In this document: piece by piece, positions 1 through 64,000 of the stretch
Numbering within the stretch: position 1 is the first letter of the stretch
How the letters are laid out: each line of letters starts with the position of its first letter
DNA from: Rebecca billardiae RCC1528
Lineage: Eukaryota; Protista; Haptophyta
DNA length: 64,000 bases
Reading direction: 5' to 3'
NCBI GenBank assembly: GCA_965240325.2
Contig: OZ251224.1
Location: 1,674,001-1,738,000 of the forward strand
Translations under genes and position numbers: made by a program
Notes under the pieces: model-generated
Told to the model about the DNA's origin: nothing
Databases searched by the model: none
What the model saw: only the letters and a program-made list of their open reading frames with translations

Positions 1-521
1 CGCCCGAGCGCACGAGCCCGGCCGGCCGCACCGACCCCTCGGCCTCGAAGATGCTCGCCCAGCTGCTGCTTGAGATGGACACGTGCCGCGCGGGCTGGGC
101 GCACGCGCGCGTCGTCGTCGTGGGGACGACCAACATGCCGGACGCGCTCGATCCGAGCCTGCTGCAGCCCGGCCGTTTCGAGCACGTGCTGCTGGTGCCG
201 CCGCCGGATGAGCGTGGGCGGGAGGCCATCCTGCGCGGCCTGCTCGCGCGCACGCCGCTCGCTCCGCTCCCGCCCGCCGAGCACGCGCATGGCGCAGACG
301 ACGACCGCGCAGGCGCGCTCGCCGGCTGGCTCGCGGCGCGCACCGAGGGCCTCACGGGCGCCGATCTGACCAGCCTCGTGCGACAGGCGGTCCACCTGGG
401 GATCGAAGCGCGCGCGCGGTCCCTCGAGCGAGCGCATCTCGAGCGGGCGCTCGCGACGCACAGGCCGTCCGTGGATGCCGCGATGATGCGCGATCTCGAG
501 CGTTGGGCCGCGCAGCAGTGA
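1..521 (+). CDS. AAA+ ATPase (CDC48/AFG2-like), C-terminal part, 5'-truncated by the window edge
   Basis: Contains VVVVGTTNMPDALDPSLLQPGRFE (sensor-1/second region of homology) and TEGLTGADL (AAA lid). The frame is open to the window start. Confidence 0.85.
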   Translation, partial: PERTSPAGRTDPSASKMLAQLLLEMDTCRAGWAHARVVVVGTTNMPDALDPSLLQPGRFEHVLLVPPPDERGREAILRGLLARTPLAPLPPAEHAHGADDDRAGALAGWLAARTEGLTGADLTSLVRQAVHLGIEARARSLERAHLERALATHRPSVDAAMMRDLERWAAQQ

Positions 522-542
522 CAATAATTATTAATATAATAA

Positions 543-2275
543 TGACCGCGTTCCGCGGTCTTTTTCCGTAGAACGAACGTAGTTCGGGGCCCGCGGCGCA
601 CCCTCCGTCGGCTGCTGTCTCAGTCTGACATGTGTAACAGTTCGCCTGAGCTGCCACCGCCAACTCAGTCACTGCCGCCCACCGGGCCGGCGGGCCGAGG
701 ACTGTCGCCGCGGGTCCGCGGGCCGCCGCGGGGACTAGCGGCCGGCGCGCGCGCGCAGGCAGGGCGAGAGGCGCTGGCGCGGCGCGAGCCGGCGCGTGCG
801 CGCGAGCGGGCGCACCTGCTTGAGGTACTCGCCCTGCGCCATGCGCTCGACGACGGGCCGCTGGTCGCTCGTGCCGGCAGAGCGAGAGCGCGCGCCACTG
901 CTGGCCCCGGCCTGCCGGCTGCGCAGCCTCGCACCGAGACCGACCGAGCGGAGCTCGGGGCGGTGGAACGAGGCGAGCGGCGCGTCGCGCCTGCCGCCGC
1001 GCGTGCGCGCCTGCTCCACCGCGCCGCCGTGCTCGCCCGCCGCCTCCTCCGCCGCGTCGGCCTCGAAGACGGCGGCTGCCAGCGGCAGGCTGAGCCGCGC
1101 GCCGGCTCACTCACACTGTGAGTCACACCCGCGGTCGCCTCGACGGCCAACTATCCACAGCTGCTCGAGCTGCTGGAGGGCGCCGCGACGATGGCGGCGC
1201 GGGCGCCCAGCGCGTCCGTTGCCGCGTCGCTCAGCTCGTCGAGCTCGGCGCCGCACTTCGCCAGCTTGGCGCCTAGCGCCTCCGCGTGTCACGTGCTCGT
1301 GCACGTCAGCCTGCTGATACGCCGCCGCCCATCGGCACTCCTGGCATCTGCGCGCGCAGCTGCTGCAGCTCGACGGCGGAGTCGTCGCGGCTGGCGGCGA
1401 GGGTGCGCACCGCGTCGATTGCCGAGGCCTGCAGCCCGGTGATCGCCGCGTCGACGCGCGCGGCGATTTCCCCACGCAGCTCCTCGCGCCACGTGGCCGC
1501 CGCTCGCGTGGCAGGCAGCTGGGCACCGCTGCGCGACCCGGAACCGGCGCGCGTTTCACTGATGCTCCTGCTCGTCCTCACGCTGCTGCACCTCCGCGCC
1601 GCCGTCGACCGAGTTGAGGAGGAGCTCGCGCTCGGCGTCGAGGCGCGAGCTCGCGTGCTCGAGCTCGCCCTTCAGCCGCGCGAGCTCTGGGCGCATCCGG
1701 CTCATCAGCTCTGGCCGCGCCGCTCGCTCGCAGCGGCGCGCTCTGCTCCGGGCGGCGAGCGACGAGCTCGCGTGCTCCGGACTCGGCTCGCCCTTGCGCG
1801 CTGCTCCTCGAGTGACGAACGCGCCCGCGGGCAGGTTGTTGCCCGTCGCCCCCGCCGCGATCTCGCCGCCCCCGCCGCGATCTCGTCGCGCATGCTCCGT
1901 GGCCGTGCGCAGCGCGACGCAACTGGTGCGCGCGCTCCGTGTCTGGCGCGCGCCTAGTAGCGGCAGCGAGGCTTGTTTATTTACTATGGTCATGTGCTTA
2001 TTTACTATGGTCACAGTCTACCCACAATTACCCACCCTCGCACACTTGGACGTGGGTTTCGTTGATTCCTCTGAATACAAACAAGCCGGACGTGCCCATT
2101 TCTCGCTAATGGATGTCTCTTTGCGGTCTCAAAATTCGAAATTCGGTCTCCTCCAGCCCTGAAAATCGTCCCCCGGCCCCGTCCCTTTTTTCTTTGATCA
2201 AAGATCTTTTTGAAACGTGGTTAGTGCCCACGGAGCGGGCTCCACGCTGCGCGCTCCGCCCAGCACCGCGGGCCA
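543..2275 (-). mobile_element. Hairpin/asymmetric-IR element, copy E1 (Helitron2/Helentron-like, non-autonomous)
   Basis: Terminal hairpin GACCGCG-TTC-CGCGGTC at 544-560 and sub-terminal GGCCCGCGGCGCA at 588-600, which pairs with terminal GCACCGCGGGCCA at 2263-2275. Both ends recur in other copies and the junctions are A|TG...CA|T. Confidence 0.7.
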
Positions 2276-2494
2276 TTAATATATAATAATGTCTGCGCTG
2301 GCCGTGGTCGGCAGTGACGCCGCGTCAAGCACCGTTGAAGACTCGTCAAGTGATGATGATGCGAAGCTCTGCTACGGTAGTATTATTGTTTTAAGAGTAC
2401 TACTGATGCTAAGCTACTGCTGAGTACCTTTCTGCTAGGTGTCGTTCACGACGGGCCACTAATCGTTCACACGAGCGTCAAACACGATGACCGT

Positions 2495-3385
2495 TCATAC
2501 GCACGTGCTCACAGTGTCTTCTCGTAGCCACCACGCCTTGAACTCGTCGAACGAGATACCGCGATCGCCATCTACATCGATCGCAGCGAATGCGGCCACG
2601 AGCTCATTGCCCGTCAGCTCGGCGCCGAGCTCGAGTGCGACAGATGCCAGCTCGATCTCGTCGAGGTGGCCGCTGTTGTCGCGGTCGTGCCGGTCGAAGA
2701 CCTCGCGGATGATGGTCTCGTCGGTCACTCGAAAGGACGCCATCTTGCGCTGCGCCCTGGCGAGCTTGGCCGAGGCGGCGCGCGAGACGCAAAGCGACAT
2801 GCAGCCGACCGCCATGAGCCCAGCGCCGCATGCGAGCTCAACGAGCGTGCGCTGCGTGCACTGCATCGTGCCGAGGACGAGGTAGAAGAGCCCACGGCCC
2901 CACACGCGCGTGAGCACGCGCACCCAGTACTCCGCGCGTCGGTGGCACGGGAGGCATCCCACGGCGGACTCCAGCCCCATGCCGAGCGCCGCGCACGCCA
3001 CGCTGTACACGGACACAAGCAGACCCACCGGTGTACCCAGCAGGCTGAAAGAGATCGGGTTGAAGAGAAGGTTGACGATCTCCATGGCATTGAGCACGAG
3101 CGTGGCGGCGCAGACGAGGAAGGCCAGCACGCGCAGCGCGCGCGGCCCCTCCTTGAGCTGCGCGCGCGCCCCGCCCGCGAGCGAGCGCACCGCGCTCCTT
3201 GGGTCTGGCACTCCCACCGCGCTCATCGCTGCCGAGTGCATCGCGCCAAAGGTGCTGGCGGCGAAGGCGGATGGATCGGGTAGGACGGAGGCCGCGGACT
3301 TCTTGCTCGCGTCAGGCAGCAGCGTCGTGGACTTGGCATCGTCAGGCTCGCCCGCCCGCGCCGGCCGTGGAAAACACGCCCCCAT
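2495..3385 (-). CDS. COPI-associated (TVP15-like) membrane protein with two C-terminal EF-hands
   Basis: Hydrophobic helices with the LTRVWGRGLFY motif, EF loops DRDNSGHLDEIE and DVDGDRGISFDE, and an N-terminal MGAC possible acylation signal. Confidence 0.75.
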   Translation of the reverse strand: MGACFPRPARAGEPDDAKSTTLLPDASKKSAASVLPDPSAFAASTFGAMHSAAMSAVGVPDPRSAVRSLAGGARAQLKEGPRALRVLAFLVCAATLVLNAMEIVNLLFNPISFSLLGTPVGLLVSVYSVACAALGMGLESAVGCLPCHRRAEYWVRVLTRVWGRGLFYLVLGTMQCTQRTLVELACGAGLMAVGCMSLCVSRAASAKLARAQRKMASFRVTDETIIREVFDRHDRDNSGHLDEIELASVALELGAELTGNELVAAFAAIDVDGDRGISFDEFKAWWLREDTVSTCV

Positions 3386-3492
3386 GGCTTGCTCGCCGGG
3401 CGTCCGTCCGATGGCAAGGCCGCCCTTGGTACGGTGCGGTAGGCAACCCGGGCCGGCCGCGCGGAATCTCGTCGCTGCAACCTCAACCCGTT

Positions 3493-4618
3493 GTGCACCC
3501 AAGGGGAGTCAGGGTACAGCACGTCCAGTTGGGCTGCAGCTGGAGCTTGGGTCCAAAAGCTTCCCGCGGCGCAGCGGCACTCGCCGCCGCCGCCGCCGTC
3601 GAGGGGCGGTTGTGGCGCGCACGGCGTGAGCCGCTGCGGGCGCTGAGGTGCGCGCGACGGCGGCGCGCCCGGCGGCGCTGCTGTAGGAGGCCACTGCCCT
3701 CCTCTCTGCCCCGCGCGCTTCGCTCGTCGTCGCCGTCTCCGCGCCTGCGACTCAGCGCGCACGCGAGCGCGGCACCGCCCGGCCGCCGGGGCAATCTCAG
3801 CCGTGACTGCGCATGTGCGTCGCGACCTGGTCGGCCCAGCGCGCGAGGCGCGTGTGGGCGAGGTAGGGCCAGTATGGGCGCGCGCCATGCCGCCTCGACC
3901 TTGCGCCGGTGGGCATGTCGCGGGCCTTGCACCTCTGTCGACAACGTTGACAAACATGTGGCACCCAAGCGCAGACGTCAGTGTGCACGATCGAGGCAGT
4001 AGGCGTACAGACGCCATAGTTGCAGAGCCTTTTGTGATCGTTCGAAACATACATCGTCAGTGGCTCTCGTCCAGGTCGTCTGCGCGCGGAACTGACGTTT
4101 TGACTGAGTGCCTCGAAATCGCCTCGACGATGGCCCGTGCATTGCTTGAACACAGTCCAAGCGGCCAACCAGACACGCGTGCTCAGTCTCCTGATGTACG
4201 CTCTGATGGTTACTAGAGGCGGCATGGCGCGCGCCCATACTGGCCCTACCTCGCCCACACGCGCCTCGCGCGCTGGGCCGACCAGGTCGCGACGCACATG
4301 CGCAGTCACGGCTGAGATTGCCCCGGCGGCCGGGCGGTGCGGCGCTCGCGTGCGCGCTGAGTCGCAGGCGCGGAGACGGCGACGACGAGCGAAGCGCGCG
4401 GGGCAGAGAGGAGGGCAGAGGCCTCCTACAGCAGCGCCGCCGGGCGCGCCGCCGTCGCGCGCACCTCAGCGCCCGCAGTGGCTCACGCCGTGCGCGCCAC
4501 AACCGCCCCTCGACGGCGGCGGCGGCGGCGAGTGCCGCTGCGCCGCGGGAAGCTTTTGGACCCAAGCTCCAGCTGCAGCCCAACTGGACGTGCTGTACCC
4601 TGACTCCCCTTGGTGCAC
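3493..4618. repeat. Long inverted repeat: about 400-bp arms (3493-3896 and 4216-4618) with a 319-bp spacer
   Basis: The arms are near-identical reverse complements, which also produces mirrored ORF translations in the track. Confidence 0.95.
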
Positions 4619-4863
4619 CTTCGATCTGAAGTCTGACGAACTGCTTGTACAAAGTGAACAAGTACTACCGTACAGTATCTGTTCAGGTTGGCAATAATCT
4701 GAAATCACCCCTACCCGAGTACCCGGCGAGTCCAATCAGGCCTCATTGGATACCCTTGAGAAGCTGGGGAATCACGCAGAATCTCGCGTCTCCACGAGCA
4801 TCTCGTCATCAAACTAGGACCGGCGCCCGGCCGTCGTCGGGGCGCGCGCGAGTGCACGTCAGC

Positions 4864-6913
4864 ATGGTCTTCTGCTGCGACTCCGAAGGGCATGTCGACG
4901 ACAAGATGAGCTACTACATGACGAAGATGGTCCAGGTGCGCGACCGCCGGCTGGGCTACCTCTACACCATCCTGAAGCTCGTGACGATTGCGTACATGGC
5001 CTTCTCGGTGTTCTTAGTGAACAAGCAACACCTGGCATACGAGGCGGTGCACGGCTCGGTGCGGATGGATCTGCTCTCAGTCGAGGGGATCATCGGTCGC
5101 CTTGGCCCGTTTCCGTACTGCCCCGCAACACAGCCGACCTTCCAGAAGCAGGCGATGAAGGACGTCCCCACCCACGAGCTCGCGCACATCTTCCAGTCGT
5201 CACCGACCGCGATCACGGAGGAGGCGGGGGAGCTCCGTGCAGGGCATGAGCAAGGCCGCTCGCACCACGCGCACGGGCGGTCCCTGTGGACTGCTGAGGA
5301 CGCTCTGATGCCCTCGCCCACGCCAAAGCCGGATCCGGAGTCCAACCCAGTCGTCAACCCGGCTGCCGCCTACGACGACAACTCGGTGCTGTACGCAAAG
5401 GAGCTCGAGCGCATCCGCCGCTCGATCACGCCCGAGGAGCGGCGGATGATGGAGGCGAAGCACGCCGAGTCGGAGGTGCACGAGGCGCACGCCCTGCACA
5501 AGACGATGCACCACATCGAGTGCCTGTACATGGATAACCACGACCTCGTGTTCCCGCCGCACGAGGAGGGCGCCATCTTCGTCACCACGGCCATGCTCGA
5601 GCTCGAGCAGCAGCGCGCGTGCGCCGAGACGACGGAGGAGGGTGCGAGCGCCAAGGGGAAGAAGCAGAGCGCGCAGGTGAGCGCGGAGATGAGCGACGAG
5701 GAGAAGGAGCGGTGCGATGAGGGCTACTGGCACCCACACAAGTACCGCGATAACTATGCTGTCGGCGCCGAGTTCTTCAACATCAGCATCGGTGCGCGCG
5801 CGCGCCCGCGAGGTCGTGCGAGATCAGCTTGCCGTCCATGTGAATCGCCCGCGAGACGAGGCCAACTGGCCGCCGCGCGCCCATTTGGCCTCGTCGACAC
5901 TGCACCTCGCGCTGACTCCCGCGTCTCCGCCCCGCCTGCCCACCGCAGGGCACACGATCGACACCGCGTTTGCGACCAAGTCGGCGATTCACATGGACGG
6001 CAAGCTGATCTCGCACGACGGAACCGTCATGAAGGACATGCCCGCCGGCCGGCTGTACACGCTGCAGCTGACGGATCTGCTCGCCGCCGCGGGCACGAGC
6101 CTCGACGAGGCCGCCCCGAGCGAGCCGCCGCGCTTCAACTTCACGCGGCGCGACGTCGGCGTCGAGCTGGCGCTGATCATCGAGTACTCAAACACAAAGG
6201 GCTCGTTCATCTTCCCGCGGGCGACGCCCACGTACACCATCCGCGTGCGCGCCATGGATGGGCATGACTTTTACGTGGATGAAGTCGCGTATGCGCACTG
6301 GGACGAGGAGCGCATCGTGCGGCACCGCACCGGCCTCCGCATCAAGGCCTTCCAGAAGGGGCGGCTCGGCGAATTCCAGTGGCTCGCGATGTTCATGTCG
6401 TTCGCCGCGGCGGGCGCAATGATCTCTACGGCCAAGACGGTCGTCGACATGCTCGCACTGCACGTCCTCAAGGACAAGGAGCGCTATCGCTCGTACGTGT
6501 TCGAGAAGACCGAGCTGGGCGAGGTCGCGACCAAGCGTGACGAGCGCCACGACGTTTTGAAGAAGAAGGTGCTGGGCCGGATGATGCGCAAGCAGATCTC
6601 TCGCACGTCCGCGTCGAGCATGTCGGTGCCGTCGGCCCCAAACACCCCGTACCAGCAGCTGCTCGAGGAGGGCCAGGCGGGCGCCGTGAACAGCTGGCTT
6701 GCCAAGGTACCGGCCCTCACCAAGCGCAAATCGCTGCTGGAGAGTGAGGTGGTGCAGACCTGGGCGGCAACGACCATCCAGAGCGGCTGGCGCTCCATGA
6801 AGGAGCGGGCGATGGTGCGGGAGCAGAAGCGGCTTCGCCAAGAGCAGCGGCGGCAGCAGCAGCAGGCGGGCGGCGGCGGCTTCAAGATCAAGATGCCATG
6901 GGACAAGGACTGA
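4864..6913 (+). CDS. P2X receptor-like ion channel with C-terminal IQ motif; intron 5792-5948
   Basis: YYMTK (YxTxK-like) precedes TM1 (LGYLYTILKLVTIAYM). GLRIKAFQKGRLGEF precedes TM2, which carries the conserved D and is followed by Y..F. A GT-AG intron joins the two ORFs in frame. AATTIQSGWR is IQ-like. Confidence 0.8.
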
Positions 6914-7216
6914 TGTTGATTTTTATTGCCTGTCAGGCCGCCATGCCCTGCGCTCGCTCGACGGCGTTATCGAGCGGCGACCGAGAGCTGGATGCAGGGT
7001 GGTGACTGACATTATATTCAGCGCCGCCGATTAATTCCATCAGGCTGCGAGGCACACGGATGCTGAGCGGCCCTCGTCGTCAGAATGTGTATGATACATA
7101 CACAGCACAATGTCACTGAGTAATCGGGAGTCATGATGCAATGCAGGCCTAGCTTACTGTGGCAACAGAGCCAGACGATCGAAGCGCACGCCACCTTCGT
7201 CTCGGCTTTGTGCTGA

Positions 7217-8448
7217 CTAGTACCCATCGAAATCGTCGCCCTTGGACCTGCCGCCGCGTCGGCCCCCGCCACCAAAGTCGCCAGACGGAGAGTCACCACC
7301 GTCGAAGCTTTTGCGGCCCCCGTAGCCCCTGCCCCCGATCGGCCCCCGATCAAAGTCGTCACGATCCCGCCCACGCCCAGCGCCACGCCGACCATCCTGC
7401 CGCCCGCCATACCCGCCGCCGCCGCCTCCATACCTGCCGCCGCGACTCTCGAAGGAGCCGCGGCGATTCTGGAAGCTCCGACGGCCGCCGCCCCCGCCCC
7501 GGCCCCACGGCCGGCGTCCGCCATCGTCTTCCTGGGAGACCCCGGCCATCCGCCTCAGCTCGTCCGGCACGCGCTGCTCGTGCTCGGCGAGGAAGCGGAC
7601 GAGCTTCTTCGACAGCTTCGAGTCGTCCTGCGTGAAGAGGGTGACGGCCACGCCCTTCCGGCCCGCCCGACCCGTGCGGCCAATGCGGTGCACGTAGTCC
7701 TCGAGCGTGGGTGGGAAGTCGTAGTTGATCACCATGTCCATCCCCTTGATGTCCAGCCCGCGCGCAGCAACGTCGGTGGCGAGGAGCACGTCGAGCTCCT
7801 TGTCCTGCGGAGCGCGCGTGCGCGCGTGGGTGGGCGTGCGCAAGCGGCGGTGAGGGCGAGTTGGCGATGGGGCGCGCATGCAGGGGGCGGCCAGCACGCA
7901 GCCAGGCCGCCAGGCGGCGCCGCGCCGCGCCGCGCTTCGAAGCGGCGGTGCGCACCTTGAACATGCGGATCACGTTGTCGCGCCGCCGCTGCGTGAGGTC
8001 GCCGTGCAGCGCGGCGCAGCGCACGCGCTCCTCGCGCAGCATGTCCTCGAGGTGGTCGCACGTGCTCTTCTTGTTGGCGAAGACGATGCAGCTCGGCACC
8101 CTCGGCCGGTCACGGCGCACGCGCAGCTGGCGGAGCGGCTTGTCACCGTCGAGCGCGTCCGCGGCCGCTGCCTCGCCCTCAGCCTCCGAGTCCGAGTTCA
8201 CGCCCAGGTGGGTCATCAGCTCCTGCGACTTGACGCGCATGCCTCCGGGCACGACGTGCACCTGCTGCGTGATGTCGCGGTTCGCCGTGAGCTTGTCCGT
8301 GTCGCCGATCATCACGCGCACCGGCTTGTTCGTGAAGTCCGCGGCGAGCGTGCGCACCTCGTTGGGCCAGGTGGCGGAGAAGAGTAGAGTCTGCCGCTCG
8401 GCCGCGCTCTTCATGCTCTCGAGGATGCCGCGGATCTGCGGCTCGAAG

Positions 8449-8485
<37 letters not shown>

Positions 8486-9302
8486 GCAGCCGCGCCGAGT
8501 CGAGCAGGATCGTGCGGTCGTCCACGAAGTCCTGCAGCCGGCCGGGCGTCGAGACGAGCACGTCGAACTTGCGCGCGCGCTCGAGCCGCATGATGCGCAT
8601 CGACTGCCCGTTGCGCGACTCGCCGCCGTACGTGCACATGATGCCGAGGCCGTGCGCGTCGGTGAGCTTGGTCGCCTCCTGCACGATCTGCTGCGCCAGC
8701 TCGCGCGTCGGCGCGAGCACCACCGCGTACGGGCCCGCCTCGCGCGCCTTGTGCCACTCCGCCCGGTTGGCGACAATCTTGGAGACGGCCGTGAGCATGA
8801 AGCCGAGCGTCTTGCCAGAGCCGGTCTTCGAGATGCCGATGCAGTCGCGCCCGGCGAGCGTGATGGGCCACGACTGCGCCTGGATCACCGACGGCTCGGT
8901 GTACCCCAGCTTCTCGAAGAGCCGCTCCTGCTTGCGTGCGAACGGCGCAGAGATGTGCTCGAGGGCCGCGGTCACCTGCGCAAAGCTCGTGAGCGGCGTT
9001 GTCGGACAGTCGGTGGTGTCGCCAGAGATGTCGATCTGATGCTCCGCGCGGAACTTCTTGGCGGCGATGGCGTCCAGTCCGTCCGAAGCCGCCGGCGGCG
9101 CCGGCGATGCCGGCGCCTCTGCGCCACTCCCGCCGTCGGTCGGCGCATCCCGGTCTGCCCGCTCTCCGTCGTCATCCGGGATGGGTGCCCGCAGCTGGGC
9201 GGCCGCAGCGGAGGAGAAGAAGTGGGCACGAGCAATGGCGCGTGGCATGGGCGCCAGGCGCATCGCCGCCGCCGCTCGAGGCGCGAGTTGGAGGAGACGC
9301 AT
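7217..9302 (-). CDS. DEAD-box RNA helicase (DBP2/p68-like) with RGG tail, probably organelle-targeted; intron 7805-7955
   Basis: Q motif, KTGSGKT, PTRELA, TPGRL, DEAD, SAT, ARGLD and [10 protein letters not shown] are present. The N-terminus is Arg/Ala-rich like a transit peptide. Confidence 0.93.
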
Positions 9303-9627
9303 GGCGAGCGTCCTCCACGCACAGCGCGGGACCGACGACGTGGAGTGTCGCGGCCGCCAAGCGAAGCGCTCCAAAAGCATGAGAGCCGGACTCCCAGACC
9401 CCGGGCGGTAAAGCCAGCCGCCATCGTGCAGGCTCCGGACGCGCTTTGCAAGTCGCTCGTCAGCCGCCGCGCCGCTCTCGCCGTGAGCGCCAGCGGTGCG
9501 GGCGAGCGCGTCCCGCGTCCCGCGCTGCGCGTGCGCGCCATCCGGGCATGCGAGAAGCACTGCTCAACGTGCGCAGCGTGCTGACCCCGCCTGCCAACCC
9601 GCGCCGCCCGTGGCGCCCGCACAGGCC

Positions 9628-11166
9628 ATGGCGGACGGCGACGCGCGCGCTGCGGCGCTCAAAGAGTATCGGCAGAAGCTGCTGCAGCACAAGGAGGTGG
9701 AGGCGCGCGTTCGCTCGAGTGCGCGCGCGCGCGCGCGTGCGTCGCGCCACCCATCCACTCACGCCTCGCGCGCTCGCGCCTCGGCCGAGCGCTCGCGCCC
9801 AATCGGTGCCTTTGGCGCGCATCTCACCGCCGGTGCAATGTCGCGCAACGCCCGGCACGCGCAGTGCGCACGGAGGCGCGGCAGCTGAAGGCGGACTACG
9901 ACAAGACGGAGGACGACCTGAAGGCGCTGCAGAGCGTGGGCCAGATCATCGGCGAGGTGCTGCGACAGCTCGATGAGGAGAAGTTCATCGTCAAGGCGTC
10001 GAGCGGCCCACGGTACGTCGTGGGCTGCAGGTCGAAGGTCGACAAGGCGAAGCTGACCAAGGGCACGCGCGTCGCGCTCGACATGACGACACTGACGATC
10101 ATGCGCGCGCTGCCGCGCGAGGTGGACCCGGTGGTGTTCAACATGCTCAACGAGGACCCGGGCGACGTCTCGTACTCCTCCGTCGGCGGCCTCTCCGAGC
10201 AGATCCGCGAGCTGCGCGAGGTGATCGAGCTGCCGCTGGTCAACCCAGAGCTGTTCGAGCGCGTCGGGATCAAGGCGCCGAAGGGGGTGCTGCTGTACGG
10301 CCCGCCCGGCACGGGGAAGACGCTGCTCGCGCGCGCGATCGCGAACAACATCGACGCGAGCTTCCTCAAGGTCGTCTCCTCCGCCATCGTCGACAAGTAC
10401 ATCGGCGAGTCCGCGCGTCTGATCCGCGAGATGTTTGGGTACGCAAAGGACCACCAGCCGTGCATCATCTTCATGGACGAGATCGACGCGATCGGCGGGC
10501 GGCGGTTCTCGGAGGGCACGTCGGCGGACCGCGAGATCCAGCGCACGCTGATGGAGCTGCTCAACCAGCTCGACGGCTTCGACGCGCTCGGCAAGGTGAA
10601 GATGATCTGCGCGACCAACCGGCCGGACGTGCTCGACCCCGCGCTCATGCGGCCGGGCCGGCTCGACCGCAAGATCGAGATCCCGCTGCCCAACGAGGCG
10701 GGGCGCGTGGAGGTGCTCAAGATCCACGCCAACCCGATGACGAAGCACGGCGATATCGGTGCGCGCGCGCGCGCGCGTGCTCGCCGCGCGCTCCCCACGC
10801 GCTCGTGCGCGCGGCGCTCGCTCTCCGGCTGGGCTGACGCGCGCTGCGTGCCTCGGGCGTGCGCCGCAGACTACGAATCTGTGGTCAAGCTGGCGGACGG
10901 GTTCAACGCCGCGGACTTGCGGAATGTGTGCACGGAGGCGGGCATGTTCGCCATCCGCGCCGAACGCGACCATGTGATCGAGGAGGATTTCATGAAGGCC
11001 GTGCGCAAGGTGCGAGCGTGCCCTGCGCCCCTGCTACTGCCGCGCCCCCAGCATGCACGCCGCAAGCGCTCACGTCCGCGCGCCAACGCCACCGTACGCC
11101 GCCACACTCGCGCAGGTGGCGGAGAACAAGAAGCTGGAGGGCACGTTGAATTACTCGAAGGTATGA
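9628..11166 (+). CDS. RPT4: 26S proteasome regulatory AAA subunit RPT4/PSMC6; introns 9719-9864, 10759-10869, 11010-11115
   Basis: [52 protein letters not shown] and C-terminal [12 protein letters not shown]. All introns are GT-AG and preserve the frame. Confidence 0.96.
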
Positions 11167-11634
11167 GCCTCGGGGAGCTCAAGCCATGGATGAGCCAGCC
11201 GGGGGGCGGAGGGCGCAACTGCGAGTGCCGCTGCGGTGCGGACGTCACAGCTCGGGTGAGTCCGGCCAAGAGTCATTACTACGGCGACGTTCGTAACGTT
11301 ACCGGTCTCGTTACGATTCACTTGAGAGTGACGCCGTCGGCGGTCGGAGAGTCACGTCGGACAGGCTTCAGACTCGGAGGCGGCCGGATTAGACCTGCAC
11401 ATTGTCACTGATTGTCACTGATGTGCCACCAACAGTATGCGGTCGAGGGCGATCCCGGCGGCGGGAATCAGCAGGCTGAGTCGCCTTCACGGTTCACCGG
11501 GCGAATGACTAATACTGTGGCCGGACTCAGACTCACTGCAATCATACTTCTCGTCACTCGTGGATCGGATGCACACCAGACGAGTCCTCACCCAGTCTCA
11601 GTCCGGAGACGTTCTGAGATCCGGCCATCGCGTA

Positions 11635-12876
11635 ATGGCTGTCGCGTGGCTCGGCCTCGCGGCGATCGCCGCAGCTGGCGCCGGCGCCGGCAGACTGCCG
11701 GCGCGACCGGCGGTTGTACGCGCCTCCGTCCGGGCGAGCGTCTCGCCGTCTGTTCCCGAGAGCGCATCCCAGGCCGAGCTCGTCGCCGCGCTGGCCATCT
11801 CGCAGCTTGCGGAGGCGATTGCGCAGCCAGCGTCCCAGCGCGGGCTGTCGGGCGCGTCAGCGTTCAGCGAGCAGCTGCAGGTGGACAGCGCGCTGTGGGC
11901 GGCAGGCTCGCGCGCGCAGTGGGCAGACCAGGTCTCGGATCTCGCAGACTTCTACGGCGACCCCCGCCTCGAGGTGCTCGCCGTCCGCGAGGGCGGTGCG
12001 GCGGGCACGATGGTGGATTGGATGCTGTCGGGGACGTGGCCGGCGCCGTGGCGCCCGCGGGTGGCGGTGCTAGGCTCGAGCGCGCTCGAGATGGCGAGCG
12101 GCCCGAGCGGCGGCCTCGTCGTCTCACGCATACGCGACACGCTCAAGACGCCCCCGACGGACGTCTTCCTGCGCCAGCTGCTCCCGGACTGGGAGGACGT
12201 GTACAACCTGTACAACTCCGCGCACGCCGAGCAGCCGGCGCACGAGCCGATCGGCCGGGGCAGCGGGTACCAGCTGCGCCGGCTGCCGCCGACGCTGGTG
12301 CTCGAGTTCGACTACACCGTGCGTCCGTCAACGCCGCTGCTCCCGCCCGTGCTCCCCGGCTTTGCCTTCACCGGCAAGCAGCTCAAAACGCGCGACGAGT
12401 GGACGGCGGTGCGGCCCCTCACGGCCGAGTTTGCACCTACCGGCGAGGCGGAGGCGGCGGGGACACGAGTACGGCTGACGGTGCCGGTGCCGACGCGCCT
12501 CGGCCGCGACATGTCCACCTTGCCATCGCCGCAGCCGGCCGAGCAGGACGCCGAGGTTGCCGGGGCGAGCGCTCGGTACTCGCTCGTGCCCGCCCGCACG
12601 GTTGCGGTGCGCGCCTTTGCGGGCAACCCCGCGGACAACGCCGCGGTGCTGTCCGAGGTGGACAAGCTGCTCGACGGCTTGCGCAAGGACGGGCGGCGTG
12701 TGCTCGGCGCCGAGCGCGGGGCCGGCGGCCGGCCGGCCTTTCAGGTGAGCCAGTACAACTGCAAGGCGGGCTTCGACATGGACGGCCGCCTCGCGCTCGC
12801 CCAGTACGAGGGCACCGTCGACCCGCTGCGGCGCAACGAGGTGCTCGTTGACGTCGAGACAGGCGCGGGCAAGTGA
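11635..12876 (+). CDS. SOUL heme-binding family protein with N-terminal NTF2/DUF2358-like domain, likely plastid-targeted
   Basis: Signal-peptide-like N-terminus, W.LSGTWPAPWRPR, VAVRAFAG and C-terminal RRNEVL. Confidence 0.7.
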   Translation: MAVAWLGLAAIAAAGAGAGRLPARPAVVRASVRASVSPSVPESASQAELVAALAISQLAEAIAQPASQRGLSGASAFSEQLQVDSALWAAGSRAQWADQVSDLADFYGDPRLEVLAVREGGAAGTMVDWMLSGTWPAPWRPRVAVLGSSALEMASGPSGGLVVSRIRDTLKTPPTDVFLRQLLPDWEDVYNLYNSAHAEQPAHEPIGRGSGYQLRRLPPTLVLEFDYTVRPSTPLLPPVLPGFAFTGKQLKTRDEWTAVRPLTAEFAPTGEAEAAGTRVRLTVPVPTRLGRDMSTLPSPQPAEQDAEVAGASARYSLVPARTVAVRAFAGNPADNAAVLSEVDKLLDGLRKDGRRVLGAERGAGGRPAFQVSQYNCKAGFDMDGRLALAQYEGTVDPLRRNEVLVDVETGAGK

Positions 12877-13444
12877 AGCGACGCGTCGGCACGCGCAAGG
12901 GGCCGATTGCCCGCCGGCGCGTGGCCACTTTGGCAAGCGCGGTCCCCGCCCTCACGCATGCCGCACACGCGCGTTTGGGGCTTCACAGGTGCGGGCGGGT
13001 GCTATCGGTCCGACCACTGCTCACTCAGCGCTGAACTTTTGCGGAGGATTGCAGTCGAGCTCAACTGGCATCAGCTGTGGAGCCAGCAGCCCCGATCATC
13101 GAGCCTCAAGGTCGAGGCGGCTTGAGCCCTGAGCACCGAGCACGCGATGTCGATGGTGACCGTCGCCGATGGCAGATGGGGCGTCACGGGGCGGCCCGGC
13201 ACCTGGCAATGCAACTTGCAAGCCGCAAGGCCAAGGCCCGGCGCTCCCGCGCGGCACGCTCCCGCGCGCGGCACATTAACAGCAGGTACTTAAGTCGCGT
13301 CGTCATGTAAGTGTGTATTACTGACTACAATAATTGACATCTGACGACGATGGACATGCACAGATGAACCGCATCGTCGTCCGGACCGCGCCGGACGGGC
13401 CAGGCAGCGTCGGGCAATCTGAATCTGAGTTCCGGACTGCATCA

Positions 13445-13573
<129 letters not shown>

Positions 13574-14372
13574 TAGCCACTCCGCCATGCCCGGCTCGTG
13601 CAAGGCGTCGGGTACGACTGGACTCTGGAGCTGGATGGTCGCGACGCGCGGCGTTGTGGAGTAGACGACCACGCCGATGATCATGGAACGATCAGGTTAT
13701 AGCTATGTTGGGATTTGACCAACGAACGACAGCGGGCGCTGGCAGCGGCGTGGCGGTTGAGCTGCTGCCCGAGGTCGAGAGGGCGCCCGCGAGTCGTCAG
13801 TCACTGAGCAAGGTCGATTAAGGCTGATGGCTCGCTGACACTGCAGTGCACGTACGTATGGAACCCATTCCATATCCGCCAGAGGCAGAGGGTGGGCGGG
13901 CGGGCAAACGATGAAGCGTGCGGGTTGACGCGACAGCGGCGAGAGCAAGAGGCCATTGCATGAGGGGCGACGCGGCGAGGACAGATGACGTCGTCGCGCC
14001 GCCGACGATCAGGCGGGGAGCCGGGCCACACAGACAGCCAGCGACCTTACCGAGCAGAGGGGCTGCGGCGACTGCGGTGCACCTCCTGCAGCGGAGCGTG
14101 CACCCGGCAGTGCCCATGATGCAGGCGATCCCCCTGCCCAGCTCGGCGCCTTCGTCGTGGGCAGCCCGATGTCGCCCGAAGAGCGAGACCTGATGGCCAC
14201 GATGGGCGGTAATCAACCGAGTCCTGCGGGTGCGCCGCTGTGTGCCGGATTGGCAGCGCACTAGGACAGTCCTGCGCGCGGCGGTGCGCGCGGGACCGCA
14301 ACGCAGGAATGCCATGCTAGCCGGATTCTTGGCGTCGCTCATAGACACTCAGTTATAGGTTCCCTATAACGC

Positions 14373-15981
<1,609 letters not shown>

Positions 15982-16188
15982 TAAGTATATATATATAAGT
16001 AGCTGCTAGCGCAGCACGCGTCCTACTGCAATCTGAGTAATCTCACGGTATAGTCACGCCAGTGCGGAGTGCCCGTGACCGTGTCCGTGTGCGGACAGTG
16101 TGCCGCTGTCACAGTAAGACTGACTCTCTGAGTGTTACTTCATACTTGTGCCGTGTGCGTCTGGCTACTTGACCGTTGACGGTTATTA

Positions 16189-17805
16189 TGGCCCGCGGTG
16201 CAGGGCGGAGCGCGCAGCGTGGAGCCCGCACCAGCGGGCCCGAACCACGTTTCAAAAAGATCTTTGATCAAGAAAAAAGGGACGGGGGGCGATTTTTAGG
16301 GCTGGCGGAGACCGAGTTTCGAGTTTTTGAGATCGCATAGAGAGGTCTATTAGGCCGAAAATAACCGCGCCCAGCTCATTCCCTTAAGTAAAGTGCGATC
16401 TGGACGTCAGCTGGACGTGACATTAACGTAACGGTTCGTTACGAGCGCGATTTTGTGGGTAGACTCTCGTTCATGTGTGATAGTTTGCCTCCGCCTTGAT
16501 GAATATGAACTTGGCTTCGCGGCGGTTGGTATCTAGAGTCTAAAACCCGCAAGCCTTATTGAAAATACCCGCGCAGCTATTCGTTGCCAGCCCATTCCAT
16601 AGTCACTGACTTACCGAGCTGGCGAGCTCAAAACCTGCCGTCGTCGCAAGGACGACGTGCTGTGCAGGTTTCTTCTGCTGGGGTGGCGAGCGAGCCTCGA
16701 CGACTCTTGGTTGGTCCGCAAGGGGGCGCTCGATGGGCAGGTGCGCGTGGCAAGTGCCGAGTGGCGCCTGGAGCGCGCGTCTGCGGCGGGTCCCGACGGC
16801 CGTCGACATCGCGTTCGTGCCCGCTCACTAGTCACTCCGCACGCCCCTGCCGCGCCCTGTCGATGCCTGCGCGGCCGGCCGGCGCGCGGCCGCGCCGCCG
16901 CCGCCGCAGCCGCCGCCCTGTGTTCGGGCTCTCGCAAGCTAGGGGGCAGCGGCGCATGATGCCGGACTGATCGATCTCTGAGTCTCCGACTTCACCACAC
17001 GCCCCCCTTGCCATGCCTCTCCGCCAGGGTCTCCCAGAACTCTTCTTCAGAGCAGGCGCAAGTCGAACTCGGAACTGGCCGCGGCCCCGCGCGCCGTCGG
17101 CTCCCCGTGGCTGTCAGCTCCGCGTGGCCTGGGCGCCTGGCGTGCCCAGAGCTGGCCGTGCCTCTGCGACGCGTGCCGAGCCTGACCGAGGTGTGTCACC
17201 CCGTGCACGCGCGGCGCGCGCAAGCACCGGTGCTGCATGGCTGCTCGCACCGTGCTCCCTGGCTCGCGGTCAGTCAGCTCGGCCGCGTGGTGCCTGGTGT
17301 GCACGTAGAGTCGCGCTCATGCGTCGCTCACGCCTCGCGCCCGCCTGTCGGCCGTCGCGCAGGCGCGCAGGTCGAACCCTACTGACCTGCAGATCATCTA
17401 CTCCTGCGCTGCTGGCGTCGCGGCGACGACGGTCAGCGGCAGGCCCGAACGAACGGTCGAATCCGCGCGGTCCCGCGCCGTCCGGCTCCCTGGCTGTCAG
17501 TCAGCTCCGCCGGTGGCCTGGCGTGCAAGAGTCGCGCTCGTGCGTCGATCACGCCGAGTCGCATCCGCCTGTCGGCCGTCGCGCACGCGCAGGGGGTCAG
17601 GTAAGGGCCGTCTGTGATGAGGGCAGCTCGGCCGACGACCGACATCCACACTCGGCGCACGCCGGCGGCGGCGCGGCGCTGGGGCGGCGCGCCGCTGGAT
17701 GGAGTCTAGTTACACGTGTACGGGACGACTGCGACGGAGGGTGCACCGCCACCGCGGGCCCCGAACTACGTTCGTTCTACGGAAAAGGACCGCGGAACGC
17801 GGTCA
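16189..17805 (+). mobile_element. Hairpin/asymmetric-IR element, copy E3 (opposite orientation)
   Basis: Starts A|TGGCCCGCGGTGCAGGG and ends CACCGCGGGCCCC...GACCGCG-GAA-CGCGGTCA|T. Confidence 0.72.
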
Positions 17806-18517
17806 TATTTAATAGTATAATTAGCTAGCAGCAGTCATCAACTGTAGCGGCTTCTGTTATAGTCAGGCTGCCTCCTATTCCAAAGTTCCGAGGTCGTCAA
17901 GGGCTCAGCCTGACCGTGATGAGGCATTGAGGCTATGCGCCATGATAACAGATAAGCTACCATACCGCCGGTCACTTTGTCTCTGACTTTGAGATTCGCG
18001 GGTACAGTATAGCTTCCTAGCTCTTGAGTACGCGGGCTAGCTACGTCTCGGTAATGAGGCGCCGAGGCGGCTAGGCTACCGCTAGTTAAGCCTAGATCGA
18101 AGAGTCGATATCACTCATGAGCGACCACGCGGTCGCGCGCCGCACACGCCGACGGCGACGCGGCGCCGAGTGTCGTCTGTCGACGCCGGAGTGACGTCCC
18201 GACCGCAATGGTACACCGTACAGCACTCGGCGGCACGGATGTCGGATCGCGGGCTACAACCCGCTAACCTGAGTAACCGAGTCAGTGTCTATCTGACTGC
18301 AACGGACTACCGTGTGGCACTGTCACCGCAAGTACATGTTCTAGTTAATCGCTGACGGCCGACTTGACTCCTCATCAGAGCGCAGACTCAGACTATGAAG
18401 TATGAGCACGGCAAACCGCCGTTTGTTATTGGCGGTTAGGACTGATTCGTCAATCGCGTTCGTCGTCGTCAGTAGGGCTGCCGGGTGCGGGGGAGCCCCC
18501 GTGTGGCCCGCGCCGCG

Positions 18518-20156
18518 ATGGCCGAAGATGAGCGCATTCGCTTGTGGAAGCTGCAGCTGCAGCAGGAGATGGAGGCCGAGGAGGACGACGACGACCTCTT
18601 CCGCATCCCGCCATCGGCCGCCCTGCCGGAGATGCCCGATGAGCCGCTGTCGGACGAGGACGTGCCGTCTGGCCCCGGGCACACGTTTGACGACGACCTC
18701 GGCCTCGACCTCGAGGAGCCGGCGTTCAAGGCCAAGCCGCCCGCACACCCGACCACGTTTGAGCTCCCGGAGAAGCCAGTGCCACCACCGCCCGATCGCC
18801 AGGCCGTCATCACGCAGGCTACGGTCGCCAGCCTGCAGGCGCAGCTGCAGGAGCGCGACATCGAGATTGCTCGTCTCAAGCGCAGCGGTCCGGGCGCGGC
18901 GGACGACGGCCGCGGCGACGACATGAGGGACCAGAAGCTGCGCGAGCTCGCGAAGAAGAACCGCGCGCTCGTCCAAGCCCTGGGCAAGGAGCGCGCGCAG
19001 AACGCCGCGCTCGCGGGCGAGCTCGCCTCGCTCCGGTCGTCCGAAGCGCAGAAGGGCTCGGCGGCTCAGCAGCAGGCGGCGGGAGCGGGTGGGAGCGGGA
19101 AGGCGGCGGCCAGCTCCGCGACGGCCTCGGCGCGCGGCTCCGCCGCCGAGCGCTCCGCCGCCGCCGCCGCCGCCGCGCGCGCGCCGGAGGAGGACGGCTC
19201 GCAGCTGCGCGAGCTTCGCGAGAAGCTGTCGGGCGCGGTGGCCAAGCTGCATGAGGCACGGCAGGCGCAGCAGGCGACCCGCGCCGAGCTCGAGCGGTAC
19301 AAGCGCGCGCTCGCGCGCGAGGTGGGCGAGGACACGCCGCTGAGCAAGGTGCTCGATGAGGCGAGCGGCTGGCGCGGCCGCGCGCAGCAAATCACCTTGC
19401 TGCGCGCCAAGCTCGACGAGGCGCGGCGCGCGCCCGGCGGGGGCGGCGGTGAGGACGACCGCCCGCGGAATGGCGCTGACGACAAGATCCGCGCGCAGCT
19501 CGCGTCGAAGGAGCAGGCACGCGCGCACGCCCGGCGCCACGCACGCCGCGTGCGCACGCCCGACGTCCGCCTCGCTCACGCCCCCCGCTCCCCGCGCCGA
19601 CGCGGCCGCTCGCCTGCAGGAGCGGCGGCGTGAGTTTGAGCGTCTGCTGCTGCGCGAGCAGGACCTGCAGGCGGAGCGCACCGAGCTGCTGAGCAAGCTC
19701 GAGGCGGCGGCGGCGCGGATTAAGATCCTCGAGGGCGCCGCGCGCTCGGGGCGCGAGAAGCTCAAGGTGCTACTCACCAAGTCGGACAACGACGACGAGC
19801 TCATCAGCGCGCTCAAGCAGCAGCTGCAGAAGTCGGCCAAGGCGGCCGGCGCCGGAAGCGCAGCCGGCGGCGCGGGCGCCAACTCGCCCGAGCAGCGCCA
19901 GGCGGCCGAAGCGCGCGCGGCGGCCACGAGCCAAGCGCTCGACGCCATCACCGCGGAGAAGGAGGAGTTGGTGAAACAGAACGAACGGCAGGAGCAGATC
20001 ATCGTCTTCCTTCGCGACCAGCTCTCGCGCCAATCCGTCGTGAAGGAGACTCCGCAGGAGATGCAGCAACTGCAGGTGGAGAACGGTAAGCTGCGTGAGC
20101 TGTGCCAGCTGCTGCAGGACAAGCTCGCGAGAGCAGGCGCCTCCACGCCCTCGTAA
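18518..20156 (+). CDS. CCDC13: Coiled-coil domain-containing protein 13; GC-AG intron 19517-19619
   Basis: KLRELAKKNR, RALAREVGE...GWRGRAQQITLL and KSDNDDELISAL match conserved CCDC13 blocks. A phase-0 CAG|GC...CAG|GAG junction joins the frames. Confidence 0.8.
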
Positions 20157-20952
20157 GGGCCTCGCGTAGCCGGAATGCTGGCCCGGTGGCGGCACCGTAC
20201 CGCCGGGGCTTCTTCGTTCGGTCCGATCGACGAAGACTAGGATGACCGTCGTTCGGAGTCAATGATGCGACCGAGTCCGAGTGCCTGCGGCTCAGTGACA
20301 GTGCAGGGCGCCACTCGTGACTCGGCCGAGTCGGCGAGTCGCGGAGACGGAGTCGGCCTCGCCCTCGGGCTCGGCGCCGGAGGCGGACGAGGCCGCGGAG
20401 GCGGGCGAGGCGGCCACCGTGATCTATTCGATGATGGGGTGTGTGACGCGCGCACGTGTATGTAAATTATTCAGCGCATTCGATATCGAAGATTCTGAGC
20501 AGTCGACGGTATGTATTGACATCGATCGTCTGCGCTATATGCAGTAGTAGACGAATCGGCGTCGGGGCCGACGGCGGCGGGCCGGGCCTTCAGCGTCCCG
20601 GGCGGCCTGCTCGGCGCGCGCACCAGGGTGCGGCAGTGGCAGCGCACGGCATGCATGCAACAGACAGCAGCGAGGCTAGGCCCTCGCGCCGGGCGCACAC
20701 TGGCAGCAGCCAGCAGGTGCAGATGCGGCCGCGGATCTGGCGAGCGCTGCCACTCGCATAGCCATACGCTGCACTCTGCGAGCCACCGCCGAAGACAGCG
20801 CTTGCCGCAGCCACACTAGCGGCCAATGCTCAGCGCACTCGGAGCGACGTGATGAGATGCTGTTGGGGTCGTAAGTACGCATCCCACTCGAGACTTGGCG
20901 GTGTCAAAGAAAGGATGCGGAGGGCGCGCGACGATCGCGCGTGGTTCGAGCG

Positions 20953-21678
20953 CTAGTGCGAATGGCTCGGCGGCGAGTCCGACTCTGGAGGCTGCAGCAG
21001 CGCTGCCAGCGCAAAGCACAGGAAGAGGACGCCGCCCACGCACGAGACTGTCCGCTCGGATATCTTGGAAGCCAGCATCCGGCCGCCAATCACAGCGAGG
21101 CCCGTGCAGAGGGCGTGCCCAGCGATGCTGCCGATGGTGACGCCAGAGGCGTCCTTGGACGCCGCAAGCGCCAGCGTGGCCACCTGCGAGCGGTCGCCCC
21201 ACTCGGCCAGGAAGGTGAGCGTGAAGCTCTGCATGAGTGCGGGGGCGATGCCACACGCGGAGCTGAGCTCTTCCCTCGATATTTGTCGCGTCCCCTGCAG
21301 AGGCTGGGTGACCTCGCTCCCCGCGTCGCCGAGCTCAGCCTCCACCTCCTCCAGCTCGTCGCTCACTCCGCCCTCCATGGCGGAAGCGTCCCGCAGTAGG
21401 CGCACGCCAAACACGAAGAAGAGGGCTGCAGCCGCGTAGTGCGTGTAGACCTTTGGGAGCAGCATGGGGGCGAGGTGGCCGAGGCCGACAGCGAGCAGCG
21501 TCATCACGATCAGTGCAAGCATGGCACCCATGTAGATCAGGGTGCGGGAATGCTTCATGGCAAGGATGGCCGCGATGAAGAAGGTCTTGTCGCCGAGCTC
21601 CGTCGCAAGGATCACCGAGAACGAGGCGCTGAGCGCGGAGAAGAAATCGGAGCCCTCACTTCCGCCCGCCTCCGCCAT
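20953..21678 (-). CDS. GDT1: GDT1/TMEM165 (UPF0016) Ca2+/Mn2+ transporter
   Basis: Two signature motifs, ELGDKT and EWGDRS, with an acidic central loop. Confidence 0.93.
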   Translation of the reverse strand: MAEAGGSEGSDFFSALSASFSVILATELGDKTFFIAAILAMKHSRTLIYMGAMLALIVMTLLAVGLGHLAPMLLPKVYTHYAAAALFFVFGVRLLRDASAMEGGVSDELEEVEAELGDAGSEVTQPLQGTRQISREELSSACGIAPALMQSFTLTFLAEWGDRSQVATLALAASKDASGVTIGSIAGHALCTGLAVIGGRMLASKISERTVSCVGGVLFLCFALAALLQPPESDSPPSHSH

Positions 21679-21905
21679 GGCTCCAACCCGCCGCGAGCGC
21701 GACGGTCCGCGATGCCGTGCGGGTGCGAGTTGTCTCCCCGCGATGCAAGATGCGCGCTTGCCCGTGCTGCGCGGGTCCTTGAAGGCTGCCAGTCAAGTCC
21801 GATGCGGCGGAGCCGGACCGTGATTTGCTTCAGTGACGCAAGCGTGCGGCGGGCTGGCGACGGGAGAGCACAGGCGGCGGTCGCCGCCGAGCTCACGCGA
21901 CTGCC

Positions 21906-22923
21906 ATGGCGCGCAATCAAGAGAAGGCGCAGCACGCGCTGAACCGGTACATTGACGGCAAGCGCGAGGAGCTGGAAGGCCCAAAGGCGACGCGCCCTTA
22001 CCTCGCGTCGCTCTGTGACACTGTGCCCGAGTGTGAGAAATGGCGGATGGAGATCGTGCGCGAAGTCGGCAAGAAAGTCTCGATGATTCAGAACGGTGCG
22101 CGCGCCGCAGCGTGTGCGTCCCGGCGAACCCCCGCTCACGGCTCGCTGCGTACTTCTGTCCGGGCTCGACGCGTGCTGACCCGCGCACTCAGCACTCGCG
22201 CCCGCGCGGCGGCATCATCTTGCCCACACGCAGAGGGCCTCGCGGAGCACAAGATCCGGGATCTGAACGACCAGATCAACAAGCTGCTGCGAGAAAAACA
22301 CCACTGGGAGAAGCGCATCAAAGAGCTCGGTGGCCCCGACTACGCTGTGCGCGCACGGCGCCCCCACCCATCGCGCCCCACCCTGTATCTTGCAGCTGGC
22401 TCATGTGCGCCCCCACTGCACGCCCCACGCCACGCTGCGCCCATGACAGAAATCGGCCCCACGGATCGATGACGATACGTCGCTCGAGGTGGTGCCGGGG
22501 GGCAAAGGCGGTGGGTACCGCTACTTTGGCGCCGCCAAGAACCTCCCCGGCGTGCGCGAGCTCTTTGTGCGTGAGCCCGTCTCGCGGCCGAAGCGAACGC
22601 GCGCACAGATTGCGAAGAGCGTGGATGCTGACTACTATGGGTACCGAGACGACGACGATGGCGAGCTCGAGCGATTGGAGGCTGAGGCCGAGGCACGCGC
22701 GCGCGAGGATATGATCAAACGGTGGAAAGCGGAAAAGGGAGCGGCGGCCGTCGACGACGACGATCTCGCGATTCCGCGTACAAGCGCCGCGGGCAATGAG
22801 TCTGATTCGGTCTACCTTGCACACGTGCCACTGCCATCAGAGGCGGACATCGAAAAGGCCATCCTGGAACGGCGCAAGCGCGAGCTGATGGCAAAATACC
22901 TCGGGGGTTCCGGAGCGAGCTGA
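21906..22923 (+). CDS. ISY1: Pre-mRNA splicing factor ISY1; introns 22096-22233, 22347-22449
   Basis: MARNQEKAQ, IRDLNDQINKLLREK.HWE.RIKELGGPDY, GYRYFGAAKNLPGVRELF and YYGYRDDDDG. Confidence 0.96.
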
Positions 22924-23448
22924 TGTGCGATTCGGTGCTACAGTGCGACGTGGTGATGCCGCAGCTCGCTGCCCATCTATCTGAGTGGCGCCCGGAACGC
23001 CTGAAACGGCAACGGCTGGACACTGGGGTTTGGGCTGATGGTGCTGCCGGCGGACCTGAGTCCTGACCCGGCGTGACCCGAACTGACCAGTGACCGCGCC
23101 GATCTGCCAGGATCTGGTCACCACTCATCATCGATGACACAGTCACGCCACTCGTGACTCGTCTTACTACTAGTTACTGAACTACTGCCCTGACTAGGCG
23201 TCCGAGCTCGCCGAGACCTCAGTTTCAAGCGGATCACACTCGTCCGCAGTCCGACTGTCTGCCACTAGTGGCACGGGCCAGTAAGAGACTGACCGTGTCC
23301 GTAACTGAGTGACCTGAGCGACTGACTAAATAGTAGTAAATGGATTAGTGCCGAGCCCTTAAGTGAGTAGTGTATCATAGTCGGTAGTGAATAAGTATAC
23401 ACGATGCCTGCGGAAGTAGGAGGCTGCAGCCCCCCCCCCCCCCCCGCT

Positions 23449-23532
23449 ACGGCTTCATGGGCGGTGACAGTTGGCGGGCGTCAATCTCGCCCGGTGCCTG
23501 AGCTGTGTGCGTCTCTTATTCTTAGTAAACTG
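23449..23532 (-). mobile_element. Solo end of R-type Tc1/mariner-like MITE
   Basis: ...CTGAGCTGTGTGCGTCTCTTATTCTTAGTAAACTG|TA, matching the ends at 31549 and 63443. Confidence 0.6.
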
Positions 23533-23756
23533 TAACTAATTAATGAGGCTGCTGCTGATCAGTAACCGATGGGCTTGCTGATCGGGCTGCTGCAGCCCCG
23601 GACCCCGGCGTACCGTGCAGCGCACTCGGCACTGCTGGCTGTCGGGCAGGTCCGACCGGAGGCGCCAGGCGGCGGTCGTCTGCATGGCCATGCATGCAGT
23701 CTCAGCAGCTCGCCCGGCCAGCCGCCACGGCCACTGTCACGGAATGTGACTGACTA

Positions 23757-24946
23757 CAGTTTACTATGATTTAACGTGCACACTTGGTTAAGGCGTGATT
23801 AACGCCATCCAACACTGCACAAAAACACCGCCACAAAACAGACCGGCGCAGGCAGGTGAGGGGCGCGTTGCCGCACCTCATCGAGGCGGCCATTGCAGCA
23901 AGCGGCCGCCCCGCGCTCGGAGGCACAGTTTACTAAGAATAAAAGACGCACACACAGCTCAGGCAGGCGAGATCGACGCCCGCCAACTGTCACCGCCCAT
24001 GAAGCCGTCGCCGATGGCTGCGCCGCCGGAAAATTCGTTCAGCCGTCCGCCTGCGAGGCCTGGATGAGGGCTGCGGCCGCCTCGCGGCGCGCCAGCGCCC
24101 GTCGTCCTCGCCCCACCGTCGTCCACAAAACGTCGTCGTCCGAACTCGCCGACTGGGCGCCGATGCAACAGCGCGCCGACAGGATGTATCATGTAGTAGT
24201 ATGGAATGTGGAGCCCCACCGTGTCGGTTGGGGAAGGCGTGTATCAAGCGGCATGACTGGGGTAGCTTATCACACAGAAGGCCTGGCCCTCAGGTGATAT
24301 GTGCCCCAGTATGGCGTGTCGGCCTCAAAGCCGGCGGCAGGGTTCTGTTGCCCGGAGGGTTCGCTGGCTCACCAGCTGCGAGGGCCGGGGCGTCCGGCTG
24401 TTTGCGCTTGCAGGCTGGGGCCGGCACTGGTGCCACCCCACCGCGTGTGCTGGCCTGCATGTATGGCTGCTGCCCAAGGTCGGCCTCGACGGGCTGCTCC
24501 CGGGCGGGCTGTGCCTGCACGCCGGGTGCGCGCGAAGCGTCGTCTCGCTGGTGAGGAGCTGCAGTTGTGCCTGCTGAGCCGCGCGTGTGGCGCTGGCACA
24601 GCCTGGCAGACTTCTGACTTGCGCAGGGGCGGGGCCTCAGGCACCGCATGTGTCGGGGGTCTGGGCTGGTCAGGGGCAGGGGGGGCAGGCCAGAGGGGCT
24701 GCTGCAGGGCATCAGAATCTGGGCGGCCCCGTTTGGCCGGCGGGCCACGCCCCTCCGCAGGGGGGTCGCCACGCGGCGCGACGGGCGGTGCTTGCGCGCG
24801 GGCGCTGCTGCTGGCACCACCTAGGCTACACCCGGGGGGGTGTCCAAGCGGGGGGGGCTCTTGCCACCGGTGACTGGGGGCTGTCGGTGCGGGCCTTGTG
24901 CATAGGGCGCAGTACTGACTGAGTGAGGAATCGTGAACTAGTAAAG

Positions 24947-24950
<4 letters not shown>
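23757..24950 (+). mobile_element. L-type Tc1/mariner-like MITE with nested R-type element from 23926; right boundary uncertain
   Basis: Begins TA|CAGTTTACTATGATTTAACGTGCACAC. The segment 23926-24485 is the reverse complement of about 62872-63443. Confidence 0.55.
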
Positions 24951-24987
<37 letters not shown>

Positions 24988-25352
24988 ATAAAATAGATCG
25001 TCATCATTGATGATTGACCGATTGTCCGACGACCGTCGCTAATCAGCTGATGATGAATCGGGCTCGGCACGCTGCACCAGCAGGCACCACGATTCCGCCT
25101 CGGGGCTGACTACTGGCCTGACTGACTCCCACTAGTGAGTAGTGTCTAGTGAGTGGCAGTGCCCGTGAGTCAGTGGCCGGACCGCAGCGCCAGCGGCAGC
25201 CATTGTGCCATTGCCTGGCAGCCTCTGAGATCCATCGCCGGGCATTATGCTCGCGCGCAGCACAGCGCAGTTGTCTGCTATCTCGAAGATGGCAATCGAC
25301 GCTAGAGTCCGCGCCAGCTCCGAGATGCTACTCTGGTAACGCCAATGAATTA

Positions 25353-25994
25353 TTAATTACATGATGCCGGATCCGAGTCTCGGAAGTCAGCACGTGGGCG
25401 GCCCTCGTGCCACGCAGCCAGTGCCGTCTGGTGCCAAGGGGACAGACGTGAATCAGATATCGACGTGATCCACTGGCCGCTGACACCAGGCTCGTAGCGC
25501 AGCTGAGTCGTGTCATCTGGTCCGGGTGCCACGAAGAACCCTGCCATACCAGCCGTCGGTGTTTTCGTTGCGGGCGCGGGGGATGGGGGGGGGGGGGCAC
25601 GCTTGCTGTCACAGGTGCGATCGCGGTGGGGTCGCGGTCCCGCAGGTCACTTACATGCAATCAGCTTGTCGTTGACAAATAGATCGACTGCACGGGACAG
25701 CTTGCCTCTCTCCGGGGCCCACCCTAGCTCCTCGACACACTCGCGCAGCACGGCGTCAACAGGGTCCTCATTTGCCTCGCGCTTGCCGCCAAAACACGTC
25801 AACCTGCCGGCTGCCACGCTCGCATCGAGCGGCCGTTGCTCGACGAACAGCTCGGACGAATCCAACGAGCTCTGCAAGGAGGGCCGTTGCAGGATGACGC
25901 AACAGTAGGGCGGCCATTCCGAGGTGAGCTGAATGCTCACGCCAGAGGCAGCTTGCTGAGCGCTCATTACATCGATCTTTCGATGCGCGCTCAT
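25353..25994 (-). CDS. Nudix hydrolase with one intron (about 25541-25654); start uncertain
   Basis: Nudix box GGKREANEDPVDAVLRECVEELG. A GTAAGT donor splices in frame to WFFVAPGP. Confidence 0.75.
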
Positions 25995-26359
25995 GAGGGG
26001 TGAGGCCTGTCGGCGGCAGTCCCAAGTCGAGAGGCGAGGTTGCAACACGTTGTGATAGCGGTGCGCGACTGTGCCGGGGGAGCTGGCCGCCGCCACGAGC
26101 ACAAACGCCGCGGCACGCGCCGTCGAGTGGCGCGTGCCGGTTCGGTTCATGCGCGCATCAGCGGTCGTTCCAGACGGGGGCGACGGTTCCTTCACGACGA
26201 AACCGCAGAACGTTTCTGACGAATTCGACTATGACTTGAACGTTTCTGCGCATGCGCACCTATTCAGGCAGCGGCTCGCACCCCCGAGCCGGTGCGAGCT
26301 GCAGTGCGAGCGGCGCAGGGCGGCGACCGGGACGACGCCCTCGCGCCAGGCACGTGACA

Positions 26360-27617
26360 ATGGACATCGTACCGGTGCGATTCAAGGTCTCCGAGCAGGA
26401 GTTCGCGGCAAGTAAGGGGACGATCAAGGAGATGCTGCTCGAGCGCGGCTACCGGCCGCGTACAGAGCCCGTCAGCAGGCTCAACGAACGCGTTGTCTAT
26501 GCTCTGGAGGTGCACACACGCCACCCTGTGCAGCGCACGGCCGGTGCATGTGCGTCTCGGGGGTTCCGTGTTGACACACCGCTTCCACCCTGCCGCCCCC
26601 TGCCCCTCGCAGAAGCACTCCTACGCCCGACAGCCCGTGCAGCTGCCCCCGGTGAAGCGCAGCGCAGATGGCCGCGGTGCCTCGCAGCGCACCCGCGCAG
26701 ATGAGGAGGCGGAGCTCATCCGTGCGCGGGTTGCTGGAAAAGCGGAGCAGATCGCGCGAGAGACGCGCGCGCTCTACCAGCAGCGCCTGCAGAAGTGCGT
26801 CATCCGCGCCACCTCCTCGTCCCCCTGCCTCTGACGTGCTGCCCCTTTGCTCACAGCCGTGTCGCACCCGCCTCTGCACGTCGCGGCGCAGGATCATGAA
26901 TAATGGGATCTTCAGCGAGGAGGCAAATCGCATCCGCATGGAGACCATGTATCAGTCCACGCTGCTCGAGAAGCTGAACTGGGACGACCTTGCGCGTGAG
27001 GCTGAGCTCGAGGTCCGCTCGGGCGCACCGCAGCAGCAGGTGGGCGCAGCGTGCGCGCCCTCCTCGCGCCGCGTGCACAGCGCGCGCGCACCCAGGAGAC
27101 GGCTGGGGCGCCCTGAACGCGCACTCATCGCTTCGCGCGATGGCACGCGTGCTCTGCTCCCCCCCAGGTCCTTGGCGCGCACGATTTTGCGGGCGGCCTG
27201 GGCGCCAAGCTTGACAAGGCGCTCGTGCGGCAACAAGCCCATGCTACAGCACCACAGCGCGTTTCCAACCGGCGCAGCGTCGCGCAACGGCACCGACGGA
27301 GCATGGACGCCTCCGCGGGAGGGGCGGGCATGGGCAGCAGGGAGAGCATCAGGCACCGCAATCTTACATCCGCGGAGGGCCAGGCCCCGCTGCCGAGTGC
27401 GCGCTCATCCCTTGCCCCCTCGAGGCAGTCCGGCGCTGGCGAGAGCGTGTCGGCGATGCCGTTGCCCCCCGGGGCGGTTGCAGCAGCAGCGGGCAACGGC
27501 ATGGTGTCTGCAGCGCGCACTTCCGGCGGCAAGCGGCCAAGCACCGAGGCCAATGCCGAGCTGCAACTACATCACGCAACATCGACGCGTCTGTCAGTCC
27601 CAGGCATGGCTGGATGA
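26360..27617 (+). CDS. Hypothetical protein, about 3 introns
   Basis: Coding-like exons (MDIVPVRFKVSEQEF, KHSYARQP, IMNNGIFSEEANR) separated by GT-AG segments. No family recognised. Confidence 0.5.
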
Positions 27618-28371
27618 CGGGCGAAGCCTTAGGAGCCGACAACGTACTAATTATTGACAGTATATATATATATATATATACATATATATTAATTCATTAA
27701 AATTAATACGGTACGTCGTCGTATTAATAAGTTATACGCCGAGCCACTTATGGGCTGTAACTTATTTCGATTGGCGATCTTTAAGTAGTATAGTTTGTTT
27801 TCTCGTGCTGCAGCATTGTACATCGCTTACTAAGCTACTGCCGACTCTGCCGAGTGCCGCCAGCAAGCTGCAAAGCCTGCATCACTTAATACTGTAACTG
27901 CTGACTGAGTGCTGGGCACTGAGGGACGACTCGTTGAGTCATAAGTCAAAATATGCCAGCTATTAATTCGAATTCATATAACGACGACTACTTCGAGACG
28001 ACGGCTGACGACGCGTGGCACCGCGACCACCGCGGTGGCGCGCGCGCGTCGACGCCAGACGGTGCGTCGAGCTTCCGCTCGGCGATGGAGTGATGGGCGA
28101 CTACGAGAGGGGGGGGACGACGGCGAGGAGCGCTGATCCTGGTGTTTGTCTCTGCTGCTCGATCTGATGCTGCTACAGCTTGCTGACTTTGACGCCTGCC
28201 CGTTGCATACCACGTCGTTAATATAATGGCGGGCCGTAGGTCCGCCCCTTGTAGTGCCCGGGGAAAAGTTAAGAAAAGAAAAGAAAAAAGTAAATCGCCT
28301 CGCCAAGAAACGAATACAAGTAATCGCTTCGCTCACTAACTACCGGGCGCCCTCGCAGCTCCCACAGACCC

Positions 28372-28443
28372 TGGCCAGGGTAGGGCTGGAGGCTTCGGCC
28401 GCCAGCCTGATCACCCGGAGCCCGTTATAAAGGGGAATTTAAA
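28372..28443 (+). mobile_element. 5'-truncated non-LTR retroelement 3' tail (family B)
   Basis: Shared 3' end CCCGTTATAAAGGGGAATTTAAA, flanked by direct repeat AGACCC (28366-28371 and 28444-28449). Confidence 0.65.
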
Positions 28444-28949
28444 AGACCCACTGGGCCCTTCAGTCTGGGGACGCTCGGCAGAAAACACAGTTCCGGGTGG
28501 CGCGGAGCGCGTGGGCCGCGCGCGCCAAATCCAACGCCGGCGCGGACATCGCGCGATGATTCCCGAGACGTATTTTCGCCCGATTCGCGATTGCTCCCCT
28601 CGTCGTCTCGCGTGCAGGTCGAACGTGGGCCAAAGTCAACGCGTTTGGAGGTACGCTCGGCGCGTCGACACGATCGTGCGACCTGGGGCGGTCCTCGCCC
28701 GACTTGCACGTCGAGCGCTCGCACTGGCTATCGTATCAAGCGCTGCGCACGACAACCACCTCGCGCGATCCACCGCCGCGCGTCGGGCTCGGTGCGGAAA
28801 GGCCCTCATCACGAGGTGTCCCGCGGGCGGGAAGCGCCATCGCACGCGACGCAAGATTTGGCGCGGCCTTCTGAACTCGATCGCCGGAATCCGCGCACCG
28901 GACTCAGTCCTCGCTCGCGGTCCCTCAGCCGAAGCCCACGTCCGGCCTG

Positions 28950-29675
28950 CATGGCGTCGACGGTGACCAATGCGACGGAAGCGCAGCGCCAACGGCGTAC
29001 GACGCGCAGCGGACGCACCTCCCGGGTCTGTCGCCGTGGCAGCAACCGTGTCTTCACGAGTTGGCGACTCTCGCCGCAGCGTGACGCAGACAAGCCCGTG
29101 ATGCCATCCGCAGAGAGATGAAACGTCGAGCATGCAACATCGCCGCGCCATCCTCGTCCATGGCGCAGGCGCTGCGGGACGAGGCGGACGTCGTCAGGCC
29201 GATGACGGATGCGCTGCGATTCGTGTGTTTACTCGAGCATCTCGTGCCCACTCTCGATCGCGATTGGCACACGCTGTCGCTGTGCGCGCGCGCGCACAAC
29301 CAACAGCTGCTCGTGCCGCCGAACACGCGGGTGCCAGACCTGTCGCACGAGGCGAAAAGCGACGACCGCGCGAACGTCAACGCGCTCGTGCTCAGCGTGG
29401 CAGCCGTGTACGACGTCAACGCGACCTGCGCCGAGCCCATCATGCCCGGAGCAGACATCGGCAAGCATCCTCGCGACGACCGCTCTCGGCTGGCGGCAGG
29501 AGGACATGCACACGATCTACTCTGGCGGCTTCGTCGGCGGCGACTGCGGCGCTCGATGACGCCATCGCGGTCGAGATGCGGCACATACACCGCGTACCCG
29601 CGCTCGCGCGGAGCAACGGGCAACCCGCCCCGCCCCGCGTGCTGCACATTCCCTCGTGGGTGTGGGCCTCGCTGA
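28950..29675 (+). pseudogene. Coding-like remnant of unknown origin, probably frameshifted
   Basis: Codon-biased stretches (MAQALRDEADVVRPMTDALRFVCLLEHL...) in a repeat-rich region. No motif recognised. Confidence 0.25.
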
Positions 29676-30081
29676 TGCGCGCAGAATGACGGACGGACGT
29701 ACACGCCTGGGAGCCACTTCAGATGTCACTGGTCCGACTGTCCGTCACCACGGCCACGAGCGCATGTGGAAAGACGCAAACCCGCAGAGGAAACATTGTG
29801 ACAGCACTGGCACGGCCCGCCGACCCCCCTCCCCCGCCCGCCAGGGCACAGTTTTATTGACTAGTGTCGTAGTGATATTCAGGGAACGCTGCACGGTCAG
29901 TATTAGCTTACCCCAAAGTACGTGCAGGGTCTAGCTGACATCCGGACCTGCACTTTCGCCCTTGCTCGGGGCATCACAGCTGGTCATGCGAGCCGCGCAG
30001 CGCAGGTGGATCGCGCTGCTACTTCAGCAGCTCAAGGCCGCGCTCAAGCTTTACGATCGCGTGCAGGCTATGACTCTCGCC

Positions 30082-30844
30082 ATTCCCCTTTATAACGGGC
30101 TCCGGGTCGGATCAGACTGGCGGCCGAAGCCTCCAGCCCTACCCTGGCCAGCCCCCAACCAACCACCACCCTCACCCTTGAACCTCAAACCACTGACCGA
30201 GACACCGGTAGTGCCTTGACACCACTCCACTGTGGACAGCCCGCCTCCAGAGGGGGCGGGGGTATGCCATTGCCAACAGGCATACAAGCCCAACACTGTG
30301 GGGTGGTCCCAGGTACAAGCAATGCACTGCCTTGCAATTCGAGTCATCGAGTCCGACCGATCGAGTGTGAGCCGAGTCGGCAGAAGGGGCACTCCCCCTA
30401 GGGTGCCCCAGTGTGGGCAGAGGGCCAGCCACTAGCCGATCCCTGCGCGGGGAAGGGGACGGAGGGGCCCGACTGTCAGCGAGCCCAGTAGCTGGGCAGG
30501 GGTCTGGGCCACTGGCCCTGGCAGCAAGGCGCCTGTATTTCACTCGTGCGGCTATGGAGGCAGCCGGGGGTCATGTCAGACATGTGTGCGACATCTGGCA
30601 TCAAGTCAGGGCGTGGGCCGCTGTAGCGGAAGCAAGCAGAGTGGTGGCGACTCTGGCTAATACGCCTGGAGGTGTCGTTTGCGCGCCTCTTCCTGCTGCT
30701 CTTTGCAGGGGGTAGCGTGCTCCGCTGCGCAGGCTGAGCCTGCCTGCCAGTTGGTGCTAGGATAGGCACATTTGCCTGGCGGGGTGGGCAGTGTCGTTTG
30801 GCCGTTTGGGCGGGGGGCTGTCTTGCTGAGCTTGGCTAGGAGGC
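30082..30844 (-). mobile_element. Longest copy of family B retroelement 3' region; 5' boundary approximate
   Basis: Reverse complement of the family B tail at 30082-30246, continuing into unique sequence without an intact ORF. Confidence 0.5.
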
Positions 30845-30957
30845 CACCAACGCCGACTTCGTGTCGACGATCGGGCACTGCCGCCGACGAATCAGGAGCC
30901 ACCCGCGTCGTCCTACTACCTGTGTCGTTAAATCATAGAATGGGTCTAAGTGGCGTA

Positions 30958-31590
30958 CAGTTGACTATGTTTTAACGTGCACACTTGGTTAAGGCGTGAT
31001 TGACGCCATCCAATTCCTTTGATCCAACACTGCACAAAGACACCTAGGCGGGCTGTCCACAGTGGAGTGGTGTCAAGACACTAGGTGTCTCGGTCAGTGG
31101 TTTGAGGTTGGGTGAGGGTGGTGGTTGGTTGGGGGCTGGCCAGGGTAGGGCTGGAGGCTTCGGCCGCCAGCCTGATCACCCGGAGCCCGTTATAAAGGGG
31201 AATTTAAAAAAACCGCCACAAAACAGACCGGCGCAGGCAGGTGAGGGGACTTGCCGCCGCCACAAAACAGACCGGCGCAGGCAGGTGAGGGGACTTGCAA
31301 GTCCCCTCACCTGCCTGCGCCGGTCTGTTTTGTGGCGGTGTCTTTGTGCAGTGTCTCGGTCAGTGGTTTGAGGTTGGGTGAGGGTGGTGGTTGGTTGGGG
31401 GCTGGCCAGGGTAGGGCTGGAGGCTTCGGCCGCCAGTCTGATCACCCGGAGCCCGTTATAAAGGGGAATTTATATTATTAGTGTTGGATGGCGTTAATCA
31501 CGCCTTACGCCTGCCTGAGCTGTGTGCGTCTCTTATTCTTAGTAAACTGTAACCAAGACAGTGTGCACGTTACAGTAATCAGAGAAACTG
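30958..31590. mobile_element. L-type Tc1/mariner-like foldback MITE containing two family B insertions (31046-31211, 31351-31479) and an R-type end (31508-31549)
   Basis: Begins TA|CAGTTGACTATG. Its long TIRs meet at the palindrome centre GGGGACTTGCAAGTCCCC, and the right end is degenerate. Confidence 0.65.
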
Positions 31591-31659
31591 ACCATACTTG
31601 TGCGTTTCGCACCGCAGGAGTCGCGCGAGGGCCGAGGCGGCAGGCGTCGTTATATCAGC

Positions 31660-33465
31660 ATGCCCCGCGGCTCCGCGAACGGTGCGAGCCGCCATGCGAC
31701 CCTCGCCCTGCTCATCTTCGGGCCCGTCTCGCACCTGCTCGGCGGGCTCAAGCTCGTCGACGCTGCGCCGTGCGCCTCCTGCGACGGAGGCGAGCTGCTG
31801 TGCAACACGAACACGCCGCCCACTGCCGACCTCAACGGCGCCGACGACTCGGGAGGCTACACCGGGCGTGACAAGCTCTGGTCGTTTTCGAACACCTATG
31901 GCACGGACATCAAGCTCACGATCAACACGGAGGGCACCATCAATACGATGGGCGGTGACTCGACCGCGATCTCGGTCTATAGCGACGAGGCGCTCACGGC
32001 TCTCGTGGGCAAGGACGGCACCACCTGCTCAGACTATCTGACTTACTCGGACGCGGGTCTGACGGTCACCGTCAGCTCGGGCACCACCGTCTACGCGCTT
32101 ATCGACGGCCAGCAAGACGGCGGGGTAGCTGGTTACAGCAACGTCTTTCTCAACATCTGCTGCTCACTCACCTCCGCCACCCCCACGGTGTGCTCGACGA
32201 GCTTCGGCAGCGATGGCGATTGCACCGATTCGTTTTCAACGGCACCCAGCCCACCGCCATCGCCGCCGCCAAGCCCGCCGCCCTCGCCTCCCCCACCCTC
32301 GCCGCCGCCAAGCCCGCCGCCATCGCCGCCGCCGAGCCCGCCGCCATCGCCGCCGCCGCCCACGCCGCCACCCTCACCGCCGCCAAGCCCGCCGCCATCG
32401 CCGCCGCCGAGCCCGCCGCCATCGCCGCCGCCGCCCACGCCGCCACCCTCGCCGCCGCCAAGCCCGCCGCCCTCGCCTCCCCCATCACCGCCACCGCCGA
32501 GCCCGCCGCCATCGCCGCCGCCATCACCGCCGCCACCGTTACTGCCCTTGCCGCCGCCCTCGCCACCACCATCGCCGCCGCCACCGAGCCCGCCGCCATC
32601 GCCACCGCCTAGCCCGCCGCCCACGCCGCCGCCGAGCCCGCCGCCCACGCCGCCGCCGAGCCCGCCGCCATCGCCACCACCGAGCCCGCCGCCATCGCCA
32701 CCACCAAGTCCACCACCGTCGCCACCACCGAGCCCACCGCCGTCGCCACCACCGAGCCCGCCGCCCACGCCGCCGCCGAGCCCGCCGCCATCGCCGCCGC
32801 CGAGCCCGCCGCCATCGCCACCGCCGAGCCCGCCGCCATCGCCGCCGCCGAGCCCGCCGCCATCGCCGCCGCCGAGCCCACCGCCCACGCCGCCGCCGAG
32901 CCCGCCGCCATCGCCGCCGCCGAGCCCGCCGCCCACGCCGCCGCCGAGCCCGCCACCATCGCCGCCGCCGAGCCCGCCGCCCACGCCGCCGCCGAGCCCA
33001 CCGCCATCACCACCACCGAGTCCGCCGCCGTCGCCGCCGCCGAGCCCGCCGCCGCCCAGTCCACCGCCTAGCCCTCCCCCGAGTCCCCCCCCCACGCTCG
33101 TCGTGGGCGTCGACTGCATCTGCACGTCGGACGCCGCCCTGCTCGGATCCGCACGCCGGCAGCTGGGCGCGCTGCCGCACATCTCCGACGCGGTGGAGGA
33201 GCGCGAGAAGGCGCTCGAGGGGGGTCGCGGGCGCGGGCGCGGGCGCCCGGCAGCCGTGCGCACTGCGCGCGGGGGGCACGGCCGGCACGACGCGGGTGCG
33301 GCGCAGAGAGCGTCCCCGCCCCGCGCAGCCTTTGTCCGGGCGATGGCGCGGAGCATCTCACGTATCGGCGCCGCGGGCGAGCAGCAGCATTCTGCGCCTC
33401 AGCGACGCGAGCTGCTTTTCGGTGGCCTGGCGCTGCTGCCGCTGTGCCCAGACTACATTTGCTGA
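31660..33465 (+). CDS. Secreted SPPP/TPPP-repeat (extensin/pherophorin-like) glycoprotein
   Basis: Hydrophobic leader, Cys-containing globular domain, about 280 aa of (S/T)PPP repeats (32245-33095) and a Cys-containing C-terminus. Confidence 0.8.
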   Translation: MPRGSANGASRHATLALLIFGPVSHLLGGLKLVDAAPCASCDGGELLCNTNTPPTADLNGADDSGGYTGRDKLWSFSNTYGTDIKLTINTEGTINTMGGDSTAISVYSDEALTALVGKDGTTCSDYLTYSDAGLTVTVSSGTTVYALIDGQQDGGVAGYSNVFLNICCSLTSATPTVCSTSFGSDGDCTDSFSTAPSPPPSPPPSPPPSPPPPSPPPSPPPSPPPSPPPSPPPPTPPPSPPPSPPPSPPPSPPPSPPPPTPPPSPPPSPPPSPPPSPPPPSPPPSPPPSPPPPLLPLPPPSPPPSPPPPSPPPSPPPSPPPTPPPSPPPTPPPSPPPSPPPSPPPSPPPSPPPSPPPSPPPSPPPSPPPTPPPSPPPSPPPSPPPSPPPSPPPSPPPSPPPSPPPSPPPTPPPSPPPSPPPSPPPTPPPSPPPSPPPSPPPTPPPSPPPSPPPSPPPSPPPSPPPPSPPPSPPPSPPPTLVVGVDCICTSDAALLGSARRQLGALPHISDAVEEREKALEGGRGRGRGRPAAVRTARGGHGRHDAGAAQRASPPRAAFVRAMARSISRIGAAGEQQHSAPQRRELLFGGLALLPLCPDYIC

Positions 33466-33497
33466 CGGCCCACGCATTGGCCGTCAGCGAGGCCAGT

Positions 33498-36130
33498 GGC
33501 AGGTGCTCACGAGCCTCACGACCGCGTCCGGCGCCAGCCGCTCCGGCGCCGACCAGTCTCCGAGGTAGCCGCGGAGGATCTCGATCAGCGCGCTGAGCAC
33601 ACCGATCCCCGCGCACATAGTGACATACATGGCCAAGTAGTTGAGCCTGACGTCGCGTCTGCCGGCTCTGCCGCCTCTGACGGGCCGCACTGTCAGCAGC
33701 AATAATTGACACTACTGCTGCTGCTTATAATAATATATGACCGCGTTCCGCGGTCCTTCCGTAGAACCAACGTAGTTAGGGGCCCGCGGTGCACCCTCCG
33801 TCGGCTGCTGTCTCAGTCTGGTCAACATGGCGGGCCGATGAGGACTGTCGCCGCGGGCCGCGCGAAGAAGCGGCCCGGCGGCCGGCCGGGGGCGGCGCCG
33901 GCGCGCGCACTGGGCGAGCGAGAACTCCGAGAGGCGCCGCGCGGCGCGGGCCGGCGCGTGCGGGCGTGCGGGCGCACCTGCCTTGAGGTGCTCGCGCTGC
34001 GCCATGCGCTCGACGACGGGCCGCTGGTCGCTCAGCCGGCGCGCCTCGTGCCGGCAGAGCCAGAGCGCGCACCACTGCTGGCCCCACCCGCCCAGCCTGC
34101 GCTCACTCACTCACGGCGCTGCGCAGCCGCGCACCGAGAGGCGAGACCGAGCGGAGCTCGGGGTGGAACGAGGCGAGCGGCGGGTCGCGCCTGCCGCCGC
34201 GCGTGCGCGCCTGCTCTACCGCGCCACCGTGCTCGCCCGCCGCCTCCTCCGCCGCGTCGGCCTCGAAGCCACGGCGGCGGCCAGCCAGCCTCCGACCGAG
34301 GCGCGGAGCCCGTGTGTGCTCACTCACCCGGCGCGGTGGCGCCCTCGAGTCGACGGCCGTCTACTCCACAGCTGGCTGCTCGAGCTGCTGCGCGGGGCGT
34401 CGCGACGAGGGCGCCGCGCGCGCCCAGCGCGTCCGTCGCCGCGTCGTGCAGCGCGTCGAGCTCGGCGCCGCGCTTCGCCAGCTCGGCGCCCAGCGCCTCC
34501 ATCCACGCGCACGTGCTCATTCGATTGTCGTCATCGCGCTCGTCGGCTCCGTGGCGAGCCCGCGGGGCGGACGAGCGGACTGCTGCGCGCCGCAGCAGGA
34601 GCAGCGCGTGGCGCGCAGCGCTCCGCGCGCAGCAGGGCCGTCTCCTCATCCACCGAGTGCACGGCCTGCGCGGCGGCGACGGCGGCGCGCGCCGGCCGGG
34701 GGGACGCACGCGCCGCCCGAGATTAGTCCGGCCGCCGAGCCGCGGTGGCGGCGTCGGCGTGCGCGCCGGGCGAGGTGGGCGAGCTCACGCGGCCCGGGCT
34801 CAGCACGCCCGTGCACAGCGCCGGCCGCGGTGGCGAGCGCGCACCGCTCGGCCGCGGTGGCAACCGGCTAGCGGTTCGGTTTGAAGCCGCGAGGTCAGCG
34901 ACGTCTCCGATGACTCGGCCATGATTGTGGTCCTCCTTCGCCCACGTGTGCTTTGTCGACCATCCGCTGGAGGCGCGCCAACGTCGGTACGGACAGCGCC
35001 TGCTTGAGCGTCGTGATGTGCATCAGCTCGAGCCGGCCGAAGATGGGCCCGCCGACGGCGATGATATTATGTGCGCGCTTGCCGCTGGGCACGTCGTCCT
35101 CCTCGTCGCGAGACGCTGGCGGGCGGGTAACCCGAAGTTTTTCTTTCATTACCCCCATATGGCACAGGAGGTTCATCCATCGAGACAGACGGGTAACTTG
35201 GTTCAACAAGCGCCATTCAAAACAATCCCTTCATTATGACACAGGAGGTTCATCCATCGAGGCAGGCGGGTAACTTGGTTGGACAAGCGCTATTGAAAAG
35301 AATCTCTTTTGATATGACGAGGCGGTTCATCCTTCGAGACAGGCGGGTAACGTATTTGAACAAGCACTATTCAAAAGAATCTGGCCTCATAGCTGTTTTC
35401 GACCCAAAACAATCAAACGTCGCTCGGCAAACTCGTACTTCAGCATACAAGAGGGATAGGAATACTCACTTGTTTCACCCCCGGGTATCTGATCCCACGT
35501 CCGTCCATCGACATACGGCGAATTGGCGGGCGCGCTTATTTCGTCAATCGCTTCTTGCGGATAGACAGCAATGTACGACGGTGTACCCCTCGAAAAAGCG
35601 AAAATTCACCCTCCAACAGCCCTCAAAATCGTCCCCCGTCCCCTTTTCTTTGATCAAAAGATCTTTTTGACAACGTAGTGAGGGCCCCCGGCGGGGCTCC
35701 ACGCTACGCGCTCCGCCCTGCACCGCGGGCCATTATAATAATAATAAATTGACGATGACAGTCCTTATTGAACTCGCCGAGTCGCCTGCGTCGGGCGGCA
35801 CGCCGCCGGGGTCGGCGGGGAGCGTCAGTCAGCGTGCGCAGTGTCAGCACAGTGTGTGCTTGTTGTCAACTACACTCATCTAGTCACCGCTCAGCACAGA
35901 GCGGGCAAGCTCACCATCCCGCGAACGGCTCCGATGGCACCGCTGGCATGAAGGCGAAGCCCGGCCACGACCAGCACAGCCCTGCGTGCAGGCGACGAGA
36001 GCCTCGTGCACCAGCACCGCATCTGACGGGTCGTCGGCGCGCAGGCTGCAGCGGCTCTCACGCAGCCGAATGGCGATGAATGCAGCATTGTGCAGGCCAG
36101 CTACAGTGAAGGCTGCGCGAATCGGCGCGC
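33498..36130 (-). pseudogene. Decayed duplicate of the PRXL2-like gene, split by element E4
   Basis: About 33515-33648 matches about 37060-37178, and about 35797-36045 matches about 37218-37350, collinearly and with indels. Confidence 0.7.
33738..35732 (-). mobile_element. Hairpin/asymmetric-IR element, copy E4
   Basis: A|TGACCGCGTTCCGCGGTC...GGCCCGCGGTGCA at the left and TGCACCGCGGGCCA|T at the right. The first 0.9 kb or so is homologous to E1. Confidence 0.72.
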
Positions 36131-36679
36131 CGCGGCTAGTCTGAGCGTTGCCGACTGCGATGCCGACTGTCAAGTCAGACCGTAATGGCTACGTACTTAT
36201 AACTTCAGTACCGTACTACGTCTACTGTATGAATTAAGTGTATGCGTATAGACTATAGTCTTAGTCTCACGCGCCCGCGCGGCCCGTCGGCGTCGGCCCG
36301 CGACTGATGCGAGTCCGACGGACAGTCTGTCAGTCACAGTACTCATCAGTAGCTATAGCTGCTATAGCAGTCATCATCGACGGATCTTGGCGCGCGACGA
36401 CGCACCAGTACCGCCGCAACTGCCAACTACTATGGGCATGATATGGCACGCACCGGTACGCTGCCGTCGTATGACAGTATACTACGGGCTGCTGCGCCAT
36501 GGAGCGCCAGTCACTAGCCAGTCACCAGTGCCCAGTCACAGCTTGGCGAACGGATCCGCGCCTGGCACTTCAATGACAAGGCAGTGCGGTCAGTGGGTCC
36601 CCGTTGGCGTTGGCCGCGTTCTGTACGTGCTGCGGACGCTATCGGCCGTTTGCAGCGCACAGCGCGAGCGCCAAGCGAG

Positions 36680-37750
36680 CTAGTCCGTCGCGACCCGGGC
36701 GCCACCGTCATCCACGAGCCCGAGCGGGTTGCATGCGCGCTCGGAGCCGATGTAGGGCGCGAGGAAGGCCAGTGGTCGGCTCATCGTCTCCGCGTAGGTG
36801 AGCACGCCCCTCGAGCGGTACTCGTACAGCAGCTCGCCTGCGGGGCCGAAGACGTACGTGGCGCCACGCCGCGCGATTTGCGTCGGGTCGCTCACGTACT
36901 CGTCCCAGTTGCTCAGCACCTCTACCATGTTGCGCAGCCGCACGGTCGCGAGCTCGACTGGCCGTTGGTAGCCCGCCTCGTCCTTCCACCAGTTGGAGTA
37001 GCGCAATGGGCCGAGCTTGACGGGGCCGACGCCCGGGCCGATCGTGACCGGCCCGGCCGTCACGACCGCGTCCGGCGCCAGCCGCTCCGGCGCCGACCTG
37101 TCTCCGAGGTAGCCGCGAAGGATCTCGATCAGCGTGCCGGGCGCGCCGATCCCCGCGCACATGGCCAAGTAATTGAGCCACGCATCTGCCGCCGGCCGCA
37201 CCAACTCGCCGTCGGGCGGCACGCCGCCGGGGAGCGTGCGCAGCAGCAGGGCGAGCACGCCGGCTGGCACGAAGCCCGGCCACGACCAGCACGGCCCTGC
37301 GTGCAGGCCGAGAGCCTCGTGCACCGCGCCTGACGGGTCGGCACGCAGGCAGCCGAGCGGCAGGCCAGTGAAGGCTGAGAACCGGCGAGCGGCCGGGGCG
37401 TCGCCGATGCCGATCACGCGGAGACGAATCTCGGCGGCGCGCAAGTCGTCTAGCACCGCGACTAGCTGCTCGCAGTATTCGCTCGAGTCGAACTCGCCCA
37501 GCTGCGGCAGCAGGACGACAAGCGAAAGCGGCTGCTTGCGCCTGCGCAGCGCTGCCGGCAGCCGTGGCGCAGGCTGGGCCAGGCCCTCGAGCGCGGGCAC
37601 GGGCCGGCCGTCTGTCGGGTTAATCACGCGCACTGCACGGATCGCCTGGTAGGGAGCGCTCGAGGTGAGAGCGGCTGCGTGCGCCACGCCCGCGAGCAGT
37701 GTCAGCGCAACTTCTCGAAATGAGCGGCCTGCATGGCATTTGGCCGGCAT
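36680..37750 (-). CDS. Peroxiredoxin-like 2 / AhpC-TSA_2 family protein, likely plastid-targeted
   Basis: [54 protein letters not shown] and RGATYVF, plus a signal peptide. Confidence 0.8.
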
Positions 37751-38571
37751 CGTAGCCGATGACGTCGCGCCACGGATCCACGATGGCGGCTGTGCGAGGG
37801 GAGGGAGGCAACTAAAATACTACTACTTGTAGCGTACTACTCATCAGTGTTAACGGACGAGTCCCTTGATGGCTGATCGGACTGAGCGAGAGTGCAATCT
37901 GAGTCGACGATAGCATAGAGCTCTCGTCATCCTCGATACGGCACCAAATGTGGCGACGCATCATTGTCGGACTCAGCGTCGGAGCTGCGCCAATTCGTGC
38001 AGCATAGTGCGGCTCCGCCTCACGCAGCCTGCGCCTCGTGCCGTCGCGAACTAGCCCGGGCCCTCGGGGCGGGCGCTCCTTGATCCTCCGAGCCAGGCAA
38101 CCAGCGCTCGCATCTGATGCGCATGATCGATGTTTTGCACTAATGACAGCCCGTGCAACGCAGCGCGGCTCGACCTTGTACCATGAGATCAAGCCAAGGA
38201 GATCTTGAGGCGACCTTGCTAATCTCCGCCAGCTCTGCGAAGCGCGCGCAAGGCAACACATGCACACGACGGACCGCCAATGCGAGGGGATGTGCGCTCA
38301 GATCGCACACGGTGTGCACGTGCATGCGGGCTGCGCAAAGCGCGCGCGCGCACCCTCCAGCCGCGCCGCCCTCAGACTTGCCCTTCGTAGCCTTTGTGGC
38401 GCCGCCAGCACCCTCCTTGCCCTTCGACTTGCCAGCTCCTGAAGGACGGCACAGCGGGGGCGAGAGGTGCGCGCGTGGCGGCGGGCTCAGCTGTTGCGGC
38501 AGTCGACGAGGCATGACGCGTAGCGTGAGCGCGAACCCTGCGTCAGGAAGCTGTGGAACAGGGCCGACTGT

Positions 38572-39429
38572 GTGTCGTACAGCATCGTGCTCGCGGCTCA
38601 GAGCTCGAGACGTCGTCGGCGGATCACCATCGCATGCACGATGGCTGCCCTCGAACACTTGGACTGCGGCGCTCGCGCGCGCGCATCTCTTCTCGTCGAG
38701 CCGAAGCTCATTCACTCGTGCGGCCGCGTGGCACATCTCGAGGACATCGCGATCGATGACGACGGCGCTCTCGGGGAGCTGCTCGGGAGCGCGCTCACAC
38801 GTACGAGAGAGACGGGTTGCTACAAGATCATTGCATCGTGCAGCGCGCATGAGGTGGCCGCGTACGAGGCGCAAGGGTTCGAGGACAAGGGGTACCAGAT
38901 GCGTCGAGCGCTGCCCACGACTCCCACACAGGATGCCGCCACCTGGCGCTCCTATCACGCGCCTCTCAGCGACGCGCACCCCGATATCACCGCGCGCCCC
39001 ATTGCTGCGGGCGACTTCGATCTGGGCGCGCTTGCTCTGCTGGCGCAGCTCACGGTCGTCGGGGACGTTCAGCGCGAGCAGTTCGTCGAGCACGTGGAGC
39101 GCATGGATGCGAGCTCTCACACGCTCACGCTTGTGCTTGAATCCATTCCAGCCAATCAGCCGCCACAGCTCGTCGGCATTGGCACTGTCCTGCTTGTGCA
39201 GGCGGGCGGCGGCGAGGCGGCTCACCTGCGCGCGCACATCGAAGACATTGTGGTCGACCAGGGCATGCGTGGGAGAGGCGTTGGTGCGCGTCTGATCAAC
39301 TGCCTCGTGGATGCAGCGCAGCGCGCGTGCGCGTCGAGCGTGATCTTGGAGTGCTCTCGGTCGAACGCGCCATTCTACGCCAAGCTCGGCTTCGAGCAGA
39401 CGCACACGTCCATGGCGCGCTATCTCTAA
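38572..39429 (+). CDS. GNA1: Glucosamine-6-phosphate N-acetyltransferase-like protein with tandem GNAT domains; 5' end unresolved
   Basis: EPKLIHSCGRVAHLEDI...GCYKII in the first domain and HIEDIVVDQGMRGRGVG...ILECSRSNAPFYAKLGF in the second. Confidence 0.75.
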   Translation: MSYSIVLAAQSSRRRRRITIACTMAALEHLDCGARARASLLVEPKLIHSCGRVAHLEDIAIDDDGALGELLGSALTRTRETGCYKIIASCSAHEVAAYEAQGFEDKGYQMRRALPTTPTQDAATWRSYHAPLSDAHPDITARPIAAGDFDLGALALLAQLTVVGDVQREQFVEHVERMDASSHTLTLVLESIPANQPPQLVGIGTVLLVQAGGGEAAHLRAHIEDIVVDQGMRGRGVGARLINCLVDAAQRACASSVILECSRSNAPFYAKLGFEQTHTSMARYL

Positions 39430-39969
39430 GTCGGTGGTGCCATCGTTCACTCGTTCCACGGGGCATCTGCCCGGCATCTGGATCCGATGCGCTGCGCGAG
39501 GCTGCCTCCCGCGCTGCCGCCCACGGGATATCCGACGTGACGAGCGCCGCCGCGTCGTGACGACGATATGATGTCGCGGCGGCGCGCGTGTTAACTGTAG
39601 TACTGATGAACCGTCGTACACATGCACGGACCACAGGCACAGTTATACTAGTCACACTCACAGGCACAGCTCAGCTGTCAACTGTGGCGGTATGCTGCTG
39701 AGCCCGCGCGGTCAGATACGAGTCACATCTGAATTCTGATGCGCGATTCTGGATGCCGATGGCAATGTTATACCAGCCTACTCCGACAATAATATTAACT
39801 TGTAGTGAATAATAATCATCGACTCCGCGTGCCGCCCTCAGCTTACGTCACTGTCGTCACGGCTATCGGCTGATGGCCGGGCAGCACCGTGTCGCAGCAG
39901 GCCGCCAGGCCGCAACCTTGCGAGCACAGTCGCCACGACTACGGACCGCTTAGCTTACGAGTTACGGCT

Positions 39970-40209
39970 ACGGCCTACGCGCCGAGCGACAGTCCGAGCG
40001 TGGTCTGCGCCCACTCGACCACTTGCGCGCACAGCGGGTGCGCGCGGCCGTGCGTGTGCCGCATCCCCTCGTACGCCGCGCTGGCGTGCCGCGCGGCCTC
40101 CGCCGGCTGGTCGCAGACTGCGCTCAGCTTGGCGAGCACGAACTGGTGCACGGCCGCGTTCGCGCTGTGTGCGCCGTACGCGAGGGCGCACGCCGCCTCG
40201 TTGGCGCGC
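39970..40209 (-). pseudogene. Displaced copy of the last about 240 bp of the SMYD gene
   Basis: Nearly identical to 51698-51937, same orientation. Confidence 0.92.
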
Positions 40210-40432
40210 CATAACTCATTATATAACTGATGTATACTCATTCTATATGATTTAACGACACATGTAGGACGGCGCAGGTCTCCTGATTCGTCGTCGGCAG
40301 TGCCCGATCGTCGACACGAAGTCGGCGTTGGTGGCACGGAGCATAGCCTGAACCGCGATCGAACAGTGAGTGGCTTGAGCGCTGATATGACTCGCCGCTT
40401 ATTAGCAGCCAGAATTTAATAAGCGACGGGCG

Positions 40433-40437
<5 letters not shown>

Positions 40438-40472
<35 letters not shown>
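40438..40472. repeat. (GA)n microsatellite
   Basis: Pure dinucleotide run. Confidence 0.97.
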
Positions 40473-40475
<3 letters not shown>

Positions 40476-40506
40476 TCATTTTATTATTGCGCGCACGTTG
40501 CCACTG

Positions 40507-42108
40507 TTACAAGTCGACGTGAACGTCATCGTCAAGTTCGTGATAGTAGTTATAGTAGCCGGCCAATCGCTCACCACTGCTGCACAGCTGGACCCAGTGA
40601 AGCTGTAGGGGTGGTGAACCTGTGCTGCGCCCTGCGTTGCCTCCGCCAGCAGTGTGCGACTCGGGTGCATCATGAAACACGTCGTCAGTGGCGATCCCAG
40701 CCACGCGTGCCTCACCATCTCCGTCAGCAGCATCCTCGACGCCAGCAGCACTGGCAGCTGGAGCCGGATAGACGACCGTCAGAGCGAGCCCTGCCATGCT
40801 GCCAATCTCGAGCGCAGCAGTGGCCAGTGCCAGTGGCCACATCGGCAAGGGCTCTGCCACAGACGACGCCTCGCCAACGCTGCCTGTCATGGCCCTCGTG
40901 TCGTCGAGCGGGGCTTTCGTGTATGTGGCGCCTGTCAGCATGATGACTGCGCTCAGACTCAGATTTCGTGCGCAGAACATGAGGCCGATGGCAGTGCCCT
41001 TGAGGCCTGGGGGCACTGCATCTGCCACGGCGGTGGTAGTGTGCACAGCAACGAGGCCACGACCAGCGCAGATCACACCAGTGGGAGCAATGATGGCGAG
41101 CCATGGCGAGGCATGCGCTGAGAAGCACGCTGCGAAACCCAGCGCCGCCGCGCCACAGAGCTGTGCAGCAGCCCCACGTAGCCCCATGGCCCTTGGCGAC
41201 GAGCCCACGCGCACGAACCAGTGGAACGCCTCGGACGCGGTCACGGACGCGATGACCATGAGAGCGTACGCCAGCCCAAACTCGCCCGTGGTGAGCCCAG
41301 TCGCAGTGCCACGCAGCAGGTGCGGTGCTGTGACAAAGATCAAGTTTTGTGCGCTGAAGGAAGCTGCCTCAGCACACACGAGGCCGATGTAGAGCGCGCT
41401 GCCGAGCAGCGCGCTCATGTGCCCGCATGCCGCACGCAATGCGTGCGATGCAGACCTGGCGTCGGCCACATCTGGCTTCATCCGCTGAGCGCCACTCGCG
41501 TCCTCCACTGGGCGCGCAGCAGCAGACAGCCTGTGCGACGTGCCAAGCCGCGCGCATGAGCACAGCGCGAGACTGAGAAGGCCGACAAGCACCATGCCGA
41601 CGCTCGTGCTACGCCAGCCGTACATGTCCTCGAGATATGCGCCCACTGCGGGCGCCAGCGCGGCCGCCACCTGCCGCACCACCTGCAGTCGACCTGAAGC
41701 TCTCGCAAAAGCGCTCGGTGCTGGGTAGCATGCGGCAGCAATCACCTGCGTGCAGACGCTCGCCATGCCAATCGCGCCACCTTGAGTGGCGCGCACGGCA
41801 ACCACATAGAAGAGCTGATTTGCGCCGACTAGGAGCATGCTGGCAGCGCTGAAGACGCCTATGCCGAAGAGTAGCACGAGACCCGCGCCAACGCCATCAG
41901 CAAGGAAACCGCCCGCGAGCGTTCCAAGTGAGAAGCTAGCAGCGTACGAGGCCATGGTGAGCTGGATTTCGGCCATCGACGCACGGAAAGCACGCCTCAT
42001 AGAAGGCAAGCACGGCGCGGTCAGGTCAAACCCGATGGAGCCCAGCATTGCTGCAGCACATAGCGCCGGGAGTAGCAAGCGGGTGCTCGCCGCTGACATT
42101 ACGGCCAT
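40507..42108 (-). CDS. MFS transporter, Bcr/CflA (DHA1)-like
   Basis: D...P.LP.M near TM1, G.LAD..G motif A, R..QG, AP..G..L....GWR and about 12 hydrophobic helices. Confidence 0.85.
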   Translation of the reverse strand: MAVMSAASTRLLLPALCAAAMLGSIGFDLTAPCLPSMRRAFRASMAEIQLTMASYAASFSLGTLAGGFLADGVGAGLVLLFGIGVFSAASMLLVGANQLFYVVAVRATQGGAIGMASVCTQVIAAACYPAPSAFARASGRLQVVRQVAAALAPAVGAYLEDMYGWRSTSVGMVLVGLLSLALCSCARLGTSHRLSAAARPVEDASGAQRMKPDVADARSASHALRAACGHMSALLGSALYIGLVCAEAASFSAQNLIFVTAPHLLRGTATGLTTGEFGLAYALMVIASVTASEAFHWFVRVGSSPRAMGLRGAAAQLCGAAALGFAACFSAHASPWLAIIAPTGVICAGRGLVAVHTTTAVADAVPPGLKGTAIGLMFCARNLSLSAVIMLTGATYTKAPLDDTRAMTGSVGEASSVAEPLPMWPLALATAALEIGSMAGLALTVVYPAPAASAAGVEDAADGDGEARVAGIATDDVFHDAPESHTAGGGNAGRSTGSPPLQLHWVQLCSSGERLAGYYNYYHELDDDVHVDL

Positions 42109-42398
42109 GCTTGATGAATGGAAGCCCAGCTCTCCGGGGTTGCCGCCGACGGCAGAAGGGGTCTCTGTTGGATGGCGTCAATCACGCCGGGGCGCCCCTC
42201 GCCGGTCGCCGGGTGCCCGGCTCGTGTGAGCTCGCCGTTGGCACCTCCGATTCGGGGGACGACCGCCGTGTGAGCGCGGGCCTCCTCAACGCCACCAAGG
42301 CGCCGACAGCGCTGAACACGCCCCTGCACACATCGCCTCGCCGTGCCCACGCGCGTTCAAAACGGCCTACATCGAGGCTCTCGTCGCGGCCAGTCCTT

Positions 42399-43250
42399 AT
42401 GGCGGCCAACGAGCTAGGACGAGTGGTCGTGGTGGCCGCGTGCGGAGTGGCCGCGGGACTAGCTGCAGCCTGGATGCGCACGCGGCTGCGCAGCAGCCAA
42501 GCGTGTCATCTGCGCTCCCGCGACGAGTCGACGTGGAGCGTGCGCCCCGCGCGCGTCATCTGCTTTGGCGACAGCATCACGGAGTATGGCAGCTGCCCAT
42601 CTGACGATGGCTGGGTCGCCAAGCTGCAATGGGCCTACTTGCGCAAGGCGGACGTGCTCAACCGCGGCTTCTCTGGATACACCTCTCGGATGCTCGTTCG
42701 CATTCTCCCCGACCTGCTCGCTCCGCTCCTCGCGGACGGATTCTGCACCGTCGCTGTGACAGTCATGCTCGGCGCTAATGACGCAACATCGCCTAGCAGC
42801 TTCCAGCACGTGCCACCCGACGAGTTCCTGCAGAACATGACGGCGATCATCCGCGAGCTACGTGCCGCCTTCCCTACCGCCTGCGTCCTCGTGCTCAGCC
42901 CACCTGCGGTCGATGCTGCCGCGTGGGACGCACATTGCCGTGCCACATACGGTGCAGACGGTGGTGGCCGATGCATGCCCCTTGTGTCTGAGTATGGAGA
43001 GCTCGCTGCCCGCGCGGCAGCGGCAACAGGCTGCCTGTTCATCGACGTGGCCGGAGCGATGGTCGGTCCCTCCGGAAACGCGCCCGTTGGGCACCTGCTC
43101 AGCGACGGCCTTCACCTCTCGCCGTCTGGCCAGCACATCGTATCGAGCCTCATCGAGGAAGCACTTGCGGCGCAGCCCAAGGCCGCCGCCGCGGGGCTGC
43201 CCGAGTTCTTCCCGCGCGATCCAATTGCTGCTCCGAGAATGCTGCTCTGA
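42399..43250 (+). CDS. IAH1: SGNH/GDSL esterase, IAH1-like (copy 1)
   Basis: FGDSITE, RKADVLNRGFSGYTSR, LGANDA and SDGLHLS blocks. Confidence 0.9.
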   Translation: MAANELGRVVVVAACGVAAGLAAAWMRTRLRSSQACHLRSRDESTWSVRPARVICFGDSITEYGSCPSDDGWVAKLQWAYLRKADVLNRGFSGYTSRMLVRILPDLLAPLLADGFCTVAVTVMLGANDATSPSSFQHVPPDEFLQNMTAIIRELRAAFPTACVLVLSPPAVDAAAWDAHCRATYGADGGGRCMPLVSEYGELAARAAAATGCLFIDVAGAMVGPSGNAPVGHLLSDGLHLSPSGQHIVSSLIEEALAAQPKAAAAGLPEFFPRDPIAAPRMLL

Positions 43251-43524
43251 TCATGGGCATCACGATGGAAACAATCGCAGCTCACACGGCACAGGCGGCA
43301 GGTGTCCTGTCTAGAGCACTCTAGCTCACTGGCAGTCAGACTGTCATTACAGAGAGTGAGCTTCATGATGAGAGACATATCAGACTCAGAATCACATCGA
43401 CTGCTGACACTGCGCGGGCGGACGAATCGCCTGCGGACTGCGGTAGTAGGCCTGAAGCGCACGGTCCTGTTCACTGAACTCTGAAGAGTCGGCCCGGCAC
43501 GGGCCGCGGGTAGTTAGTGACGTA

Positions 43525-44263
43525 GTGATGTGCCATCGCCTTCCGGCTTCCGCGCGTGCGCCGCGCGTGCACGGGCTGACACGCCTCGATCAGGCTCGGC
43601 ACGCGTTGCAGAGGCACGGCCAGCTCTGGGGACGTCGCGCACCACCGTCGCCCGTGCAGCTCGTCCTCCTCGTAGAGTACCGTTCAGTTCCGAGGCGTAG
43701 CCCTCGCTCAGAGTCGACCCGGACGATGGACTCGGAGCCGCGGCAACCTTTGCTGGGCAGCCGGCTCCAGACTCGTGTCAGATAGTATTGAGAAAACGCC
43801 GAGGTTGGCCCTTCGGCTACTGACCCTTGCCTTGTCGGCTCCTGATACAGACACGGCGCGATTGAATAGTTGATTGAACTGATTAAAGGGACTTACATGG
43901 TCACATCGGTTCGCGGCAATCTCTATCTAGATCTATACGTCATCGCTCCTTGGACCTTGCTGCAATCTCATTGGCCGAAAAAATCGCTTGTAACGGGTTC
44001 GCGTTACGTTACGCATCCTAAAGGACGTAAGGTTTTTTGGACGGGCGTCACTCCGGCACGCTTTACTTATGAACTTGTCGTGGGCGCGACCTTTTGTCGC
44101 CGAATGGATACCTCTATGCGGTCTTAAAATTCGAAACTCGGTCTCTTCCAGCTCTGAAACTCGTCCCCCGTCCCTTTTTTCTTGATCAAAGATCGTTTTG
44201 AAACGTGGTTAGGGCCCGCACTGCGGGCTCCACGCTGCGCGCTCCGCCCTGCACCGCGGGCCA
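43525..44263 (-). mobile_element. Hairpin/asymmetric-IR element, copy E5; hairpin end missing or decayed
   Basis: The conserved end 44110-44263 finishes TGCACCGCGGGCCA|T. The segment 43550-43630 is the reverse complement of E3 internal 17145-17222. Confidence 0.6.
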
Positions 44264-44314
44264 TAATAATCATCCGGTCATCATTGTCACAATAAGAGTA
44301 TTCGTCTTAACTCA

Positions 44315-44315
<1 letters not shown>

Positions 44316-44407
<92 letters not shown>

Positions 44408-44430
44408 ACACACACACACACACACACACA

Positions 44431-44470
<40 letters not shown>
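44316..44470. repeat. Compound (ACT)n-(AC)n microsatellite
   Basis: Two adjacent simple-sequence runs. Confidence 0.99.
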
Positions 44471-44472
<2 letters not shown>

Positions 44473-45148
44473 GACTAAGGCAGTCACTGCTATAAGACTC
44501 ACTGGCAGCTGCTTCGTCGTCATCATCTATGACATCAGCAGTCAATGAGTCATGACTGTCATGAGTAGCTAGTCATTACACGATTCGGCACTGTCCGTTG
44601 CCAGCAGCACTGATGTTAAGCAACGGTCTGAAAGTTCGTCTACTATACTATGCTGATCGACGGCACGCATTGGCTCATCCTGTTTTACTGACGCCAACTG
44701 TGCGCCATCCTGATCCTGGTCGCACACCTGACTGGGGGCACTGGGCTGCAACACCAACGGTCCAAGACGACTAATGACGAGCCGGCGACCTGAGTCGGCG
44801 GGGGACATGAACTTTGACCGGCAGGGTCTCACGCACTAGATACTCAGGCTTGAGGCGCAATTCTGTGACTCGATCAGAATTCGCGCTAGTCGTTCGTGAC
44901 ACTGTTTACGGTTACTGTTCGCATGCCATCAGGTGCCAACAGGCAGCAGTCACGCAGCCGCCTGGCCCCGCGGGCACTCTGCCACAGTCAGTGAGCCGTG
45001 AGGACCGCGCGCACACAGTGAGATCCAGCCAACTGACCCAAGGCAGGGCACACAAAGCCGAGGAGCCGGCACGAGCAGTGGACGACGGGTGCTAGGTGTC
45101 GGGTGAGCCGTCCACATGATTGCCAGCCAGCAGGGGGCTCTGAGCCCC

Positions 45149-46063
45149 CTAAGATGAGGGGGCGGCTGGGTGGCCCAGTGGAGAGGTGAGGAAGATCCAG
45201 TTCATCGGATAGCTGACGAGCGTACGCACCAGTCGCTGGTCCATACCCGCGCATAGGCCGGTCTCCGCTCCGTCAAACGCGAGGCGCTCAGTGGCCACAG
45301 AAGGCGAGCTGGCGTAGTGCGCGATGTCTGCTACAATGTCGGGCACAAAGAGGACGAAGACCCGCCACTTGGCAAACTGGCGACCGGTGCGTTGCGACAG
45401 GAGGAGAAGGATATCGAGGTACGTGAACGCATGCGACACTCGCACAAGGAAGAACTCGGGGCGGTGGAAGTCGTGCCACTTGTCTACAAGCACCCCCACT
45501 TGCTCGCCAATTGGCACCCCTGAGAGCCACGGCTGCTGGTTGGCGCAGCTCGTGGCGTGCGAAACAGCAGCGTCGAGCGCCAGCGTGAGAAGGTAGAGAA
45601 ACAGGTTGCGCACGACGTGCGCCCGATGCAGCCACTTCGCGCCACGCGCGGCAAGCACATCGACGCCATGCCCGGCAAGGAACACCACGGCCACGATCGC
45701 AGCAGCCGCTGCGAGAGAGGAGGGGTCTTGCAGGCCCTGCACGAAGCGGATGGAGCCAAGGAGACCTGGATTGCCCTCAGAGCTGCAGGTTGCGCCTGCT
45801 GCCGCTGGAGACGAGAGGGTTGTATTGCCCTCGAAGCTGCACGACCCTGGGCTTGCCGCAGGAGATGAGTGGAGTAGCGTCACCTGAGCGAGCGTGAGCG
45901 TGAGCACGACGGCCTGCGCGACCGCGTACCAGAGCGGCCACTGGATCTTGGACACGAAGCAGATCGTTGCGTCATCCTTGCAGTACAGCGCGGTTGGGAA
46001 CAGCACACCCGCCGTGACCGCCACGAGTACGACGATCGCGCAACAGCCCCAAACGACGACCAT
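45149..46063 (-). CDS. Hypothetical multi-pass membrane protein
   Basis: ATG-initiated 304-aa ORF with several hydrophobic segments and a duplicated SSPA...CS.EGN peptide. Confidence 0.5.
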   Translation of the reverse strand: MVVVWGCCAIVVLVAVTAGVLFPTALYCKDDATICFVSKIQWPLWYAVAQAVVLTLTLAQVTLLHSSPAASPGSCSFEGNTTLSSPAAAGATCSSEGNPGLLGSIRFVQGLQDPSSLAAAAAIVAVVFLAGHGVDVLAARGAKWLHRAHVVRNLFLYLLTLALDAAVSHATSCANQQPWLSGVPIGEQVGVLVDKWHDFHRPEFFLVRVSHAFTYLDILLLLSQRTGRQFAKWRVFVLFVPDIVADIAHYASSPSVATERLAFDGAETGLCAGMDQRLVRTLVSYPMNWIFLTSPLGHPAAPSS

Positions 46064-46181
46064 TGTACGTCGTGGGCCTGCGCTGGCTTGGAGTGCCCGT
46101 GCGGATTGCGGTCTGCGTGGTCACCAGCGGCGAGCCTCGGGAAAAGGCGCGCGGGGATTCGGATCCGGCGTCAATCGGCTA

Positions 46182-47415
46182 CAGTTTACTATGATTTAAC
46201 GTGCACACTTGGTTAAGGCGTGATTAACGCCATCCAACACTGCACAAAGACGGGCTGGCCAGGGTAGGGCTGGAGGCTTCGGCCGCCAGTCTGATCACCC
46301 GGAGCCCGTTATAAAGGGGAATTTAAAACAGTACCCCCATACTGCCGCCGGTGCCATTTAAATTCCCCTTTATAACGGGCTCCGGGTGATCAGACTGGCG
46401 GCCGAAGCCTCCAGCCCTACCCTGGCCAGCCCCCAACCAACCACCACCCTCACCCAACCTCAAACCACTGACCGATACACCAAGTGCCGGGGGGCATGCT
46501 AGTTCGGGAGCGTGTGGCAGGATCCCGGGAACGCCCTTGGATGAAAGTCGGCGTTCCTTGCCACCCGTTCAGGCGCCCGCTGTCGGGTCGGATCTGGGGG
46601 TTGGCCCGCGGCGCTCGCGGAAAACATTTCAGTTGAAATGGCTTCCGGCTGCGCGCCGGTAAAGTGGCCCTGCCAGTGGCGTGCGCGGCCTCGCCTCGCG
46701 TGCGCGCCAGTGAAGACGAAGGCTGGGCGACGGCGCGCGAGGCGGGTACGTCTGGTCGCACCTACTGACCCCTTCTGACGCTCATGGCTCGCCTCCGTAG
46801 CCTCTTCTGCGCCCATGGTCACTGCGTACGTCCATGCGTCTGCATGCCGTTGCGGCTGGCGGTGCTTGCGCCGTCGCTTCATCGCACCGGATGTGCTGCA
46901 AGGGCAAGACGCGGGCTTCCTGAAGAGAGAACATATATGCCAGCCCCATGCGCACCGGTTCAAGCCACGACTCAAGCGCATGTCGCGGACAGAAGCGGGC
47001 GCGGTAGGCAACGTTTGGCCTTCTCGGTCGGTGGCAGTCGAGTAGTGCTCAGAAGCGGAGAAGAGGCTGAGGCGGCACACTTCTGCAGAGCCGGATGTCC
47101 CTTGAGCAGTTCTTCAAATGATGGCCGCGATGCGCCGTCGCCACGGCCATGCCAGCCGCCGCAGACGACACGCGCGACGGGCGGCGCGACGGGTCTTGGC
47201 GCTCATCTCGCAGTGGCGCGCACTGCGCGCCACTGTGTCCGGGCGGAATTATGCGTACCGGGTACGCATAATTCCGCCCCGGACTCGTGTGAGTTAGGTC
47301 GGGTCGCCTGAACGGGTGGCAGAGCTGCGTGAGCGCTGCGCGGCTCCCCTTGCGGTTGGGATGACTGCTTAAATAATTACTTTACCAAGTGTGCACGTTA
47401 AATCAGAGTAAACTG
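46182..47415. mobile_element. L-type Tc1/mariner-like element with two nested family B tails (46252-46328 on +, 46357-46482 on -)
   Basis: TA|CAGTTTACTATGATTTAACGTGCACACTTGGT ... ACCAAGTGTGCACGTTAAATCAGAGTAAACTG|TA, giving 32-bp TIRs flanked by TA. Confidence 0.75.
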
Positions 47416-47471
47416 TAAGAGGCGGGATGTGGCCCTGCGTTGCCTGCCAGCGGCAATTCATACGACCCTCG

Positions 47472-48778
47472 ATGCTGCTCGCGCCGGTGGTCTCCTTCCT
47501 GGTCGTGGGGATGTCGAGTGCTGCTCCAGACATTTCGGAAGAACGGGCGGATGTGCGCACAAGTGACAAGCATGCATGCGTCGACGCGGTCGTCCCCACC
47601 ATCGACATTGCTCCTTTGCGGCGTTTCACGCCCGAAGAGCTTGACGACCATTGGGCCAGCGGCTCCTTGCCGGCGGACGTGCGGCGCACTGTTGACGACT
47701 TGCGTACTGCCGGAAGCGAGTTTGGCTTCTTTCACGTCGTTGGCCATGGTGTGGATCAGGACTTGCTCGACCAGACGCACAGTCTGCAACGCGCCTTCTT
47801 TGCCAGCAGCCGCGAGAGCAAACAACCGCTGAAACGCACGGTGGACAACCTTCAGGGATGGGACGACGGTGGCTACTCGGGAGGCCAACCCGACGCCATG
47901 GAACTCCTCTCTTCCGCGTATCCTCCTCTCTCGGAGGCGCGGCGACGAGCATACGGAGAGCGGCGCCTGCCGCCTGGCGATGTCCTCCCTGGCTTCGAAT
48001 CCACGTACCTCCAGTGCAGCGAGGCCATGTTGAATGACGTGGCGAAAGCGTTGCTCCGTGGTCTCTGTATGGCCATGGGCGAGCCTCCGACGCGCCTCGA
48101 CTCCCTTCTCGACGGCGATGACCACTTGTCCAGAGCTGTAATGCTGTACTACCCCGGCCGCATCCAGCTGGACGCATCCGACCCCACGAAGATGCCTGCA
48201 CGATATGCCTCGGCAAAATTCGGGATCAACGCGCACGTGGACTCGATCTTGTTCAATGTCGTCTACCAGCAAGATACGGCTGGTCTGCAGGGTTGCCGAC
48301 CGCGCCTCGACGTTGCCAGTGCTGCCAACGAGGTCGAGTGGTTTGACCTCGCACCGGCCAGGGGGGTGTTTGCCGTGATTATTGGTGCATTCATGCAGGT
48401 GCTCTCCAACGAGTTGTTGATGGCTGGCATACATCGAGTCCCCTTGGTCAACCACACGCGCCACTCATTGTGCGTCGCCCAGTATCGCGACAGCCCCCGC
48501 GTGCACGTCCAGTCCTCACTCACAATCTTCCCATCCGCCCACCGCGCTGCGCACCCCTTGCTGCTCTGCGTGCGGTGTGAGGCAGTACATTGAGTCTCCT
48601 CCCTGCCGACTCAGTCGTTCTGGGCCCGCTTCATGGTGCAGTCCAGCGCTCGTCTCCACGCTGCCCACGCTACACGCCCTTCAGCGCTGGTGGGTTTCGA
48701 ACTGCACGGCAGTCATCTGACGTCGATGGCACTCGTAATGTGCAGATAGGTGACTATCGAGTCGTCACCTGCATCTGA
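47472..48778 (+). CDS. 2-oxoglutarate/Fe(II) dioxygenase (IPNS/DIOX_N type) with signal peptide; intron 48470-48585
   Basis: [20 protein letters not shown]...H (GIHRV) metal triad and RHS 2OG-binding motif. Confidence 0.85.
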
Positions 48779-48819
48779 CAGTGCATCGCCCGTCAGTGCC
48801 TGTCGGAGACGTGAGCGGC

Positions 48820-48979
<160 letters not shown>

Positions 48980-49650
48980 GGTAAACGCGAGCTCCGAGCG
49001 TCTCGAGCCCTGCTAAAAGCTCACCGGCGGCGTCCTCGGGCGCGTCGTCGGTGACGCCCACGGAGGGCAATCTCGACTCTCGCTCTTCCAAGACGAAGCT
49101 AACCTCCCGCCGACCTCTTTTTGGTCGCGGGGTGACCGGCGTTCAGCGGCTCGGCTCCAGGGAATCTTTCAACCTTCCCAGAGCGCCGCTTTTCCTTGCG
49201 TCCGCCAATCGCAGGCGTTTCCGACGCAACCGCCGATGATCGTGGGTGCACACGATTCCGGCAGGAAGAGTGTGCAAGTCCGGATGTCCTGGACATTGAT
49301 GAATGAAACGCTCGGGGCACAATTTCGTTTCTTGGACCCGAACGATGGCGCGCCTGTGCCTCCGGCGTGCCATCGTACCGCGCTGCGCCGGGCCGTACCG
49401 CCCGCGCACGCGCCGCGCCCGTGTCGCCCCGCGTCCGCACTGCCGCGTCCGCGCTCCGCGTCCACGTCGCTCCGCGCCAGCGCTGCTGCGCTCGCGCTGC
49501 TGCCGCCGCGCGCGCCGCGCGCGCGCGCCGCCAGAGCCAGCCACTGCTCCGTAGCTGATGCCGCCGGCCCGCCTGGTGCGGCGCCGGCCCTGACGTCCCA
49601 GCGGCGACGCCATCTGCTGAGATGCGCGCCCCACGCTGCGTCAGCTCAAC

Positions 49651-49653
<3 letters not shown>

Positions 49654-49744
<91 letters not shown>

Positions 49745-49752
49745 GTGTGTGT
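49654..49752. repeat. (TG)n microsatellite
   Basis: Near-pure dinucleotide run. Confidence 0.99.
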
Positions 49753-51691
49753 CACAGTGAACAAAAACGGGATTATCGTTACGCCGTAACCCGTCGGACA
49801 CGAGCCGATTTTCGGGGAAATTCTCGCGCGGGCCGCACGAGCGCACAGAAGACGCTACGGTGCGGCCGCGCAGGCGCCTGACGAGTGCCCCGGGCATGGG
49901 ACTGCAACATCCCACCCAGCCTCCCCATCCCTCCGCCCCTCTCTGCCTCGCCGGGTTGCACGCGGCTGGCCGGTCACGTAGCTCGTGGTGAGCCATTCGT
50001 GAGCGTGGAGCCCTGCTGCTCAGTGCGGCGATGCAGCGAGGCGAAGCGGCGCGTAAGATGGCGCATCTTACTCCGAATGCAGTCTGCTGCCAGCACAGCC
50101 GCCCTCGCCGGAGTGCCTGGTCGTCACCTTCGTCGTGTGCACCTGTCGCGTGCTGCCGTCAACAAGCGAAGTCTCAGGCCTCCCCGGAGCCATTCAAACA
50201 CGCTCGTCCTCGACGAGGCGTGCGCGAGGCACCGCGCGAGCGCGGGAGCGGCCCTTCCCAGCATACTCCTGCACTGCCATCCACCTCGCCACAGCCTGCC
50301 ATGTCACACTCCTCCCCGCACGCAGTGCTTGCATGCCGCGTGCAAGTCGGTCGACTGACCTGGTAGAAGGGTGCACAGATATTTTCGACTGCGAGGAGAC
50401 GGCGACGAGCACAGGCGCGCGGCGCCGTCCCGCGCTTCATTGGGCTGTTCTAGACCAGTCGCGCGCCCGCGGCACCGCACCCGCCCTCTCCGCGTCGCGT
50501 GCCACTCCGTGGTTGGTTGGGGGCTGGCCAGGGTAGGGCTGGAGGCTTCGGCCGCCAGCCTGATCACCCGGAGCCCGTTATAAAGGGGAATTTAAAACAC
50601 CGCGCGCGCCCTCTCGGGCGATGCGAGTCTCGCCATAGACGGCGATCTTGCGGCCGATTCGTACCCGCATGTATTCAACAAATACGACAAATCGCCGAGC
50701 TGAACGCACCTCGTCGGTCGCGCTGTGTGACGTCGCTCGCCGCAGGAATTTCGGTACGCAACGAGCGCACGGCGCACGCGCACGGCGCGGCGTGGGAGGC
50801 GGGGCGGTGGTGTCCTCGAGCCATCCTCGCCGTCGTCCCCCCCCCTCGTAGTCGCCCATCACTCCATCGCCGAGCGGAAGCTCGACGCACCGTCTGGCGT
50901 CGACGCGCGCGCCGCGATATACTATACAGTGAAGGTGATGGTGCTTGCTGCGCTCAACGCCAGGTGCGCCTATGTGCGCGAGCTCAAGCGGTGGACGAGC
51001 ACGGTCGCGTGCTACCCGCACGTGGTCTTCGCCATCGCCCCTCGCGCCATCGTGCGACTCGGCGGCGCGCTGCACCGCGCGAGCACACAGGCGTCGGAGC
51101 ACATCGGCAAGATCATCGGCAACACGTTCCGCGACCGCACGTGCCGGGCGGGCGGGCTGAGCTCGAACAGACGCGGCACGAGCATGCCGCGAGCAGGCCG
51201 CGTCGAGCAGGCCGCCAAGCAGGTGATCGTGGGCAAGATCATGAAGACGCGCACCAACACCGTCGACAAGAACTGACTCAGAACTGCCGGCTGCGACTGC
51301 GCGCAGCAAAGACGGTACAGCCGGGCGCATCCAGTGGCAGCGGGCCTGCGAGCGAGGTGCGTCTGCGCGAGATCATCCATGCGCGTCGCACCGCATCTCC
51401 ACCTCCGCCATCTGACGCCTGCGCACCGCATGCGCGCACGGCCGCGGGGTCGCGCGACGCAGGGCGATTGAGATGACATTCACGCGCGTGTCGCGGGCAG
51501 TAATAGACGAGGAGACGAGGTGGCAGGGGCTGGTGAGCGGTGTCTGGAGCATGTATTGGGTGGTTGCGCACCTGCCAGTGCCCGTCCGCGCCGGCTCAGG
51601 GTTCTTACTAGGCCGCCGGCCCGCGGCGCGCGGCGCCACCCGTAGAGTGATGGACATTTCGCCCCCATTTTCACTGATTTTGTTCACCGTG
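49753..51691 (+). mobile_element. Degenerate Transib/Chapaev/RAG-like DNA transposon with a family B insertion at 50509-50596
   Basis: TIRs CACAGTGAACAAAAAC (49753) and CACGGTGAACAAAATC (reverse complement of 51676-51691) match at 14/16 and bracket a transposase-like fragment. No TSD is visible. Confidence 0.55.
50830..51276 (+). pseudogene. C-terminal fragment of a RAG1/Transib/Chapaev-like DDE transposase
   Basis: YPHVVFAIAPRAIVRLGGALHRASTQASEHIGK aligns by eye with RAG1 [32 protein letters not shown]. The first about 90 bp recur inverted at about 28037-28130. Confidence 0.55.
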
Positions 51692-51702
51692 TATCATACG
51701 GC

Positions 51703-53508
51703 CTACGTGCCGAGCGACAGTCCGAGCGTGGTCTGCGCCCACTCGACCACTTGCGCGCACAGCGGGTGCGCGCGGCCGTGCGTGTGCCGCATCCCCTCGT
51801 ACGCCGCGCTGGCGTGCCGCGCGGCCTCCGCCGGCTGGTCGCAGACTGCGCTCAGCTTGGCGAGCACGAACTGGTGCACGGCCGCGTTCGCGCTGTGTGC
51901 GCCGTACGCGAGGGCGCACGCCGCCTCGTTGGCGCGCGCGTGCGCAAACGCGTCGGCCCAGCGGCCGCGCTCGATCAGCGCGGTCGTGAGCGCCGTGCGC
52001 GCACGCAGCAGCCACGCATTGCCCGGCGCGCGCAGCACGCGCGCCCACTCGGCCACAGCCGCCTGCGCGCGCTCCACCGCCGCATCGGCCGCCGCGCCGC
52101 CGCCGCGCGCGAAGCCCTCCAGCTCCCGCGCGGCCTGCTGCGCGCCGAGCCGCGCAGCACGCGCGCGCTCGAGCTCTCGCGCGGAGATGCGGCAGCCGCG
52201 CGCGCACTCGAGCGGCGGCGGGCCCGCGCCGCGAGCGCCGAGCGCCCGGCCGTCGTCGAGCCACGCGCCGCCGCACGCCGAGCACGCAAAGGCGGCGAGC
52301 GCGCGCTCGTGCGAGCTGGCTTCGGCCGAGTCGGCGCAGCGAGCGCAGGTGCACTCGAAGCTGTAGCCGTTGCGCAGCGCGAGGCGGCGCTCGTCGCGCG
52401 GCGCGGCGAGGTCGATGTAGCTGATCGTGAGCTCCTCGCCCGCGCCGAGCCGCCGGAGCGCGCGCACCACCATCACCGGCCCCTCAAACATCTGCACCGC
52501 GCTCGGCGCGCACGCGTGGTTCGCGAGCGCCGCCAGCGGGTAGACCCCCGTGCCGCGCGGCTGCAGCTCGCCGTCGTACAGGGTGTGCGCGTTGGCGCGG
52601 AAGCGCGCGAGCAGCGCGAGCAGCGCGTCGGGCGGCGTCGGCCGCCCCGCGCGCTGGAGCAGCTGCGCCGTCAGCGCCGCCACCGCGCCCATCTCTGACA
52701 GCCGATCAGCCGGCAGCTCCGAGGGCGCGGGGCAGTGCAGCGCGAGAACGGCCGAGTGCGCGCGTGGCCACGCGCCAGCCTCGGGGGCGCGCGCCGCCTC
52801 GGACGCGGCGGGCGCGGCCGCCGGCGCCGCGCCGGGCGCATCCCCGCGCGCCGCGCGTGCGAGCTCCACGCACTGCGCGAGCAGCAGCATCGTCGGCGTG
52901 GGCGTGCGCGGCGCTGCGGCGCGGAAGAGGGAGCACTCAGCCGCGTGGCCGCGCTGCCGCCACGCGAGTCGCTGGTGCGCCTTGCAGCAGTAGCGCGCGT
53001 ACTTGCAGCCCGAGCAGCGGTGGAGCTCGGTGCACTCACGCGGCGCGAGGCACACGTGGCAGAACGCGTCGGCCACCTCCGCGCTCAGCGCGAGCGCCGC
53101 CGCGTCGGCGCGCAGCATGACATCACCGCGCTCAAACCCGGCGACGGCCACGAGCCCTCGGCCGCGCGGCGCGCCATAGTCGACAGCGTCGAGCCCGAAC
53201 GGGCGGAGTAGCGCGCGCCACGTGTCCAGCGCCGCGCGCTCCTCCGGCTCCGCTGCGCGCGGCGGCGGCGCGCCGAACGAGGTGCGCGAGGCCGTCACGC
53301 GCTGCGACGCCAGCACGCCCTCCACCCACGCGGCCTCGCGCTCGGTGCGCGCCTCCTCCGCGCGCTCCTCGGCGAGCATGCGCGCCTCCTCGCGATCAAG
53401 CTCCTCGAATGTGTAGCCCGAGCCCGGCTCCCCGTCATCGTCCGAGTCGAGGTCCTCGCCGAGGTCCAAGCCCGCCAGGGGCTCGACGGTCGTGGGCGCG
53501 GCCACCAT
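51703..53508 (-). CDS. SMYD-family SET/MYND lysine methyltransferase
   Basis: RGRGLVA, MYND finger CHVC...CSGC..ARYC.KAHQR.AW..GH..EC, NHACAP, GEELTISYID and F.C.C.RC post-SET. Confidence 0.92.
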   Translation of the reverse strand: MVAAPTTVEPLAGLDLGEDLDSDDDGEPGSGYTFEELDREEARMLAEERAEEARTEREAAWVEGVLASQRVTASRTSFGAPPPRAAEPEERAALDTWRALLRPFGLDAVDYGAPRGRGLVAVAGFERGDVMLRADAAALALSAEVADAFCHVCLAPRECTELHRCSGCKYARYCCKAHQRLAWRQRGHAAECSLFRAAAPRTPTPTMLLLAQCVELARAARGDAPGAAPAAAPAASEAARAPEAGAWPRAHSAVLALHCPAPSELPADRLSEMGAVAALTAQLLQRAGRPTPPDALLALLARFRANAHTLYDGELQPRGTGVYPLAALANHACAPSAVQMFEGPVMVVRALRRLGAGEELTISYIDLAAPRDERRLALRNGYSFECTCARCADSAEASSHERALAAFACSACGGAWLDDGRALGARGAGPPPLECARGCRISARELERARAARLGAQQAARELEGFARGGGAAADAAVERAQAAVAEWARVLRAPGNAWLLRARTALTTALIERGRWADAFAHARANEAACALAYGAHSANAAVHQFVLAKLSAVCDQPAEAARHASAAYEGMRHTHGRAHPLCAQVVEWAQTTLGLSLGT

Positions 53509-53555
53509 CGTGCGGCCGAACGGCTGGGACTCTGGGAGCCCAGACGGCGCGAGCC

Positions 53556-56500
53556 ATGGGGGTGCGCCGACGAGTCGCGGCGCTCGCGGCGGCGCTCGCG
53601 TGCGCCGCGGTGGGCGCGCACCCCGAGCGGCCCGACGCGCCGACGTGGTGCGATGCGACCACCACCGGGGCGCTCGTCTCCTGGCGGCGGCCGAGCGTGC
53701 CGCCTGGCGAGCCCGCGGCGCATGCGTTTGAGCTGCACCGTCGCGACGGCGTGACCGGCAGGTGGGAGCCGGTGTACAGCGGCCCGGCGTTCTCGCTGCG
53801 CGAGGGCGGCCTGCGGCCGGGGACGACGTACCACTACCGCGTGCAGGCGATCAGCGCGCGCGGGCGCAGCGCCTTCAGCGAGGTCGCCGCGCTGCACTGC
53901 GAGCAGGTGGGCGTGGACCCGCAGTCGATGGGCGACGTGCGCAGCGTCGACCACAACGCGGACGGCGTGATCGACAGCACGGAGCTGCGCGACATGATCG
54001 CGGAGGAGATGAGCGACCTCTCCGCGCCCACCCTCGAGCTCGGCCTCCGCTCCGCGCTGAGCAACGTCGACTCGAACGTCGACGGCCTCCTCACCGCCGA
54101 GGAGCTCGACAGCTACCGCAACCAGCTCGGCTCGACGCTCACGGTCGAGGAGGTGGCGGACTGGGTGGCGCACGCGGTGCGGCTGCCGCAGTACGCGGCG
54201 GTGTTCCGCGAGAACGCCGTCTCGGGCTACGAGTTCCGCGGCCTCCTCGAGCACGGCGGCTCGATGCTGCGCGAGGAGCTCGGGATCGAGAACCGGCTGC
54301 ATCGGCGGCAGCTGATGCGCGCGATGACGATGCGCCTCTTCGGGATCGGCTCGGTGCCGAAGCGGCCGGCGGCGCCGAGGTGGAGCGAGCCGAGCCTCGA
54401 CGGGGGCGTGGTGACGTGGGAGCCGCCGCCCGACTCGGAGGTCCACGCCTACCGCCTGCAGCGCAACGACGGCATCGGGATGGCGTGGCACACCGTGTAC
54501 GAGGGCGAGCGCACCTCGATCGCAGACGCTGGTCTCAGGCCGCACGTTACGTACCAGTACCGCGTGCTGGCGTGGAACGCGCTCGGGCGCAGCGAGTACA
54601 GCGAGTCGGTGGCGGCGCACTGCCGCGCGACGAGCGCCGCCGCGCAGGCGCTCGGCGACGTGCGCAAGGCCGACGGCAACCGCGACGGCGTGCTCGACCG
54701 CGCCGAGCTGCGCGAGCTCGTCAAGGACGTTGTTGCGGACGGGCGCGAGGACGACGTGCAGCAGCAGCTCACGAGCGCGCTGCACAACGTGGACCGCAAC
54801 GTGGACGGGCTGCTCACGGCGGAGGAGCTCGACTCGTACCGCATGCGCCTCGGCTCCGCCCTCACCGTCGACGAGGTCGCCGACTGGATCGCGCACGCCG
54901 TGCAGCTGCCGCAGTACGCGCACGCGTTCAGAGAGAACGCCATCGTCGGCCACGACTTCCGCGGGCTGCTCGAGGCGAACGGCGAGCTGCTGCAGGAGGA
55001 GCTCGGGATCGACTCGAAGCTGCACCGGCGGCAGATCACGCGCGCGATGAGCATGCGCGTGTACGGCATGGGCGAGCCCCCGACCGCGCCCGCGCGGCCG
55101 AGCGCGCGGCTCACGAGCAGCCACGAGGTGCTCGTCACGTGGCGCACGCCGGCCGACGACCCGGCGCCGCACGTGCACAAGTTCCGCGTGCAGAGGCGTG
55201 AGGGGCGGCGCGGCGAGTGGCACAACGTGTACGACGGCCCAGCGCGCTCGATGATCGACATCGTCGACGCGCACACCGGCGGCCGCCTCGAGTACCGCGT
55301 GCAGGCGTGGAACCTGATCGGCGGGTCGCCGTACTCGGCGGAGGTGCGGCTGTCGACCGCCAGCACGGTGTACTGGCTCCTGTCGTGGCTCATGTCGCTC
55401 TCGACGCTCGGGGTGGTGGCGTGGCAGGTGCCCGCGGTGCAGCTGTGGGCGTACACGTTCTGCGCGCGCGTGTGGGCCGCGTACAAGGACCTCCCGCTCC
55501 CGCAGTCGCCGCGCACGCCCGACGTCCCCGCGTACATCCGCGGGCTCGCGCCGGCGGCGCGCCGCACGGCCAACCGCGCGGCGAACGCCTCCACCGCCTC
55601 GCTCGGCGCGATCCTGAGCTCCGCGTCCGCCGCGGCGGTGGCGGCGATGCCCTTCAGCCGGCGTGGCGCGAGGCAGCCGCGGCAGTCCAGGCCGTCCAGA
55701 CCGTCGGCGGCCGCGGCTGCAGCGGCCGCCGCGGCCGCGGCCGCGGCCGCCGCATCGGCGTTGGACCCTCTCGCCACGCCTGGCCCCACGCTGGCCGGCG
55801 GCGCGCCGCAGCCCCTGGCAGAGGACGGCCGCGCGTGGGACACGCCCGGCGCGGGCAAGCTCGCGCCCGCGACGGACTCGACGAAGAGCTCGAAGACCTC
55901 GCACTGGCGCGTGCTGCAGGACTCCCTCCGCTCGCACGGCGCGGACGCCTCGACCTCGCTCAACGCGCAGCTCAAGCGCGTCTCTGCCGCCCTCACGCCC
56001 TCAGGCTCTGAGCACGAGGCCCTCGCCGCGCTGCCGGAGCGCCACTACACGCCCATCGGCGAGAGCCCGCTCGCGGGGAGCTTCGGGGCGAGCTCGCGGC
56101 TTGGCCCGGCCGTGCGGCACATCGACGGCCTCGTGCCTGGGCTCGTGCCGCGCAGCGCGCCGCCCGTCACCACGTCGCACTCCGCGTCGGAGATGATGTC
56201 GCCGCTGCGCCCGCCGCCGCGCATGCCCGCGCCGCGCGCGGCGGCGGCGCCGGAGCCGCGGGTCGCGTGGTCACACTCCGTGTCCGACCTCGCGGTGAAG
56301 GCGGCGGCGGCGACGTTGAAGAGCCTCGACAGCGTGCGCTCGGTCGCCGTGCCGACCACGGTGCCTCAGGTGGGCGAGGACGACATCAACAACATCGACC
56401 AGTGCTACCTGTGCCACCGCTCTGTCGGCTCACTCTTCCGCATCCGGCACATCTGCAAGGTGTGTCGGCGCATCTTCTGCGCGGACTGTGGGCACACGCC

Positions 56501-56735
56501 GCACCCGTTCCCGAGCGTCATCTGCACGGACCGGTGCATCTGCCGGCACCACCTCGAGCAGTCGGGCGTCGTGCTGCCGGAGCGCAAGGGGAGGCGCGCG
56601 GCTTGGCCCGGTGGCAACGCCACCAACGGCTCGACGAGCGCGAGCGCTGCCGTCAGCAGCGACAGCAGACATGACGGCGCGGGTCCTGCGCCGTCCTTCT
56701 CTTGGCCGAGCTTCCCGTTTTCCAGCAGCAAGTAA
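53556..56735 (+). CDS. STIM-like membrane protein: signal peptide-(FN3-EF-EF-SAM)x2-FN3-TM-low complexity-FYVE-like zinc finger
   Basis: FN3 (LRPGTTYHYRVQA), four EF loops, SAM (TVEEVADWVAHAVRLPQY...HRRQL...LFG), TM at about 55365-55460 and CxxC...RHICKVC..IFCADC. Confidence 0.85.
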   Translation: MGVRRRVAALAAALACAAVGAHPERPDAPTWCDATTTGALVSWRRPSVPPGEPAAHAFELHRRDGVTGRWEPVYSGPAFSLREGGLRPGTTYHYRVQAISARGRSAFSEVAALHCEQVGVDPQSMGDVRSVDHNADGVIDSTELRDMIAEEMSDLSAPTLELGLRSALSNVDSNVDGLLTAEELDSYRNQLGSTLTVEEVADWVAHAVRLPQYAAVFRENAVSGYEFRGLLEHGGSMLREELGIENRLHRRQLMRAMTMRLFGIGSVPKRPAAPRWSEPSLDGGVVTWEPPPDSEVHAYRLQRNDGIGMAWHTVYEGERTSIADAGLRPHVTYQYRVLAWNALGRSEYSESVAAHCRATSAAAQALGDVRKADGNRDGVLDRAELRELVKDVVADGREDDVQQQLTSALHNVDRNVDGLLTAEELDSYRMRLGSALTVDEVADWIAHAVQLPQYAHAFRENAIVGHDFRGLLEANGELLQEELGIDSKLHRRQITRAMSMRVYGMGEPPTAPARPSARLTSSHEVLVTWRTPADDPAPHVHKFRVQRREGRRGEWHNVYDGPARSMIDIVDAHTGGRLEYRVQAWNLIGGSPYSAEVRLSTASTVYWLLSWLMSLSTLGVVAWQVPAVQLWAYTFCARVWAAYKDLPLPQSPRTPDVPAYIRGLAPAARRTANRAANASTASLGAILSSASAAAVAAMPFSRRGARQPRQSRPSRPSAAAAAAAAAAAAAAAASALDPLATPGPTLAGGAPQPLAEDGRAWDTPGAGKLAPATDSTKSSKTSHWRVLQDSLRSHGADASTSLNAQLKRVSAALTPSGSEHEALAALPERHYTPIGESPLAGSFGASSRLGPAVRHIDGLVPGLVPRSAPPVTTSHSASEMMSPLRPPPRMPAPRAAAAPEPRVAWSHSVSDLAVKAAAATLKSLDSVRSVAVPTTVPQVGEDDINNIDQCYLCHRSVGSLFRIRHICKVCRRIFCADCGHTPHPFPSVICTDRCICRHHLEQSGVVLPERKGRRAAWPGGNATNGSTSASAAVSSDSRHDGAGPAPSFSWPSFPFSSSK

Positions 56736-56972
56736 CGCGGAGAGTGTCGCGCCACGATGCTCATTCATCGGCAGCATCATCAGTACAGCATTCTGCCAGC
56801 AGCAGTAGTCATCGTCATCGTCGCAGTGTGGCGCCGACGCGTAACTTCTGAGATATAGCTAGCGCCGCCTATTTATTGGCGTCCAAGTGATCGTCGGTCC
56901 GCCGAATCATCGCGGAGACACGACGCGCGCGCGCCGACGTGGCGTCACATATTGTCGTCGTCATCAGCATCA

Positions 56973-58615
56973 TCACGGCGGCTGACCCTGCTGCGGGGTG
57001 GCCTCCGCGAACCAGCGCTTGATGGCATCGACCTCGGCGCGACGCACAGCGCGCACCGCGGGAGGGTCCTTGTCGTGTGAGAAGAAGAGGTCGATGTGGT
57101 GCCCGACGCCAGGGATGACGTGCGCGCGCACGCTCTCGGACACGTTGCGCGTGACTCCGCCGCCTCGCCAGGGGTCCAGCTCGCCGTTGGAGAAGAAGAG
57201 GTTGGAGGCGGACTCGAGGGCCGCCCAGCCGCCGTAATACACCACCGGCCACTCCGGCCGCGGCCGCACGCGCCATCGGATCTGGCACCCAGCGGTCGTG
57301 GCCGTGAGGTTGAACGACTGCGGCCAGAACATGTCGGCCACGCCGTCGCGGCTCGCAGGCTGGAGCATGTCCGAGCAGAAGAGGTAGTCCCACAGCTCGC
57401 CGTCGATCGTGGTCTCGTTGTTCCCCGTGACAGAGAGGTCGAAGCAGCCGGCAGCCGCGGCCGGGCTGTCCGTGTAATTGTAGAAGACCGACGCACCGTC
57501 GCGCAGCGCGGCGAGCAGCGCGCCGCGTGCGCCGCTGGCGGCGCTTGCCTCGATGCGACGGCACGCCTCGCGCATCGGGAACGGGGGCAGCGACCCCTGG
57601 CCGTTGAGCATGTATGACGAGGCGTACGGGAAGCTGCCCATCGCCATGAAGTCGAAGGCTGACTGGATCCAGAACGCCTGCGCACACGCAGACAGACGGT
57701 CGGGGCCGGCGCGGCTCAGCGGCAGCTGGGGCAGGCAGCGCAACGCGGGCCAGGGCGCGTGCTGCACGCCCGCTGGATCGCGCGCGCAAGCGCAAGCTAG
57801 CGCACCAGTTGCTCGACATGATCGGAGGAGAGGAGCTTGGAGTCCGGGCACAGCCGGAAGAGGCGGAAGAGGCGCGCGCGACCGGCTTCGGTGCGGCCGA
57901 CGTCGAAAAGCTCGCGCCATGCGCTGCGAATGTGCGCGGCACAACTATCAGTTGCACCGCCCGCGGCGCTGGCGTCATACGTGACAGATGCGCCGAAGCT
58001 GCCGACCTCGTACGGCGGGTCGAGACCAAGAAACGACAGGATGGGCGCGCTCGCCGCCAGCGCGCCGTCGATGGCGGACGGGTACTTGATGCGCAGCCAG
58101 CTCGCCAGCATCCCGCCGTACGACCCGCCGAGCGCGGCCGCGGGGCGGCGCGAGTGCGGCGGTCCGCGCAAGAAGTGCAGGAGCTGCGCGAAGTCGGCGA
58201 GCGCCTGCTCGGAGCTCAGAAACTCCATGTGGCGGCGGAGCGTGGCTCGAGCGAACGGCATCGACTTGCCAAAGTAACGATGCTCCGCCCACACGAGCGC
58301 CGCGCCCAGCTCGTCCGCGTGCTCCCACATCAGCCCCGTCGCGTTCACGTACAGCTCGACATCCGCCTCGTTGCCGGCGTAGAAGAGGATGGGCGCGCCC
58401 TCGGAGCGAGCGAGGAGGTCCGTCCGGCATACGATATACCGCTGCTTCCACACGAGCCCTTGCCCTGGAGGCCGCCTGGGTGCAAAGTGGTCAACGGGCT
58501 GGTCGAAGAAGCGCTCGTCGCAAGTGCTCCGCATGTGCGGCGGCAATGGCGAATCCCAGCGCGAGATGTGGGGAAGAAGCGCAGTGGCAATGTGCGCCGC
58601 GACGACTGCGAGCAT
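56973..58615 (-). CDS. PRCP: Lysosomal Pro-X carboxypeptidase (peptidase S28); intron 57678-57805
   Basis: FDQPVDHF, PILFYAGNE, AEHRYFGKSMPF, GGSYGGML, FSNGELDPW and HHIDL. Confidence 0.93.
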
Positions 58616-58834
58616 CGTCGAGGTCGTGAGGCGGCAGAGGCCGTGATCGTTCACGATCGTCGGGCTCGAGTACGCTCACGGCCCCGGCCGGCCTCGGCGC
58701 GAGATCGCGGCCGAGGGAGTCCGGGCCGGGGGGGCGCCCGCCGGATCCGCGAACCGTTCGAAAAATAATGGCGGCGACTTCTTCCAGCCTCATCAGGAGG
58801 GGGGCTCGCTTGTAGTCGGCTGGCTAGGAGCGCG

Positions 58835-60697
58835 ATGGCGGAGCCAAGCCGTCATCGGGCCCGGCGGTGCATCATCCACCTCGACATTGACGCCTTCTAC
58901 GCGCAGGTGGAGCACGTACGCCTCGGGATCCCTCGCGAGCAGCCGCTCGCCGTGCAGCAATGGACTGGTCTGCTCGCGGTCAACTACGCCGCCCGCCCGT
59001 ACGGCGTGAAGCGCGGCATGACGGGCGCTGACGCGAAGAAAGTCTGCCCGTCGATCATCATCGCTGATGTCGAGACGACCGGCGGGCCGGGCGCGGCGGG
59101 GGCCGGCGCCTCACCCGACCGTGAGCACATGAAGGTCGACCTTGAGCGGTACCGCGAGGCCTCGCGGCTGCTGTTCAGCGTGCTCGAGCGGGATGCCGCG
59201 CTGGTGGTGGAGAAGGCCGGGCTCGACGAGGCGTACGTGGACTGCACGGACGCGTGCCACGACGAGCTGCAGCGCGCGGGCGGCTGCCCTCCCGAGCTGC
59301 CCTCGGGCACCGTCGTGGCGGGCGACTCTGCGGAGCAGAGCGCGGATGCGGACCCAGGAGGCCGGGTCGCGGTGGTCGAGCCGCTGCTCCGCGCGGGCTG
59401 CGTCGTCGCGGCGCGGCTGCGCGAGGCGATCCTGTGCGAGCTGGACTTCACCTCGAGTGCGGGCATCGCGTGCAACAAGATGCTCGCCAAGCAGGCGTCG
59501 GCGCTCAACAAGCCCGCCTGCCAGACGGTCGTGCCCGAGGCGGCCGCGGAGCCGATGCTTCGCGACATCAAGCTGCGGGACGTTCGCGGGCTGGGCGGCA
59601 AGCTGGGGGACCGGGTGGAGGACCTGCTCGCGGAGGCGAGTGGGATGCCGAGCGGCGAGGCGAGCGCCGTCGTGCGCGGCCCGGGGCGGCGCGTGAGCCC
59701 GTGGACCGCGGGGGACGTCCTCACGCTGCTGCCGCTGCCGACGCTCATCGCTAGACTGGGCGAGCCGAGCGCGCACTACGTGTTGGAGCGCTGCACGGGC
59801 GTGGGCGACGACAAGGTGGAGCCGAGCGGGCCGCCGAAGAGCCTGATGGAGATGAAGAGCTTCTTTCTCAAGGACCGCTCCGTGGTGCACAAGTGGCTCC
59901 GCACGCTCTCCGAGAACCTCAGCGCGCGCGTGGCGGCGGACACGGCGCGGCACCAGCGTCGGCCGCGCACACTCACACTCGTCTTCTCGCGGCCGCGCGA
60001 GCCGATGCGCAGCAAGTCGGGCGCGTGGCCCGCGAGCACGCGCGCGCGCGAGGGCGGCGCGGAGTCCGAGCGGGTGCGGGCGGCCGCGCTCGCCCTCTTC
60101 GAGGCGGCGAACGCGCTCCCGCTCACGCGCCTCGCGCTGCAAGCCTCCAACTTTGTCGCAGACGAGAGCGGCTCAGGCTCCATCCGTCGCTTCCTGCAGC
60201 CGGGCGCGCCGCTGCGACAGCCGGCCGCAGCGCCGGCTGAGGCCGGCGCGGCCGCCCCGGCAGCGGCGGCAGCTGTCGTGGCGAGATCGCCTCGAGTGCT
60301 GGCGCGACGCGCGCAGGCGGCCCTTGGTCCCGCGCATCCACAGCCGTCTAGCTTGTCACAGGGCATGGCGCAGCAGCAGCAGCAGCAGCGGGAGCAGCGG
60401 CGGGAGCTGGGCACCGGAGCAAAGCGCACGCGGCCAGCCCCGGCTGGGCCGCTTGCGCAATACTTGGTCGGAGCTGCGCCTGCCAAGCGCGCCACGCCGG
60501 CAGAAGTGCCAGCGACAGCTGCGCATGCGGCAGGTAGCGGAGTCGGTGAGTGGGAGTGCAAGCTGTGCACGTTCCACAATGGCGCCTGCGCGCGCGCGTG
60601 TGATGCCTGCGGGACGCGACGTGGAGCGACAGTGCCAGAAGTGGCGCAGGTGGAGGCGTTCAAGCGGCACGTCGTCGACCCACGGGCACGGGTGTAG
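58835..60697 (+). CDS. POLH: Y-family DNA polymerase eta with C-terminal NZF/RanBP2-type zinc finger
   Basis: HLDIDAFYAQVE, LAVQQW...AVNYAAR, YREAS, EKAGLDEAYVD, NKMLAK..S..NKP..QT and RGLGGKLG. Confidence 0.9.
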   Translation: MAEPSRHRARRCIIHLDIDAFYAQVEHVRLGIPREQPLAVQQWTGLLAVNYAARPYGVKRGMTGADAKKVCPSIIIADVETTGGPGAAGAGASPDREHMKVDLERYREASRLLFSVLERDAALVVEKAGLDEAYVDCTDACHDELQRAGGCPPELPSGTVVAGDSAEQSADADPGGRVAVVEPLLRAGCVVAARLREAILCELDFTSSAGIACNKMLAKQASALNKPACQTVVPEAAAEPMLRDIKLRDVRGLGGKLGDRVEDLLAEASGMPSGEASAVVRGPGRRVSPWTAGDVLTLLPLPTLIARLGEPSAHYVLERCTGVGDDKVEPSGPPKSLMEMKSFFLKDRSVVHKWLRTLSENLSARVAADTARHQRRPRTLTLVFSRPREPMRSKSGAWPASTRAREGGAESERVRAAALALFEAANALPLTRLALQASNFVADESGSGSIRRFLQPGAPLRQPAAAPAEAGAAAPAAAAAVVARSPRVLARRAQAALGPAHPQPSSLSQGMAQQQQQQREQRRELGTGAKRTRPAPAGPLAQYLVGAAPAKRATPAEVPATAAHAAGSGVGEWECKLCTFHNGACARACDACGTRRGATVPEVAQVEAFKRHVVDPRARV

Positions 60698-61241
60698 GCC
60701 GCATGACGCGGCCAAGCCATAAGATACCGCCAGCTAGTGCATATAGCTAGCTGGCTGCCGAGGCTGACTTATTGATGATGATGGCACCGCGGCCAGTCCG
60801 CGCGGTGCCCACTGTCAGTGTGTCACTGAACCGGCGGCGCTATCAGTCCGACCCGGAGACTGGAGAGGATGAGGGGGTCGATGAGCAGGGTCATCAGTCA
60901 GACTGATGATGACTGCTCTGCCTGATGTACTGGCGTCGAAGTCTCATCAGAGCTAGCGAGCAGAGAGCAATACTGCCAAGACAGCAATAATTAAATATCA
61001 GCATCAGAGATACTGTATCATATCGGACTGCGCGGGCGGCGGAATCGCCTGCGGAAGTTCCGTGCGGCATGGCCAAGTCGGCCGGCCGGGAGCCTCAGCC
61101 CGTAACTGTGACGGCTCGGCCGTTGGCGGCGTGATGCAGTAACTCGTCCGCGCTGTACTGACTTTCTACTAGAGTGAGCTCTAGACAGGACACCTGCCTG
61201 TGCCGTGTGAGCTGCGATTGTTTCCATCGTGAAGCCCATGA

Positions 61242-62093
61242 TCAGAGCAGCATTCTCGGAGCAGCAATTGGATCGCGCGGGAAGAATTCGGGCAGCCCCG
61301 CAGCGGCGGCCTTGGGCTGCGCCGCAAGTGCTTCCTCGATGAGGCTCGATACGATGTGCTGGCCGGACGGCGAGAGGTGAAGGCCATCGCTGAGCAGGTG
61401 CCCAACGGGCGCGTTTCCGGAGGGACCGACCATCGCTCCGGCCACGTCGATGAACAGGCAGCCTGTTGCCGCTGCCGCGCGGGCAGCGAGCTCTCCATAC
61501 TCAGACACAAGGGCCATGCATCGGCCACCACCGTCTGCACCGTATGTGGCACGGCAATGTGCGTCCCACGCGGCAGCATCGACCGCAGTTGGGCTGAGCA
61601 CGAGGACGCAGGCGGTGGGGAAGGCGGCACGTAGCTCGCGGATGATCGCCGTCATGTTCTTCAAGAACTCGTTGGGTGGCACGTGCTGGAAGCTGCTAGG
61701 TGATGTTGCGTCATTAGCGCCGAGCATGACTGTCACAGCGACGGTGCAGAATCCGTCCGCGAGGAGCGGAGCGAGCAGGTCGGGGAGAATGCGAAGGAGC
61801 ATCCGAGACGTGTATCCAGAGAAGCCGCGGTTGAGCACGTCCGCCTTGCGCAAGTAGGCCCATTGCAGCTTGGCGACCCAGCCATCGTCAGATGGGCAGC
61901 TGCCATACTCCGTGATGCTGTCGCCGAAGCAGATGACGCGCGCGGGGCGCACGCTCCACGTCGACTCGTCGCGGGAGCGCAGATGACACGCTTGGCTGCT
62001 GCGCAGCCGCGTGCGCATCCAGACTGCTGCTAGGCCCGCGGCCACGCCGCACGCGGCGACCACTACCAATTGCCCAAGCTCGTTGGCCGCCAT
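61242..62093 (-). CDS. IAH1: SGNH/GDSL esterase, IAH1-like (copy 2, inverted duplicate)
   Basis: Near-identical to 42399-43250 with all catalytic blocks intact. Confidence 0.9.
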   Translation of the reverse strand: MAANELGQLVVVAACGVAAGLAAVWMRTRLRSSQACHLRSRDESTWSVRPARVICFGDSITEYGSCPSDDGWVAKLQWAYLRKADVLNRGFSGYTSRMLLRILPDLLAPLLADGFCTVAVTVMLGANDATSPSSFQHVPPNEFLKNMTAIIRELRAAFPTACVLVLSPTAVDAAAWDAHCRATYGADGGGRCMALVSEYGELAARAAAATGCLFIDVAGAMVGPSGNAPVGHLLSDGLHLSPSGQHIVSSLIEEALAAQPKAAAAGLPEFFPRDPIAAPRMLL

Positions 62094-62550
62094 AAGGACT
62101 GGCCGCGACGAGAGCCTCGATGTAGGCCGTTTTGAACGCGCGAAGGCACGACGAGGCGATGTGTGCAGGGGCGTGTGCAGCGCTGTCGGCGCCTTGGTGG
62201 CGTTGAGGAGGCCCGCGCTCACACGGCGGTCGTCCCCCAAGTCGGAGGTGCCAACGGCGAGCTCACGCGAAAGCCGGGCGGCAGCGGCCGACCAAAGGAA
62301 TTGGGCCGACGGACGTCCAAGGGCGTTCCCCGCACTGGTCATACGCCAAATCGAACCGCGTTCCTATTGAAATTGGCTTCCTCTATTTAAAGCGGGTACA
62401 TTTGATTACGGCCCGCGCCAGTCCGGTAGCAATGCCCCCCCCCAGGGGGGGGCATTGCTTTCGGGAGCGTGTGGCAGGATCCCGGGAACGCCCTTGAGAA
62501 GGCCCCACCGAATTGTCATCATCGTTATCACCAGTCAAGTGAGCAAACAA

Positions 62551-63536
62551 CGCGGCAAACTGCTTTTACAGTCTACAATGTTTTAACGTGCACACTTGGT
62601 AAAACACGGCGAGATACAGCATAGAATTAGTTCGCGTAAGCTATGCTGTACAGTTTACTAAGAATAAGAGACGCACACAGCTCAGGCAGGCGACAGTACC
62701 GACCTGCGGCAAACTGCTTTTACAGTTTACTATGTTTTAACGTGCACACTTGGTACTGAAACACAGCTTCATAGGCAGGCGAGATACAGCAGCATAGAAT
62801 TAGTTCGCGTAAGCTATGCTGTACAGTTTACTAAGAATAAGAGACGCACACAGCTCAGGCAGGCGACAGTACCGACCTCGGGCAGCAGCCGTACGTGCCG
62901 GCCAGCACGAGTGGTGGGGTGGCACCAGTGCCGGCCCCAGCCCGCAAGAGCAAACAGCCGGACGCCCCGCCCCCGGCCCCCGCAGCTGGTGACACAGCGG
63001 ACCCTCCGGGCAACAGAACCCCGCAGCCGGATTTGAGGCCGACACGCCACATTGGGGCCCATATCACCTGAGGGCCAGGCCTTCTGTGTGATATGCTCCC
63101 CCAGTCATGCCGCTTGATACACACCTTCCCCAACAGACAGTGGGGCTCCACATTCCATACTACATCCTCATCGGAATAATAACCTCATCCTGTCGGCGCG
63201 CTGTCGCATCTGCGCCCAGTCGGAGAGTTCGGACGACGACGTTTTGTGGACGACGGTAGGGCAAGGACGACGGGCGCTGGCGCGCCGCGAGGCGGCCGCA
63301 GCCCTCATCCAGGCCTCGCAGGCGGACGGCTGAACGAATCTTCCGACGGCGCTACCATCGGCGACGGCTTCATGGGCGGTGACAGTTGGCGGGCGTCAAT
63401 CGCGCCTGCCTGAGCTGTGTGCGACTCTTCTTTTAGTAAACTGTACAGTACGCCGGTCTGTTTTGTCGCGGTGTCTTTGTGCGGTGTTGGATCTTGGATG
63501 GCGTCAATCATGCCTGCGTAGTAATAAGTAAACTGT
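62551..63536. mobile_element. Nested Tc1/mariner-like MITEs: L-type ends (62568, 62723, 63536) enclosing an R-R element at 62824-63443; left junction tandemly duplicated
   Basis: TA|CAGTTTACTAAGAATAAGAG ... CTCTTCTTTTAGTAAACTG|TA. A unit of about 155-170 bp is repeated at 62551-62878. Confidence 0.7.
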
Positions 63537-64000
63537 ATACTACGTATTAGATGTATTTATTCGGCCGGCGGCGGAGGGGCGATAACCATAAACTGGGACA
63601 CAGCGCGTTCATGCGAGCCGCTCACTTGGTGGATCGCGCTGTGCACAATAGCTCAAAAGCCGCGTTCATGCTGTTCGATCGCGGAGCAGGTGGTGCGCTG
63701 CCACCACGCCGACTAGTCGACGACCGGATGATCGTCGGGCACTGCCGGTGAGACAGTGAGTGCCGCGATGACGAATCTAAGTCCGAGAAGGCAGGCGGCC
63801 ACATTATTATCGTCAGCCGATTATCACCGTCGGGTGGACTGTCGACAGAATAGTCGTCGTAATCATACTAGCTAATGATCGGCACTCGGCAGTTGAGAAT
63901 AGTTAGTAGCTAAGTAACAGCAGACGATGTAATTGTAAAGTGTCAAGTGACTCTGAGTGAACCGCCTCGATGCCAATAATCAATTCGATCGTCACCGATG

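Follow-up and report, generated by a model that had tools for sequence, protein, structure and literature searches.

In animals and choanoflagellates, store-operated Ca2+ entry relies on STIM1 and STIM2 as its ER Ca2+ sensors; outside the family described here, the EF-SAM cassette is known from the STIM proteins of animals alone. Both STIM itself and the use of SAM domains in Ca2+-store sensing are said to have arisen at the root of the animals or close to it (PMC7016017). In diatoms, green algae and early plants, Orai is reported to be present with no STIM beside it, and it has therefore been held that sensing of the store must fall to 'a different protein' (PMC11085791); a 'STIM-1 homolog' from Phytophthora was dismissed, as it had the SAM motif alone in common (PMC4820453). 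Here, we describe a protein of the haptophyte Rebecca billardiae RCC1528 that is the Pavlovales member of a wide, unnamed EF-SAM/FN3/TM/FYVE family in haptophytes and stramenopiles. What is new is a complete STIM-type EF-SAM cassette, with a predicted STIM-like topology, across this broad family.

The window is a 64,000 nt stretch of contig OZ251224.1 (positions 1,674,001 to 1,738,000), and all positions below are counted from its first letter. On the forward strand, a reading frame is open over 53409-56735, and an ATG at 53556 starts a predicted protein of 1059 amino acids. From N- to C-terminus, it is laid out as a signal peptide, FN3, EF-SAM, FN3, EF-SAM, FN3, one TM segment, a P/A/S-rich tail of about 320 residues and a Cys/His finger, with all domains in one frame and collinear with the orthologues, in keeping with the intronless ORF of the initial annotation. 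The features are as follows.

53556-56735, + strand: complete ORF of the double EF-SAM/FN3/TM/FYVE-like protein, 1059 aa plus stop, collinear with orthologues P0001 and P0002
53556-53618, + strand: predicted signal peptide MGVRRRVAALAAALACAAVGA, read from the sequence, with equivalent hydrophobic N-termini in orthologues and many family members
53622-53906, + strand: FN3 domain 1 (residues 23-117), from Pfam fn3 and our own FN3 HMM
53916-54350, + strand: EF-SAM module 1 (residues 121-265), from PDB phmmer, AF2, Foldseek and Atlas
53949-53984 and 54069-54104, + strand: EF loops of module 1
about 54138-54341, + strand: SAM of module 1
54357-54629, + strand: FN3 domain 2 (residues 268-358), from Pfam fn3 and our own FN3 HMM
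54636-55076, + strand: EF-SAM module 2 (residues 361-507), from Pfam and comparison with module 1
55080-55364, + strand: FN3 domain 3 (residues 509-603), membrane-proximal, from Pfam fn3 and our own FN3 HMM
55362-55430, + strand: single predicted TM segment (residues about 603-625), from hydropathy, at the same position in orthologues
55431-56387, + strand: predicted cytosolic tail, rich in P/A/S/G/T, poly-Ala at 55704-55760
56388-56555, + strand: C-terminal FYVE-type zinc finger (residues 945-1000; Cys-rich 950-996), from profiles, AF2 and the family alignment

The signal peptide, tandem modules, third FN3, TM segment and Cys-rich finger had all been noted in the initial annotation, and each was recovered by Pfam, hydropathy or orthologue collinearity. 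In particular, Pfam finds fn3 (PF00041) in three stretches (E 7e-21, 74.7 bits against a gathering cutoff of 25), SAM_2 in two stretches (SAM PF07647/PF00536; E 5e-17, 62.3 bits against 20.5), and EF-hand pairs above threshold. NCBIfam also gave a match to a XopAW-like EF-hand effector of bacteria (30 bits, cutoff 120), which was set aside as generic to EF-hands. The two EF-SAM modules are 61% identical and form sister clades within Pavlovales.

Overall, the gene product is a type I membrane protein by predicted topology: the N-terminal signal-like segment, the FN3 domains, the single TM segment and the finger on its far side would place the EF-SAM modules on the luminal or extracellular face. 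The predicted signal peptide was read from the sequence itself; its hydrophobic stretch runs straight into the first FN3, likewise in the Diacronema and CCMP2436 orthologues. The TM segment is moderately hydrophobic (KD 1.47), which counts against the mechanism proposed below, whereas the collinear segments of the orthologues are stronger (KD 1.65 and 1.96). A TM segment placed by the hydropathy script at the poly-Ala run (residue 718) was rejected in favor of residues 603-625, which are collinear with the TM segment of the orthologues.

By profile ranking and fold, the EF-SAM cassette is homologous to that of STIM. When module 1 was searched as a single sequence against the PDB with phmmer, STIM2 (E 1.6e-7) and STIM1 (3e-6) were the sole full-length matches. 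A profile of the full EF-SAM was swamped by calmodulins because canonical EF-hands dominate its score, and SAM-only profiles were therefore used; one built from 9 sequences has STIM1 at the top (8e-11), and one built from 85 sequences ranks STIM2 (2e-14), STIM1 (1e-13) and C. elegans STIM (5e-12) above other SAM families, so that the grouping of the SAM, on which the initial annotation had staked its reading, falls with STIM in both profiles. HMMER alignments to 2k60 and 2l5y bear out the claimed resemblance to the STIM1 SAM. The AF2 model of the module is confident (pLDDT 90, pTM 0.82), and the comparison with STIM EF-SAM proposed earlier favors the same kinship: among about 350,000 chains, Foldseek returns whole-domain matches to STIM EF-SAMs alone (6pw7, TM 0.74; 2l5y, 0.71; 2k60, 0.61), the next best having a TM of at most 0.43, although this fold match is not fully independent because AF2 was trained on STIM structures. 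In the Atlas shape search, the whole module is matched only by an oomycete cluster from within the family (TM 0.82) and by two clusters of genuine STIM proteins (TM 0.79); a feature search on the EF-SAM part gives one sub-threshold lead (score 0.83). A word-index search with the full-length family alignment returned four proteins, with no named taxa and no STIM.

It could instead be that an EF pair and a SAM were joined apart from STIM, making the likeness convergent and the cassette a generic Ca2+-binding scaffold without a switch. The STIM EF-hand model PF25578 scores 13 bits in the window protein, under its gathering cutoff of 32.2, and only 6 of 84 family modules match it at E<0.01 (best E 1.5e-5); the EF part by itself resembles calmodulin; and Liprin and Shank SAMs follow fairly close behind STIM in the profile ranking. 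Such an origin is nevertheless very unlikely in our judgment, considering that the three solved STIM SAMs come first with two different profiles, that the packing of the EF pair against the SAM matches STIM uniquely among the chains searched, and that STIM and the family agree in EF-to-SAM spacing and in a signature of the C-terminal helix, HR..(L/I)...(A/I)...(L)(F/L)G.

Homology of the cassette does not extend to orthology of the protein. Common to both are a signal peptide, an EF pair and a SAM in one compact fold, a type I topology with a single pass through the membrane (predicted for the algal protein) and a long cytosolic region with a membrane-binding element at its end (putative in the algal protein). 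However, the algal protein has two EF-SAM cassettes where STIM has one; FN3 domains flank each cassette, with one separating the last SAM from the TM segment, whereas the STIM TM segment follows its SAM directly; and a FYVE-type finger occupies the position of CC1-SOAR/CAD (PF16533) and the polybasic tail. Further, STIM pairs a canonical EF with a hidden one, whereas the loops of the algal modules are canonical in both EFs. As the initial annotation had it, all four loops in the window protein (DHNADGVIDSTE, DSNVDGLLTAEE, DGNRDGVLDRAE and DRNVDGLLTAEE) match the canonical pattern. Their Ca-ligand columns are conserved family-wide, position 12 being E in EF1 and D or E in EF2 in all 84 modules. 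Lacking SOAR/CAD, with two canonical loops in each module, an FN3 interposed ahead of the TM segment and a PF25578 score under the threshold, the window protein is not a STIM orthologue.

The architecture is not the one-off that it had first appeared to be. About 66 of the best 150 representatives (50% identity) belong to the family, which includes haptophytes, a diatom (Ditylum), a pelagophyte and a labyrinthulomycete, and probably oomycetes too. All members are annotated as hypothetical, and a search of the literature found no published description of an EF-SAM/FN3/TM/FYVE family. The single-module form is the commoner one, module doubling having occurred repeatedly. Other output domains were considered for members in which a regular expression found no finger, and were mostly rejected, as inspection shows variant fingers in most of them; in P0062 alone, which is truncated, the beginning of a kinase is seen.

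The ectodomain would also suit a cell-surface receptor, facing outward to sense external Ca2+ or bearing a structural or adhesive EF-SAM, whose finger sorts it to endosomes after internalization. It combines a signal peptide with three copies of FN3, a fold typical of extracellular proteins, and one more usual in cell-surface proteins than in the ER lumen, which counts against a store sensor; an ER-retention motif is not visible at the C-terminus of the window protein; and the two canonical, probably high-affinity EF loops of each module would stay saturated outside, fitting a structural role. Even so, such a receptor seems unlikely: elsewhere, the one known role of the EF-SAM is that of a luminal sensor switched by Ca2+, an EF-hand sensor facing outward would be uninformative in seawater (about 10 mM Ca2+), and marine and non-marine lineages alike have kept the cassette with its Ca ligands.

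On the cytosolic side, the output machinery of STIM is missing. Neither the window protein nor the 14 other family members scanned have a Pfam match to SOAR/CAD (PF16533), the window tail has no Pfam match of any other kind, and in the tails of the family, which are rich in P/G/S/A/T, the longest stretch free of Pro and Gly has a median of about 26 residues; the absence of an Orai-activating coiled coil, already suspected, is thereby upheld, the tail having no room for a long one. Across the family, the TM segment lies a median of 170 residues from the end of the last SAM, beyond the intervening FN3. Tail sequences are weakly conserved across the family, with the finger near-universal, and the window protein and Diacronema share just short blocks: RVWAAYKD(L/I)PLP (juxtamembrane), SHW.VLQ..LRS, LK.VSA.LTPS and LKSLDS. 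Such blocks, conserved between Pavlovales species, leave room for a functional STIM analogue in which a short tail motif, or the finger, binds and opens Orai-like channels encoded in the same genome, which would close the algal 'Orai without STIM' gap. Beyond the animals, Orai is widely distributed, with an expansion in the haptophyte Emiliania (PMC7016017), and workers on diatoms state that some sensor not yet known must take the place of STIM (PMC11085791). We regard direct gating as quite unlikely, however, with no SOAR/CAD match or long helical stretch in the tails, with conservation concentrated in the finger rather than the tail, and with the family probably present in oomycetes, in nine genomes of which no Orai was found (PMC4820453).

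By sequence profile, the finger is a divergent FYVE-type domain. Its Cys/His residues are C950, C953, C967, C970, C975, C978, C990, C994, C996 and H999, and all eight Zn-ligand positions of a CxxC cross-brace are present (C950/C953, C967/C970, C975/C978, C994 or C996, and H999), in columns that are invariant or nearly so across 26 members. The window copy matches FYVE (PF01363) at E 0.011 in the whole protein and 0.0011 as an excised piece (16.3-19.5 bits, below the cutoff of 27.8), whereas 20 of the 26 family fingers match at E<0.01 and one member, P0061, exceeds the threshold with 29.1 bits. Against the PDB, the top nine matches of the family finger profile are all FYVE domains (Vps27, 9e-7). 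The AF2 model of the finger is of moderate confidence (pLDDT 72.5), and its top 11 Foldseek matches are FYVE or FYVE-related (E 7e-3 to 0.1, TM about 0.5). The window finger also resembles the FYVE_2 fingers of Rabphilin-3A/Slp type, with a weak PF02318 match and 1zbd as its best single-sequence PDB match (E 0.005). Fingers of that type bind protein partners (Rab GTPases) instead of PI3P, and a lipid pocket that has degenerated could be in line with this; in contrast, the family profile prefers true FYVE domains, and the flanking Rab-binding helices are not evident.

Similar to the FYVE effectors of PI3P (EEA1, Hrs/Vps27, RUFY1 and ALFY), the algal protein has a cross-braced Cys-rich finger with an (R/K)(R/K)HHC-like motif adjoining the second Cys pair. 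The PI3P-binding motifs WxxD, R(R/K)HHCR and RVC are nevertheless not intact in the window copy: it has no upstream Trp, RIRHICK replaces RRHHCR with one extra residue and loss of the second His, and C-I-C replaces R-V-C. PI3P binding by this copy is doubtful because WxxD, the second His and the RVC Arg are missing. The initial annotation had called the finger FYVE-like with a degenerate basic patch; the family profile confirms its type, and the degeneracy is greater in the window copy than in the family, whose consensus KR.[RK]HHC.RC is nearer to a working FYVE domain, still without the RVC Arg, which is Cys family-wide. Further His and Cys residues, invariant in the family and foreign to FYVE effectors, suggest an additional metal site.

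The reading that we prefer, with belief and doubt about evenly balanced, is an EF-SAM Ca2+-store sensor that tethers a membrane or partner through its clustered FYVE-type fingers rather than gating Orai. As in STIM, the Ca2+-loaded EF-SAM would be compact and monomeric; a drop of Ca2+ in the compartment facing the ectodomain, most likely an endomembrane store, would open it and let it self-associate. Clustering would gather several weak C-terminal fingers, whose combined avidity could capture either a membrane carrying anionic lipid (PI3P-type) or a protein partner across a tether of 200-320 residues, and the Ca2+ state of the store would be turned into membrane contact or recruitment. A lone FYVE domain has weak affinity for PI3P membranes and depends on dimerization (EEA1, 2xFYVE probes), and STIM1, once oligomerized, binds the plasma membrane through its polybasic tail with greater avidity. 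By analogy with protrudin/ZFYVE27, an ER-anchored FYVE tether, the membrane-anchored algal protein could reach another membrane. Some difficulties arise: with two canonical loops, the Ca2+ affinity might be too high for reporting store or extracellular Ca2+, and the passage of luminal clustering to the tail is hard to see because an FN3 sits between SAM and TM. Tethering over Orai gating has some indirect support in the family's probable presence in oomycetes, from which Orai is reported to be absent (PMC4820453).

As a concrete, clonable set of proteins, the family is a candidate for the missing store sensor, and its diatom orthologues (Ditylum) bring the question into a group with genetically tractable species. 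The same sensor with a different output, a FYVE finger in place of SOAR, is a natural experiment that bears on STIM evolution, and it supplies parts for engineered Ca2+-responsive membrane tethers. More speculatively, and with doubt outweighing confidence, the EF-SAM sensor could be an older eukaryotic module rather than an animal invention, and the family a haptophyte and stramenopile sensor of store Ca2+ that couples depletion to PI3P-type contacts by FYVE avidity and might also drive Ca2+ entry where Orai is present. The family may, in short, be the missing calcium-store sensor of algae and water moulds.

The sensor gene occupies an open frame at 53409-56735 on the forward strand of the window, and translation from the ATG at 53556, the start chosen in the initial annotation, yields a product of 1059 aa. 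Its N-terminus combines a short basic stretch with a hydrophobic segment (MGVRRRVAALAAALACAAVGA), directly followed by an FN3 domain; the two closest relatives begin in the same way. Pfam matches above the curated thresholds comprise fn3 in three stretches (E 7e-21), SAM_2 in two stretches (E 5e-17) and EF-hand pairs, while a regular-expression check places canonical 12-residue EF loops at residues 132, 172, 373 and 413. One moderately hydrophobic segment (residues ~603-625) is the candidate transmembrane (TM) segment, and the clearer TM segments of the orthologues fall at the same place. It is followed by a Pro/Ala/Ser-rich tail of ~320 residues with a poly-Ala run and then by a Cys/His cluster (950-999). 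The poly-Ala run (window 55704-55760, ~19 Ala), in the cytosolic tail, scores as hydrophobic and mimics a TM segment in simple hydropathy scans. The ORF and domain order read initially from the sequence are thus confirmed, as is the canonical form of all four EF loops. Because the G+C content of the window is high (58-78%), spurious long ORFs are common in it; the domain matches and collinear orthologues identify the sensor frame as the coding frame. We infer both that the gene is intronless and that it starts exactly at 53556. The adjacent genes are:

51703-53508, reverse strand: SMYD-like gene (SET domain split by a MYND finger), oriented head-to-head to the sensor gene
56973-58654, reverse strand: serine carboxypeptidase S28 (prolylcarboxypeptidase-like) gene, in two overlapping ORFs of different frames
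57797-58654, reverse strand: N-terminal half of the S28 gene
56973-57944, reverse strand: C-terminal half of the S28 gene

The first ATG of the SMYD-like gene is 48 bp from the sensor ATG at 53556, and the upstream in-frame ATG of the sensor ORF (53409) overlaps the SMYD-like gene; either the two genes must have a very compact divergent promoter in common, or one start must be wrong. The division of the S28 gene between overlapping ORFs of different frames suggests a short intron.

The EF-SAM cassette is supported as STIM-type by sequence profiles and a predicted structure. Searched against all PDB sequences, module 1 (residues 121-265) matched the EF-SAM domains of STIM2 (2l5y, E 1.6e-7) and STIM1 (2k60, E 3e-6), the only matches covering both the EF-hands and the SAM domain; calmodulins matched the EF half only. 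Since canonical EF-hands dominate any full-length profile, the SAM part was tested alone. A SAM-only profile of 9 sequences ranked STIM1 first (8e-11) and STIM2 second, and with a family-wide profile of 85 sequences the three best matches were STIM2 (2e-14), STIM1 (1e-13) and C. elegans STIM (5e-12); liprin, Shank, ANKS1B, DGK-delta, SARM1, Eph and other SAM families came lower. Further, an alignment of 84 sequences gave a confident AlphaFold2 model of module 1 (pLDDT 90, pTM 0.82), which was compared with ~350,000 PDB chains using Foldseek. The only whole-domain matches were STIM EF-SAM structures (6pw7, TM 0.74; 2l5y, 0.71; 2k60, 0.61), a fold match not fully independent of the STIM structures, which were part of AlphaFold2 training; the remaining matches (TM ≤0.43) covered one half only. 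In the ESM Atlas, the whole module was matched by shape in an Oomycota cluster with fn3 and SAM (TM 0.82) and in two genuine STIM clusters, which carry SOAR and PF25578 (TM 0.79); all others have TM ≤0.54. Clustering of the SAM domain with non-STIM SAMs was therefore not observed, as STIM came first in the SAM profiles.

The C-terminal finger is a divergent FYVE-type domain, as its profile, PF01363 and Foldseek matches together indicate. Taken singly, the window finger scores 16-19.5 bits against Pfam FYVE (threshold 27.8), is also below threshold for FYVE_2, and has the rabphilin-3A and EEA1 fingers as its best PDB matches (E about 0.005). Aligned with 25 relatives (alignment A5), it shows invariant Cys/His columns and the family motif C..C-(8-10)-KR.[RK]HHC.RC...FC(H/x)K(H/C)G.TTH......C....C.C..C. 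The nine best PDB matches of the family profile are all FYVE domains, including Vps27 (9e-7), ALFY, EEA1, Hrs, RUFY1 and LM5-1; 20 of the 26 fingers match PF01363 at E<0.01, one of which (family member P0061, 29.1 bits) passes the threshold. The AlphaFold2 model of the finger is only moderate (pLDDT 72.5), and its top Foldseek matches are FYVE or FYVE-related with weak E-values. The signature for PI3P binding is only partly kept: no WxxD is present, and Cys replaces the Arg of RVC in all members. The basic patch, initially described as degenerate, is indeed so (RIRHICK, versus KR.RHHC.R in most of the family), and this degeneracy is specific to the Pavlovales copies. Beyond the eight FYVE-type ligands, A5 contains further invariant or near-invariant His/Cys positions (..TTH.., a Cys ~5 residues on, and the Cys replacing the RVC Arg), and 'FC..C' reads 'FCHKH' in most fingers; these extra residues may form a third metal site, and hence define a distinct FYVE subtype.

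The STIM CC1-SOAR unit is helical and >200 residues long. No SOAR/CAD was found in the window protein or in 14 other scanned family members. Across 38 complete members, the TM-to-finger stretch measures about 185 residues (median), is rich in P/G/S/A/T, and has a longest Pro/Gly-free run of about 26 residues (median; maximum 68), which by a crude measure is too short for such a unit. The lack of a SOAR/CAD coiled coil noted initially is borne out by these runs and by the absence of SOAR matches. Between the window and Diacronema proteins, conservation of the tail is limited to short blocks. The window protein and STIM have in common the sensor cassette and, by predicted topology, the overall plan, in which the membrane separates the sensor from a long tail that ends in a membrane-binding element. 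Unlike STIM, the window protein has no SOAR/CAD and no hidden EF-hand, its TM segment is not adjacent to the SAM domain, and it does not reach the STIM-specific EF-hand model PF25578. As it lacks STIM's defining output features, it is not filed as STIM; the comparison supports a STIM-type sensor that would be wired to a different effector.

The initial reading of a STIM-like Ca2+ sensor with a FYVE-like tail is supported within the limits of sequence and structure prediction; signalling by tethering rather than by gating Orai is its proposed, about as likely as not, mode of action. By analogy with STIM, Ca2+ loss from EF-SAM would uncover hydrophobic surfaces, and the modules would then self-associate in the lumen or outside the cell; that the protein instead acts as a cell-surface receptor is unlikely. 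Monomeric FYVE domains, as established for EEA1 and tandem-FYVE probes, bind membranes weakly and depend on multimerisation, so that clustering of the tails would switch on finger binding to a PI3P-type membrane or a partner, at distances of as much as a few tens of nanometres from the membrane in which the protein is anchored. The outcome would be a Ca2+-regulated contact or recruitment, and two cassettes in series might provide sharper cooperativity or intramolecular pairing. Against this mechanism stand the Ca2+ affinity, probably high with two canonical loops, the FN3 domain that separates the sensor from the membrane, and the degenerate lipid pocket of the window finger. A convergent shuffle of these domains, without any switch, is highly improbable.

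The window protein is one of a family, so far unrecognised and phylogenetically broad, whose members have a STIM-type sensor, which widens the reach of the finding beyond one odd gene. The orthologues found by a word-index search are KFE25_008743 of Diacronema lutheri, 985 aa long and with the same full layout, and a partial protein of Pavlovales sp. CCMP2436; ectodomain identity is about 62% for both. Two distant proteins of the same plan were also found. When the EF-SAM profile was run exhaustively with HMMER, 131 representatives of clusters at 50% identity had E<1e-30. Among the top 150, about 66 match over the entire cassette, and about 17-18 representatives have two EF-SAM modules. A script analysis detected an FN3-like stretch after the SAM domain in 62 of 70 family proteins. 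Most family proteins have a TM segment ~170 residues past SAM and a C-terminal finger; members missed by the finger regular expression had mostly variant fingers on inspection. Source annotations read 'hypothetical protein', 'Ca2+-binding EF-hand superfamily protein' or 'Calmodulin'. Named members are:

Haptophytes: Diacronema lutheri, Pavlovales sp. CCMP2436
Diatom: Ditylum brightwellii
Pelagophyte: Pelagophyceae sp. CCMP2097 (KAJ1461264.1)
Labyrinthulomycete: Mucochytrium quahogii
Oomycota: one cluster, probable membership by fold (ESM Atlas)

A quick ML tree built from 84 modules has the first and second modules of Pavlovales as sister clades (SH-aLRT 93), indicating a duplication in a Pavlovales ancestor; other double-module lineages have different histories, and module doubling is therefore recurrent. 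The N-terminal FN3 is an extra found in Pavlovales proteins. The Ca-ligand columns are kept family-wide in both EF loops. In one double-module clade (members P0014, P0015, P0016, P0021 and P0026), both modules fail the strict canonical EF-loop pattern and keep the position-12 Glu/Asp; as variants they may have low affinity or be independent of Ca2+. A truncated JGI metagenome protein (P0062) has EF-SAM, FN3 and TM followed by the start of a protein kinase (PF00069, E 2.8e-5, residues 538-592) and no finger, a layout that hints at coupling of the sensor to other outputs.

The Oomycota cluster contains 70 proteins of about 565 aa (fn3 96%, SAM_2 91%), auto-named 'Calmodulin', and is probably the P. 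infestans 'STIM-1 homolog' dismissed in a 2016 oomycete Ca2+ survey because it 'just shared a SAM motif'; neither Orai nor STIM was found in nine oomycete genomes (PMC4820453; both repeated in PMC9694693). This bears on whether the family truly activates Orai through an unrecognised motif, for which the published Orai expansion in the haptophyte Emiliania (PMC7016017) speaks. However, the family is probably present in Orai-less oomycetes, which argues against Orai gating as its core function; such an activator is quite unlikely. No description of the EF-SAM/FN3/TM/FYVE architecture was found in a literature search with limited coverage of subscription journals. According to comparative studies, both STIM and the use of its SAM domain in store sensing arose near the base of animals (PMC7016017). 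Overall, interest in the family is high because it runs counter to this view that the EF-SAM sensor arose in the animal lineage, and because it opens the 'Orai without STIM' question to direct test.
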